Source of the DNA: an uncultured bacterium
Lineage (GTDB): Bacteria; Chlamydiota; Chlamydiia; Chlamydiales; SM23-39
Direction: 5' to 3'
Assembly (NCBI GenBank): GCA_964630875.1
Contig: CAZVXF010000006.1
Span: forward strand, 2,641-66,640
DNA length: 64,000 nucleotides
Shown: one piece after another, positions 1 through 64,000 of the stretch
How positions within the stretch are numbered: the stretch's first letter is position 1
Layout: each line of letters begins with the position of its first letter
Position numbers and translations under genes: made by a program
Notes under the pieces: generated by a model
What the model saw: only the letters and a program-made list of their open reading frames with translations
The model's database searches: none
What the model was told of the DNA's origin: nothing

Positions 1-1760
1 TGAACGCCTGTTTCTTCAACGATGGCCCGAATTTGTTTACCGCCAGGCCCAATGACTGTACCAATTTTGCTTTGTTTGATTTGAATCGTTTCGATACGTG
101 GCGCGTGCGCTGACATTTCAACACGTGAATTCGGACATGCTTTCAACATTTTATCTAAAATATGTTCGCGACCCAATTTTGCTTGATGAAGCGCTTGGCT
201 CATAATTGCATGGGTGATCCCTTCAACTTTAATATCCATTTGGAAGGCTGTAATGCCTTTGTGATCCCCAGTAATTTTAAAGTCCATATCCCCAAGAGCA
301 TCTTCGGCTCCTAGAATATCAGAGAGAATCGCATGTTTGTCACCTTGAAGAACCAGTCCCATTGCAATTCCTGCGACAGGCCTTGATATTGGAACTCCAG
401 CATCCATCATTGCTAGGCAACCGCCGCACACTGATGCCATGGATGAGGATCCATTGGATTCGGTAATGTTTGACTCAAGACGAATGACATAAGGAAATGC
501 TTCTTGTTTTGGTAAGATTGCGGCCAAAGCTCTTTCAGCGAGTTTACCATGACCCACTTCGCGTCTACCAGGAGATCCGACTCTACCCACTTCTCCAACA
601 GAGAACGGTGGAAATGAGTATTGTAAGTAGAAGCGTTGATTTGCATCTCCATGGAGATCTTCAAAGCGTTGAGCACTTGTTTCTCCACCAAGTGTACAAA
701 CAGCTAATGATTGTGTTTCTCCTCTTGTAAATAGGGAACTGCCGTGTGTTCGAGGTAAAATGGATTGTTCAATTGCAATGGGTCGAATGTCTTTTAATCC
801 ACGACCATCAATGCGTCTTTTTTCTTCTAAAATCATATTGCGCATGAGAGTGGATTGAAGATTTTTGTAGCTTAAAGCGACATCTGCCTTCGAATATTGG
901 GTCGCAATTCCTTCAGGAAGAAGAGTTTTTACAACAGTCTCTTTAATCTCTCCAATGATTTTTTCTCTTTCTTGTTTATTGGAGATTCTTAAAGCGGAAA
1001 TTAATAATTGTTCAGCGGTTTCTCGAACAATTCGATTGACTTCTTCAGGAATTAAGCGGAGTTCTTTTTTCTTGTTTTTGCCGATTTTTTTTGCCCAATT
1101 GCTCAAGTGATGGCAAATTGTTTGAATTGCCTTATGTCCTGTCTCAATAGCTTCAATCACTTGTTCTTCAGTTAAAAAGTTGCAAAAGCCTTCGATCATT
1201 AAAATAGCATCTTCAGTTCCTGCCAATACAAGATCAAGTGATGAATTTTTCATCTCTTCTGCAGACGGATTAATGACAAATTGATCCTGAATTCTACCTA
1301 CTCTAACGGCGCCAATCGGTTTAATTAAAGGAACATCAGAGATCGCGAGGGCAGCAGAAGCTGCGCAAATCGCAAGAACATCGGGTTGATGGCTTAAGTC
1401 ATAAGAGAATACATAAGCGAGAATTTGCACTTCATTGTAGTATCCCTCTTCAAACATGGGACGTAGGGGACGGTCAATCAGCCTGCTAATGAGAATTTCA
1501 CGTTCTGCAGGTCTTCCTTCACGTTTAATAAAACCACCGGCTGTTTTTCCTGCCGCTGAAAATTTTTCTTGATAGTCAACGCGGAGAGGGAAAAAATCGA
1601 TTCCTTCTGCAGCAGTTGGGGCAGCGCAAGCGGATGAAAAAACGACTGTATCTCCACACTGAACGAGCACGGATCCATTGGCCTGGCGAGCGATCTTACC
1701 TGTTTCGAATTTGATTGTCTTGTCACCGACCGGGACTGTGATCGTTTCGTGTTTGAACAT
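1..1760 (-). CDS. pnp: polynucleotide phosphorylase (partial, C-terminal part outside window)
   Basis: The minus-strand frame stays open to the left edge. From the ATG at 1760 it reads MFKHETITVPVGDKTIKFETGKIARQANGSVLVQCGDTVVFSSACAAP...PLRVDYQEKFSAAGKTAGGFIKREGRPAEREILISRLIDRPLRP (RNase PH domain). The left edge reads KIGTVIGPGGKQIRAIVEETGV (KH domain). rpsO lies upstream, as in Chlamydia. Confidence 0.93.
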   Translation of the reverse strand, partial: MFKHETITVPVGDKTIKFETGKIARQANGSVLVQCGDTVVFSSACAAPTAAEGIDFFPLRVDYQEKFSAAGKTAGGFIKREGRPAEREILISRLIDRPLRPMFEEGYYNEVQILAYVFSYDLSHQPDVLAICAASAALAISDVPLIKPIGAVRVGRIQDQFVINPSAEEMKNSSLDLVLAGTEDAILMIEGFCNFLTEEQVIEAIETGHKAIQTICHHLSNWAKKIGKNKKKELRLIPEEVNRIVRETAEQLLISALRISNKQEREKIIGEIKETVVKTLLPEGIATQYSKADVALSYKNLQSTLMRNMILEEKRRIDGRGLKDIRPIAIEQSILPRTHGSSLFTRGETQSLAVCTLGGETSAQRFEDLHGDANQRFYLQYSFPPFSVGEVGRVGSPGRREVGHGKLAERALAAILPKQEAFPYVIRLESNITESNGSSSMASVCGGCLAMMDAGVPISRPVAGIAMGLVLQGDKHAILSDILGAEDALGDMDFKITGDHKGITAFQMDIKVEGITHAIMSQALHQAKLGREHILDKMLKACPNSRVEMSAHAPRIETIQIKQSKIGTVIGPGGKQIRAIVEETGV

Positions 1761-1903
1761 AAATGGTATACTCCTAAATTTGTTCGATTTTAAGAAATCC
1801 TTGTATTAAATAACAAGAACGAAAAAAGGAGGATTCTGCAGTGACTCAATTAAATTGGGTATAAAGGATAAAAAAGAGTGGGGGCTTCTAGACCCCCATC
1901 AAC

Positions 1904-2173
1904 TTATTTTCTTAGGTTCAGACGAACGATTAAGCTTTGGTATCGCTTAGTATCCGTTGAGTTAAGATAATCAAGCAGTTTTCGTCTTTGCCCAACTAGT
2001 TTTAGTAGAGCGAGGCGGCTACTATGATCTTTCGGGGCTAATTTCAGATGCTCTGTTAGCTCCGTAATTCTTTCAGTTAATATCGCGATTTGGACGTCGG
2101 CAGAACCGGTATCCTTTTCGTGTAACTGAAATTTTTTTGTAATTTCTTCCTTGGTCCCTTTATCTAAAGACAT
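1904..2173 (-). CDS. rpsO: 30S ribosomal protein S15
   Basis: 89 aa. It contains ...[53 protein letters not shown]..., a typical S15, and sits next to pnp. Confidence 0.95.
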
Positions 2174-2311
2174 GAGGATCGTCTCCTCTTTAGGTTTATG
2201 ACATTATGCCTTCGATTATAGCGCATTTTGGATATACATTCAAGGATTGACGTTTTTCTCTAGCTATTTAGAGTATTTAATTGCTATTCTTCAGCATAAA
2301 CAAGAGACTAT

Positions 2312-2953
2312 ATGACACAAATTTTCCAAGCTTTGCAGCCTTGGCTGCCTCAAATTCTTCATAGTATCAAAAAAGAAATTAAAATTGAGCATTTGGCCAA
2401 GAGTCCCTCGTTTTATAAAGAGCATTTTGGAAACCGTCCACTCAATCGACTCACGAATGAAGAAATTTCTAATGCTTATGAAAAAGAACTTTTACAGGGC
2501 AATCAAGAGCTAGAAGAATGGGTCATTAATCGTTGGGTATTCCGACATGGGGACATCTATCAACACTTTGCAGAGCGCCTTTCTCAAATCAACCCAGACT
2601 TTTCTGAAATAAAAACTTTAGATGATCGTCAAAGTGAATCTGTGTTAACCGGCGCACCCGAAAGATTCGGATCTCTTTTTGTCTATTTATTTGCCGTTTT
2701 AAATGGAGTTGTCCTCGCTCCTGAAACACTTGAAATGCTTCGACAAAATGCAGAGAAAGAGGAAAAAACTCTTCAAGAGAAAGAAGTACATTCAATTCGT
2801 CAAGCAAGCCTCGAAGAAATGCTCGAAAACCAAAAGAATGAAATGCTCCGCCTAGAGAAGAAATATGAAGAAAAACTTGCCGGTGTCGTGAAAAAACATG
2901 CAATAGACGTCGAAGCATTAAAAAAACAAATCCGTGCGCTTCAGAAAAAATGA
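2312..2953 (+). CDS. hypothetical protein with a coiled-coil C-terminus
   Basis: 213-aa ORF whose stop overlaps the tadA start. The C-terminal third is rich in K/E heptads. I recognise no catalytic motif. Confidence 0.5.
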   Translation: MTQIFQALQPWLPQILHSIKKEIKIEHLAKSPSFYKEHFGNRPLNRLTNEEISNAYEKELLQGNQELEEWVINRWVFRHGDIYQHFAERLSQINPDFSEIKTLDDRQSESVLTGAPERFGSLFVYLFAVLNGVVLAPETLEMLRQNAEKEEKTLQEKEVHSIRQASLEEMLENQKNEMLRLEKKYEEKLAGVVKKHAIDVEALKKQIRALQKK

Positions 2954-3432
2954 ATGACGAATATTTCATGCGCGAAGCGATAAAAGAGGCGAAAAAAGCA
3001 CTTCAAAAAGAAGAGGTGCCGATTGGCGCAGTGCTTGTACAAAATGGCAAAGTAATCGCTCGCGGCCACAATGAAGTAGAGCTGCTACAAGATGCGACAG
3101 CGCATGCTGAAATGATTTGCATAACAGCTGGAACTACTGCCTTAGAAAACTGGCGTCTAACAGATACAACTCTATATTGTACTTTAGAGCCATGTGCGAT
3201 GTGTGCAGGCGCAATCTTAAATTCTCGCATCAAGCGTCTTGTTTGGGGCGCTCCCGATCTAAGAGTCGGCGCGAATGGAACTTGGATCGATTTATTTGCA
3301 ACAAAGCATCCGATTCACAGTGTAGAGATTACCAGTCGCATTCTCGAAGATGAATGTGCATTTCTGATGAAAAGCTTTTTCGAATCGACTCGTAAAAAGA
3401 AATCGACGATGCTCCTCGATCATCGATTTTGA
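2950..3432 (+). CDS. tadA: tRNA-specific adenosine deaminase (CMP/dCMP deaminase fold)
   Basis: Zinc-binding motifs HAEMICI ... TLEPCAMCAGAI are present, and the size is 160 aa. Confidence 0.85.
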   Translation: MNDEYFMREAIKEAKKALQKEEVPIGAVLVQNGKVIARGHNEVELLQDATAHAEMICITAGTTALENWRLTDTTLYCTLEPCAMCAGAILNSRIKRLVWGAPDLRVGANGTWIDLFATKHPIHSVEITSRILEDECAFLMKSFFESTRKKKSTMLLDHRF

Positions 3433-3451
3433 TTTGATATGAATCCGAAGT

Positions 3452-6400
3452 TCAGGTTATTAGGGTTTCGATTGAGAGCATAGATAAATATGCTTCTGCT
3501 GTGATTTCGGCATCAAGTAAAGCACCGTGCTTTGTTCTTTTTTGATTGATATTGAGCCGCAAATTCAGGGCATCGAGGCTGTTTTTTTTGTCTGGAAAGA
3601 GAAGTTTTGCAATGTCCAAGGTGTCGATGATTTGATGCTTTTTTCGGAAATCGTATTCAATGCCAGTTGCCTTGAGCTCTTCGGTAAGAAACTGAATGTC
3701 GTTATTCGCTGCATGAATAATTAAATCAGAATCTTGAATGAATTTGAGAAAATCTAACGCCACTTCATTAAATGTAGGAAATCGGGATAAAAATCGATGT
3801 GTGAGACCTGTCAAACGATGCGCTTCAGGTCTTACTCGGCATTCAGGATTTACATATCTTTGGAAGGTCTCATCGGTTCGTTTTAGATGAGTTACAACGA
3901 CACATCCAATTTCTGTGATCCGATCTGTTTTTAAACCAGTTCCTGTCATTTCAAGATCCAAAACAACTTGTCTCGTGTTAAGGGCTCTTTCTTTTAGCAT
4001 ATTGATTTTTAGAGCTGTAGAAAGGTTGGATCCGAGATTGGGAAGAGGGATTTGAATATGATCAACGTTTGCATTTACAGGGGGATTTTCGCTCTCTTTT
4101 CCTTGTTCTAGTTGATGCGCTCTTCTCAATAGCTGCTGTAGGACAATGGAAAAAGTCGTTTTTCCTTGAGAGAGGCTTTTTCGGAAAAATCCAAGCGCTT
4201 CTGAAATCAGGTTTAAGTGATAATAGGCCTTTGCTATTTTCATGCAAATATCAGCGTCAAGGCAATGGCGATCGGATGAAAATAGTTTATTCAGAATTTC
4301 AATAGAGTTTTTATAATATTCTACTGCTTCATTGTACTGTTTTTGTGCAAAATAGATGTCCCCGATCTTTTCTAATATCTCAGCGACCATGGGGTGATTG
4401 CGTGACCCGAACTCTTTTGTTTTTAGTTGGAGCGCTCGTTTAAAATAAAACAAAGCTTTTGACCAATTTTGTTGCGCAAAATCGAGTTTCCCAAATTCAT
4501 AAAACAAGTGTCCAAGCCCTACGTGTTCATCTGATTTCCAAAGTCTCACTTTGGCGTCAAAGCTTTTATTTAAATATGTAATGGCTGCTTCATATGCTTT
4601 TTGTTCTGCATAACTCATTCCGATTCCTTCTAAGCAAGAGAGTACCTCTAGATTTTCTGAATCGAATTTCAGTTCAATTTTGCCGGCTAAGCTTTTTGTA
4701 AAATAATCAATTGCCCTTTCTGGGTTTTTCTTTTTAAGCCAAATTGATCCCAACATGTATTGAATTTTAACTTGCAGATCTTTTGTTGTTCCTTCAAGAG
4801 CTTGGGAAAAGCACTCTAATGATTGATTCAATCGTCCTAAATGAAAGTAGACTTCACCAAGAGAATATAAGAGCTCAGGTCGCCTTTCAAACGGTGCGTC
4901 GATGAGCTTTGTTTTCAATTTCTTAGCAGTTAAAGAAAGTTGTAAGATTTCATTGGCTGGGCCCAAATCCTCTTTTGCAGTGATCTCGATCAGATTTAAG
5001 AATATGTCCTTAGCAGGTTTTAAGCCTTCTTCTCTCAAAACATCATTGAAATCTCTTTTCTGTCCCAATATTTTCGCCGGAGCAAATAGGATTTTCACAT
5101 TCAGTCCGCGTGAAAGAAAAGCATCTACAGTATCGATGATTGTCTGCTTGGTTTCCATATTGTATCCATCAATATCGGTGATTAACACGATCGTGCGGAC
5201 ACTTTCTTGAATCGGCACTTTGACAAGATCACTCACACCTAGTGCTGCTGTGAATTGACAATTGCATTTTTCTTGATCTTCATGAACAACGATCCCAAGC
5301 GATTTGAGTTCTTCCGGGTATGTTCTTGCGACCTCTAATGCGGATAAGACGTTTTCAGATCCTTCTCCTAAAATCTTAATTGTGGGTGTCTTGCTTCCAA
5401 AAAATGAGGTGCTCGCTCCACTAGTGACTCCTCTGGCAAGTTTCGTTTTCCATTTTTGTTTTGAAGGCTGTTTTGCATTATTCCCAAGAAATGTTCTTTC
5501 AATACCGGAAAGAACACCTTTTTCATTATAGTATGGAATCACGCGGGTAAATAATTTGAAATCTCTCACAATGATGGATCGTTCTGGGGATTCGATTTTC
5601 TGATGATCGACATAGGTGTTTTTATTGCAAATTTGAATCAGGAGCGATTTTTTTGGGTTTGTTAAACGTAATGTGACTAATAATGGTTGCGTATCTTGTT
5701 TTGAATCCCATCTTTGATCCGAAGAGATCGTCCAATATTGGTTGTCATAAAAAACCACCTTTCCTTCTAAAGAGGGTTCTTTTTGAAGAGCGCTTAAGAT
5801 TCCAGTTTTCTGATCTTTTGATTGGAGGGAGCAATTGTTTTCATGTTCGGTCCGGTCAGGATGTAACAGCATTGCCGCACGAAAATTCGTTGGGATATAG
5901 GAGATGCCCCGCAGCTGTAAATTGACTGCGACAATATTGTCTGGATCGACAATTTCACCTTTTTCATAAATGCCAATTGCTGCATTTTTCCTTTGCTCAA
6001 TGGATTCTTTGGAAGGAATGCCATTTTGGGATAGCTCCCTTTTTTCAGCGATTTTTTGAAGGATCATTTGCATTGGCAAATGTAAGTTCGAAAGTTCTTC
6101 TGCATCTTCGATTAAGCAAGCGCTCTTGAGCGATTTTGCACATCTACTTGCCCCTTTTTTTTGATCAAAAAGATCCCCGAAAGATCGTTTTTCGTGACTA
6201 TGTTCTGTACGGGGTAGAGCTATTTTTAAAGAGATTTTTTTTCTTAACAATGCGGAGATTACAGAATAGATCTCCTTGTTTTTATCGATATTGAAACCCT
6301 CATTATCGATTGCAAGAACAATTGTCCGAACCCTATTTTTTGGCGACCATTTTGATAGATCAACGGGTCTTTCTAAATAAATAATTTCTGTTTGTTCAGG

Positions 6401-7018
6401 AGGAGTCCCGTAAGAGGCGTTCCTCTCAATTGTTTGTTGGATAATCTCTCCAATTTTTTTGCTAAACGCAAGAAAAACAACTTCTGGTGTATCACTGGAA
6501 AATAGCGAAATCATTCCTGCAGGTAATGGGGACTCTTTCCTTTCGATTTCTTGAGGAGCTACTGTGACTGGCTTCTTGTTTTCGGGGGGTTGTTTTTGTT
6601 GCAAATGAGGAAGAGGGGGAGGCGTTTTTTTTTCTCCAGTCCGAGAAATGAGGGTATTTGCCTTCGGACAGGGGTTTTGTAAATTGGGTGCAGATTTTTT
6701 AGTATATCGAATTTCGGGCAGAAGTGGTGCTGGCAGGGGGGATAATGAGGGTTTAGATTCTTGATTTTCAGACTTGAGAATCGATTGTGCAATCTGAAGA
6801 GGGGCTGTTGTTTCTTGTTCTGTAGGGGTTATTTTAACGACAGTTCTTTTGGGCTTGTCTATATTTGTTGCAAAAGAAGCGATGCTCGGTCGCAGGGTAT
6901 CAATACATTTATCTAATTCAAGGAAAGATTCGGATCTTGCTTTTCTGAATGCTTTTTGAGATGCGCCAGTAGAGAGTCGAAAAAAAATAGAACCCATAGT
7001 TTTGAAAAAAAAGACCAC
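3452..7018 (-). CDS. large multidomain protein: Pro-rich N-terminus, two Toprim-like modules, TPR repeats, C-terminal DnaQ-type 3'-5' exonuclease
   Basis: 1188-aa uninterrupted ORF. The C-terminus carries ExoI VVLDLEMTGTG, ExoII IIHAANNDIQFL and ExoIII HGALLDAEITAEAY. TPR-like helices span about nt 4180-4890. Toprim-like module 2 (about nt 5035-5390) has KILGEGSENVLSAL ... TIVLITDIDGYNMETKQ ... KRDFNDVL. A degenerate module 1 (about nt 6150-6420) has TIVLAIDNEGFN ... SFGDLF. Confidence 0.7.
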   Translation of the reverse strand: MVFFFKTMGSIFFRLSTGASQKAFRKARSESFLELDKCIDTLRPSIASFATNIDKPKRTVVKITPTEQETTAPLQIAQSILKSENQESKPSLSPLPAPLLPEIRYTKKSAPNLQNPCPKANTLISRTGEKKTPPPLPHLQQKQPPENKKPVTVAPQEIERKESPLPAGMISLFSSDTPEVVFLAFSKKIGEIIQQTIERNASYGTPPEQTEIIYLERPVDLSKWSPKNRVRTIVLAIDNEGFNIDKNKEIYSVISALLRKKISLKIALPRTEHSHEKRSFGDLFDQKKGASRCAKSLKSACLIEDAEELSNLHLPMQMILQKIAEKRELSQNGIPSKESIEQRKNAAIGIYEKGEIVDPDNIVAVNLQLRGISYIPTNFRAAMLLHPDRTEHENNCSLQSKDQKTGILSALQKEPSLEGKVVFYDNQYWTISSDQRWDSKQDTQPLLVTLRLTNPKKSLLIQICNKNTYVDHQKIESPERSIIVRDFKLFTRVIPYYNEKGVLSGIERTFLGNNAKQPSKQKWKTKLARGVTSGASTSFFGSKTPTIKILGEGSENVLSALEVARTYPEELKSLGIVVHEDQEKCNCQFTAALGVSDLVKVPIQESVRTIVLITDIDGYNMETKQTIIDTVDAFLSRGLNVKILFAPAKILGQKRDFNDVLREEGLKPAKDIFLNLIEITAKEDLGPANEILQLSLTAKKLKTKLIDAPFERRPELLYSLGEVYFHLGRLNQSLECFSQALEGTTKDLQVKIQYMLGSIWLKKKNPERAIDYFTKSLAGKIELKFDSENLEVLSCLEGIGMSYAEQKAYEAAITYLNKSFDAKVRLWKSDEHVGLGHLFYEFGKLDFAQQNWSKALFYFKRALQLKTKEFGSRNHPMVAEILEKIGDIYFAQKQYNEAVEYYKNSIEILNKLFSSDRHCLDADICMKIAKAYYHLNLISEALGFFRKSLSQGKTTFSIVLQQLLRRAHQLEQGKESENPPVNANVDHIQIPLPNLGSNLSTALKINMLKERALNTRQVVLDLEMTGTGLKTDRITEIGCVVVTHLKRTDETFQRYVNPECRVRPEAHRLTGLTHRFLSRFPTFNEVALDFLKFIQDSDLIIHAANNDIQFLTEELKATGIEYDFRKKHQIIDTLDIAKLLFPDKKNSLDALNLRLNINQKRTKHGALLDAEITAEAYLSMLSIETLIT

Positions 7019-7047
7019 GGTATTCTACTGCAAGTGTGAATTAAATT

Positions 7048-9420
7048 CTATCCCAACAAGCTTAAAAACCGATTTTTGAGCTTGTTTGGGTATACATAGA
7101 ATTGAATCGGAAGATTCTTTAGAGATTCAATAGCTGTGGTGCTTAGCCTTGGACAAGCAATGATTGTTAAATAGCGCAGCTTCGTGACTTTTGAAAAATC
7201 GGGTTGTTCTATGAGGGGAAAGTTTTCGATGTGAATTTCTAGAAGTTCGGGTTGTGAAGCAAGGAGTCGCGATAGAGCGTCATCTTGGATATGGATCCCA
7301 TCGCTTAGAAACATATTTGTACTTTTTTTGGGGAATTGACTCATGACGAAGATATCTTGATTTGCAACATTGGATAGGCTCGCGCTCCATGAAATGAGAT
7401 GAGGGGAATTTGTATAGATAGAAACAAGAGATTTGGCTTGAAGACGAGGGATGTTTTTCAGCGAAAAGGTCTTTAAATTCAAATGGATATTCGGGGGAAC
7501 AAAGTCTTCGATATCTAGATCATCAAGAAAGAGATGTTTCAGTTGGGGTAGGAAAATCTTTCGTACTCCTTCATCTGTGAGTAGATGGCAGTATGATAGG
7601 TCAAGGGTCATTAGTTTTTTACAATGGCGACTCATCCATTCAAGCGAACGGTCTGTCATTCTTGTACAATTGCGTAGACAGACTTGATGCCAATGCCCAG
7701 GATCGACATTCGTAATGGCTCCATCTCCCAAATGTCCCGAAGATAAATCGATGACAGGAACCTGTGGATGTTGATGAACATGGGAGATCCAGCTTTCCTC
7801 ATTCATACTGGGAGTCGCGATTAGAGAAAAATGACCACCTGGGGGAGCCCAAGCATTTTCTTCGGTAAGAGCATTTATTTCTTGGAAATACTCCTTGCAT
7901 TGGATGCTTAAGTCCCTCAGTTCCGGTCCGATATCATTGTTCTCGTCTGGATCTTTTTCTAAATGATAGCCTTTGTCTTGAATCACCTTCTTTTGTCCTA
8001 GAATGGCTCCTATTTGAAGCTCTTCCCTATGCATGGAAAAGTATGTGGGCATATTGACTTTGCGTAGGAGGCTCTTTCCAACACTATGATGGACTTCTTT
8101 TAGTTGAAGCATATCTAATACCGTAGGTAAGAAATCGACAAAACTAGCATTGCAATCCATCGTTTGCGGAGCGATTGATTGACCCAGGATTAAGAGTGGA
8201 AGATGAATATTTTCTTCATAGAGACTGTGATTGGTTTCAAAGTACGGCCTTCGCTCACCCATCTCTTGTCCATGATCCCCAGCAATAAATACGATTGATT
8301 TTTCTAAATTAATTCTCTCTAAAAACAGGTTTAGACAATGATCAGTGTACGCAAATGTTTGAAGGAAGTTTTGATAAGGATCATTTGTAAAAGATCCTGT
8401 AGGAGACTTCCATGGATGATGATTTGTAATCGTGAACAATGATAGAAAGGTTGGCAGATTTTGTTGATTAAGCCACTTCGCTGCATATCTAACCATACTT
8501 TCGTCATCTATACCCCATGAACTTGTCCTCGGCCCCTGAAGTTCTTCGCCACCAATCATTGTGTCAAAATCATGGCATTTGAAAAATGGATATAGATGAT
8601 CAAAAGATAAATCGCCGCTTTGAATAATCGCGTTATGGTATCCATTTTTTTTCAAAATTTGTGGTAACCCAATCATTGACATGGAACAAAAAGGCTTCAA
8701 ACTCACAGTTCTTAAATGCGCGGGTATTCCAAAGTATGCAGAGATAAAAGCTCTAAAAGTTTGCAAGCCATTTGCATGAAAGTTACGGAATAAAATGCCT
8801 TGTTTTGCCCACTTATCAAAATGAGGTGAAACAGGAATTTTTGCTCCCAAACAGCCCACATTTTTCGCTCGAAATGATTCGAGAAAAATAAAAATGATAT
8901 TTGGCTTTTCAAGTTTAACATTGAAACTTTTCTCTCCCAAAAAAGCATCCGTTTTCCGTAAAGCCGGATAAAGAGGGGAGAGCATTGTGGCGATTTCATT
9001 TGGAAAAGAAAGCTTTGGAAGATGACTTTTCCTTTTTGGCTTGTAAAAAGAAGCGAATAGAGAAAATGGGAGTAACAGACACCAAAACACAGAAGGGGGA
9101 GGGAGAAGAAAACATGACAAAAGACTTAAGAAAACACCAACACACAAAGGCTTTTTTCTTGGTATCGTTTGAAAAGAGTCGAAAAAGCATCTTGGAGATT
9201 TGATAAAAGTGAGAATGTCAGCTTGATAGCGAAAGAAACCATACCATCTAATATATAGTCCAAAGGCAAAAGGCACCCAAAGAAATCTAGGTAGAGGAGA
9301 AAGGATAAATAAGGAAAGGACAGTTAATTCTTGCGCGCTGCTGCGAAGATGAAGAGATTTGTTTTTATGCAGTTCGTACAAGCGAATGAAAAGAAAGAGG
9401 GCGAGAGTTGTACAGATCAT
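7048..9420 (-). CDS. membrane-anchored sulfatase / LTA-synthase-like enzyme fused to C-terminal CC-type leucine-rich repeats
   Basis: 790 aa. The N-terminus has several hydrophobic helices. The sulfatase core reads NIIFIFLESFRAKNVGCLG ... FTITNHHPW ... FIAGDHGQEMGE. The C-terminus reads CLRNCTRMTDRSLEWMSRHCKKLMTLDLSYCHLLTDEGV plus further LRRs (FBXL/AMN1-like). The last ~15 codons are encoded by the palindromic repeat at 7049-7096. Confidence 0.7.
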   Translation of the reverse strand: MICTTLALFLFIRLYELHKNKSLHLRSSAQELTVLSLFILSPLPRFLWVPFAFGLYIRWYGFFRYQADILTFIKSPRCFFDSFQTIPRKKPLCVGVFLSLLSCFLLPPPSVFWCLLLPFSLFASFYKPKRKSHLPKLSFPNEIATMLSPLYPALRKTDAFLGEKSFNVKLEKPNIIFIFLESFRAKNVGCLGAKIPVSPHFDKWAKQGILFRNFHANGLQTFRAFISAYFGIPAHLRTVSLKPFCSMSMIGLPQILKKNGYHNAIIQSGDLSFDHLYPFFKCHDFDTMIGGEELQGPRTSSWGIDDESMVRYAAKWLNQQNLPTFLSLFTITNHHPWKSPTGSFTNDPYQNFLQTFAYTDHCLNLFLERINLEKSIVFIAGDHGQEMGERRPYFETNHSLYEENIHLPLLILGQSIAPQTMDCNASFVDFLPTVLDMLQLKEVHHSVGKSLLRKVNMPTYFSMHREELQIGAILGQKKVIQDKGYHLEKDPDENNDIGPELRDLSIQCKEYFQEINALTEENAWAPPGGHFSLIATPSMNEESWISHVHQHPQVPVIDLSSGHLGDGAITNVDPGHWHQVCLRNCTRMTDRSLEWMSRHCKKLMTLDLSYCHLLTDEGVRKIFLPQLKHLFLDDLDIEDFVPPNIHLNLKTFSLKNIPRLQAKSLVSIYTNSPHLISWSASLSNVANQDIFVMSQFPKKSTNMFLSDGIHIQDDALSRLLASQPELLEIHIENFPLIEQPDFSKVTKLRYLTIIACPRLSTTAIESLKNLPIQFYVYPNKLKNRFLSLLG
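7049..7096. repeat. 46-nt imperfect palindrome, copy 1 of a 2-copy family
   Basis: The sequence is tatcccaacaagcttaaaaaccgatttttgagcttgtttgggtataca. A near-identical copy lies at 28901-28950 in the same orientation. The stem is CCCAACAAGCTTAAAAA/TTTTTGAGCTTGTTTGGG. Confidence 0.8.
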
Positions 9421-9476
9421 TGCTGATCTTTAGCCTGTCAAAGTTTACTTTTTGATTCAATATCTCTTTATTGGTA

Positions 9477-9959
9477 TTATTTGCTATTTGAATTGTTCTC
9501 GGGTTCGTCACTCGGCAGAAAGGGAGTACAGTGGCATACAAGCCATTGATTGATGAGTTTGCTTTCGTTGCACTCTGGAACCAACAGTATAGCGTTATTG
9601 TATGTTTCTAGATCAATTTTAAGTTTTGCAAGAAGACCTTTTTTTTCATAATCGGGGAATAGATCTCTAGAATCCTTTGGAACAATTTTTAGCAAATATT
9701 TTTTAAAAGTACAAAATTGGCCTATATCGAGTGCTGATTGATTGGCTTGCTCTTGCGTTTGGATAGCATCGAAATTTCTCAGAGCTCTCAAATGAAGTTG
9801 ATTCACGATCTCTATTATGTTGCGAGGTTCATCTTTCCCAGCGAGCCAAGTGCTGATTCTTCGAAATCCTGTTCTAAGTTCTTCGAAAGTGTTATTACAC
9901 AATTCGGTAAGAGCAGTTACGTCTGGTTTGTTATTAACAGCTTTCATTTCTACCGACAT
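9477..9959 (-). CDS. hypothetical protein
   Basis: 160-aa ORF with no competing frame and no recognisable motif. Confidence 0.45.
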   Translation of the reverse strand: MSVEMKAVNNKPDVTALTELCNNTFEELRTGFRRISTWLAGKDEPRNIIEIVNQLHLRALRNFDAIQTQEQANQSALDIGQFCTFKKYLLKIVPKDSRDLFPDYEKKGLLAKLKIDLETYNNAILLVPECNESKLINQWLVCHCTPFLPSDEPENNSNSK

Positions 9960-10315
9960 TTATTTACTCCAATAAAGCTTATCATTATCTTAACATAAAA
10001 TTTATTTAGTGGCAAAAACGGTTAGTTAAGAACTGTATTAAGTTAATGGTTGTCAATGACTTAAGATGTAATTGTTTTCGCAACTAACTGATTACAAGTA
10101 AGATAGAGAGTTGGGATGCTTTTCTGCCTCGAGTATACAACAAAAAAATGATTGAGCCCCCTTCTGGTTAGTGGGAACAAATTTGAGGTTCTCGAAAAGA
10201 CTTGCATACTTTCATTTTGAACGATCCACAAAGAGAAATCTCGAGAATTTTTAATATTCAGAAACACTCAAGTTTGTTAATCTTCTTCGCAAAAATAAAA
10301 ACAGAGAGGAGCATA

Positions 10316-11242
10316 ATGAGCATCACGCCTGCAAATAATAAGAATATTGTTACGATGACTAGAAATCCTGCTGCAGTAGGTGCGGCTGCTGGTTTTCTTT
10401 CGACTGTTACTGCAGAAATAACTCGTGGTAGTAAAGAAGATTTCACTTCCACGTGGGTGAGGCGTACTCTTCCTACTGTGACGGGGTTTGCATCTGGCAA
10501 ACTATTAGAGAATACTTTACCTGATAATCCAGGGAATTCTATCATTGCGGCTTTAGTCGCGGCTGTTTTTTCTGTCGCATGCCAGAAATACTTTCGAACA
10601 AGTGGTTTAGACCCAAAGCTTTCAATGGGTCAACTTCTAGAAAAATACGGAACCCTAGATGAAATCTATCGTCAGGAAGGAAACACACATTCATTTTTAT
10701 TATCTCTAAATAACAAACTTCTCGAATGGTTCCCGGAAAATACCTCTTTTTCTGCCATTATGGAAAAAATTCCATTTTGTCATACATACGTTAGCATTTG
10801 TCAAGACTATAGTGAATCTGAATTGGGACGAGGATCTCAAAAGCTTTCTTCGCAAGCATTTGTAGCAAGGTTGCTTGAAGCCTTTGTGAATGAACTGGCA
10901 GCAGATCCGAAAGTGTTTTTGCAGAAGCTTTATAGAAATGAAGCAAAGTGGAAATTCTTTTCAGAAGAGACACACCCTGTACTTTGGCTCGGCATCCCAC
11001 AAGAAGGACAGCATACACAACCCACTGTAGATCATCTGAAAGATATCGCAAAAATTCTTTCCGAAGTAGAAAATTCTGAAGAGGAAAAGGCACGACTCAT
11101 AAAGGCGGTTGAGAAGATAAAAATGGGTCTTTCTTCGAATGAATGTATATTCGTTAGAAATGGGAAATTAGAATCATGGAAAGAATTTAGGGTTTCCATA
11201 CTCGCTAAATTAGATGATACGCTTGTTAGATTGCGACAATGA
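10316..11242 (+). CDS. hypothetical protein (start set at the RBS-preceded ATG; the ORF is open from 10202)
   Basis: agagaggagcataATG precedes MSITPANNKNIV.... There is an Ala/Gly-rich hydrophobic N-terminal segment and no known domain. Confidence 0.5.
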   Translation: MSITPANNKNIVTMTRNPAAVGAAAGFLSTVTAEITRGSKEDFTSTWVRRTLPTVTGFASGKLLENTLPDNPGNSIIAALVAAVFSVACQKYFRTSGLDPKLSMGQLLEKYGTLDEIYRQEGNTHSFLLSLNNKLLEWFPENTSFSAIMEKIPFCHTYVSICQDYSESELGRGSQKLSSQAFVARLLEAFVNELAADPKVFLQKLYRNEAKWKFFSEETHPVLWLGIPQEGQHTQPTVDHLKDIAKILSEVENSEEEKARLIKAVEKIKMGLSSNECIFVRNGKLESWKEFRVSILAKLDDTLVRLRQ

Positions 11243-11547
11243 ACAAGCAATAAAGGTTTTTTTTTAAGTAGTCGATCTTGAGGGATCAGTTTTTAAAATA
11301 AGCTCTTTTCCAAAGATTGGTATGAAGTAGTCCGCCATTCGCTGATTGGTTACATTGATCCTCGATGATTGATAATCAATGAGATATAGTTTCACTTCAG
11401 CGAATTTCTTCCTTCAAAAGCTTTTTCCTTATTTTTTGTTGTGCATTAAGGTTTTCTGCAAATAAGACTTTTCCGTGAGAGAGCATAAATTGCTTGTTTT
11501 TTTCTTTTGAGGCTTGTATCCTGTATAGATATTTTAAGGAACTAGCT

Positions 11548-11865
11548 ATGAAAAAAAATACTCATCCTAAGTATCAAGAAGTGCTTTTTGTCGACTCATC
11601 TACAGGGACTAAGTTTCTGATTGGCAGTACGCTACAGTCAAAAGAGACAGAGAAGTTTGAGGGGAAGGAATATCCGGTATCTAGAGTGCCAATTTCTTCT
11701 GCATCACACCCATATTTCACAAAGGCAAGCTCGCTTGTAGATACAGAAGGTCGTGTAGACAAGTTCACAAAGAAATTTGCGCGTAAGATGTCTGAAGTGA
11801 AAATGTCTCAAGATAAGCAAGAAGAAGCGAATAAAGAAAAAGCTAAGCAGAAGAAAAAGAAGTGA
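11548..11865 (+). CDS. rpmE: 50S ribosomal protein L31 (type B-like, with Lys-rich tail)
   Basis: [28 protein letters not shown]...SSASHPYFT...[14 protein letters not shown]. An aagga RBS precedes the ATG at 11548. prfA follows, as in Chlamydia. Confidence 0.9.
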
Positions 11866-12926
11866 TTGAAAAAGTACAGCGGCTTCTGACCCGGCTTCAC
11901 CAGGTCGAAGCTGAGCTGGGCTTAAGTCATACATTATCCGATCAAAAACGGTATAAGCTTCTCTCTCAAGAGCATTCACAGCTCTCTGAGTTAAGAGAGC
12001 TATGGGATCTTTTTACTTCGTCTCAAAAACAACTCGAAGAGAATAAAGAGCTTCTCAGTATTGAGCAAGATCCTGAGATGATCTCCCTTTTGAAGGAAGA
12101 CATTACTCGTCTAGAAGAAGCTGTAGTTGCAATCAATAAGCAGATTGAAAACCTTCTTGTTCCTCCCGATCCAAACGACAGTCGTAATATTATTTTAGAA
12201 ATCCGAGCCGGTACTGGTGGGGATGAGGCGGCGCTTTTTGTTTCGGACTGCGCGCGGATGTACCATAATTATGCGGATAGCAAAAAATGGCGGTTAGAGG
12301 TTATTTCATCAGCGCCTTCGGATTTGGGTGGTTATAAAGAATATATCGTTTCATTGTCGGGGCCGAATGTATACCGTTTGATGCGGTATGAAGCTGGAAC
12401 TCATCGCGTGCAGCGCGTTCCAGAGACTGAGACGCAAGGAAGGGTCCATACTTCTGCTGTGACAGTCGCTGTTCTCTTAGAGCCGAATGAAGATGAAGAG
12501 ATAAAAATCGAAGAGAAAGATCTGCGTATTGATACGTATCGAGCATCTGGTGCTGGAGGTCAGCACGTAAACAGAACAGATTCTGCAGTGCGCATTACGC
12601 ACATTCCGACAGGAACTGTAGTTGCGTGTCAAGAAGAGCGGAGCCAACATAAGAATAAAGATAAGGCGATGCGTCTCCTGGCTGCGCGTATTGGGGAGGA
12701 ATTGAAGAATAAAGCCCATTCAGAAATGTCAGCAACACGCTTGAGTCAAGTGGGTAGTGGCGATCGTTCTGAGCGGATCCGTACATATAATTTCCCGCAA
12801 AACAGAGTGACCGATCACCGCATCAATCTTACTTTGTATAAACTAGACAAAGTAATGGAAGGGGACTTGGATGATCTTACGATTCCTTTGGTGAACTTCT
12901 ATCACCAAGAAAAAGTTTCGTCATGA
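11862..12926 (+). CDS. prfA: peptide chain release factor 1
   Basis: It contains the GGQ motif [23 protein letters not shown] and a [21 protein letters not shown] codon-recognition region. The GTG start overlaps the rpmE stop. Confidence 0.95.
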
Positions 12927-13753
12927 AGTCAGTCGCAGAAATTCTTCCATTATCGACTCAGTATCTGCAGGAAAGAAATATTCCGAATGCAAGACGTCTT
13001 GTGGAAGAATTGCTTGGGCATCTTTTCAAATGCAAGCGCATCCAAGTTTATATGCAGTTCGATCGACCGATTGTAGAAGCAGAGTTAGTCACTTTAAGAG
13101 ATTGGTTAAGACGACTAGCAAAGCACGAGCCTCTTGAATACATCATCGGCGAAGTGGAATTTTTTGGAGGAGTCTTTCATACGGATTCGCGCGCCCTTAT
13201 CCCTAGACCTGAAACAGAGCTTTTAGTAGAGATGATTGCCAAAAGCATGAAGGATCAAGAGAGCTTATGGGATATTTGTACGGGGACTGGTTGCATAGGG
13301 ATTTCTTTAAAAAGAAAATTTCCGAATCTCTTCGTTTCGCTCTCTGATTTGTCGATGGATGCTTTGAGCCTGGCTAAAGAAAATGCTTTAGGTCTTCACG
13401 TTGAGTTCTGTTATGGGGATCTTTTTGCTCCTTTTGAGGGTAGAAAAGCCGATATGATCGTTTGCAATCCCCCTTATGTGACTGCAAAAGAATTTTTGAC
13501 ATTAGATGCGTCGGTTCGAGATTATGAGCCTACAATGGCTTTAGTGGGAGGTGAGTCTGGTTTGGAATTCTATGAACGGCTCGCTCAAGAAGCGCCCTCC
13601 TATTTAAATCCGAAGGGTCAGCTGATTTTGGAGATTGGAGCGTCGCAAGGTAAGAAAATTTTCGAAATTTTTTCAAAGCCCGTTTGGTCACGCAAGGAGC
13701 TGGTTCAAGATTTAGCTTCGAAAGATCGATTCTTTTTCCTTGAAATACAATAA
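12923..13753 (+). CDS. prmC: release factor glutamine N5-methyltransferase
   Basis: It contains the NPPY motif (IVCNPPYV) and the SAM-binding segment [10 protein letters not shown], and overlaps the prfA stop. Confidence 0.9.
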
Positions 13754-13778
13754 CTTTTTCCAGTATAATATTGGCTTT

Positions 13779-15146
13779 ATGTTTGGATCCTTAACAGAAA
13801 AGCTACACAACCTATTTTCTAGCCTATCCGGCAAGAAGGTCCTTTCCGAGGAAAACGTCTCGGATGCGGTCCGAGATATTCGCTTGGCTCTTCTCGATGC
13901 CGATGTGAACTTTGCTGTCGTGAGTCATTTCATTAAAAAAGTGAAAGAAAAAGCGTTAGGTGAAGCTGTTTTGAAGTCGGTTTCTCCAGGTCAACAATTC
14001 ACAAAAATTGTTCATGATGAATTAATTGCTTTGATGGGAACAGATGAAGTTCCTCTCGATCTCAATGGAAAGCTTTCTGTAGTGATGTTGTGCGGTTTAC
14101 AAGGGTCTGGAAAGACAACAACATGCGCAAAGCTTGCTCACTACATCCAAACAACTGCTAAGAATAAAAAAATCCTCCTTGCGGCTTGCGACCTGCAAAG
14201 GCCTGCTGCGATTGAGCAATTAAAAACTCTAGGATCTTCAATCAATGTCCCTGTGTTTTTCATTGAAGGTGAAAAAAAACCGACAGTCATTGCAAAAAAA
14301 GCATTCCAAAAAGCAAGCGATGAAGGATTCGATGTTTTGATTGTCGATACAGCGGGGCGTCTTCATATCGATGAAGATTTGATGAAAGAGCTTGAGGAAA
14401 TTCGTTCCATCGTGAATCCTCGTGAAGTGCTCTTTGTTGCGAATGCAACAACTGGACAGGATGCAGTTAAAACGGCGAGTGAATTTGATCAACGCGTTGC
14501 AATCACCGGAACAATCTTAACTATGCTCGACGGTAATGCAAGAGCGGGTAGCGCGATATCGATTCGAGAAATTACCCAAAAACCTCTCAAATTTGAGGGG
14601 ATTGGTGAAAAAATTACAGATCTCCAGCTCTTCAACCCTCGCTCAATGGCCGATCGAATTCTCGGTATGGGTGATGTGATTAACTTGGTGAAGAAAGCGG
14701 AAGCTCATTTTGATCAAGAGACGAGCATCAAAATGGAAAAGAAGCTTCGCACAGCGACGTTCACATACAACGACTATCTTTCTCAGATGGGGATGGTGAA
14801 GAAGATGGGATCGATGAAAAGCTTATTAAAGATGATCCCAGGCCTGAGCTCAATGGGTGATTTTGACCTTTCTGATTCGCAATTTAAGCAAATGGAAGCC
14901 ATGATTCTTTCCATGACACCAAAAGAAAGAGAAGAGAGAGACGAATTGACTCATTTGCGGCGCAAAAGAGTCGCGAAAGGAAGTGGTGTCCCTCTTGAGG
15001 AAGTCAACCGGATGGTGAAAGGTTTCCAGAGAGTGAAACAATTATTTAAAAGTATGCCGGATATGAAAAGCAAAATGAAGGGCTTTTCAGGTATGCCGGA
15101 TTTAAACGCATTAAAAAATCAACTGAAAGGTAATCAATGGCGTTAG
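13779..15146 (+). CDS. ffh: signal recognition particle protein Ffh
   Basis: MFGSLTEKL... The GTPase motifs are GLQGSGKTTT, DTAGRL and TMLDG. The M domain is Met-rich. Confidence 0.95.
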   Translation: MFGSLTEKLHNLFSSLSGKKVLSEENVSDAVRDIRLALLDADVNFAVVSHFIKKVKEKALGEAVLKSVSPGQQFTKIVHDELIALMGTDEVPLDLNGKLSVVMLCGLQGSGKTTTCAKLAHYIQTTAKNKKILLAACDLQRPAAIEQLKTLGSSINVPVFFIEGEKKPTVIAKKAFQKASDEGFDVLIVDTAGRLHIDEDLMKELEEIRSIVNPREVLFVANATTGQDAVKTASEFDQRVAITGTILTMLDGNARAGSAISIREITQKPLKFEGIGEKITDLQLFNPRSMADRILGMGDVINLVKKAEAHFDQETSIKMEKKLRTATFTYNDYLSQMGMVKKMGSMKSLLKMIPGLSSMGDFDLSDSQFKQMEAMILSMTPKEREERDELTHLRRKRVAKGSGVPLEEVNRMVKGFQRVKQLFKSMPDMKSKMKGFSGMPDLNALKNQLKGNQWR

Positions 15147-15457
15147 TTATACGCATGAGACAACAAGGGGCAGCAAGCCGTCAACGTTTCCGTATCGTTT
15201 TAACCGATTCTCGTCATCCAAGAGATGGGAAATATATGGAAAAATTAGGTTGGTACAACCCGTTTGCACCAAATGAAAAAGGATATTTTCTTGATATTCC
15301 ACGGATCCAATACTGGTTAGGTGTTGGCGCTCAAATTAGCCCACGTGTGAAGACTTTGGTTGGGAAAATGGCTCCTGAAGTTGTCAATGAAATGACACAG
15401 AAGAAAGTCGCTAAAGTCGCAAAACGAAGAGAGAAGCGAAAAGCCGCTGCTGAGTAA
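15137..15457 (+). CDS. rpsP: 30S ribosomal protein S16
   Basis: MALVIRMRQQGAASRQRFRIVLTDSRHPRDGKYMEKLGWYNP... Confidence 0.95.
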   Translation: MALVIRMRQQGAASRQRFRIVLTDSRHPRDGKYMEKLGWYNPFAPNEKGYFLDIPRIQYWLGVGAQISPRVKTLVGKMAPEVVNEMTQKKVAKVAKRREKRKAAAE

Positions 15458-16137
15458 TGGAAATCGAAATTCTCTCGCTCTTTCCATCCTATTTTCAAGG
15501 ACCCTTTGATGTAAGCATGATCGGGAGAGCAAGGGAAAAGGGATTGGTTACAATCCGACAAATCGATATCCGCGATTTTGCTGAGAATCGAAGGAAGGTG
15601 GATGACCGACCTTATGGAGGGGGGCCAGGAATGGTTCTCTGTCCGGATCCTGTCGCTCATGCGATTCGAAGTGTGAAGCGGCGAAACTCGCGCTTGATTT
15701 ACCTATCTCCTCAAGGGAGTTTGCTGACGGCAGCGAAGTGTCAGGAATTGGCAAGTGCGGATCATCTGGTCATTCTCTGCGGTCATTATGAAGGCATTGA
15801 TGAACGGGTCATCGAGAGAGAAGGGCTGGAAGAGATTAGCATTGGCGACTATGTGTTGACCAGTGGATGTGCGGCAGCAGTTGTATTGGTTGATGCACTT
15901 TCCCGATTTGTGCCGGGAGTGATTGGCCATCCAGATGCCGTAAAAGAAGATTCTTTCCAAGATGGAATCTTTGATGCGCCTCATTACACGGGGCCAGTTG
16001 ATTTCGAGGGACTCGAAGTTCCTCATGTTCTCCGCAATGGAAACCATGCGGAAATCGCCAAATGGCGAAAAGAAAAAGCAAGGATTAAAACAAGCCGGGT
16101 TCGTCCCGATTTATTAAATGGAGTTTGTCGTGAGTAA
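15457..16137 (+). CDS. trmD: tRNA (guanine37-N1)-methyltransferase
   Basis: It contains IEILSLFPSYF, VDDRPYGGGPGMVL and LCGHYEGIDERV. Confidence 0.9.
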   Translation: MEIEILSLFPSYFQGPFDVSMIGRAREKGLVTIRQIDIRDFAENRRKVDDRPYGGGPGMVLCPDPVAHAIRSVKRRNSRLIYLSPQGSLLTAAKCQELASADHLVILCGHYEGIDERVIEREGLEEISIGDYVLTSGCAAAVVLVDALSRFVPGVIGHPDAVKEDSFQDGIFDAPHYTGPVDFEGLEVPHVLRNGNHAEIAKWRKEKARIKTSRVRPDLLNGVCRE

Positions 16138-16510
16138 AGTACCTGTGATCCAACAATTGGAATCAGAATACCTCAAAAAAGAGATCCCAACTTTTAACAT
16201 CGGGGATACTGTTTGTGTAAATACCAGAATCGTTGAAGGTGAAAAAGAGCGTGTACAAGCGTTCACAGGCACAGTTGTTGCGAAAAAAGGCTACGGCATC
16301 TCTGAAACATTCACCGTTTTCCGCACAGCTTACGGATCAAGCATGGACCGTGTATTCATGCTCCATAGCCCAAGAATTTCAAGTATTGAAGTGGTAAGAT
16401 CCGGAAAGGTCCGCCGTGCAAAACTCTATTACTTAAGAGGACGCACAGGTAAATCTGCAAAGATTAAAGAACTCTACGTTGCAGAAAAAGAAGAACCAGC
16501 AACGGTTTAA
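16118..16510 (+). CDS. rplS: 50S ribosomal protein L19
   Basis: ...IPTFNIGDTVCVNTRIVEGEKERVQAFTGTVVAKKGYGISETFTVFR...RRAKLYYLRGRTGKSAKIKE. Confidence 0.9.
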   Translation: MEFVVSKVPVIQQLESEYLKKEIPTFNIGDTVCVNTRIVEGEKERVQAFTGTVVAKKGYGISETFTVFRTAYGSSMDRVFMLHSPRISSIEVVRSGKVRRAKLYYLRGRTGKSAKIKELYVAEKEEPATV

Positions 16511-16567
16511 GCGCTTTTATTGATTCTGAGGAGAACAAACCCAAAGTTCAGGGTGTCAGTATCTTTA

Positions 16568-16732
16568 GAGGGAATTGCAACACTCCATTTGGCTCCAAAT
16601 TTGGCCTTTTTTCAGTGGATTCAATTTTTTGCAAATTGCAGAAGAGCCCAATAGGTTATGTCAATTTGCACAAATTGAACCAATGAAAAAATCATCAAAT
16701 TTTGCGCACAAAGCGAGTTTTGCAATTCCCTC
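16568..16732 (+). mobile_element. MITE-like non-autonomous element, copy 1 (165 bp, 16-nt terminal inverted repeats)
   Basis: The left end is GAGGGAATTGCAACAC and the right end is GTTTTGCAATTCCCTC. A near-identical copy lies at 45149-45314. Both flanks read TTTA, a possible target-site duplication. There are internal palindromes, for example CAATTTGcaCAAATTG. Confidence 0.75.
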
Positions 16733-16787
16733 TTTAGACAAACGAATTCCTGTTCAAAGGCGCATTTACGAATGCGCCTTTTCTGTA

Positions 16788-17213
16788 TTACTTCTTAGTA
16801 GAAAGAGCTCCGTAAGATTTTAACAATTCAATCAGCTTTTTGTTTCTTTGTGCTACTGCGATATCTAGAGGCGTATTTCCCTTTCGATCGGTTAGATTTG
16901 GATCTGCCCCATGTTCTAGCAATTTCAGGCAACGGATATAGTGAGAGCCATTCTCATCATTTCTGACGCTGCCATGTAATATTGTCTCTCCGTCGTGGTT
17001 TTTTTTATTAATGATAGAGTTTCCATCTGGCATTGTGAGCACTGCGAGAATGAAGTTAGCTGCTTTGTGATCGTAAATCCTTCTTTGATGAGACGAATAA
17101 GAATCATATCGTGAATTCCATATTTTAAATATGCGATCAGTGATGCTCGAGAAAATCTGGATTCTGGATTCTCGGATTGTTTGACGTACTATTTTTAAGC
17201 TAACTGCGAACAT
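16788..17213 (-). CDS. ankyrin-repeat protein
   Basis: DGETILHGSVRNDENGSHYIRCLKLLEHGADPNLTDRKGNTPLDIAVAQRNKKLIELLKSYGA matches the ANK consensus. Confidence 0.75.
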   Translation of the reverse strand: MFAVSLKIVRQTIRESRIQIFSSITDRIFKIWNSRYDSYSSHQRRIYDHKAANFILAVLTMPDGNSIINKKNHDGETILHGSVRNDENGSHYIRCLKLLEHGADPNLTDRKGNTPLDIAVAQRNKKLIELLKSYGALSTKK

Positions 17214-17884
17214 AACTCACTTTTTGAAAATGGATAGAATGACATGCGATGTTCAGGACATGGTCCCCATTTCTCGATTGCTTGAAGATGTTGATCGGTG
17301 CAATAACCTTTATGCTTTGCAAAGCCATAATGAGGCCATTTTTGATCAAGCTCGCACATATGTCGATCACGCAATACTTTTGCAATGATAGAGGCTGCTG
17401 CAATTGATATTGAAAGACAATCTCCGTCAACCAGGGTTTTCGAGGGTATTTCAAGTTCGGGTGCTTTATTCCCATCAATTAAGAGGAAATCTGGAACCTT
17501 AGAAAGCGCAAGTACCGCTCTTTGCATGGCAAGCATTGTCGCATGAAAGATATTGATTGCATCGATCTCATTTCTTGTTGCAATCCCAAGTCCGAAAAAT
17601 ACTCCTTCTGTATTCATGAGCTTTTTAAAGAGCGATTCTCTTTTTTCAGGCGAAAGTTGTTTGCTATCGTTCAATCCTCTGAAAATAACGCCGCTTGGCA
17701 AAATGCATGCCGCCGCAAAAACAGGTCCAGCTAAAGGACCACGACCTGCTTCATCCACTCCTGCAATAGAATGATATCCATTTTCAGTTAACTGTGTTTC
17801 ATGAACAGACATTTTAGCGATTCGACTTCGCGGTTTTTTGAGCATAAGCTTTGGAATATTACTTTTTTTGAGAAATGAAAGCAA
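17195..17884 (-). CDS. rnhB: ribonuclease HII
   Basis: It contains IAGVDEAGRGPLAGPVFAAAC ... DSKQLSPEKRE ... LIDG ... ASIIAK. Confidence 0.9.
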   Translation of the reverse strand: MLSFLKKSNIPKLMLKKPRSRIAKMSVHETQLTENGYHSIAGVDEAGRGPLAGPVFAAACILPSGVIFRGLNDSKQLSPEKRESLFKKLMNTEGVFFGLGIATRNEIDAINIFHATMLAMQRAVLALSKVPDFLLIDGNKAPELEIPSKTLVDGDCLSISIAAASIIAKVLRDRHMCELDQKWPHYGFAKHKGYCTDQHLQAIEKWGPCPEHRMSFYPFSKSELCSQLA

Positions 17885-17967
17885 TGTTCATTTGCTTCTT
17901 CGTTTTCCTCTACGATTTTAATCTCAATTAAGCCAATATATAGTGCGAACAAACTACGAATCATCAC

Positions 17968-18879
17968 ATGTTGAGATGCAATCGAATTACATATTCGCCT
18001 TTTCAGAATTTGTCTGAATTACGACAAAAAATTGTATCGACAGTTGCTTTATGCAAGATGATAAGAATTGGCGACAAAACTTGTTTGCCTCAAAGAGTGT
18101 GTAATCAATCGCCCCTTTCTACGGCAAAGACACTTGCAGGGATCGCTCTTTGTGCTATTTTGAGTACGAGTTGCAAAACGAAATTATGTTATTTGCGGTC
18201 TTTTTACAAAATATCGCCAGAAGAGGAGCTGATCCTTCAAAAACAAAAGGAAAAAATCGCTTACTGTTTCCTAGATACTTTTTCGGTTCCTAAAAATGCA
18301 TCAGAGAGCGTGCGAGAAAATTTGGCTTCGTTGATTGTCGCGACATTTCATAGAATAATGGAATGCAACAATCACTGGTCGCGTCAATTGTTTACAGATA
18401 AAGAAATGTTGGAAAGTTGTTGTCGTTTACTTGTTGCTTGCAATTTCTCGGAAAACTCACTGTTTCTGAAATCATTATTAGACTCACTATCAATATGGAA
18501 TATTGAAGCAGGGTCTGTTGCGTATAACAAGGCACTGAAGGAAAGTCAAAATCTTGAAGAAGATGATGAGGAAGAGGATCAAATGCCTGATTGTAAATCT
18601 TTCAAAATGATTCATCAAGCAACTCCCGATTCGTTGCAACCTCTATCTTTAGAAGAAAGAGAGTTGCTTGCTAAAGAGGCTGTTTCTCTGGCTCTTTTCT
18701 TATTAAAACATCCAACAAAAGATCCCTCTCCTGTATTGCTCACATTTTGTGGGTCAAATGGAGTTTTGCGAAAATGCAATCTTCCTGGTGACTCAGAGTG
18801 TTTAAAAGAATTGCTCGCAGAATTAGATCAAATCACAGGCGGAAAAGCTTCCCTACTTTTTCAAAATTGCAAAAGCTGA
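17968..18879 (+). CDS. hypothetical protein (acidic EEDDEEEDQ tract)
   Basis: 303-aa ORF with no recognised domain. Confidence 0.45.
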   Translation: MLRCNRITYSPFQNLSELRQKIVSTVALCKMIRIGDKTCLPQRVCNQSPLSTAKTLAGIALCAILSTSCKTKLCYLRSFYKISPEEELILQKQKEKIAYCFLDTFSVPKNASESVRENLASLIVATFHRIMECNNHWSRQLFTDKEMLESCCRLLVACNFSENSLFLKSLLDSLSIWNIEAGSVAYNKALKESQNLEEDDEEEDQMPDCKSFKMIHQATPDSLQPLSLEERELLAKEAVSLALFLLKHPTKDPSPVLLTFCGSNGVLRKCNLPGDSECLKELLAELDQITGGKASLLFQNCKS

Positions 18880-18887
18880 TTTCGATC

Positions 18888-19478
18888 CTATTTTGCAAGG
18901 ATCCAAAGGAGGCCAAAGGCTGCAGCAATTTTGGCGCCCACTAAAAGCATGACTTTATGAAAGTGTCTATCAAGGAACTGCTTGACTTTGTCCCCCCAAA
19001 GAATCATCGCACCGCCAATCAGAGAAAATCGAAGGAGTCGAGCGACAAGAAAATAACTGATAAATGGAACGACGCCGAGTTGAAAGACTCCTGCGGATAA
19101 AGTTAACACTTTCAGAGGAAAAGGAAGGAGTGCTCCGAAGAATACAGCCCAGCTTTCATAGTGCTGGAATTGAAGGGAGAACTTATCAAAAGTCGCCTCA
19201 GAGATTAAACTAGGTACGATGTAAGGGCCTACTAGATCCCAAAGGAAATGGCCCATTAAATAGCCAATTAGCCCACTTAATGTAGATGCGAATGCCGTCA
19301 GCACCACATAGAGGGGTATTTTTTTCCGACTCTGAAGACAGAAAAACATGAGTACGGCATCAAGTGGTAAAAACAGAGCGATTTCTAAAAAAAAAAGTAG
19401 ACTAATCCAAAAAGGGGATTTGGAAGACTCCGCCTTAGTAATGGCCCAATTATAAACTTTAGTTGTCTGCGCTCTCAC
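18888..19478 (-). CDS. DedA/YqaA-family integral membrane protein
   Basis: 196 aa with about 4-5 hydrophobic helices. The N-terminus ...SPFWISLLFFLEIALFLPLDAVLMF... resembles YqaA. Confidence 0.5.
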   Translation of the reverse strand: MRAQTTKVYNWAITKAESSKSPFWISLLFFLEIALFLPLDAVLMFFCLQSRKKIPLYVVLTAFASTLSGLIGYLMGHFLWDLVGPYIVPSLISEATFDKFSLQFQHYESWAVFFGALLPFPLKVLTLSAGVFQLGVVPFISYFLVARLLRFSLIGGAMILWGDKVKQFLDRHFHKVMLLVGAKIAAAFGLLWILAK

Positions 19479-19558
19479 TAAGCCCTCTTGGTGGTATTGT
19501 AATACTTCTTGGAATTATACAAAAAACCTTTGATAAATGATTCAAGATAAAAGTGCAA

Positions 19559-19582
19559 ACCACAGAGCATTTTCTCTGTGGT
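19559..19582 (-). terminator. hairpin downstream of the 19602-20267 gene
   Basis: The stem is ACCACAGAG-cattt-CTCTGTGGT. On the minus strand it is followed by a partly T-rich tract. Confidence 0.4.
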
Positions 19583-19601
19583 CTAAAGCAAGCAAGCGAA
19601 T

Positions 19602-20267
19602 TTATTTCACTAGATCTTTTGCGAATTTAACCCATTGGTCTATTGCTTTATGGAAAGTAGGGATTTGATACCAGCTTACGATACCAATGCCCATCATACC
19701 TAAGGTCGCTGCTTTTTTAGGCTGCTCATAGCAAAAATCTTTGATTGTCTGTAGTGTAGCAATGCCTAGATTTGCTGTTTTAACGACGATGGATTTTGCG
19801 CCTTCTAAAACATCAGAAACAACTTCTGCAGTTTCTTGAGAAACTAAACTGGAAAGTGTCGCTGCCCCCGTAATTGTTGCTGCACAGAGATAGGGCTCTG
19901 TTTGAATGATTTCCACACACTTGAGAACCAGTGTCGGAGCTTTTTCGACAAAATATGTTGGTAGAGGTTTATCAGAAAAAGTTTTGAATGCAATTCCTGC
20001 AGCAGCGCCAATGAGAAGGCTTCTCGTTATGGAAGGGAGTCTAAACACATATTTTAAGCCTGTCTTTTGAACAATATTTTCTTTAATGCCAACAGGGATT
20101 CTAGCTTGATCTGCGGGAGTCAGTCCATTGAGAATGAAATTTGCTAAAAAAGCCGCTTTTCTTTTTTCGATTGTAAGTATGTGCTGTGGACCATTGTCTG
20201 GATCAAATGTTGTTGTAATTACAACATCACTTGGGTCTAGATTAAGTGTAATTGTATCTATAGACAT
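19602..20267 (-). CDS. hypothetical protein (two short hydrophobic segments)
   Basis: 221-aa ORF with no known motif. Confidence 0.5.
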   Translation of the reverse strand: MSIDTITLNLDPSDVVITTTFDPDNGPQHILTIEKRKAAFLANFILNGLTPADQARIPVGIKENIVQKTGLKYVFRLPSITRSLLIGAAAGIAFKTFSDKPLPTYFVEKAPTLVLKCVEIIQTEPYLCAATITGAATLSSLVSQETAEVVSDVLEGAKSIVVKTANLGIATLQTIKDFCYEQPKKAATLGMMGIGIVSWYQIPTFHKAIDQWVKFAKDLVK

Positions 20268-20322
20268 AATAATTCTCCTTTTTTCAGGATAATTATCGGT
20301 CTATTTTAAATAATTAACAAGC

Positions 20323-20356
20323 AAAAAAAAAGGCTCAAGGAATATCCTTGAGCCTT
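20323..20356 (-). terminator. rho-independent terminator of groESL
   Basis: The stem is AAGGCTCAAGG-aatat-CCTTGAGCCTT. On the minus strand it is followed by a T9 run, about 27 nt after the groEL stop. Confidence 0.75.
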
Positions 20357-20382
20357 TGTAAAAAAATTCTTTGAAAAAGAGC

Positions 20383-22337
<1,955 letters not shown>

Positions 22338-22411
22338 AAGTTATCATCTCCAATTAATTACTTGTTCTGAGAAAGGACTATACCGTATGGAATCAATATT
22401 TGCAAGCAAAA

Positions 22412-22438
22412 TTAGCAAACAGGCTGTCGAATTGCTAA
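22412..22438 (-). promoter_or_regulatory. CIRCE-like inverted repeat (putative HrcA operator) upstream of groES
   Basis: TTAGCAAAC-aggctgtcg-AATTGCTAA has 9-9-9 geometry. Each arm matches 7/9 of the consensus TTAGCACTC-N9-GAGTGCTAA. It lies 75-101 nt upstream of the groES start. Confidence 0.6.
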
Positions 22439-22509
22439 TCTTTTGTTTTTCACTCTTTGCTGATTCGAATAACCAATTGATAAACAATATCTTAAATGAG
22501 GAAACTGGG

Positions 22510-24309
22510 ATGGCTAAATCACGAGAACAAATTCCTGAAAATGACCGCTGGAACGTTGGTGCTCTCTATCCAGATGTAGAGATTTGGTTAAAAGATTTTT
22601 TATTGGTCCAAGAAAGTGAGAAAGCGCCTCATTGGGCAACCTTGCAGTCCTATAGAGGTCGATTAAAAGATCCAGTTGTTGCATCTGCTTTTTTTGATGT
22701 GTATTTGGATCTCGATAGAAAATTGTCGAAACTGTCTACATATGCTCATCTCCGTATGGATGAAGATGTGGGAAATGACCAAAACAAAAGCAACTATGGA
22801 AAGATCTCAACGCTTCAGCATGCATTTCAGCTTGAGAGCTCTTGGATTGTCCCAGAAATCTTGAGTTTATCGGATTCCGATTACGCGCACCTACTCAAAC
22901 ATCCGCTCATGAAAAATTTCCAATTTTTCTTGGAAAATATTGGTCGTATGCGTGCACATACTTTAGCTCCAGAACAAGAAGAGCTCTTGGCTATGAGTGG
23001 AAAGGCGTTGGAAACTGCTCACTCGGCTTTTGGTGCACTCAATAACGCGGATCTCCATTTTTCACCCGCGATTGATTCGCAAGGGAAAGAGCATCCTCTT
23101 TCGCATGGATCTTATTTGAGCTATTTGCGAAGTCCAGATCGGAATTTGAGAAAAACTGCCTTTATCAACTTACATAAAAGCTATGATCAGTTTGCAAATA
23201 CAATCTGTGAATTAATTCAGGGACAAGTACAAAGTCATCTCTTTGCCGCAAAATCGCGTAAATTTTCCAGTTGCCTTGAAGCCGCTTTGTATCCACATGC
23301 AGTGGATACAAAAGTGTATACAAATCTGATTGCGACTGTGAGAAAGAATCTTCCTAAAATGCATGAGTACATTGCTTTTCGCAAAAAGAAGATGAAGCTC
23401 GATACCATTCATGTTTACGATCTTTACGCGCCGATCGCAGAAGAGGTAAAAATGGAAATGAGCTATCCAGAGGCGTGTCAGGTGATTGCTGAATCTGTGA
23501 GCATTCTTGGAAAAGAGTATCAAAATGTACTGAAAAGCGGCCTAACAACAGATCGCTGGGTCGATGTATTTGAAAATGTGCGTAAACGCAGTGGCGCTTA
23601 TTCAAGCGGCTGTTATGACAGTATGCCATATATTTTAATGAATTATCACGGGACTTTTGGAGATGTTACAACTCTTGCTCATGAAGCAGGGCATAGTATG
23701 CATAGTTACTTAAGTCGTGCAAATCAGCCGTATATCTATTCGCGTTATCCGATTTTTGTAGCTGAAGTGGCATCCACATTTAACGAACAGCTTTTACTGA
23801 AATTAATGAAAGAAAGAGCGAAAAGTAAAAGCGAGCGTGCCTATCTCATTAATGATGAAATTGAACGCATTCGAGGAACTATTTTTAGACAAACAATGTT
23901 TGCTGAGTTTGAGCTACAACTTCACAAATGGGCAGAGGAAGGAGTGACTTTGACGCCTGAGCTTTTAAAGAAAGCCTATATACAACTCAATCGCGATTAT
24001 TATGGTCCCGATCTTACTTTAGATCCAGAGCTTGAAATCGAATGGGCTCGCATTCCGCATTTCTATTACAATTTCTACGTGTACCAATATGCGACTGGCC
24101 TGAGCGCTGCAATGGCATTGAATCAGTTGGTTTTATCTTCAAGCGATGCAAAAGATCGGTATCTTGCGTTTCTTTCTTCAGGAGGGAGTCAATTTCCTCT
24201 TGATCTATTGGAAAAAGCGGGTGTGAACATGCGCTCTTCCGAGCCTATTGATGCTGCCATGGCTAAATTTCAGTCTCTTGTAGAGGAGTTTAAAAGTATA
24301 ACTAAATAA
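22510..24309 (+). CDS. pepF: oligoendopeptidase F (M3B family)
   Basis: It contains the HEAGHSMH zinc motif. Start chosen at MAKSREQIPENDRWNV (ATG 22510). The longer ORF from 22309 overlaps groES and the CIRCE element. Confidence 0.9.
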   Translation: MAKSREQIPENDRWNVGALYPDVEIWLKDFLLVQESEKAPHWATLQSYRGRLKDPVVASAFFDVYLDLDRKLSKLSTYAHLRMDEDVGNDQNKSNYGKISTLQHAFQLESSWIVPEILSLSDSDYAHLLKHPLMKNFQFFLENIGRMRAHTLAPEQEELLAMSGKALETAHSAFGALNNADLHFSPAIDSQGKEHPLSHGSYLSYLRSPDRNLRKTAFINLHKSYDQFANTICELIQGQVQSHLFAAKSRKFSSCLEAALYPHAVDTKVYTNLIATVRKNLPKMHEYIAFRKKKMKLDTIHVYDLYAPIAEEVKMEMSYPEACQVIAESVSILGKEYQNVLKSGLTTDRWVDVFENVRKRSGAYSSGCYDSMPYILMNYHGTFGDVTTLAHEAGHSMHSYLSRANQPYIYSRYPIFVAEVASTFNEQLLLKLMKERAKSKSERAYLINDEIERIRGTIFRQTMFAEFELQLHKWAEEGVTLTPELLKKAYIQLNRDYYGPDLTLDPELEIEWARIPHFYYNFYVYQYATGLSAAMALNQLVLSSSDAKDRYLAFLSSGGSQFPLDLLEKAGVNMRSSEPIDAAMAKFQSLVEEFKSITK

Positions 24310-24397
24310 TAATTATTTGATTTCGCTGATCTTGTTTTAATATAATTAATTTATTATAATTCTGCTAAATTAATTGTATTGTAAAACAGGGGTCAAA

Positions 24398-25324
24398 ATG
24401 AGCTTGGATTCATTGAGTGCGGGTATGGGTTGTGACAGCAGCCTTGTCAGGCTGAGTCAGCCTCTTGCTTTGTGCGAATCGGACATGATTTCTGGATTTC
24501 CATTTCAAATTGATGGAAATCCTGCTCATGGGAGAGGTCCTACAATTCCGATTTCGATCGGAGATATTCAGCACATTGGACAATTGAGCGAAACGAATTT
24601 TGGTGAAATGTGCAAAACGATCAATGAAATCACCCTCACAGCCACATATCCAAATGGGTTTAGTCGCGCAAATCACAATGGTACCCATTCAGCAAGGCAA
24701 GCGCGCATGTTGGAAATTTTACTCGAGATGATGGGTGATCGAGCCTATCCTCTTTCTGACGATGAAAAAATGCATCTTAAACTAGCGACTTATCTATTGA
24801 GATCTGGTCGTATTGATGAGTCTTCTCATCATTTGCCAAATCCAGATGACTACAATACACGTTCAGCAATGATTTATGAAGCTTATGCAAATCAATGCAT
24901 TGTAGATAAAAAAATTGTCGAGGATTTCGCTTTTTTAATTGCAAATTCATGCAAACCAAAAGGGATACGAGATGAGGAAATCGATCAGAATCCAAAATAT
25001 CTATTTTTATGGAATTGCTTATGTATTGTCCATGAACTTGATTTGATTCGATGTTATTCACAATCTAAAATTGATGGAAGCATTAAAATTAAGGTGCAGG
25101 ATCATTTAGCAGATTTAGGAATAGAGGCGTCGGCTGCTATGATGGAGAAGCTTTTTGATGTTTCTAAAAAACTATGTTCTGCTACTGGATGTAGTCGATA
25201 TTATGATGAAGATCCAGGGGATGATGAGAGGTTTTCTTTCTATAGCCAGCACGGCGATGCTTGTTGGGAGAGGTTGCAGAGTGTAGGAATCTATAGAGAC
25301 TCTTTCGATCTGAAAATGCTCTAA
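24398..25324 (+). CDS. hypothetical protein (His-rich motif NHNGTHSARQA); candidate secreted effector
   Basis: aggggtcaaaATG is the RBS/start. The protein is 308 aa. The upstream region is very AT-rich. No domain is assigned with confidence. Confidence 0.5.
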   Translation: MSLDSLSAGMGCDSSLVRLSQPLALCESDMISGFPFQIDGNPAHGRGPTIPISIGDIQHIGQLSETNFGEMCKTINEITLTATYPNGFSRANHNGTHSARQARMLEILLEMMGDRAYPLSDDEKMHLKLATYLLRSGRIDESSHHLPNPDDYNTRSAMIYEAYANQCIVDKKIVEDFAFLIANSCKPKGIRDEEIDQNPKYLFLWNCLCIVHELDLIRCYSQSKIDGSIKIKVQDHLADLGIEASAAMMEKLFDVSKKLCSATGCSRYYDEDPGDDERFSFYSQHGDACWERLQSVGIYRDSFDLKML

Positions 25325-25627
25325 AAAATCGAAAAATTTTCAGATCAGAACAGCCCCTAAAGTTCAGTCTGTTTTCATTATATAACGCTTTTGATTAGAC
25401 CCTCGAATTTCAAAAGATTTGCAAAAAAATTCTCATTCAAATAACCTCGGTTTTGGGTTCGTTTCCCTCGAAGTTCGTGGAGATTTTTGATGAAATTTGA
25501 CCTGATTGATGCGAAAATGATATCCGAAGGTTATTTCTTTGAGCGTCAATAGAGTACAAATTTCGCAAAAAGATCTATGAAATTTGAGCGGAATGAACCC
25601 AAAATTGAGGTTAATAGTTTAAATCGA

Positions 25628-25900
25628 ATGAAACAGAAAGCTACTTTTGTTGTTCTCAATGATAAAGGATTACATACAAGACCTTCCACTGAGCTTGTAA
25701 AATGTGCCGGCAGTTTTGAGGCGGAAATTTTTCTTACCTATCGCAATTATGAAGTCAATGCGAAGTCGATTTTAGGCATTCTGATGCTGGCAGCTGAAAA
25801 AGGGGCGAAAATTGCAGTGGAAGCAGAAGGGGAAGATGCGGAAGCTGCTGTGAATGCTATCTTAAAATTGGCTCAACATAAATTTAATATCAAATATTGA
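25628..25900 (+). CDS. ptsH: phosphocarrier protein HPr
   Basis: It contains the active-site His (GLHTRPS) and the regulatory Ser (NAKSILGILML). Confidence 0.85.
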   Translation: MKQKATFVVLNDKGLHTRPSTELVKCAGSFEAEIFLTYRNYEVNAKSILGILMLAAEKGAKIAVEAEGEDAEAAVNAILKLAQHKFNIKY

Positions 25901-26567
25901 ACGTAGTGCCATCATTTCTTCCAATGATTGCTCTTTTCGCAATCTTGAAGAAAAAACCTGTATCTACAACGCCCGGTATTTCTAAAATGATTTGATTCAC
26001 TTCTTCAGGATTTTTCAGAAGAGTCGGAAAGTGAATATCGAGAATATAATTGCCATTATCAGATACGTATTGTTCTTGATTTAAGCTGGTTGGATCTGCA
26101 ATCCTCCATGTGCTTGAATATCCTAAGTGTTCAATTTTTTTTCGTGCAAAGAGATGGCCGTAGGGGAGAATCTCAACGGGAAGTTTTGCTTTGCCAAGTT
26201 GTGTGACGACTTTACTAACATCCGCAATCACAACCATTTCACTACTTGAAAGAGCGAGAATTTTTTCTCGAACAAGCGCACCACCCCCGCCTTTAATCAG
26301 ACGTTTTTGAGGATCGATCTCATCTGTCCCATCGACGGTCATATCAATGTGGTCTACTTCATTGATATCTAACACATGAAGACCGCCAGCTTTTGCTATT
26401 TCGTGAGAACGCTTAGAACTCGCCACTGTTTTAATACGGAGTCGTTTTTCGATGAGAGCTTGAATAAAGTATGCCGTAGTAGACCCCGTTCCAAGACCCA
26501 CAACCATTCCATCTTCAATCAGATTTGCAGCCTGTACTCCCGCTGCTTTTTTACCTGTTTCGTTCAT
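25890..26567 (-). CDS. rpiA: ribose-5-phosphate isomerase A
   Basis: It contains VGLGTGSTTAYFIQAL ... VDGTDEID ... KGGGGALVREK. Confidence 0.9.
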   Translation of the reverse strand: MNETGKKAAGVQAANLIEDGMVVGLGTGSTTAYFIQALIEKRLRIKTVASSKRSHEIAKAGGLHVLDINEVDHIDMTVDGTDEIDPQKRLIKGGGGALVREKILALSSSEMVVIADVSKVVTQLGKAKLPVEILPYGHLFARKKIEHLGYSSTWRIADPTSLNQEQYVSDNGNYILDIHFPTLLKNPEEVNQIILEIPGVVDTGFFFKIAKRAIIGRNDGTTFNI

Positions 26568-26728
26568 TTCTTAAGAATAGAAAATATCCATTATAATTTC
26601 TACCTTCAAACCTCAATTCCCTCTTTAGCAAATTTCAAGCTGGCCGAAAGCAGAAAAATGATGATTTATTTTGTTAGTGAAAAAAGGGGGGATAATCTCT
26701 ATAATCGTATTTTTCTTAAGGATTTTGT

Positions 26729-27961
26729 ATGAAAAACATCATTACGGTTCTCCAAGAACGTGGTTTTATTGACCAAATGACAAGCGAAGAGTTGCTAAAA
26801 CACGTTTTGCAGCCAATAAAAGTCTATGTAGGGTTTGACCCAACAGCGGATAGTCTACATTTGGGAAATTTGGTTGGCATTATGGGGCTGGCATGGTTTC
26901 AGAGATTTGGACATACTGCAGTACCACTGTTGGGCGGTGCAACCGGCTTGATTGGTGATCCTTCGGGAAAGAGCTTGGAAAGACCACTTTTAGATGAGAA
27001 AACGTTGGCATACAATGTGCGCAAATTAGAATCTTTTTTTCAGAAAATTGTGCCCGATTGTAAGGTAGTGAATAATGACCAGTGGATCGGACAATTTTCT
27101 TTGATCGATTTTCTGCGAGACGTGGGTAAGCACTTTCGGATTGGTCCAATGCTGGCAAAAGAAAGTGTGAGAGCGCGTGTGCAATCAGAAGAAGGGATGA
27201 GCTTCACCGAATTTAGCTATCAGACACTGCAAGGATACGACTTTTACTATCTCAATAAGCATCATGGAGTTACGCTTCAAATGGGCGGCAGCGATCAGTG
27301 GGGAAATATCACCGCTGGGATTGATTTGAATCGCAAGCTTGGGGGCACTCCGATTTATGGAATCACTTTCCCTTTATTGACGCGAAGCGACGGAAAGAAA
27401 TTCGGGAAATCTGAAGATGGAGCGATTTGGCTATCTGAGGAGAAATTATCCCCATATCAGCTGTATCAATATCTTTTTAGAGTCCCCGATGCCGATGTGA
27501 TTCGCTTATTAAAAATGCTCACATTCTTAGACCTTGAAGAGATCGCAGAAATTGAACAACAAATGCATGTTCCAAATTCCGCACAAAAAAGACTGGCTGT
27601 TGAAGTCGTTCGATTTGTCCATGGAGAAGAAGGTGTTCAATCGGCATTAAAAGAAACGAGCAGTATGGCTCCGGGATCAGAAACAGATCTGCGTGCAGAT
27701 ACGTTAAAAAACTTACCTCATACAGCATTAGGGCGAGAGGAAGTCGTTGGACAAAAGTTTCTAGATATTGTTACGCGTTTAGGCATGACACCGAGTAAAT
27801 CAGAAGCGACAAGGTTGATCAAAAATGGGGGCGCTTATATGAATAATGAGCGCGTGAATGATGTGGCTTTAGTCATTGATGAAAAAGATTTGATTGAAAA
27901 TACATATCTTCTCTTAAGCACGGGCAAAAAAAATAAAAAGCTGATTAAAATTGCTCGCTAA
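26729..27961 (+). CDS. tyrS: tyrosine--tRNA ligase
   Basis: It has the HIGH-type motif (DSLHLGNLVG), the KMSKS-type motif (KFGKSE) and a C-terminal S4-like domain. Confidence 0.95.
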   Translation: MKNIITVLQERGFIDQMTSEELLKHVLQPIKVYVGFDPTADSLHLGNLVGIMGLAWFQRFGHTAVPLLGGATGLIGDPSGKSLERPLLDEKTLAYNVRKLESFFQKIVPDCKVVNNDQWIGQFSLIDFLRDVGKHFRIGPMLAKESVRARVQSEEGMSFTEFSYQTLQGYDFYYLNKHHGVTLQMGGSDQWGNITAGIDLNRKLGGTPIYGITFPLLTRSDGKKFGKSEDGAIWLSEEKLSPYQLYQYLFRVPDADVIRLLKMLTFLDLEEIAEIEQQMHVPNSAQKRLAVEVVRFVHGEEGVQSALKETSSMAPGSETDLRADTLKNLPHTALGREEVVGQKFLDIVTRLGMTPSKSEATRLIKNGGAYMNNERVNDVALVIDEKDLIENTYLLLSTGKKNKKLIKIAR

Positions 27962-28889
27962 AAATCAATACGGTTGTCCTTATCTTCAACTGGCTCCCAT
28001 GGAAGGTGTGGGAGATCGCTCATTTCGACGTGCAATGGCTTTCATTGGCGGCTTTGATGAGGCCGTCCGAGATTTTATTCGCGTACCCACCAACGGTCAT
28101 GTAAAAAGCTTAGCCAAAGTATATCAAGCAAATGAACTTTTCCCAATTCCTCTCGCTGCGCAAATCATGGGATCAGATCCTCTTTTGATGGCAGAAATGG
28201 CACAAGAGCTTATGCGCGCAGGCGCTCCGAGAATTGATATCAATTGCGGCTGCCCTTCAAATACAGTGACCGGTCGAGGTGCCGGATCAAGCCTTCTTCG
28301 AGATCCAGAAAGTTTACATGTGATTGCCAAAGCGGTCGTTAGCTCGGTCAATATTCCAGTCACATTGAAAATGCGTTCTGGCTTTGATGACATCACGCTT
28401 TTTGAGGAAAATTTATTGGCGGCAGAAAGTAGCGGCGTTCGTTATATTACGCTTCATCCAAGAACAAAAGCAGATGGTTATGGGCCGCCTGCTCGTTGGG
28501 ATTTGATTGCAAGAGCCAAAAAACTCTTAAAAATTCCACTCATCGGCAATGGAGATATTTTAACTGTTGAAGATGCCTTAAATATCTTGCAACAAACTAA
28601 CTGCGACGCTCTCATGATTGGCAGGGGAAGTATCCGTAATCCCTTTGTTTTTCGACAAATCAAGGCTCATTTTGCAAAAGAAGAATACACGCCTAAAAAA
28701 GAAGACCTCTTGCAGTTTTTGCAGGTTTTTTTATCGGAGATGCAAGAAACGCCAATGAAAACAAAAGTCAATAAACTGAAGCAATTGCTTGGCTTTATCC
28801 TGAAAGAAAGCCCCCATCGACAAAAAATTTTAAGCTCAAGTCATCAAAATCCTGAGACTTTACTTCATGAGTCGCAAGAAATTCTGTAA
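27951..28889 (+). CDS. dus: tRNA-dihydrouridine synthase
   Basis: It contains LAPMEGVGDRSFR ... IDINCGCP ... VTLKMRSG ... ITLHPRT ... GNGDI. The start codon is TTG. Confidence 0.85.
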   Translation: MLAKNQYGCPYLQLAPMEGVGDRSFRRAMAFIGGFDEAVRDFIRVPTNGHVKSLAKVYQANELFPIPLAAQIMGSDPLLMAEMAQELMRAGAPRIDINCGCPSNTVTGRGAGSSLLRDPESLHVIAKAVVSSVNIPVTLKMRSGFDDITLFEENLLAAESSGVRYITLHPRTKADGYGPPARWDLIARAKKLLKIPLIGNGDILTVEDALNILQQTNCDALMIGRGSIRNPFVFRQIKAHFAKEEYTPKKEDLLQFLQVFLSEMQETPMKTKVNKLKQLLGFILKESPHRQKILSSSHQNPETLLHESQEIL

Positions 28890-28900
28890 TTCCCTCTTTA

Positions 28901-28950
28901 TATTCCCAAACAAGCTCAAAAATCGGTTTTTGAGTTTGTTTGGGTATACA
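28901..28950. repeat. 48-nt imperfect palindrome, copy 2 (see 7049-7096)
   Basis: The sequence is tattcccaaacaagctcaaaaatcggtttttgagtttgtttgggtataca. It lies between the dus stop and the RecT module. Confidence 0.8.
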
Positions 28951-28986
28951 ATGATCAAAAATTTTTTTAATACAAATAAAAAAAAA

Positions 28987-29016
28987 TTGACTTAAATGCA
29001 TAAAGAAATTTATAAA
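28987..29016 (+). promoter_or_regulatory. candidate sigma70/66-type promoter of the RecT module
   Basis: TTGACT (28987-28992), then 18 nt, then TATAAA (29011-29016). If it is used, the first gene starts at ATG 29077, which is preceded by GGAGaaaagat. Confidence 0.3.
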
Positions 29017-30177
29017 ATTTGCGGAAAAACAAGAAACTATCGATTAGCGAATGATGAACTACTTTGGAGAAAAGATATGCGAATCTATCAAGTACTAGGC
29101 CGTTTTCACAGCTTTAGTAAAAATATTACATCTATACGGGACCCTCTTTGTTTGAAGACTTCCGCACTTGTAGGTCCGATTCTGTTTTCGAGCTCTAGAG
29201 GCGTTTTTACAGCTTTGCAAAAAGAGCAGTCAGGGTTTGTAGATCGGATCACTGGATTTGAGGAAAATCCAGAGAAACGAAAGTCAATGACTGACCAGCT
29301 GAAAACTTTAGGGTTTATGTGGAGTGGCGATAGTAAATCTTGGGTCCCTCGCAAAGAAGTTCAGATGAGTACAGTTGAAGCTATTTTAAAAGGTTCAAGC
29401 GAATCGGTGGCTCCTGCACGAGAAGCCATCTCGACTGCTGCGAGTTATCCAAAGAGAATTGATGGTCTTTTAACAAAATGGTCAGATTCAATCGGTAAAG
29501 TCCTTCCAAGACAAATCAGAAAAGATAAATTCATGGAATCTCTTAGAATTGCTTTGATCAATGCAGAAAGGGCTGGCAATGTTTCTTCAGACGAAGCTTT
29601 AAGAACAGCTTGTATGAGATGTGCTGAGATTGGTCTTGTTCCAGGTCCATTACAAGAATGTTATTTTTCAACTCGAGACAATCAAATCGAGTTTCTCTTA
29701 GGATATAAGGGGATTATCGCCTTAGCAAGAAGAACTTCTCCACACATCCAAATTGAGACCCAAGTGGTTCGGAAAGGAGATGATTTTTCCTTTAGTCTTG
29801 GAACCAAGCCGAAGGTTTCTCTCAATCAATCGATCGATGCAAATCCAGAAGAGATCGAATATGCATACGTGCTCATCCGATTCCCTGAAGGAGTAGAAAA
29901 ACTTGTCGTGATTGATAAGGCGCATGTTGAAAAGAGAAAAGCGTGTTCGAAAGGCGTACATGCTACGAGCTCTCCTTGGAATAAATTCCAAAGAGAGATG
30001 TGGCTAAAGACTGCGTTAAGAGAGGCTTTTAGGTTTGTAAACCTTTCAACCGAAACAAATATCTCGCAAGACTTTGACCATGCAAAGCAATCGATTCGAG
30101 AATTTATCCATTACCTTCAAGATGAAGTTGAGGATTTTGAGAAAAAAGAAATAGGAAAAACGGAAACTTCTATATGA
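28996..30177 (+). CDS. RecT-family single-strand annealing protein with N-terminal extension (paralog 1; alternative start 29077)
   Basis: The C-terminal ~220 aa read ...CAEIGLVPGPLQECYFSTRDNQIEFLLGYKGIIALARRTSPHIQIETQVVRKGDDFSF...YAYVLIRFPEG...SSPWNKFQREMWLKTALREAFRFV, which is the RecT pattern. The N-terminus carries KTLGFMWSGDSKSWVP. Confidence 0.7.
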   Translation: MHKEIYKICGKTRNYRLANDELLWRKDMRIYQVLGRFHSFSKNITSIRDPLCLKTSALVGPILFSSSRGVFTALQKEQSGFVDRITGFEENPEKRKSMTDQLKTLGFMWSGDSKSWVPRKEVQMSTVEAILKGSSESVAPAREAISTAASYPKRIDGLLTKWSDSIGKVLPRQIRKDKFMESLRIALINAERAGNVSSDEALRTACMRCAEIGLVPGPLQECYFSTRDNQIEFLLGYKGIIALARRTSPHIQIETQVVRKGDDFSFSLGTKPKVSLNQSIDANPEEIEYAYVLIRFPEGVEKLVVIDKAHVEKRKACSKGVHATSSPWNKFQREMWLKTALREAFRFVNLSTETNISQDFDHAKQSIREFIHYLQDEVEDFEKKEIGKTETSI

Positions 30178-38860: not shown

Positions 38861-39544
38861 ATGGCAAAAAAAAGCTCATCTCCATGGCTAAGCATTTGGA
38901 TACACCCTCGGAATACAATTCGAAAAGTGGTTGCTGAAAATCCCAATAAAAATTTGTGGCTGCTAGCCATCATTTATGGTTTTTCTTCTATTTTAGGGGC
39001 TTTTCAGTCTTTTTCACTAGGTTCTCAACTCAGTACAGTGGCAATTTTTCTGATCGCTTTAGTTTTTGCGATTTGTTGGGGCTATGTCATTTTTTCTATT
39101 TGGGGATGGGTAATCCTCTGGACAGGAAAACTCTTTAAAGGAGCAGGTGATTTTAAAAGTGTAAGAGCTAGCTTTGCATGGTCAAATGTGCCAATGATTG
39201 TCAGTGATATTATTTGGATCATTACTCTTGCCGTGATGGGTGCGTCACTATTTACTGCGCAGCAAAGTGGAGCGGGTCCTTCCGGCGGCGCAAATCTTGC
39301 GCAAGGTCCTGCCATTTTATTACTTGCGTTTGCACTGATCAAGGTGTTGATGTCAGTGTGGTCTTTAGTGATTTGTATTAGTGCGCTTGCTGAAGTGCAA
39401 CGCTTTTCAGTGCTGAAAGCGATTGGAAACCTAATTTTGTCAGCAATCGTAGTGGGTATCGTGATCGGAGTTTTAGGCTTCGCAATCACCTCTTTTATGG
39501 GGAACCCAGCTCAGAGCGCAGCATCTATATTTTTTAATCATTAA
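38861..39544 (+). CDS. Yip1-like integral membrane protein
   Basis: 227 aa with 5 predicted helices. The N-terminus WLSIWIHPRNTIRKVVAENPNKNLWLLAIIYGF is typical of the Yip1/DUF1282 type. Confidence 0.45.
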   Translation: MAKKSSSPWLSIWIHPRNTIRKVVAENPNKNLWLLAIIYGFSSILGAFQSFSLGSQLSTVAIFLIALVFAICWGYVIFSIWGWVILWTGKLFKGAGDFKSVRASFAWSNVPMIVSDIIWIITLAVMGASLFTAQQSGAGPSGGANLAQGPAILLLAFALIKVLMSVWSLVICISALAEVQRFSVLKAIGNLILSAIVVGIVIGVLGFAITSFMGNPAQSAASIFFNH

Positions 39545-39559
39545 TTGAAAGGAAGTGCC

Positions 39560-40123
39560 ATGAAAAGTCGAACAACGAAAAGAGTCGGAATTTGGATCTT
39601 CGCTTTTACACTGTTCATGGCGCATCTATTTTTGCGACCCGCCCATGCCGATACAGGGACGACTTGGAAACCAATCTATGCAAAAAGCGGCGAGTGCGTG
39701 ATCTCTTTTCCAACGCCTCCGCAAATGTTAAGTCAAACACTTGATCTCCAGGAAGGACAGAAGCTCGTTTACGATGTATATCTTTCCCCTTTTGAATCAA
39801 AAGGGGTTTTCCTTCTTTTGGTCGCAACATATCCCGCGGAGCTCTTAAAAGGTCATGAAATTGCTGGGGTAGAGGGGTTACTCCAAGGAATTCTAAACCA
39901 TAACGCTGACAACGCGCTTGTCTTCGCAAATCAAATCGAAATAAATGGAAATCCAGCCATGACTTTCTTAGTACAAAATGGGCAGAGCTATTTTAGAGGA
40001 CAAGCTTTAATGGTTGGGAATAAACTTTTCTTGCTTGCAATGGAAGGAAAGAAAGAGTTTTTGGAAGAAAAAGTCTTCCTCCAATTTGTTAAATCTTTTC
40101 AGCTTACAATGAAAAATTCTTAA
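39560..40123 (+). CDS. secreted hypothetical protein
   Basis: The signal peptide reads MKSRTTKRVGIWIFAFTLFMAHLFLRPAHA. An aaggaag RBS is present. Confidence 0.5.
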   Translation: MKSRTTKRVGIWIFAFTLFMAHLFLRPAHADTGTTWKPIYAKSGECVISFPTPPQMLSQTLDLQEGQKLVYDVYLSPFESKGVFLLLVATYPAELLKGHEIAGVEGLLQGILNHNADNALVFANQIEINGNPAMTFLVQNGQSYFRGQALMVGNKLFLLAMEGKKEFLEEKVFLQFVKSFQLTMKNS

Positions 40124-40368
40124 ATTTGAAAAGACTCTGTTTTGGGTTTTTGATTCTCATCTGTCTGTAAGTCGTTGTTCCGTCCCTTAATGAGTTTTTC
40201 GATTGTTTTTTCGGCTTGATTAAGGGAATGCGTACAGCTACGCATGAGCAGTTCGGCTTCTTCAAAAAGTTTCAAAGACTCATCAAGCGGCGTTTTTCCA
40301 CTATTCATGAGTTCCAAGATTTTTTCTAAGCGTTCAAATGCTTTTTCATAAGAGAGATTTTGTGTCAT
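40120..40368 (-). CDS. xseB: exodeoxyribonuclease VII small subunit
   Basis: MTQNLSYEKAFERLEKILELMNSGKTPLDESLKLFEEAELLMRSC.... It overlaps the 3' end of xseA. Confidence 0.8.
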   Translation of the reverse strand: MTQNLSYEKAFERLEKILELMNSGKTPLDESLKLFEEAELLMRSCTHSLNQAEKTIEKLIKGRNNDLQTDENQKPKTESFQI

Positions 40369-41692
40369 ATGTATCCACTTTGTTTGTCTTTGCAGTGATT
40401 CGGCCATCATGCAAAAGAGCTGTAAAGGTTTCTGATTCACGAATGGCATTGGCCGATTGAATAATGGATCCATTCGCAGTTTGAAGGATTGAATAACCTT
40501 TTTTCAAAAGGCTATTGGGATTGATTGAACGTAAATGTTCAGTGAGTTGATACAGTCGCTCCTTTTTGGTTGCGAGCAGCGTTGTTATTGCAGATAGATA
40601 ACGGGTCGAGTATGGCTTTAGCTGTTCTCGTAAGAGATTCATTTGCGACGATGGTTTGAGCAGTTCAAGTCTTTGTGAAAGAGCGCGCGTTTTAAGCGCA
40701 TTTTGCGTCAGTGTCCGCTGCATAGCGGCATCTAGATCGCTACGGAGATCATCGAGGGATTGGATCTGCTGCGAGAGAAGGGAATAAGGCGAATTAAAAA
40801 GCGGATGTCTTTTCAAAGCTTCAAGATATTGGCGCGATTGTTTGATTTGTCCAATGACTTTTTGCGTTAGAAAATTTTGAGTCGTCTTTAGAAATTGGAA
40901 GATATTTGCTTTTTCTTGAGAAACAAGTTCTGCTGCGGCAGAGGGAGTTGGTGCGCGTACGTCTGCTACGAAATCGGCAATTGTAAAATCGGTTTCATGG
41001 CCAACTGCAGAAACAATCGGAATGCGGGACTCGTAGATTGCTTTTGCAACGATCTCTTCATTAAAAGCCCAAAGATCCTCAATGCTTCCACCGCCACGGC
41101 CAACGATCAATACATCGACAAGATTGTAGGTATTGAAATCTTGAATGGCACGTGCGATTTCCTCTGCAGCGCCAGGACCTTGAACTTTGACTGGATTGAG
41201 AACTACATGAAAGCCTGATAATCTTCGCGTAAGAATATTCAGGATATCTTGGATGACAGCGCCTGTTGGGCTTGTGATAATTCCGATTTTTTTTGGGAAT
41301 TTGGGAAGAGGTTTTTTCTTTGCTGTATCGAACCATCCTCGAAGAAGAAGCTCTTCTTTGAACTTTTGCAATTTCAAAAGAAGTTCACCCGCCCCTTGGA
41401 ATTGAAGCTCTCGGATCACCATCTGGTATTGACCCCGAGGCATATAAAGGCTCAGCTCTCCCTTCGCAATGACTTGATCCCCATCCTTTGGGATGCGACT
41501 TAAAGTGGCTGCGCTGTTTTTAAAGAGTACAGCAGAAATTTGTGCGCCTGCGTCTTTTAAACTAAAATACAGATGCCCAGATGTTTGAAGTTTAAAATTG
41601 CTAATTTCACCCTGTAAAGAAATTTGGCGAAAATTGGGTTCAAGCAAGGATTTGATGGCAAAAGTCAATTCAGAGACAGAAAAAATTTTCAT
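40346..41692 (-). CDS. xseA: exodeoxyribonuclease VII large subunit
   Basis: MKIFSVSELTFAIKSLLEPNFRQISLQGEISNFKLQTSGHLYFSLKD... (OB fold) ... GIITSPTGAVIQDI ... GRGGGSIEDLWAFN. Confidence 0.9.
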   Translation of the reverse strand: MKIFSVSELTFAIKSLLEPNFRQISLQGEISNFKLQTSGHLYFSLKDAGAQISAVLFKNSAATLSRIPKDGDQVIAKGELSLYMPRGQYQMVIRELQFQGAGELLLKLQKFKEELLLRGWFDTAKKKPLPKFPKKIGIITSPTGAVIQDILNILTRRLSGFHVVLNPVKVQGPGAAEEIARAIQDFNTYNLVDVLIVGRGGGSIEDLWAFNEEIVAKAIYESRIPIVSAVGHETDFTIADFVADVRAPTPSAAAELVSQEKANIFQFLKTTQNFLTQKVIGQIKQSRQYLEALKRHPLFNSPYSLLSQQIQSLDDLRSDLDAAMQRTLTQNALKTRALSQRLELLKPSSQMNLLREQLKPYSTRYLSAITTLLATKKERLYQLTEHLRSINPNSLLKKGYSILQTANGSIIQSANAIRESETFTALLHDGRITAKTNKVDTYDTKSLL

Positions 41693-41753
41693 GCGATTAT
41701 TTTGTATCAAAAAGCATTTGAATTGCAATCATCCATTCTGTATTCTTATCAGA

Positions 41754-42509
41754 ATGCGGAAGGTTTACGTCATTGCCAACTGGAAGATGTATAAAACGGC
41801 TCGGGAAGCAACAGATTATATTGAGCATCTGTTGCCTTTACTTGTTGATCCGATCGAAAATATTTACCTGAGCGTTCCTTACACCGCGATTGCCGCTGCC
41901 AGCTCTTTTGCAAAACAGACAAAAATTGTGATCGGAGCGCAAAATATGAATGATGCTAAAGAGGGCGCCCTTACTGGAGAAATTGCCAGTCTCATGCTCA
42001 AGGAGGCAGGGGCTCATTTTGTCATTCTCGGTCATTCCGAAAGACGGTCGCTGTTTAATGAAACCAATGAATTTATCCATAAAAAAGTGATTCGGGCTTT
42101 GCAAGATGATATCCAGCCCATTCTTTGTGTCGGAGAATCCTTGGAAGAAAGAAATTCAGGGGCCATGGAAAAGGTACTCAAAGAACAAATCTCAATTGCC
42201 TTGGCAGGCGTACCCAAATCAAGTGTTGAAAAGCTTATTTTAGCTTATGAACCGGTTTGGGCGATTGGAACTGGGAAAACCGCGAGCTTCGACATGATTG
42301 AGGAAGCGCATGCGTTTTGCCGTCAAGTACTTGCAGAGCTTTTCGGGCATAAAGCGGCAAATGCCGTTTCGGTTGTTTATGGCGGCTCTGTGAAAGTTGA
42401 TAATGTAGCAAAGATTATGAAAGAAAAGAATGTGGACGGTGTATTAGTTGGAGGAGCGTCACTAGATGCCCAAGAATTTGCTAAAATCGTTCATCAATGT
42501 AAAAAATAG
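41754..42509 (+). CDS. tpiA: triosephosphate isomerase
   Basis: It contains VIANWKM ... ILGHSERR ... AYEPVWAIGTGKTAS ... YGGSV. Confidence 0.95.
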   Translation: MRKVYVIANWKMYKTAREATDYIEHLLPLLVDPIENIYLSVPYTAIAAASSFAKQTKIVIGAQNMNDAKEGALTGEIASLMLKEAGAHFVILGHSERRSLFNETNEFIHKKVIRALQDDIQPILCVGESLEERNSGAMEKVLKEQISIALAGVPKSSVEKLILAYEPVWAIGTGKTASFDMIEEAHAFCRQVLAELFGHKAANAVSVVYGGSVKVDNVAKIMKEKNVDGVLVGGASLDAQEFAKIVHQCKK

Positions 42510-42517
42510 GATTTCAA

Positions 42518-42802
42518 ATGACGGTATTATTTTATATTTTTTTATTTTTGTTTATGTTGCTTTGCTTAATTCTATGTTTTTCGATCTTGATTCAAGAAGC
42601 GAAAAGCTTAGGTTTAGGAGCCTCTTTTGGTGGAGATAGCGGAGATTCTTTGTTCGGTACTTCCACTGCTGAAGTCTTAAAAAAATTTACAAGCTATGTC
42701 GCTATTTTCTTTTTAGTCACTTGTTTTGTATTGTCCTTTTGGACAGCCTCTTTGGGAAGACGAACAATGGCAGCCCCTTTACAAATTGAAGCGCAACAAT
42801 AA
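42518..42802 (+). CDS. secG: preprotein translocase subunit SecG
   Basis: 94 aa with two TM helices flanking ...LIQEAKSLGLGASFGGDSGDSLFG.... It follows tpiA. Confidence 0.8.
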   Translation: MTVLFYIFLFLFMLLCLILCFSILIQEAKSLGLGASFGGDSGDSLFGTSTAEVLKKFTSYVAIFFLVTCFVLSFWTASLGRRTMAAPLQIEAQQ

Positions 42803-42986
42803 AATTTGTTTGAAATATATTCAGGAATGGTTATTTTGATTTTGTGAACCTGTTTATCTGGAATGGCATACATCCCGGGAAAACGAGGAAAGTTTGAGGC
42901 TGGTTCACTGTGATTCTCAAATAAGGGAGACAAATAAATTGTCTGAATATCATCAAGATAGACAAGAGAGCCAAGGGAGCGAAGAT

Positions 42987-43271
42987 ATGACCACGGTCAC
43001 AAAGAAGAGATTGATCCATACAATTTCTCAAGCACGAGGACTGCATCCGAACGACGTACGCAATGTGATTCAGGCTTTTTTAGATGCGATGACTGATTCT
43101 TTATCTCAGGGGGATCGTTTGGAATTTCGTGATTTTGGAGTTTTCGAAATTGTGGAAAGAAAACAGAAGATTGGACGAAACCCTAAAAACGCCGCAGTCC
43201 CGATTGTGATTCCTGCTCGCAAAGCTGTGAAGTTCACTCCTGGAAAGAAAATGAAGAAATTGATTTCCTAA
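42987..43271 (+). CDS. HU/IHF-family DNA-binding protein
   Basis: ...LEFRDFGVFEIVERKQKIGRNPKNAAVPIVIPARKAVKFTPGKKMK (beta-arm with the RNP motif). Confidence 0.85.
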   Translation: MTTVTKKRLIHTISQARGLHPNDVRNVIQAFLDAMTDSLSQGDRLEFRDFGVFEIVERKQKIGRNPKNAAVPIVIPARKAVKFTPGKKMKKLIS

Positions 43272-43273
43272 AA

Positions 43274-44089
43274 ATGTTTGAGTCTACTCTCTCTTTAGGG
43301 AAATTATGCCAGCTAGCCCTCTCTCAAGGCAAAGATGGGGAGCCTTTGGCTGCCCAAATTCTTCCCCTAGTCCATTTCCCGAGTCTCTGGTCTCGGGAAA
43401 ATGAATATAATCGATCCGAATCACAATCTTCGATTAATTTGCTTTTGCGCGCTTTCGGAAAGGCGCCCTTTTATCACGATCCAACGCCTTCGCACTTACG
43501 TTTTCTCGAGCAAAGTCTGCCAACATTTAAGGAAAGTTCAAGCGAAACAACAAAAGCTTTTATTTCTAATTTTAGCGAAAAAATCAGATGTGCTTTTGTC
43601 AAGCATGGGGAGTATGTGGCTCTTGGCGCGATGAATTGCAGTTCGATTGAAATTCCTGCATTTGGTACACAATTGCATCCATTAAACGATCCTCAAATGT
43701 TTGGAGTCCATCGCACGGATGCAAAATGGTCAGCTGTCTCTGTACAAAAAGAGATTTGGTTTGAATATCAAAATGAGGAATCTGGCTTTTCAACACGATT
43801 TGTTGGGATCACCACGGATGTCCCTGTATTTTTTGTATTTTATGTGAAAGCGGAGCTTGCGTTTATCGGAAATGATATCTTTCCTCCCAAAAGTCTTCAA
43901 AGATATCATCACCACTCTCAGAAAGTCACTTTTCAGTCTCATGGAGATCGGCTGACAATCGAAAATTTATGCCCTTCTAAGATGCAGCTGATTCCGCTCG
44001 CAGGATCTGGATGTTTTTGGGATAGCGATTTTTTAATCGCTTATGAAGTGCCGGTCCACGACCCTAGAACTTGTTTCCGATTTTCTTAA
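43274..44089 (+). CDS. hypothetical protein
   Basis: 271-aa ORF tightly following the HU/IHF gene. No motif recognised. Confidence 0.5.
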   Translation: MFESTLSLGKLCQLALSQGKDGEPLAAQILPLVHFPSLWSRENEYNRSESQSSINLLLRAFGKAPFYHDPTPSHLRFLEQSLPTFKESSSETTKAFISNFSEKIRCAFVKHGEYVALGAMNCSSIEIPAFGTQLHPLNDPQMFGVHRTDAKWSAVSVQKEIWFEYQNEESGFSTRFVGITTDVPVFFVFYVKAELAFIGNDIFPPKSLQRYHHHSQKVTFQSHGDRLTIENLCPSKMQLIPLAGSGCFWDSDFLIAYEVPVHDPRTCFRFS

Positions 44090-44768
44090 ACGCAGGCGAG
44101 ACAAGATTTTGTCCGCTATCCACAACATGGATACGTCCTGTCACATGTGTTGTTTCAATATCGATCCAGCACGGAAAGGGGATTTTGTGTGCTTGATCAA
44201 AATAAAGAGTGATAGATCTTCCCTCGATCTCAGACCCATCATTTGGCCAAATCGCAGTATAGGCGTCGCAAACAGTTCCATGGTTTGTTTTTTTCTCGAA
44301 GACAAACTTGGGGTTCCAGATTTTTCGAAAATCAGGTTCGCCATCTAGCGGGGGTGGGCCAATCCGACGCCTGTCTTCATTTTGAATCGGAACCAACGAC
44401 AGTTGTAAAAGAGTCGCGAGTATGCTCTCGTTTTTAGAAATTTTTACATGCATATTCTTTGATACAGAATAGCAATCTAAGACTTGGCCGTTTTTTGAAT
44501 CGATTTCTAGAATGGACCAAGAAGTATGACCTGGAGCTTTGTTCTTTACCCAGCTTGCCCAAGAATCTGTCACAAAAGAATTTGGACCTGAAATTTCCTC
44601 GATGATCAGTTGATTCTCATCGATCGAGCGTAGATGGACGACTGTGAATAGCTTCCCCGCTTGTGTGACAATGTAGTCTCCACTTTTCCCATTCAAGAGG
44701 AAAGTCTGCAAAGTAGGGTTCGCAAAGGATGAGCAAAGGAAAAGAAGTAAAAAAATGAATATTTTCAT
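44064..44768 (-). CDS. secreted hypothetical protein
   Basis: The signal peptide reads MKIFIFLLLFLCSSFA. The protein is 234 aa. Confidence 0.5.
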   Translation of the reverse strand: MKIFIFLLLFLCSSFANPTLQTFLLNGKSGDYIVTQAGKLFTVVHLRSIDENQLIIEEISGPNSFVTDSWASWVKNKAPGHTSWSILEIDSKNGQVLDCYSVSKNMHVKISKNESILATLLQLSLVPIQNEDRRRIGPPPLDGEPDFRKIWNPKFVFEKKTNHGTVCDAYTAIWPNDGSEIEGRSITLYFDQAHKIPFPCWIDIETTHVTGRIHVVDSGQNLVSPAFKKIGNKF

Positions 44769-44837
44769 AGAGATACTATGAAGGAGAGCGAGGTTTTTTT
44801 ACTAGCACATGTTCAATGCCTGTGATATGTGGGGTTT

Positions 44838-45146
44838 ATGCTCAAAAAAGTCTTTTTTCCTCTTATTATCATGATTTTATTCTGTTCTGCCTTGACGGTG
44901 CAGAATGAAACTCGGGTTCGATCGATTGATCAGCAGATTCAAGAATTGCAAGAAAAGAAATGGGGTTTTGTGGCGAAAGCAATGCGGCATGAGGATCAGG
45001 CGGATTGTTTGCAGTTCAATGACGAAACATACTTAGAAACAAGACGCTATATGCAGCTTGCTGAGGAAAATCGAGTCAAGGCAAATGCTGTCCAGCAAGA
45101 GATTGACCGCCTTCAGGCGGAAAAAGAGAAAATCCTAAAAAAATAA
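44838..45146 (+). CDS. hypothetical membrane-anchored coiled-coil protein
   Basis: The N-terminal helix is MLKKVFFPLIIMILFCSA, followed by a Q/E-rich coiled coil. Confidence 0.45.
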   Translation: MLKKVFFPLIIMILFCSALTVQNETRVRSIDQQIQELQEKKWGFVAKAMRHEDQADCLQFNDETYLETRRYMQLAEENRVKANAVQQEIDRLQAEKEKILKK

Positions 45147-45148
45147 TG

Positions 45149-45314
45149 GAGGAAATTGCAAAACTCCATTTGGCTCCAAATTTGCCCTTTTTCCATTGGA
45201 TTCAATTTTTTGCAAATTGCAGAAGAGCCCAATAGGTTATGTCAATTTGCACAAATTGAACCAATGAAAAAAATCATCAAATTTTGCGCACAAAGCGAGT
45301 TTTGCAATTCCCTC
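45149..45314 (+). mobile_element. MITE-like element, copy 2 (166 bp)
   Basis: GAGGAAATTGCAAAAC...GTTTTGCAATTCCCTC. By eye it differs from copy 1 at only a handful of positions. It fills the whole gap between two convergent genes. Confidence 0.75.
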
Positions 45315-46261
45315 TATGCAGTTTTTCGGGTCATATAGCCTTGGCGAAGCTCAGCGCTATAAATCAGCCAGAGGCCAAGGGATACGATTCCAGTTGAAAA
45401 GAAAATGACTAGCGATGGTTGCTCATTTAGGAAATACCAACTATTTAACGAAGCGAAAATAGGGCTGAAAAGTCCCATGAAAGAAAGAAACGTAGCTGTA
45501 AATTTTTTGAGAAGATATCCGTAGAGATTATAGCAAAGAACGTTAGAAATGATCGCCATAATCAGGACGCCTTGAACAAACGGGCCTAAACTTTGCGTCG
45601 CTACTGGCAATGGTGACCAGCTATCAATCATAAATGAATGGGTTAAAGCCAAGAATCCGCCAATCAGCATACTTACCCCGTTTGCCATCATAGGAGAAAT
45701 GGGGGTCGCATCTTTCTGTTCCTTTGAAGGGCTAATAATCATCCTCAGGATGATCCATCCATAAGCCGTACATGCGGAGGCTCCAACCATAGCAAGCTCT
45801 GGCCAAGAGACGAAAGGGACATGAGTCAATAACTCATCAGCGCCTTTCTGAGTGAGCAAAAGTGGGATAAATCCAACAAAACCCACACACATTCCGAGCC
45901 ATTTCCGCCCGTTCATTCTTTCTCCGAAATGAAGATAGGAAAAGAGGGCTGCAAAGAATGGAGATAGGCTATAGATAAAGCATGTTTTAGCTGCCGTTAG
46001 GGACTGTAGACCCCAGAATTCAAACGCGTTTGTCAAATAAATACTAAACACCGAAAGAAGGCCAAGCAACGCCCATTGCTTGCGACTAAATTGAAAGGAG
46101 GAGCGATTGCGGATCACAATATAGGCAAGCAGTATAGCAGCTCCCATGAGCATGCGAAATCCTGTGAGAAAGATCGGAGGGGAAAGTTCGAGAGCCATTT
46201 TCCCTAAAGAAAATACACTCGACCAAGCCGCATACATAAAAAGGACAAGAAAAAAATTCAT
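45314..46261 (-). CDS. EamA/DMT-family transporter
   Basis: 315 aa with about 10 TM helices and the duplicated EamA architecture (...FRMLMGAAILL..., ...GLFSPIFASL...). Confidence 0.7.
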   Translation of the reverse strand: MNFFLVLFMYAAWSSVFSLGKMALELSPPIFLTGFRMLMGAAILLAYIVIRNRSSFQFSRKQWALLGLLSVFSIYLTNAFEFWGLQSLTAAKTCFIYSLSPFFAALFSYLHFGERMNGRKWLGMCVGFVGFIPLLLTQKGADELLTHVPFVSWPELAMVGASACTAYGWIILRMIISPSKEQKDATPISPMMANGVSMLIGGFLALTHSFMIDSWSPLPVATQSLGPFVQGVLIMAIISNVLCYNLYGYLLKKFTATFLSFMGLFSPIFASLNSWYFLNEQPSLVIFFSTGIVSLGLWLIYSAELRQGYMTRKTA

Positions 46262-46332
46262 TATATCCTTGTTTTTCCATCAAAATAGTACCAGTAGAAG
46301 ATTATATATGCAAGCTCTATACTAGACGTTCC

Positions 46333-46992
46333 ATGACTAATGAAATTCTTTTTTTTATCCATATTTTCGTCTGCGTAGGGCTTGTGTTTTTAGCCTCTCG
46401 AATTGGGAAAAAGGCTCTTGTCACACTCATTGTGTTACAGGCAGTTTTTGCCAATCTTTTTGTTGTGAAACAAATGTCTCTTTTTGGTTTTTCAGTGACA
46501 TGTAGCGATGTGTTTGCAATCGGCGGAATTTTGGGCTTAAACCTTTTCCAAGAAAAATATGGAAAAGAGGAGGCAAACCGGGTCATCAAAGCATCATTTC
46601 TAGGTCTTGTGTTTTTCATGATCATGTCCAAGATTCATCTTTTGTATACTCCTCTTGCTGCAGATACGACGCACGAAGCCTTTGTTCAAATTTTATCTCA
46701 TACGAGCCGAATCACAATTGCGTCCATTGGCGTATACTGGATCGTTCAAAAAATTGATGTTCGTTTGTTTGCCTTTTTAAAAACTCTTTTTACTTCTTTT
46801 CCGCTCAGAGTCGGAATTTCTCTTGTTTTGACACAATTCCTAGACACTGTTCTTTTCAGTATTATTGGTCTCTACGGCGTCGTAGATTCGCTGTTTGATG
46901 TCATTGTTTTAAGTTTCTTCGTGAAATGCATTATTATTTTCTGCTGCACGCTTGTCAGCCATTTTGCAAAGAGGAAATATGTTCCGGTTTGA
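46333..46992 (+). CDS. yhhQ: queuosine-precursor transporter (YhhQ/DUF165 family)
   Basis: Polytopic 219-aa protein with ...VVKQMSLFGFSVTCSDVFAIGGILGLNLFQEKYGKEEA.... It overlaps the tgt start. Confidence 0.7.
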   Translation: MTNEILFFIHIFVCVGLVFLASRIGKKALVTLIVLQAVFANLFVVKQMSLFGFSVTCSDVFAIGGILGLNLFQEKYGKEEANRVIKASFLGLVFFMIMSKIHLLYTPLAADTTHEAFVQILSHTSRITIASIGVYWIVQKIDVRLFAFLKTLFTSFPLRVGISLVLTQFLDTVLFSIIGLYGVVDSLFDVIVLSFFVKCIIIFCCTLVSHFAKRKYVPV

Positions 46993-48103
46993 AATTCTCC
47001 ATCGTTCAAAAAAATCGCGTGCAAGAGTGGGTAAAATTCATACGCCACATGGTGTGATTGATACACCAAATTTTGTCGCTGTCGGTACAAATGGTACGCT
47101 CAAAGCGCTCGATAACAAGATGGTGGATTCGATCGGTTTGCAGCTTATGTTTTGCAATACCTATCACTTGCTATTGCAGCCAGGAGTTGACGTGGTTCAA
47201 AAAGCAGGTGGCCTCCACAAATTTATCAATCGCACGATGCCGATCATTACCGATTCGGGTGGTTTTCAGGTCTTTTCGCTAGCCTACGGGTCTGTTGCGA
47301 GCGAGTTAAAAAGCTGTGGCGCAAAAAAACATGATGGGCATGTTTTAAAAATTAGTGAGGAGGGGGTTCTTTTTCGATCTTATCGAGACGGTCGACCAAT
47401 CCTTCTCACACCAGAATCTTCGATTCAGGCGCAAAAAGCTTTAGGCGCTGACATCATTATTCCTTTTGATGAGCTACCTCCGTATCATATTGGTCCTGAA
47501 AAGCTGAAAAACTCATTTGAGCGCACACACCGATGGGAAAAAAGATCGCTTGATGAGCACTTAAAAAATCCGCAAAACCAGGCAATGTATGCTGTGATTC
47601 ACGGAGGAGTTGATCCAAACTTACGTGAGGAGAGCGCGAAACGCTTATCAGCGCTTGCCTTTGATGGTTATGCAATTGGTGGGTCACTTGGAAAAACAAA
47701 GCCTGAAATGGTTGAAATGCTGACAACACTCATGCCGCATCTTCCTGATGAGCGTCCAAATCATCTTTTAGGGATTGGCGATCTAGAATCTCTTCAACAA
47801 TGCATTCCTCTTGGTATCGACACGTTTGATAGCTCATATCCAACACGTGCTGCGCGTCACGGCCTTCTTTTAACGAAAAAGGGGGGGCTTAAAGTTGTGC
47901 GTGGCGAGATGGCGAATCATTTCTGTCCTATAGAAGAAGACTGCACCTGTTGGACATGCCAGAATTTTACCGTGGCATACATTCACCATCTTTTTAAAGC
48001 AAATGAACTGACTGCCTATACATTAGCAACAGTCCATAATCTTCATTTTATGGTTGAACTCATGAATCGATATCGCACGCAGATCCTGAGTGAGAATTTA
48101 TAG
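46979..48103 (+). CDS. tgt: tRNA-guanine transglycosylase
   Basis: It contains MFRFEILH...ARVGKIHTPHGVIDTPNFVAVGT, ITDSGGFQVFSLA, GGSLG and the Zn site C.C..C...H. Confidence 0.95.
   Translation: MFRFEILHRSKKSRARVGKIHTPHGVIDTPNFVAVGTNGTLKALDNKMVDSIGLQLMFCNTYHLLLQPGVDVVQKAGGLHKFINRTMPIITDSGGFQVFSLAYGSVASELKSCGAKKHDGHVLKISEEGVLFRSYRDGRPILLTPESSIQAQKALGADIIIPFDELPPYHIGPEKLKNSFERTHRWEKRSLDEHLKNPQNQAMYAVIHGGVDPNLREESAKRLSALAFDGYAIGGSLGKTKPEMVEMLTTLMPHLPDERPNHLLGIGDLESLQQCIPLGIDTFDSSYPTRAARHGLLLTKKGGLKVVRGEMANHFCPIEEDCTCWTCQNFTVAYIHHLFKANELTAYTLATVHNLHFMVELMNRYRTQILSENL

Positions 48104-64000: not shown

Follow-up and report, generated by a model that had tools for sequence, protein, structure and literature searches.

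What does a bacterial protein do that joins two Toprim-like modules, TPR repeats and a proofreading-type exonuclease in one chain? The window, i.e. the whole stretch of 64,000 nucleotides that was analysed, encodes such a protein on its reverse strand, in an intact ORF of 1188 codons at 3452..7018. The original prediction had described this ORF from its translation, in which every string that it quoted is found; its observations proved right in every detail, and its interpretation is partly supported.

Gene and domain order

The mechanical ORF call places a GTG start at 7018. The likely start is the ATG at 6997 (MGSIFF..., 1181 aa), which is the start in the NCBI gene model and in the orthologues, whose N-termini read MSSIFF or MGSFLFF. 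The gene is real and intact, and its product is a rare, undescribed giant protein of an uncultured chlamydia, in which a disordered N-terminus is followed by a degenerate Toprim, a DnaG-type core, a TPR region and an epsilon-like DEDDh exonuclease. The features, with the evidence on which each is based, are as follows.

3452..6997, reverse strand: complete coding sequence, 1181 aa plus stop (ATG start of the orthologues and the NCBI model)
6530..6997, reverse strand: aa 1-156, disordered, Pro/Lys-rich, fast-evolving region (pLDDT, composition, identity, motifs)
6023..6529, reverse strand: aa 157-325, module 1, degenerate (pseudo-)Toprim with C-terminal helical tail (hhalign, fold)
5393..6022, reverse strand: aa 326-535, DUF7146-like N-terminal subdomain of the DnaG-type core (hhalign, Foldseek)
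5546..5854, reverse strand: aa ~382-484, mostly beta insert of ~103 residues (hhalign gap, strands of the AF2 model)
4898..5392, reverse strand: aa 536-700, active-looking Toprim_3 with conserved tail, LG...E.LQLSL (Pfam PF13362)
4103..4897, reverse strand: aa 701-965, TPR solenoid of ~14 helices, or ~7 hairpins (Pfam TPR, high-pLDDT helices)
3983..4102, reverse strand: aa 966-1005, variable low-confidence linker (pLDDT, identity)
3455..3982, reverse strand: aa 1006-1181, epsilon-like DEDDh 3′-5′ exonuclease domain (RNase_T, epsilon structures)

Comparison with a 72%-identical orthologue gives a whole-gene dN/dS of 0.11, indicative of purifying selection, and the lowest values are those of the two catalytic domains (Toprim module 0.05, exonuclease 0.07); dS is near saturation in this pair and the values are approximate. 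In family alignments, the two enzymatic domains keep every catalytic residue unchanged, even in members of 29-36% identity. The structure model has a pTM of 0.46 and does not capture the inter-domain geometry. The architecture is new, and its function is inferred.

The N-terminal 156 residues contain 13% Pro and 11% Lys, and residues 45-156 contain 17% Pro and 8% Gln, in agreement with the low-complexity Pro/Gln/Lys-rich N-terminus reported at the outset. The region is predicted to be disordered (pLDDT <50) and is poorly conserved, with 17-35% identity to orthologues versus 52-85% for the Toprim module. A short R-K-V-V-K motif in it is conserved, and a hydrophobic-PPPP motif is present in degenerate copies. 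Such hydrophobic-PPPP(P) motifs, which resemble profilin, EVH1 and SH3 ligands, occur, often twice, in several members of the family and in 16 of 17 members of a permuted sister family described below.

The DnaG-type core and the degenerate Toprim copy

Module 1 has lost the catalytic Glu, and its DxD and DFND motifs have changed to D-N-E and SFGD, respectively. Alone it remains below threshold against Toprim_3 (E 0.22, 12.4 bits; Pfam). Its model has an alpha/beta fold with a pLDDT of ~90, and its dN/dS with respect to the same orthologue is approximately 0.18. Profile-profile alignment with module 2 (hhalign) gives a probability of 99.3% and E 5e-20 over 117 columns; the initial description of two related modules, of which the first is degenerate, is thus correct, and judged by their profiles the two are true duplicates.

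Module 2 matches Toprim_3 (PF13362) at 549-665 (ORF numbering) with 35.3 bits, above the Pfam gathering cut-off of 27.2. The Toprim assignment, which the original prediction had based on the E, the DxD and a KRDFNDVL string as in conjugative primases, therefore withstands the profile comparison. Residues E545, G546 and E548, D608 and D610, and D649, F650, N651 and D652 are invariant in family alignments. The last four (D649-F-N-D652) form the D-aromatic-N-acidic motif before strand 4, a signature of active mobile-element DnaG-like primases (Iyer et al. 2017, PMC5512222). The preceding subdomain carries the motifs RGI...FR..HPD, RVIPY..G...G.ERTF and K.KLARG. The Pfam DUF7146 profile itself has no match on the protein; hhalign of the core against proteins with DUF7146 and Toprim_3 nevertheless gives 100% probability and E 3e-52 over 252 columns, leaving the ~103-aa insert between 'HPD' and 'RVIPY', inside the DUF7146-like subdomain. 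This insert, with its invariant QYW and N447, is specific to the family and is missing from ordinary DUF7146/Toprim_3 proteins.

The model of the core has a pLDDT of 88.7, and each of its top 13 Foldseek matches in the PDB is a DnaG or T7 primase core (best matches 2au3, 5guj, 1dd9, 1eqn, 3b39, 5ikn and 4edg; E 1e-5 to 6e-4, 200-225 columns); the best viral structure matches are likewise all DnaG/twinkle-type primases. On these profiles and models, a complete DnaG-type primase catalytic core is present and the Toprim module makes up its C-terminal half, so that the domain call stands and the notion of an isolated Toprim domain does not. The structural matches to DnaG, T7 gp4 and twinkle-type primases are accompanied by clear differences. 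A search of the PDB with the family profile found no primases by sequence similarity, the link to DnaG consisting of the fold and Pfam Toprim_3 only, and the protein has no zinc-binding, helicase-interaction or helicase domain and carries TPR and an exonuclease after its core. There are no matches to zinc-ribbon or CHC2 profiles and no Cys cluster; of the Cys residues that precede the Toprim module, C286 alone is conserved.

The acidic residues of the Toprim fit hydrolysis equally well, and the core could instead cut nucleic acid in the manner of the OLD family or RNase M5, with the exonuclease degrading the nicked (e.g. foreign) DNA and the TPR region serving as a sensor. Defence systems often combine a Toprim with a nuclease or use TPR as a sensor, the partner nuclease can be exchanged between relatives (DnaQ-type or DUF2779), and generic DEDDh and TPR models of PADLOC-DB match the protein. 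We nonetheless consider this rather improbable, as the fold matches extend beyond the Toprim to the whole primase catalytic core, and the D-aromatic-N-acidic motif and DUF7146 subdomain are those of the primase clade. An OLD-type ATPase is absent, the matches among PADLOC-DB defence models are limited to generic DEDDh, PDC-S48 (exonuclease domain only) and TPR with no system-specific match, and the gene neighbourhoods consist of repair and housekeeping genes rather than defence islands.

TPR solenoid and exonuclease

As originally described, TPR repeats lie upstream of the exonuclease: TPR_12, TPR_1 and TPR_2 match with E 1e-24 to 1e-25, TPR_8 is also above threshold, and the matches extend across 714-949 (ORF numbering), in a stretch (685-964) that the model builds as ~14 solenoid helices at high pLDDT. 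The linker that follows has a pLDDT <50 at 961-990 and 25-48% identity.

The C-terminal domain matches RNase_T (PF00929) at 1018-1177 (ORF numbering) over the full model (1-164 of 164) with 102.2 bits versus a threshold of 24 and E 5.8e-29. It aligns with the E. coli epsilon structures 2gui/1j53 (E 2e-30, 108 bits), and D1014 and E1016 (Exo I), D1100 (Exo II) and H1157 and D1162 (Exo III, H-x4-D) are invariant, in accord with an intact epsilon-type exonuclease containing all three Exo motifs. The closest NCBIfam models are proteobacterial epsilon equivalogs, but no equivalog cut-off is reached: PRK05711 is matched over positions 1-171 of 234 with 166 bits (cut-off 196), the protein ending 6 residues later, and TIGR01406 scores 161 bits (cut-off 222.7). 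Only the ~170-aa catalytic domain is thus shared with DnaQ epsilon, here as the last part of a multidomain chain of 1181 aa, whereas epsilon's linker and C-terminal segment, the last third of that protein, are missing. The view that this is not the canonical dnaQ is borne out. In epsilon, binding to Pol III alpha is a function of the C-terminal segment, in which the clamp-binding motif is also located.

The affinity to proteobacterial epsilon, together with a primase-type core in the same chain, would suit an alternative proofreading subunit tied to a primase-like module at the replication fork. The lack of the epsilon C-terminal segment, the failure to reach any equivalog cut-off and the disruption of the gene in one relative make such a subunit very improbable, and a core replisome part is excluded by the absence of the gene from 185,579 GTDB species representatives (motif scan).

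Relatives, gene neighbourhoods and a possible role

The family is very rare: ~15 billion proteins contain about a dozen clusters of it. The members seen are all metagenomic and lie on chlamydia-like and giant-virus-like contigs, the long N-terminal tail being mostly missing from those on virus-like contigs. The architecture is kept over deep divergence. An unnamed permuted sister family of ~1000 aa, annotated at most as 'DNA polymerase-3 subunit epsilon', has the order exonuclease, dead DUF7146/Toprim and live DUF7146/Toprim_3. It shares the three catalytic or pseudo-catalytic parts, the conserved tail after the Toprim, the proline-rich N-terminus and chromosomal loci with repair neighbours; it differs in that the exonuclease is N-terminal, no TPR is detected, the dead copy keeps its DUF7146 part and the 103-aa insert is absent. 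This sister family occurs in alphaproteobacterial and other MAGs (in the genome scan, an alphaproteobacterial MAG and one labelled Myxococcaceae). Among distant Toprim relatives, the same exonuclease is present in permuted order in 18 of 40, and six are relaxase-helicases; the tandem of dead and live Toprim is common to the permuted relatives. One variant has DUF2779, which we take to be a PD-(D/E)XK-type nuclease domain (Pfam clans), in place of DnaQ. As judged from domain assignments, the Toprim pair consistently has a nuclease as its partner.

Outside these two families the closest parallels are the transfer primases RP4 TraC1 and ColIb/R64 Sog (PF13362 plus DUF7146, PF23639), with which the protein shares an above-threshold Toprim_3, the conserved E, DxD and D-aromatic-N-acidic motifs, a DUF7146-type N-terminal subdomain and the fold of the DnaG RNA-polymerase domain. 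The present gene differs in being chromosomal with no conjugation genes nearby, and its product in having the ~103-aa insert, the preceding dead Toprim copy and a TPR region that links the core to a DEDDh exonuclease. For residues ~494-670, the C-terminal domain of the TraI relaxase/helicase (TIGR02760, model positions 1725-1874 of 1960) is the best match among annotated sequences; the whole protein scores 44 bits against a TraI cut-off of 930, and the relaxase and helicase domains are absent here. No plasmid protein is more than 27% identical, the sole plasmid match (tblastn) being the C-terminus of a Legionella pneumophila plasmid TraI at 27%. Toprim_3 proteins are overwhelmingly associated with plasmids and conjugation (PMC7213743; PMC5512222). 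These trends, the matches to TraI, the six relaxase-helicases and one decaying copy would be consistent with a chromosome-captured transfer primase of the TraC1/Sog/TraI type that either continues to act in DNA transfer or in replication of the element, or has lost its role. This origin-bound role appears quite unlikely in view of the strong purifying selection on both catalytic domains, the architecture conserved across deep divergence and the absence of relaxase, T4SS, integrase and tra genes from the examined flanks on chlamydia-like contigs.

In the window, the gene is flanked by rpsO, tadA, a sulfatase-LRR gene, prfA, prmC, ffh and trmD, a plain chromosomal housekeeping locus and not a mobile element. 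The leucine-rich repeats of the sulfatase-LRR protein are eukaryote-like. The immediate neighbours (tadA, the sulfatase-LRR gene and prfA) are uninformative on repair, as are those of several other loci. Elsewhere, orthologue P0004 overlaps recN by 4 nt and lies downstream of rnhC, and orthologue P0002 is situated between fpg/tag and photolyase/dinB. The permuted gene adjoins a long LigA-like ligase at two distant loci, at one of which they form a row on one strand with two photolyases. On virus-like contigs, members adjoin helicases, and in one case PolB lies ~7 kb away on the same contig. The original prediction had counted a split or frameshifted gene in close relatives against its reading; in one relative a frameshift and an IS element disrupt the gene, which indicates that it is dispensable, and in more than 10 others it is intact.

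The original prediction had also raised a secreted or host-directed nuclease as well as a part of a DNA-processing system. In the former case the protein would be exported by chlamydial type III secretion to act on host DNA or proteins, the Pro-rich tail and TPR binding eukaryotic partners and the nuclease and primase-like domains damaging or manipulating host nucleic acids. TPR are frequent in effectors, the gene is dispensable in one lineage and has a neighbour with eukaryote-like repeats in the window, its spread over chlamydia-like, alphaproteobacterial and giant-virus-like contigs is patchy, and the disordered N-terminus has recurring hydrophobic-PPPP(P) motifs, the disorder being compatible but unspecific. 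Against this, the operon-like overlap with recN and the recurrent location next to photolyase, fpg, dinB and LigA genes point to service of the bacterium's own genome, alphaproteobacterial members would need another secretion route yet have the same N-terminal layout, and most members on virus-like contigs have no long tail. Export to the host finds no direct support, runs counter to the repeated linkage with own DNA-repair genes and is unlikely; the DNA-processing alternative is the better-supported half of that interpretation.

We favour, tentatively but as a serious candidate, a cytoplasmic, non-essential enzyme of DNA repair or damage tolerance that would act on the organism's own DNA and couple priming or ssDNA binding with 3′ trimming. 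This is because orthologous and permuted loci adjoin recN/rnhC, fpg/photolyase/dinB, and LigA with photolyases, and because of the domain composition, the invariant catalytic residues, the nuclease as constant partner, the helicase neighbours on virus-like contigs and the chromosomal setting in the window, with the IS-disrupted copy speaking for a non-essential gene. The primase-like core would bind ssDNA exposed at gaps, stalled forks and broken ends and probably make a short RNA primer, and the tethered exonuclease would remove mismatched, damaged or ribonucleotide 3′ ends, allowing polymerase and ligase to complete repair; the pseudo-Toprim and TPR may be structural or partner-binding parts. 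Such a logic would be akin to that of bacterial LigD, which combines a primase-type nucleotidyl transferase and a 3′ end-processing nuclease with a ligase, and the repeated adjacency of the permuted family to a DNA ligase may extend the analogy. The folds are unrelated, LigD comprising an archaeo-eukaryotic primase domain, a phosphoesterase and an ATP-dependent ligase, and no Ku gene was seen at the loci examined. Several observations count against a repair role: the uninformative neighbours in the window and at several other loci, the lack of the zinc-binding and helicase-binding domains that canonical DnaG needs, a DnaG link by fold and Pfam Toprim_3 only, and polyproline motifs and a patchy spread among protist-associated microbes that would also suit an effector. 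To our knowledge, moreover, a 3′-5′ exonuclease has no established role beside a primase.

A further, doubtful possibility is that the protein founds a class of 'primase-proofreaders', in which a DnaG-type core and an epsilon-type exonuclease, joined in the relatives by a dedicated long LigA, would re-prime and clean damaged ends. Horizontal transfer would have spread the class among protist-associated chlamydiae, alphaproteobacteria and giant viruses, and its conserved polyproline motifs would recruit a partner. If true, this would be an enzyme class undescribed so far, with the present protein as its founding example.

Reading frame and enzymatic domains

The gene is an uninterrupted ORF on the minus strand (3452..7018; 1188 codons counted from GTG), and all sequence strings quoted in the original prediction are present in its translation. 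As orthologues begin with MSSIFF or MGSFLFF and the NCBI entry of identical sequence ('MAG TPA: exonuclease domain-containing protein [Chlamydiales bacterium]') is 1181 aa long, the true start is most likely the ATG at 6997; residue numbers follow the 1181-aa protein (ORF numbering minus 7) except where ORF residues are named. Within the 64-kb window there is no second exonuclease or Toprim gene.

Pfam matches in the minus-strand ORF
ORF residues 549-665: Toprim_3 (PF13362), 35.3 bits (gathering score 27.2)
ORF residues 714-949: TPR, several families, above curated thresholds
ORF residues 1018-1177: RNase_T exonuclease, E 6e-29, above the curated threshold

The C-terminal exonuclease retains its DEDDh residues (D1014, E1016, D1100, H1157 and D1162), which are invariant in all alignments, and is matched by E. 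coli epsilon structures at E 2e-30. The top NCBIfam models are proteobacterial Pol III epsilon equivalogs, which are matched only over model positions 1-171 of 234 and with scores (166 and 161 bits) that lie under the cut-offs of 196 and 223. As the protein ends six residues past the exonuclease fold, the C-terminal segment of epsilon is absent. With every equivalog cut-off missed and the C-terminal third lacking, a canonical Pol III epsilon was rejected, and we regard a variant component of the replisome as very improbable. A defence-system component was likewise rejected, PADLOC matching generic domains only.

The primase core and its degenerate copy

The region between the two Toprim modules has no Pfam match. 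Aligned together with the active-looking module 2, it matches DUF7146+Toprim_3 proteins at 100% probability (hhalign, E 3e-52, 252 columns), with one family-specific gap of ∼103 residues (aa ∼382-484). Modelled with AlphaFold2 from nine family sequences (mean pLDDT 88.7), aa 151-700 gave as the top 13 PDB fold matches DnaG or T7 gp4 primase catalytic domains without exception (entries 2au3, 5guj, 1dd9, 1eqn, 3b39, 5ikn, 4edg and 5vaz), in alignments of 200-245 columns, whereas a bare Toprim fold is about half as long; the best matches among predicted viral structures were DnaG/twinkle-type primases. The 'Toprim' is thus part of a whole DnaG-type primase core. The family profile retrieved no primase from the PDB by sequence alone, and the link to primases rests on the fold search and on Pfam, whose Toprim_2/3/4 families have been described as active DnaG-like primase domains of mobile elements with a signature D-aromatic-N-acidic motif (Iyer et al. 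2017, PMC5512222). In the family alignments this motif (D649-F-N-D652), E545/E548 and D608/D610 are invariant, as are the basic residues R363, R373, R485, R501, K519 and R522 of the N-subdomain, which may be the counterpart of the template/NTP-binding ridge of DnaG. Neither a zinc-binding nor a helicase-binding domain is present in the protein. That the two enzymatic domains act as a dual nuclease, nicking and then degrading DNA, appears improbable beside these primase matches. The full-length AlphaFold2 model (pTM 0.46) provides no reliable inter-domain arrangement and hence no relative orientation of the two active sites.

Module 1 (aa 157-325) gives by itself only a sub-threshold Toprim_3 match (E 0.22). 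Used as a phmmer query, it nevertheless retrieves many unrelated Toprim_3 proteins at their Toprim regions, and a search in the opposite direction succeeds as well; the family sub-alignments of modules 1 and 2 match each other at 99.3% probability (hhalign, E 5e-20, 117 columns) in an alignment that extends into the helical tail beyond the Toprim fold, and the predicted secondary structure is repeated across both modules. On this combined evidence module 1 is a duplicate of module 2. Its catalytic Glu is lost, D-N-x-G replaces D-x-D-G and SFGD replaces DFND, and it is nonetheless under purifying selection (dN/dS 0.18). The original prediction of two related modules, the first degenerate, is therefore borne out, module 1 being a pseudo-enzyme copy, and the Toprim signature proposed for module 2 is backed by its score above the Toprim_3 gathering threshold.

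Relatives and genomic settings

An exhaustive HMMER search with aa 173-693 against 1.84 billion representatives returned 61 matches. The full architecture recurs in the same order in nine to twelve protein clusters at 33-76% identity (P0002-P0004, P0008-P0010, P0013, P0014, P0071 and P0072), and a more remote member, P0021, keeps the domain order. A motif scan of 185,579 GTDB species representatives and a scan of IMG/VR with the family profile found no member, and a scan of JGI metagenomes found one contig, which was already known. Cluster look-ups gave no informative names, database labels being limited to 'exonuclease domain-containing protein' or 'DNA polymerase-3 subunit epsilon'.

Among 40 distant Toprim relatives, DUF7146+Toprim_3 is found in 36, an RNase_T exonuclease also in 18, and six are TrwC/TraI-type relaxase-helicases. 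A permuted sister family has the order Pro-rich N-terminus, exonuclease, a stretch of ∼330 aa, DUF7146 and Toprim_3; its exonucleases score 100-145 bits against that of the window protein, which is comparable with or higher than the 108 bits of E. coli epsilon. Because a degenerate DUF7146+Toprim copy makes up the ∼330-aa stretch (hhalign 99.6%, E 8e-25), a dead and live tandem with an exonuclease is common to both families. In a further relative, P0036, module 1, Toprim and TPR are present but the DnaQ domain is not, and the N-terminus carries DUF2779, a domain of PD-(D/E)XK type. With an exonuclease in both architectures and DUF2779 in P0036, the constant partner of the Toprim pair is a nuclease, whatever its fold or position.

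The N-terminal tail (residues 1-156; 13% Pro, 11% Lys) is predicted to be disordered and shares only 17-35% identity with orthologues, whereas the Toprim module shares 52-85%. A hydrophobic-PPPP(P) motif, frequently present twice with a spacing of ∼30 residues, recurs in the N-termini of P0002, P0004, P0010 and P0014 and of 16 of the 17 permuted-family proteins (e.g. DLPPPPPLQLE, IFEPPPPPPS (twice), FIPPPPPL and LIPPPPPPP); the window copy is degenerate (aa ∼85-135, nt ∼6593-6745). Such motifs resemble ligands of eukaryotic profilin, EVH1 and SH3 domains, and their conservation speaks for a secreted effector, a reading that we consider unlikely.

Loci with the domain order of the window protein have the following neighbours.

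Neighbours of the gene
Window locus: rpsO, tadA (convergent, 19 nt away), upstream gene for a sulfatase/LTA-synthase-like membrane protein with C-terminal LRRs, prfA, prmC, ffh, trmD
L002 (P0004): rnhC, recN and then the gene, recN and the gene overlapping by 4 nt
L001 (P0002): tag and fpg on one side, photolyase and dinB on the other; also an ATP/ADP translocase
L008 (P0013): uninformative neighbours; a dacA-ybbR pair on the contig
L019, 20052-22820 (P0071): UvrD-like helicase, ankyrin and NIF phosphatase genes, family-B polymerase
L006 and L017 (P0008, P0072): T5orf172/MUG113, Dam/Dcm-type methyltransferases, ResIII helicase
L004 and L005 (P0021): 26% GC; DEAD/ResIII helicase immediately upstream

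The window locus is ordinary chromosome, with no mobile-element genes, and linkage of the family to repair genes is partial, with L002 and L001 among the examples. The ATP/ADP translocase at L001 is typical of chlamydiae, and the dacA-ybbR pair is known from Chlamydia. A conjugative or integrative element context was rejected for the window and the chlamydia-like loci examined, and a relic of a mobile element seems a rather improbable origin for the protein.

Two loci of the permuted family, in distant genomes, have an adjoining NAD-dependent LigA-like ligase of 1346-1352 aa (L003, 3917-7975; L014, 1617-5657), each with two adenylation-domain and two OB-domain matches, an apparent tandem duplication. 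The proteins of these loci are only ∼30% identical; at one locus two photolyases and a gene related to them line up with the ligase on one strand, and at the other the ligase and the permuted gene are divergent. In the genome scan the permuted family was found in an alphaproteobacterial MAG, adjoining nuoLMN/ccmC, and in a MAG labelled Myxococcaceae (L010, JBAXMC010000007.1). The GC content of the latter contig is 40%, and that of Myxococcaceae is typically far higher; it is doubtful whether this contig, or the MAG, has been binned correctly.

In the window itself, the ORF at 32144-36196 (1350 aa) was rejected as a long LigA partner, being a RecQ-like helicase. It belongs to a same-strand row (28996-36196, plus strand) that looks like a recombination module, with two RecT-family genes (393 and 389 aa) and a PDDEXK_2 PD-(D/E)XK nuclease (263 aa); its C-terminal ∼480 aa are RecQ-like (DEAD, Helicase_C, RecQ_Zn_bind and RQC), and its ∼860-aa N-terminal extension gives only a weak family-A polymerase match. 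The gene directly upstream of the one under study (7048-9420, minus strand) encodes 790 aa and unusually combines a hydrophobic N-terminus, as read from the translation, with a domain like that of sulfatases and LTA synthases and with leucine-rich repeats of eukaryotic type (LRR_6) at the C-terminus. Near the gene under study, three ORFs of 160-346 aa (2312-2953, plus; 9477-9959, minus; 10202-11242, plus) match no significant Pfam or NCBIfam family.

The contigs of P0071, P0072, P0008 and P0021 are rich in ORFans, and we tentatively read them as giant-virus-like; the family-B polymerase of L019 has eukaryotic Pol delta as its best PDB matches. As the mimivirus early-promoter motif AAAATTGA is not enriched in these contigs, the viral assignment depends on gene content only. 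This giant-virus-like content suggests that the gene has passed between large DNA viruses and chlamydiae.

The original prediction would have counted a split or frameshifted gene in close relatives against itself; one lineage shows such a gene, and the gene is intact in more than ten other members. Two assemblies, possibly of one sample (L015 and L016), carry an orthologue whose first two tblastn segments are ∼54-60% identical to the window protein and whose 118-aa exonuclease remnant is 75% identical. It has a frameshift near residues 434-453, and its exonuclease domain is interrupted at about residue 1063 by an IS element with a DDE_5 transposase gene (L015, 9919-11283), beyond which the rest of the domain follows. 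A Fic gene and other pieces of transposases (DDE_Tnp_4, HTH_Tnp_4) lie on the L015 contig as well. Selection on the window gene is strongly purifying, and we read the broken copy as showing a dispensable gene and not a spurious one.

Proposed function and relation to known families

We tentatively favour a cytoplasmic accessory enzyme of repair or damage tolerance as the best explanation. The primase-like core would bind ssDNA and probably prime it, the exonuclease would trim 3′ ends, the pseudo-Toprim and TPR may be structural or partner-binding parts, and the tail may recruit a partner. The logic would resemble that of LigD, which combines a primase-type transferase, a 3′ processing nuclease and a ligase, although the LigD folds are unrelated.

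For the core, the nearest characterised proteins are conjugative primases of the TraC1/Sog type and the C-terminal domain of TraI (matches to TIGR02760 and to Legionella plasmid TraI, 27% identity), but the window protein lacks their conjugative context. The exonuclease is closest to proteobacterial epsilon, but without the epsilon tail and with scores under the cut-off. Because defining features of both parent families are missing, the protein should be filed neither as a conjugative primase nor as an epsilon, and members should not carry the Pol III epsilon subunit label. The parts are all known folds; for their combination, a dead and a live DnaG-type primase core with a proofreading-type exonuclease, our literature search for a DnaQ-Toprim fusion found no description, and it recurs in two architectures that differ by permutation and, in one case, with another nuclease. 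The architecture is truly unusual and of evolutionary interest, its function being inferred only. If both activities cooperate, the family would represent a new way of coupling priming to 3′ end editing in repair. It would also exemplify a conjugative-type primase recruited to chromosomal use. Being carried on chlamydia-like, alphaproteobacterial and giant-virus-like contigs, the family is a further instance of genes shared among microbes that may live in the same protist hosts.

Follow-up and report, generated by a model that had tools for sequence, protein, structure and literature searches.

Small palindromic elements that lie between genes are known from several prokaryotes. The Correia/NEMIS elements of Neisseria are palindromic MITEs of 100-160 bp that occupy intergenic DNA, often at the ends of genes, and can affect transcripts; they carry 26-bp ends and a TA duplication, and we know of no active partner insertion sequence (IS) for them. 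ISs of the IS5 type encode a transposase of about 330 aa and have YTAR as their target site. MITE derivatives of IS5-group ISs have been described, e.g. mISOt1/ISOt1 of Orientia (PMC2575882), and in Methanosarcina acetivorans there are MITEs of IS1182-family ISs, with ISMac2 as the partner (Kamoun et al. 2013, PMC3852290, table of new MITEs). In a search of the literature we found no paper describing MITEs in Chlamydiae.

Here we analyse a 165-bp repeat first noticed in a 64,000-nucleotide stretch of DNA (hereafter, the window) from an uncultured member of the Chlamydiales. The window corresponds to C6:2641-66640 of a 1.37-Mb draft genome (G000) that comprises 52 contigs and is 91% complete; positions given without a contig are those of the window. 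We estimate a probability of about 0.9 that the element is a non-autonomous MITE whose terminal inverted repeats (TIRs) are those of a ~1.57-kb IS found in related Chlamydiales and encoding a DDE transposase of ~390 aa. A MITE with its IS is a well-known kind of system, of which this seems to be a new, undescribed family.

Results

The window contains two full copies of the element and one short derivative. Copy 1 (16568-16732, plus strand, 165 bp) ends on the right in an exact, inverted GAGGGAATTGCAAAAC (16717-16732) and on the left in GAGGGAATTGCAACAC (16568-16583), which differs from GAGGGAATTGCAAAAC by one mismatch, and it is bordered by the 4-bp target-site duplication (TSD) TTTA at 16564-16567 and 16733-16736. 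Its neighbours are the stop codon of rplS, 57 bp away, and the 3' end of a minus-strand ankyrin-repeat ORF, 55 bp away. Copy 2 (45149-45314, 166 bp) has the same plus-strand orientation, is 96.4% identical to copy 1 and is flanked by AATG and TATG, a match at three of four positions. It fills the gap between two convergent ORFs, beginning 2 bp after the end of the plus-strand ORF at 45146 and contributing its last base to the stop codon (45314-45316) of a minus-strand ORF of 315 aa. The third element is a mini copy of 42 bp (38699-38740, no strand assigned) in which two exact 16-bp ends enclose 10 bp; it is located 10 bp past a 90-aa ORF, its flanks (TTTA and CTCT) form no duplication, and it is probably a centre-deleted derivative. 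Comparable minis of 20-60 bp are present in other genomes, and such mini copies in general look like centre-deleted palindromes.

These observations largely agree with the initial annotation, which had reported three elements at exactly these positions, the two full ones nearly identical, copy 1 framed by TTTA, and no transposase with matching ends anywhere in the window. It had also described TIRs of 16 nt. Allowing up to two mismatches, GAGGGAATTGCAAAAC has six matches in the window, forming three inward-facing pairs, against a mean of 0.06 in shuffled windows (none of 100 shuffles reaches six); the inverted ends are therefore real, but their true length is 18 bp (…AAAACTC). Imperfect complementarity continues throughout the element, which is 76% identical to its own reverse complement.

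A genome-wide count using BLAST and a fuzzy search for the ends recovered 15 full copies, 149-166 bp long and distributed over 13 contigs, as well as truncated copies, minis and solo ends, and the exact 16-mer occurs 29 times in the source genome compared to 0 for a reversed control. The duplication seen at copy 1 recurs: a perfect 4-bp repeat flanks 10 of the 15 full copies, and at three more the flanks match at three of four positions. The sequences duplicated are TTTA, TTTC, TAAA (four times), ATTA, TTCA, AAAA and CTTA, and since they vary between copies they are not an invariant part of the element. Pairwise identity ranges from 89 to 98.7% (median 94.9%), no two copies being identical, and sub-families can be told apart by the hairpin tip and by indels of 8-9 bp in the arms. 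Coding capacity is not conserved, as these indels separate the copies and the ORFs that run across them are short and due to chance. Every copy is intergenic, many directly beside a stop codon, as the position 3' of genes reported for the window had suggested; at least nine are 7 bp or less from a stop codon, often between convergent genes, and their orientation relative to the upstream gene is unbiased (~4:4). The proposal that near-identity of the copies speaks for recent mobility was overstated, given that none are identical and that the assembly has no partner transposase (see below); because the copies are 89-99% alike, we consider the mobility not very recent.

Other repeats share the genome with the element. 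Directly upstream of copy 1, at 16520-16563, there is a partial copy of a ~65-bp repeat (…CTCGATTGATTCTGAGGAGAACAAACCCGAAGTTCAGG) that has 5-6 copies, on contigs C7, C15, C25 and C33. An unrelated, near-perfect palindrome of ~48 bp (TATACCCAAACAA.CTCAAAAA.CG.TTTTTGAG.TTGTTTGGGTATA) is found at 28905-28948 and 7055-7094 and in at least 30 further copies in the genome, e.g. at C1:21671-21718, with a longer variant (CGCTGAAATTCGGCAGCTTTCGCGCAGCTTAAAAACCGATTTTTGAG…) at several contig ends. The ends of ~25 of the 52 contigs can be sorted into around six families by the 50-nt sequences that they share, which contain short hairpins; ATGGCCTGGGAGCAATCCCTAGAAGCCTTCGCCTTTAGGCGAGGGAGCAG, for instance, occurs at six ends. 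These families probably represent unassembled multi-copy elements; one contig end we take, by eye, to be the 3' end of a 5S rRNA.

We scanned 301 genomes of the order with the Pfam model DDE_Tnp_1_6. At the first partner locus (in genome G257) an exact end lies 135 bp upstream of an open frame of 393 aa, and relatives of this protein are present in 41 of 400 genomes searched, several of them within complete elements that have the exact 16-mer at both ends. Such ISs were recovered from G148 (L175 1294-2868, 1,575 bp, TSD GAAA), G387 (L177 1203-2775, 1,573 bp, TSD TATC), G348 (L178 1029-2586, 1,558 bp, no clear TSD) and G302 (L187 856-2062, 1,207 bp, TSD AGTA), the full-length ones (1,558-1,575 bp) carrying the 16-mer at either end and a transposase gene in between. 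Among nine copies checked in G148, seven show a 4-bp duplication, one a 5-bp duplication and one none. In G007, which belongs to the genus of the source genome, an end is followed by the transposase at a contig edge and two further contig tips also bear ends, as one would expect of a multi-copy IS.

The ~390-aa partner transposase scores above the cut-off for the Pfam families DUF772 (38.7 bits) and DDE_Tnp_1 (56.4 bits) and matches DDE_Tnp_1_6 (PF13751) weakly (23.5 bits, cut-off 25.1). The top-ranking NCBIfam model is that of IS1182 (NF033551), with 80-87 bits against an equivalog cut-off of 270, followed by an IS5 model (NF033581) with 59-61 bits against a cut-off of 140; because both scores fall below the cut-offs, we describe the protein as IS1182/IS5-like and not as a demonstrated member of either family. 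The 4-bp duplication, ends that start with GA/GG and the DUF772 plus DDE_Tnp_1 architecture are traits of the IS5 group that the partner IS possesses. At least 8,000 metagenomic relatives of the transposase exist in a large protein database, mostly on contigs of 1.4-2 kb, as expected of collapsed IS copies.

Full-length ISs with the TIRs of the MITE were thus found in relatives and not in the source assembly, where neither the partner transposase nor a remnant of it was detected: a tblastn search with three partner transposases gave a best match of only E = 0.7, and a self-BLAST of the genome revealed no repeated element with the MITE ends that is at least 250 bp long. The gene may be located on a missing contig of the source organism.

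Several other candidates for the partner were rejected. An intact IS at C1:32546-33916, outside the window, encodes a DUF772 plus DDE frame of 457 aa and is a different element with its own 19-bp inverted repeats (ATAGTCGTCCCTGAAGTAA), whose arms are ~1.44 kb apart and which it does not have in common with the MITE. The transposase at C34:9140-10233, likewise outside the window, belongs to another element again, being an IS4-like DDE_Tnp_1 gene frameshifted into two frames (241 + 151 aa), with a MITE copy ~470 bp away. In other genomes, the ORFs repeatedly met with beside the ends proved to belong to the host and to encode outer-membrane proteins, GroEL, MutY and others rather than transposases. 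The three abundant DDE_Tnp_1 IS classes of G041, which is the same genome as G255, are without these ends; one of them does occur within a MITE, but simply as an insertion.

Of 401 genomes sampled from the order, 48 contain the exact 16-mer, at 1 to 208 occurrences per genome and with 0 for the reversed control; owing to kinship, such counts and E-values across related genomes are non-independent samples. Scanning a species collection with the 18-mer yielded at least 114 loci, and among the matches listed there are 84 end pairs, 20-335 bp apart and with several different interiors. In many of these pairs 4-bp direct repeats can be seen on either side, and some pairs have other elements nested inside them. 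Single 18-mer matches in Treponema, Bacteroidales and Marinilabilia do not exceed the ~17 that we estimate to arise by chance in the 596 Gb searched. A chlamydial origin is probable for some records that bear the label Verrucomicrobia or Acidobacteria, and any apparent spread across phyla needs to be treated with caution because several Verrucomicrobia-labelled records, among them OY970364.1, whose match coordinates are those of G255, are placed within the order of the source genome. OY970364.1 is a complete chromosome of 2.28 Mb, labelled 'Verrucomicrobiae' and placed in the chlamydial order, with 208 exact ends and ~100 MITEs of 182 or 257 bp but fragments only of the partner transposase; at L141:2274-4013 an IS of another class, 1,301 bp long, interrupts a MITE.

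Comparison with congeners allowed us to look at sites lacking the element. The gene pair at the C9 site abuts without it in G002, G003 and G006, and at the C7 site it is absent in G002, although divergence precludes a base-exact junction at both; since these orthologous sites are empty, the two insertions are younger than the species splits. Around copy 1 (15900-17900), for which no clean empty site emerged, rplS and rnhB are 780 bp apart compared to ~50-110 bp in five congeners, the gap containing the MITE, an ORF of 141 aa with ankyrin repeats and, at 16756-16781, a terminator that looks bidirectional. We rejected the element itself as the rplS terminator, given that this canonical terminator adjoins it. 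Between the same two genes that flank copy 2, G006 has a 165-bp family member (contig C21, L238:336-500) with 74% identity to copy 2, different flanks and an extra small membrane-protein gene alongside. It may go back to an old insertion common to both genomes or to a second, independent hit in the same gap.

The element folds as one long hairpin on either strand, with an RNA minimum free energy of -66.4 kcal/mol (z-score -8.8) for the plus strand and -67.8 kcal/mol (z-score -8.2) for the minus strand, which bears out the folding potential noted initially. In an alignment of 29 members of the ~165-bp family from many genomes, with a consensus of 43 pairs, 94.5% of the cells are paired and 29 of the 43 pairs have changed on both sides. 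Double-changed cells number 165, compared to 46±6 in 500 shuffles, none of which reaches the observed value, and to 26-57 when partners are slid by 1-3 columns, and the compensatory changes extend across genera. G·T and A·C combinations are about equally frequent (31 and 33), and this absence of strand bias suggests a constraint acting on DNA rather than on one RNA strand. Two unpaired motifs are near-invariant, the hairpin tip (…CCAA.AGG.TATGTCAA) and an internal loop in the right arm (AATCATC). A sigma-70-like promoter at the tip was considered and rejected, as TTGACA is conserved on the minus strand with no acceptable -10 and a promoter scan came back empty. In two copies (C4:33596 and C20:4682) the changes in one terminal repeat are mirrored in the other, giving GATGG…CCATC in one case and GAGGCAGTTGC at both ends in the other. 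This is a hint that a further process, e.g. conversion between the arms or selection for the hairpin, is at work.

A related organisation is found in the ISs, each end of which consists of the terminal repeat followed at once by a hairpin of 70-80 nt (DNA-fold z-scores of -7 to -11). In G255, a 113-bp MITE (L020:6713-6825) corresponds to the end hairpin of an IS of the same genome (L190:1332), extended so that the repeat is taken into the stem, which suggests that palindromisation of one IS end can give rise to MITEs of this superfamily. The 165-bp family may have originated in the same way. The 165-bp MITE and the recovered ISs have only the 16-18-bp ends in common, the MITE interior having no clear IS counterpart.

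Discussion

The element is shorter than 300 bp and devoid of conserved coding sequence, it combines TIRs with a TSD of fixed length and variable sequence, it has a partner IS, found in relatives, and orthologous sites without it exist. We favour its interpretation as a MITE because of the further copies, the recurrence of the TSDs, the lack of an Rfam match and the occurrence in relatives of ISs with the same ends. From these data we infer a cut-and-paste mechanism in which the IS transposase, supplied in trans, would bind the two GAGGGAATTGCAAAAC ends and excise the 165-bp DNA. Insertion would proceed via a 4-bp staggered cut, in the source genome usually at TAAA/TTTA, and repair of the stagger would duplicate the 4 bp. 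As the favoured target holds a stop codon and is itself duplicated, insertions at gene ends would keep both neighbouring frames closed, and closed frames are indeed seen on both sides of the C9 copy and of copy 2. A stop-containing, duplicated target, together with purifying selection in a compact genome, could explain why the surviving copies are located just 3' of genes. The long hairpin shape would be an inheritance from the IS ends with their repeat and subterminal hairpin. For the source organism, mobilisation in trans is deduced from its relatives, as its own assembly lacks the partner transposase; for this reason, and because the copies are ~5% divergent, the family is probably no longer mobile there.

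Two explanations that do without a MITE also deserve consideration. The strong fold on both strands, the stems that covary around loops near-invariant across genera and the placement of copies at gene 3' ends could all be accommodated by a structured RNA gene or a cis-regulatory RNA (small RNA, terminator or mRNA stabiliser) that is repeated by chance and whose hairpin is kept for its function as RNA. We consider this very improbable, since wobble is equal on both strands, copies show no preferred orientation to the upstream gene and an ordinary terminator already stands beside copy 1. Nor does the element match any Rfam family, a scan of the window with Rfam 15 bringing only one tRNA to the gathering threshold, which speaks for the MITE reading and against the conserved non-coding RNA gene that the initial annotation had named as an alternative; moreover, an RNA would leave unexplained both the 4-bp duplications and the ends common to a transposase-bearing IS. 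The hairpin RNA that it had suggested thus folds strongly, but a role as RNA is not favoured, although the elements may have secondary, co-opted effects at the RNA level. A hairpin spanning the whole element, compensatory change and conserved loops are likewise the signature of elements recognised by their structure, such as REP/REPIN or IS200/IS605-type palindromes, which are moved as single-stranded DNA by a hairpin-recognising HUH (Y1) transposase. Elements of that type have neither TIRs matched to a DDE IS nor a target duplication, whereas the present family regularly shows 4-bp TSDs and has the ends of a DDE-type IS, and we therefore give this explanation even less credence.

A third proposal is a variant of the MITE explanation and leaves the identity of the element unchanged. 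Covarying stems and near-invariant loops exceed what a plain DDE MITE needs, and the hairpin could be maintained by a need of the transposase or a host factor for an end that is palindromic or structured, or by intrastrand conversion through which each arm corrects the other; a structured end in transposition, host-factor binding and arm-to-arm correction are all possible. We regard such maintenance as a genuine possibility, though the less probable course. The degree of pairing, the 29 double-changed pairs with an excess of double changes over both shuffled and slid controls, the subterminal hairpin at every IS end and the matching changes in both TIRs of two copies of the source genome are in its favour; on the other hand, related sequences can beat shuffles without any constraint, and sub-lineages may each start as fresh perfect palindromes. 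The more specific idea that the transposase of the IS and the MITE recognises a structured (hairpin or cruciform) DNA end, beyond the linear 16-bp repeat, draws on the subterminal hairpins of the IS ends, on stems that covary over many genera and on the two near-invariant unpaired motifs, and is in our opinion rather doubtful. Were this so, the family would represent a DDE transposon whose ends are recognised in a structure-dependent way, or one whose arms correct each other.

Returning to the element as a MITE, its identification has practical consequences. MITEs and their partner IS break assemblies of environmental chlamydial genomes, and annotation of these genomes is confused because chance ORFs run through the elements. 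The elements are also markers of sites at which sister species differ in their insertions. With its partner IS named, what was an orphan repeat becomes a defined family of mobile elements, which ~12% of the genomes sampled from the order contain. A DDE-type MITE that combines covarying stems with invariant loops offers an inexpensive, testable system in which to ask whether the shape of the hairpin has a role in transposition; beyond that question, the element is ordinary selfish DNA.

Among described systems, the MITEs of M. acetivorans resemble the chlamydial element in their length (~160 bp), in their lack of coding sequence and in combining long inverted repeats with a direct repeat of 4 bp; in both cases MITE and partner IS have little beyond the ends in common, and the transposase of the partner joins DUF772 to a DDE domain. 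They differ in their archaeal host and in their end sequences, which are unrelated, and at 80-87 bits against a cut-off of 270 the chlamydial transposase is not a demonstrated IS1182 member. The IS5 group and its Orientia derivatives are similar with regard to the DDE_Tnp_1 domain with a DUF772 N-terminus, the GA/GG ends, the 4-bp duplication and the presence of many hairpin-forming MITE derivatives in an obligate intracellular bacterium, but the chlamydial transposase is larger (~390 aa) and reaches at most 61 bits on the NCBIfam IS5 models (cut-off 140), both ends of the chlamydial IS have long subterminal hairpins, and the target is not YTAR. With the Correia/NEMIS elements the family shares the character of small, palindromic, intergenic MITEs often found at gene ends; it is distinguished from these by a different end sequence and by a partner IS that has been identified, and both from these and from IS630-type elements by a duplication of 4 bp that is variable in sequence instead of TA.

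Follow-up and report, generated by a model that had tools for sequence, protein, structure and literature searches.

A dispersed palindrome in a chlamydial genome as the probable minimal form of an orphan IS630-derived MITE

A near-perfect palindrome that occurs twice in a 64,000-nt stretch of chlamydial DNA (the window; C6:2641-66640 of genome G000, an assembly of 1.37 Mb in 52 contigs with 40.5% GC and 91% completeness) is, with a probability of about 0.8, the minimal, inverted-repeat-only form of an orphan IS630-derived MITE. The family would derive from an IS630-family element, with the 164-nt forms and the solo arms of ~80 nt as longer relatives that have common ends. An IS630-family DDE transposase would bind these ends over ~26 bp, insert the element at TA, and move it in trans. 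As the genome no longer encodes the transposase, the copies found here are probably immobile fossils.

The two copies and their flanking genes

The two copies, a related element, and the genes beside the copies are located in the window as follows.

28901-28948: copy 2, a 48-nt mini-MITE with the sequence TATTCCCAAACAAGCTCAAAAATCGGTTTTTGAGTTTGTTTGGGTATA, made up of TA (28901-28902), a 44-nt core TtCCC...GGGTA (28903-28946), and TA (28947-28948)
7049-7094: copy 1, a degraded 46-nt mini-MITE of the 'TTTTTAAGCTTG' subtype, with a left arm that lacks two A's
~62967-63133: a diverged sister-subfamily element of ~165 nt, with the ends TA(T/A)ACCGAAA...TTCGGTATA (also given as ...TTTCGGTATA)
27951..28889, plus strand: dus, tRNA-dihydrouridine synthase (PF01207, 3e-61)
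28996..30177, plus strand: first RecT-family ORF, downstream of copy 2 (PF03837)
7048..9420, minus strand: sulfatase/LRR ORF of 790 aa, with its 3' end running through copy 1
3452..7018, minus strand: Toprim/TPR/DnaQ-like exonuclease ORF, downstream of copy 1 on the minus strand

The initial annotation had described a palindrome with an 18-20 bp stem upstream of two DNA-processing loci, and this description holds. The palindrome is near-perfect at both sites, copy 1 ends ~30 nt before the GTG at 7018, and copy 2 lies upstream of the RecT module. As single strands, all four stretches of 68-70 nt around the copies fold stably, at -20 to -26 kcal/mol (z -4.8 to -7.0). The core of copy 2 consists of two 20-nt terminal inverted repeats and a TCGG joint. 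It is one base apart from the copies at C5:47159 and C11:28066, with which it has a G/A arm asymmetry in common, and its identity to the copies on C5, C1, and C11 is 96-98%, compared with 87% to copy 1; the two window copies are different subtypes and not each other's closest relatives. An 18-nt search allowing up to three mismatches returned exactly four half-site arms in the window, two per copy, where shuffled sequences give an expectation of 0.25. The statement that the palindrome occurs only twice in the window is thus correct for this subfamily; the window also contains the diverged 165-nt sister, which resembles the element at C8:55811-55974 of G000 and one MITE of G007, and whose ends are closer to those of IS630. 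This sister element sits within a 210-aa minus-strand ORF (62657-63289) that is probably spurious.

Eleven nucleotides separate the dus stop codon from copy 2. The dus gene is kept in five same-genus relatives, where unrelated genes follow it and neither the palindrome nor the RecT module is found (0/5). The true start of the first RecT-family ORF is likely the ATG at 29078, and the stretch from 28996 to 36196 holds two tandem RecT-family ORFs, a PDDEXK_2 (Rpn-like) ORF, and a 1350-aa RecQ-helicase fusion ORF that contains a weak PolA-like stretch. This RecT cluster looks accessory, because it is missing downstream of dus in the five same-genus relatives. In the same-genus genome G006 (C12, L043 ~2200-2400), three unrelated, perfect palindromes stand in a row after the dus stop codon; the position after dus is occupied by different hairpin repeat families in different species. 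No alignable empty site for the window copies was found in the same-genus genomes, which are ~70% identical and not syntenic past dus.

Copy 1 falls within the final 16 codons of the sulfatase/LRR ORF; on the minus strand it codes for the 15 C-terminal residues (VYPNKLKNRFLSLLG) and contributes part of the stop codon. The ortholog in G002 ends with ...ESLKDLPIPVPSFY and a stop codon, with no palindrome, and the window protein runs on as ...NLPIQFYVYPNKLKNRFLSLLG before its stop; computed excision of copy 1 together with one TA gives a predicted ancestral tail of ...QFYVEFNSHLQ followed by a stop. The insertion would thus have replaced the last eight sulfatase/LRR codons with 15 element-encoded codons, with the terminal TA joining the TAG stop. 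This change of the C-terminal tail and stop is the sole demonstrable local effect of the copies. Both copies lie at places where the gene order departs from that of relatives, and the copies may mark junctions of accessory DNA, two cases being too few for a claim. Their placement beside the RecT and Toprim loci is best taken as chance, or at most as a tendency toward junctions of variable DNA.

A dispersed family with inverted ends and a TA duplication

The element can be written as 5'-TACCCAAACAAnCTCAAAAA-YCGR-TTTTTGAGnTTGTTTGGGTA-3', with a TA target-site duplication on each flank, and the palindrome consists of two terminal inverted repeats (TA followed by TACCCAAACAAnCTCAAAAA) and the YCGR joint. 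The arm TATACCCAAACAAnCTCAAAAA was found in three forms: a 48-nt unit of arm-YCGR-arm, a long arm of ~80 nt (...TCGGTTTTTAAGCTGCGCGAAAGCTGCCGAATTTCAACGATCGCAAGTGCCTTAATAT), and inverted pairs of long arms of 164 nt, for example at C10:21104-21267. As expected of a MITE, inverted ends of 20-26 nt are kept in all forms, and the elements are small (44-164 nt), non-coding, and dispersed. The long form holds 9-nt direct repeats, TTTTTAAGC in the left arm and TTTTTGAGC at the right end, and slippage between them could have turned the long form into the short one. The short subtypes present, ...TTTTTAAGCTTG... and ...TTTTTGAG(C/T)TTG..., are exactly those predicted by slippage.

Genome-wide, 70 half-site matches were obtained, compared with eight for the reversed control. 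The genome contains 16 full palindromes and, after grouping of the arms, ~42 family loci. The genome density gives 1.96 expected loci per 64 kb, and the window's two equal the random expectation. Of the 42 loci, at least 38 lie between genes (P ~3e-36), compared with an intergenic fraction of 8.6% that derives from crude ORF calls. The loci lie between tandem, convergent (C20:9607), and divergent gene pairs, and their neighbours include the genes for ribosomal protein S20, adenylate kinase, aroD/aroE, sctJ, dnaX, and Fic, as well as a HAD hydrolase, a DeoC-type aldolase, and a CDP-alcohol phosphatidyltransferase. Intact TATA is present on both sides of 12 of the 16 full copies, and the remaining four are off by one or two bases. 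No Rfam family scored above threshold for any form, with only sub-threshold miRNA-hairpin noise returned.

The TA duplication was read from another family of the order, and not from this genome, by pairing filled and empty sites of G196 and G221, two species of genus g112 that are ~80% identical.

164-nt element: G221 empty ...GAGC-TA-TAAGGAG; G196 filled ...GAAC-TA[...]TA-TAAGGAG
81-nt element: G221 empty aaaa-TA-atc; G196 filled aaaa-TA[...]TA-atc
65-nt element: G221 empty ctcattt-TA-agtgc; G196 filled ctcattt-TA[...]TA-cgtgc
48-nt palindrome: G221 empty aatct-TA-tatggctgc; G196 filled agtta-TA[...]TA-tatggctgc
Second 164-nt element: G221 empty gtc-TA-aa; G196 filled ctc-TA[...]TG-aaaa

In four clean pairs and in a fifth with one mutated base, a single TA at the empty site corresponds to TA-[TACCC...GGGTA]-TA at the filled site; the right duplicate of the second 164-nt element is TG, one base changed from TA. 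Therefore, the true element is TACCC...GGGTA, and its insertion duplicates TA, a hallmark of IS630/Tc1-mariner transposition. At a sixth locus, the element is absent in the comparison genome, and the flanks are too diverged for the duplication to be read.

Two further observations were made in this species pair. The 164-nt MITE at G196:C3:12927-13090, compared with G221:C18, seemingly lies inside a conserved coding region, with protein similarity on both sides. An arm-containing repeat of ~680 nt (G196:C5:13754-14436) was rejected as a member of the family. This repeat, present in more than 15 copies in G196 and with its site empty in G221, belongs to another kind of MITE: its ends are GCATGGTTCAAAATA, inverted repeats of 196 nt lie inside it, the duplication is apparently of 8 bp, and it has picked up a solo arm of the TACCCAAACAA family.

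Candidate parent element and spread across the order

DDE_3 transposases were found in 92 of the 301 genomes of the order. An IS630 clade with ends similar to those of the MITE occurs in G206, G203, G288, G305, G162, and G226, and as a remnant in the same-genus G007. The ends of this clade, TATACC[CG]AAG.AA..TCAAAA.T.GG with the variants TATAC[CT]CAAGG..., TATACCGAAG..., and ...TCAAAAATCGG, are TA-flanked and identical to the MITE end at 19-21 of 26 positions, a level of identity that the G206 IS also has between its own two ends; past ~26 nt, the similarity fades. G206 carries an intact IS copy of 1119 bp with a 352-aa ORF, and the transposase of the clade matches NF033545 at 220 bits (cut-off 100) and contains the domains HTH_29, HTH_33, and DDE_3. 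G000, G007, and the window at ~62967-63133 also contain a sister MITE subfamily (TATACCGAA...). Where the main subfamily departs from the IS ends, the TATACCGAA start agrees with them, so that by inspection this sister subfamily bridges the MITE and IS ends.

The DDE_3 profile gave no match in the MITE-bearing genomes G000, G196, G221, G129, and G098, the last of which has two contigs and 77 arms. Because these five genomes are without such a transposase, the assignment of the enzyme draws on end similarity and TA specificity, which make an IS630-family enzyme a well-supported candidate for the mover. In G000, C1:97087-97173 retains 28 codons (MNFLSDVERAQLIVQHKQERDNRIS) from the N-terminus of an IS630-family transposase as a fossil (60-72% identical, E 2e-4 to 1e-3). 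The fossil lies directly after a DnaJ-domain gene and has kept no ends. Among the ORFs that adjoin solo arms in G000 (kinase, DnaJ, and others; translations read by eye), none is evidently a transposase, and no IS whose ends equal those of the MITE was detected. When metagenomes were scanned for an exact MITE end together with a transposase N-terminus, a single match was returned, a chance solo arm before a SIS-domain gene. A hidden IS copy is possible, because the assembly is incomplete (91%) and broken at repeats.

The distribution of the family is patchy. The arm, with up to two mismatches, is present in 11 of 40 relatives and in one of seven same-genus genomes, and a degenerate end motif was found in 68 of the 301 genomes of the order, the reversed control giving 0 in every genome. 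The largest count is 112 arms in one genome, and genus g65, whose genomes are 1.0-1.3 Mb, has none. In a species-representative collection, exact 25-nt matches were confined to 175-nt elements of one Simkaniaceae MAG, whose genes have no more than 66-74% identity to their counterparts in G000. The elements of G034, G098, G196, and the Simkaniaceae MAG have common ends and differing interiors, as do those within G000, and palindromes of 36-48 nt made of the two ends alone recur in G034, G098, and G196. Fixed ends with free interiors are the signature of element ends recognised by a protein. In the two-contig G098, arm pairs 0.7-3 kb apart enclose no transposase; the ORF of 292 aa between the two arms of the one 1.2-kb pair is, judged without a Pfam check, not evidently one. 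The literature that we searched contains no description of MITEs or such repeats in Chlamydiae, and the family is apparently undescribed in this group.

Alternative readings, known repeats, and implications

The 44-bp element may be too short for transposition as such. A more far-reaching proposal, which we regard as tentative and rather improbable, is that the 44-bp unit is itself the transposing entity and that the superfamily is an order-wide orphan, re-mobilised solely on the arrival of an IS630 transposase, as from another symbiont in the same amoeba. Bearing on the mobility of the 44-bp unit are at least four copies with the same G/A arm asymmetry and a 48-nt copy at a site that is empty in the sister species; bearing on the orphan superfamily are 25-nt identical ends despite a gene identity of ~70%, and MITE-rich genomes without transposase. 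If this were true, the 44-bp unit would rank among the smallest mobile DNA elements known.

It is unlikely that the copy after dus has been exapted as an RNA hairpin that terminates transcription, stabilises a 3' end, or insulates the RecT promoter from dus. Its position 11 nt past the stop codon, its stable fold (-25 kcal/mol), the many family members just after gene ends, and the known effects of this kind in Correia elements (PMC2229807) are consistent with such a role, but no T-run follows the stem, and copies are equally frequent between divergent gene starts. The idea that the palindrome is primarily a terminator or insulator is unsupported, as neither copy has a T-run or a call in the terminator scan; a hairpin side effect on the 3' end of the dus mRNA is possible. 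Beside copy 2, no consensus promoter was called.

Movement of a REP/REPIN by a RAYT, or of a hairpin by a Y1 transposase of the IS200/IS605 kind that works on single-stranded DNA, is very improbable. Such a mechanism would suit a repeat that is palindromic, dispersed, and intergenic, with inverted doublets and singlets, and a Y1_Tnp fragment is present at the edge of contig C15. However, insertion duplicates TA, which Y1 enzymes do not do, the fragment, the sole Y1 match, is of the IS200 type and its downstream end has no similarity to the palindrome, and no arm pair in the two-contig G098 flanks a gene of RAYT size. The earlier suggestion of a REP-like selfish repeat is therefore retained as to the selfish repeat, and the REP/RAYT mechanism gives way to a MITE of IS630 type with terminal inverted repeats and a TA duplication. 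The Y1 fragment itself (G000 C15:5-88) is the C-terminal part of the transposase and is followed by a hairpin and then by prfB with its programmed-frameshift site (CTT TGA C). An attC site was rejected on sequence, there being no R''/R' cores and no extrahelical bases.

Least credible of all is the shared operator put forward in the initial annotation, in which the RecT module and the Toprim/TPR/DnaQ gene are jointly regulated by a dimeric protein bound to the palindrome. The dyad is perfect and upstream of both loci, but dozens of copies occur genome-wide with no tie to these gene families, the ~42 loci adjoining unrelated genes and some lying between convergent ends without a promoter (C20:9607), copy 1 is within a coding region, two copies per window is the random expectation, the palindrome is missing at the dus locus of relatives, and the same ends recur with variable interiors in 68 genomes. 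The sites are not confined to promoters of functionally linked genes, as those of a regulon would be.

The IS630-derived MITE reading places the element close to RUP of pneumococcus, which is likewise a small, non-coding, intergenic, TA-inserting repeat with IS630-like ends, and whose link to IS630-Spn1 was also inferred from end similarity and TA targeting (PMC2229807). RUP is 107 bp and coexists with its IS, whereas the present element goes down to 44 bp, extends over an entire bacterial order with many different interiors, and is an orphan here. Correia/NEMIS elements of Neisseria are 100-160 bp long and occur in many copies; their inverted repeats of 24-26 bp start with TA, they duplicate TA, their transcripts form hairpins, and the host genome encodes no cognate transposase (PMC2229807), all of which recall the present family. 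There is no sequence similarity between the two, a plausible parent IS clade was found for the present family, and the IHF site and promoter motif of Correia/NEMIS are not features established for it. REPs and REPINs are similar as short dispersed intergenic palindromes with inverted doublets and decaying singlets, but they have no target duplication and need a single-copy, REP-flanked Y1 RAYT, neither of which is true here. Rickettsia palindromic elements also occur in an obligate intracellular host and can enter coding sequence, as copy 1 has done; they differ as typically in-frame internal insertions of 100-150 bp with a mechanism that is unknown, compared with the replacement of a C-terminal tail only. 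The element thus resembles RUP and Correia: its inverted repeats are flanked by TA, insertion duplicates TA, it could form a hairpin, and it lies between genes. It has the features of a MITE, and those that define REP/RAYT systems, operators, and intrinsic terminators are absent.

What is new beyond these precedents is the minimal size of 44 bp and the order-wide orphan status. For the two loci, the analysis does away with a tempting but false regulatory link, and for annotation it supplies a defined repeat family that has a consensus, true ends, and a TA duplication. The family breaks assemblies of chlamydial MAGs, makes spurious ORF tails, as with copy 1, and marks variable junctions. It is present in about one-fifth of the sampled genomes of the order, mostly without a transposase, and can serve as a modest marker of earlier IS630 activity, and possibly also of DNA exchange among amoeba symbionts.
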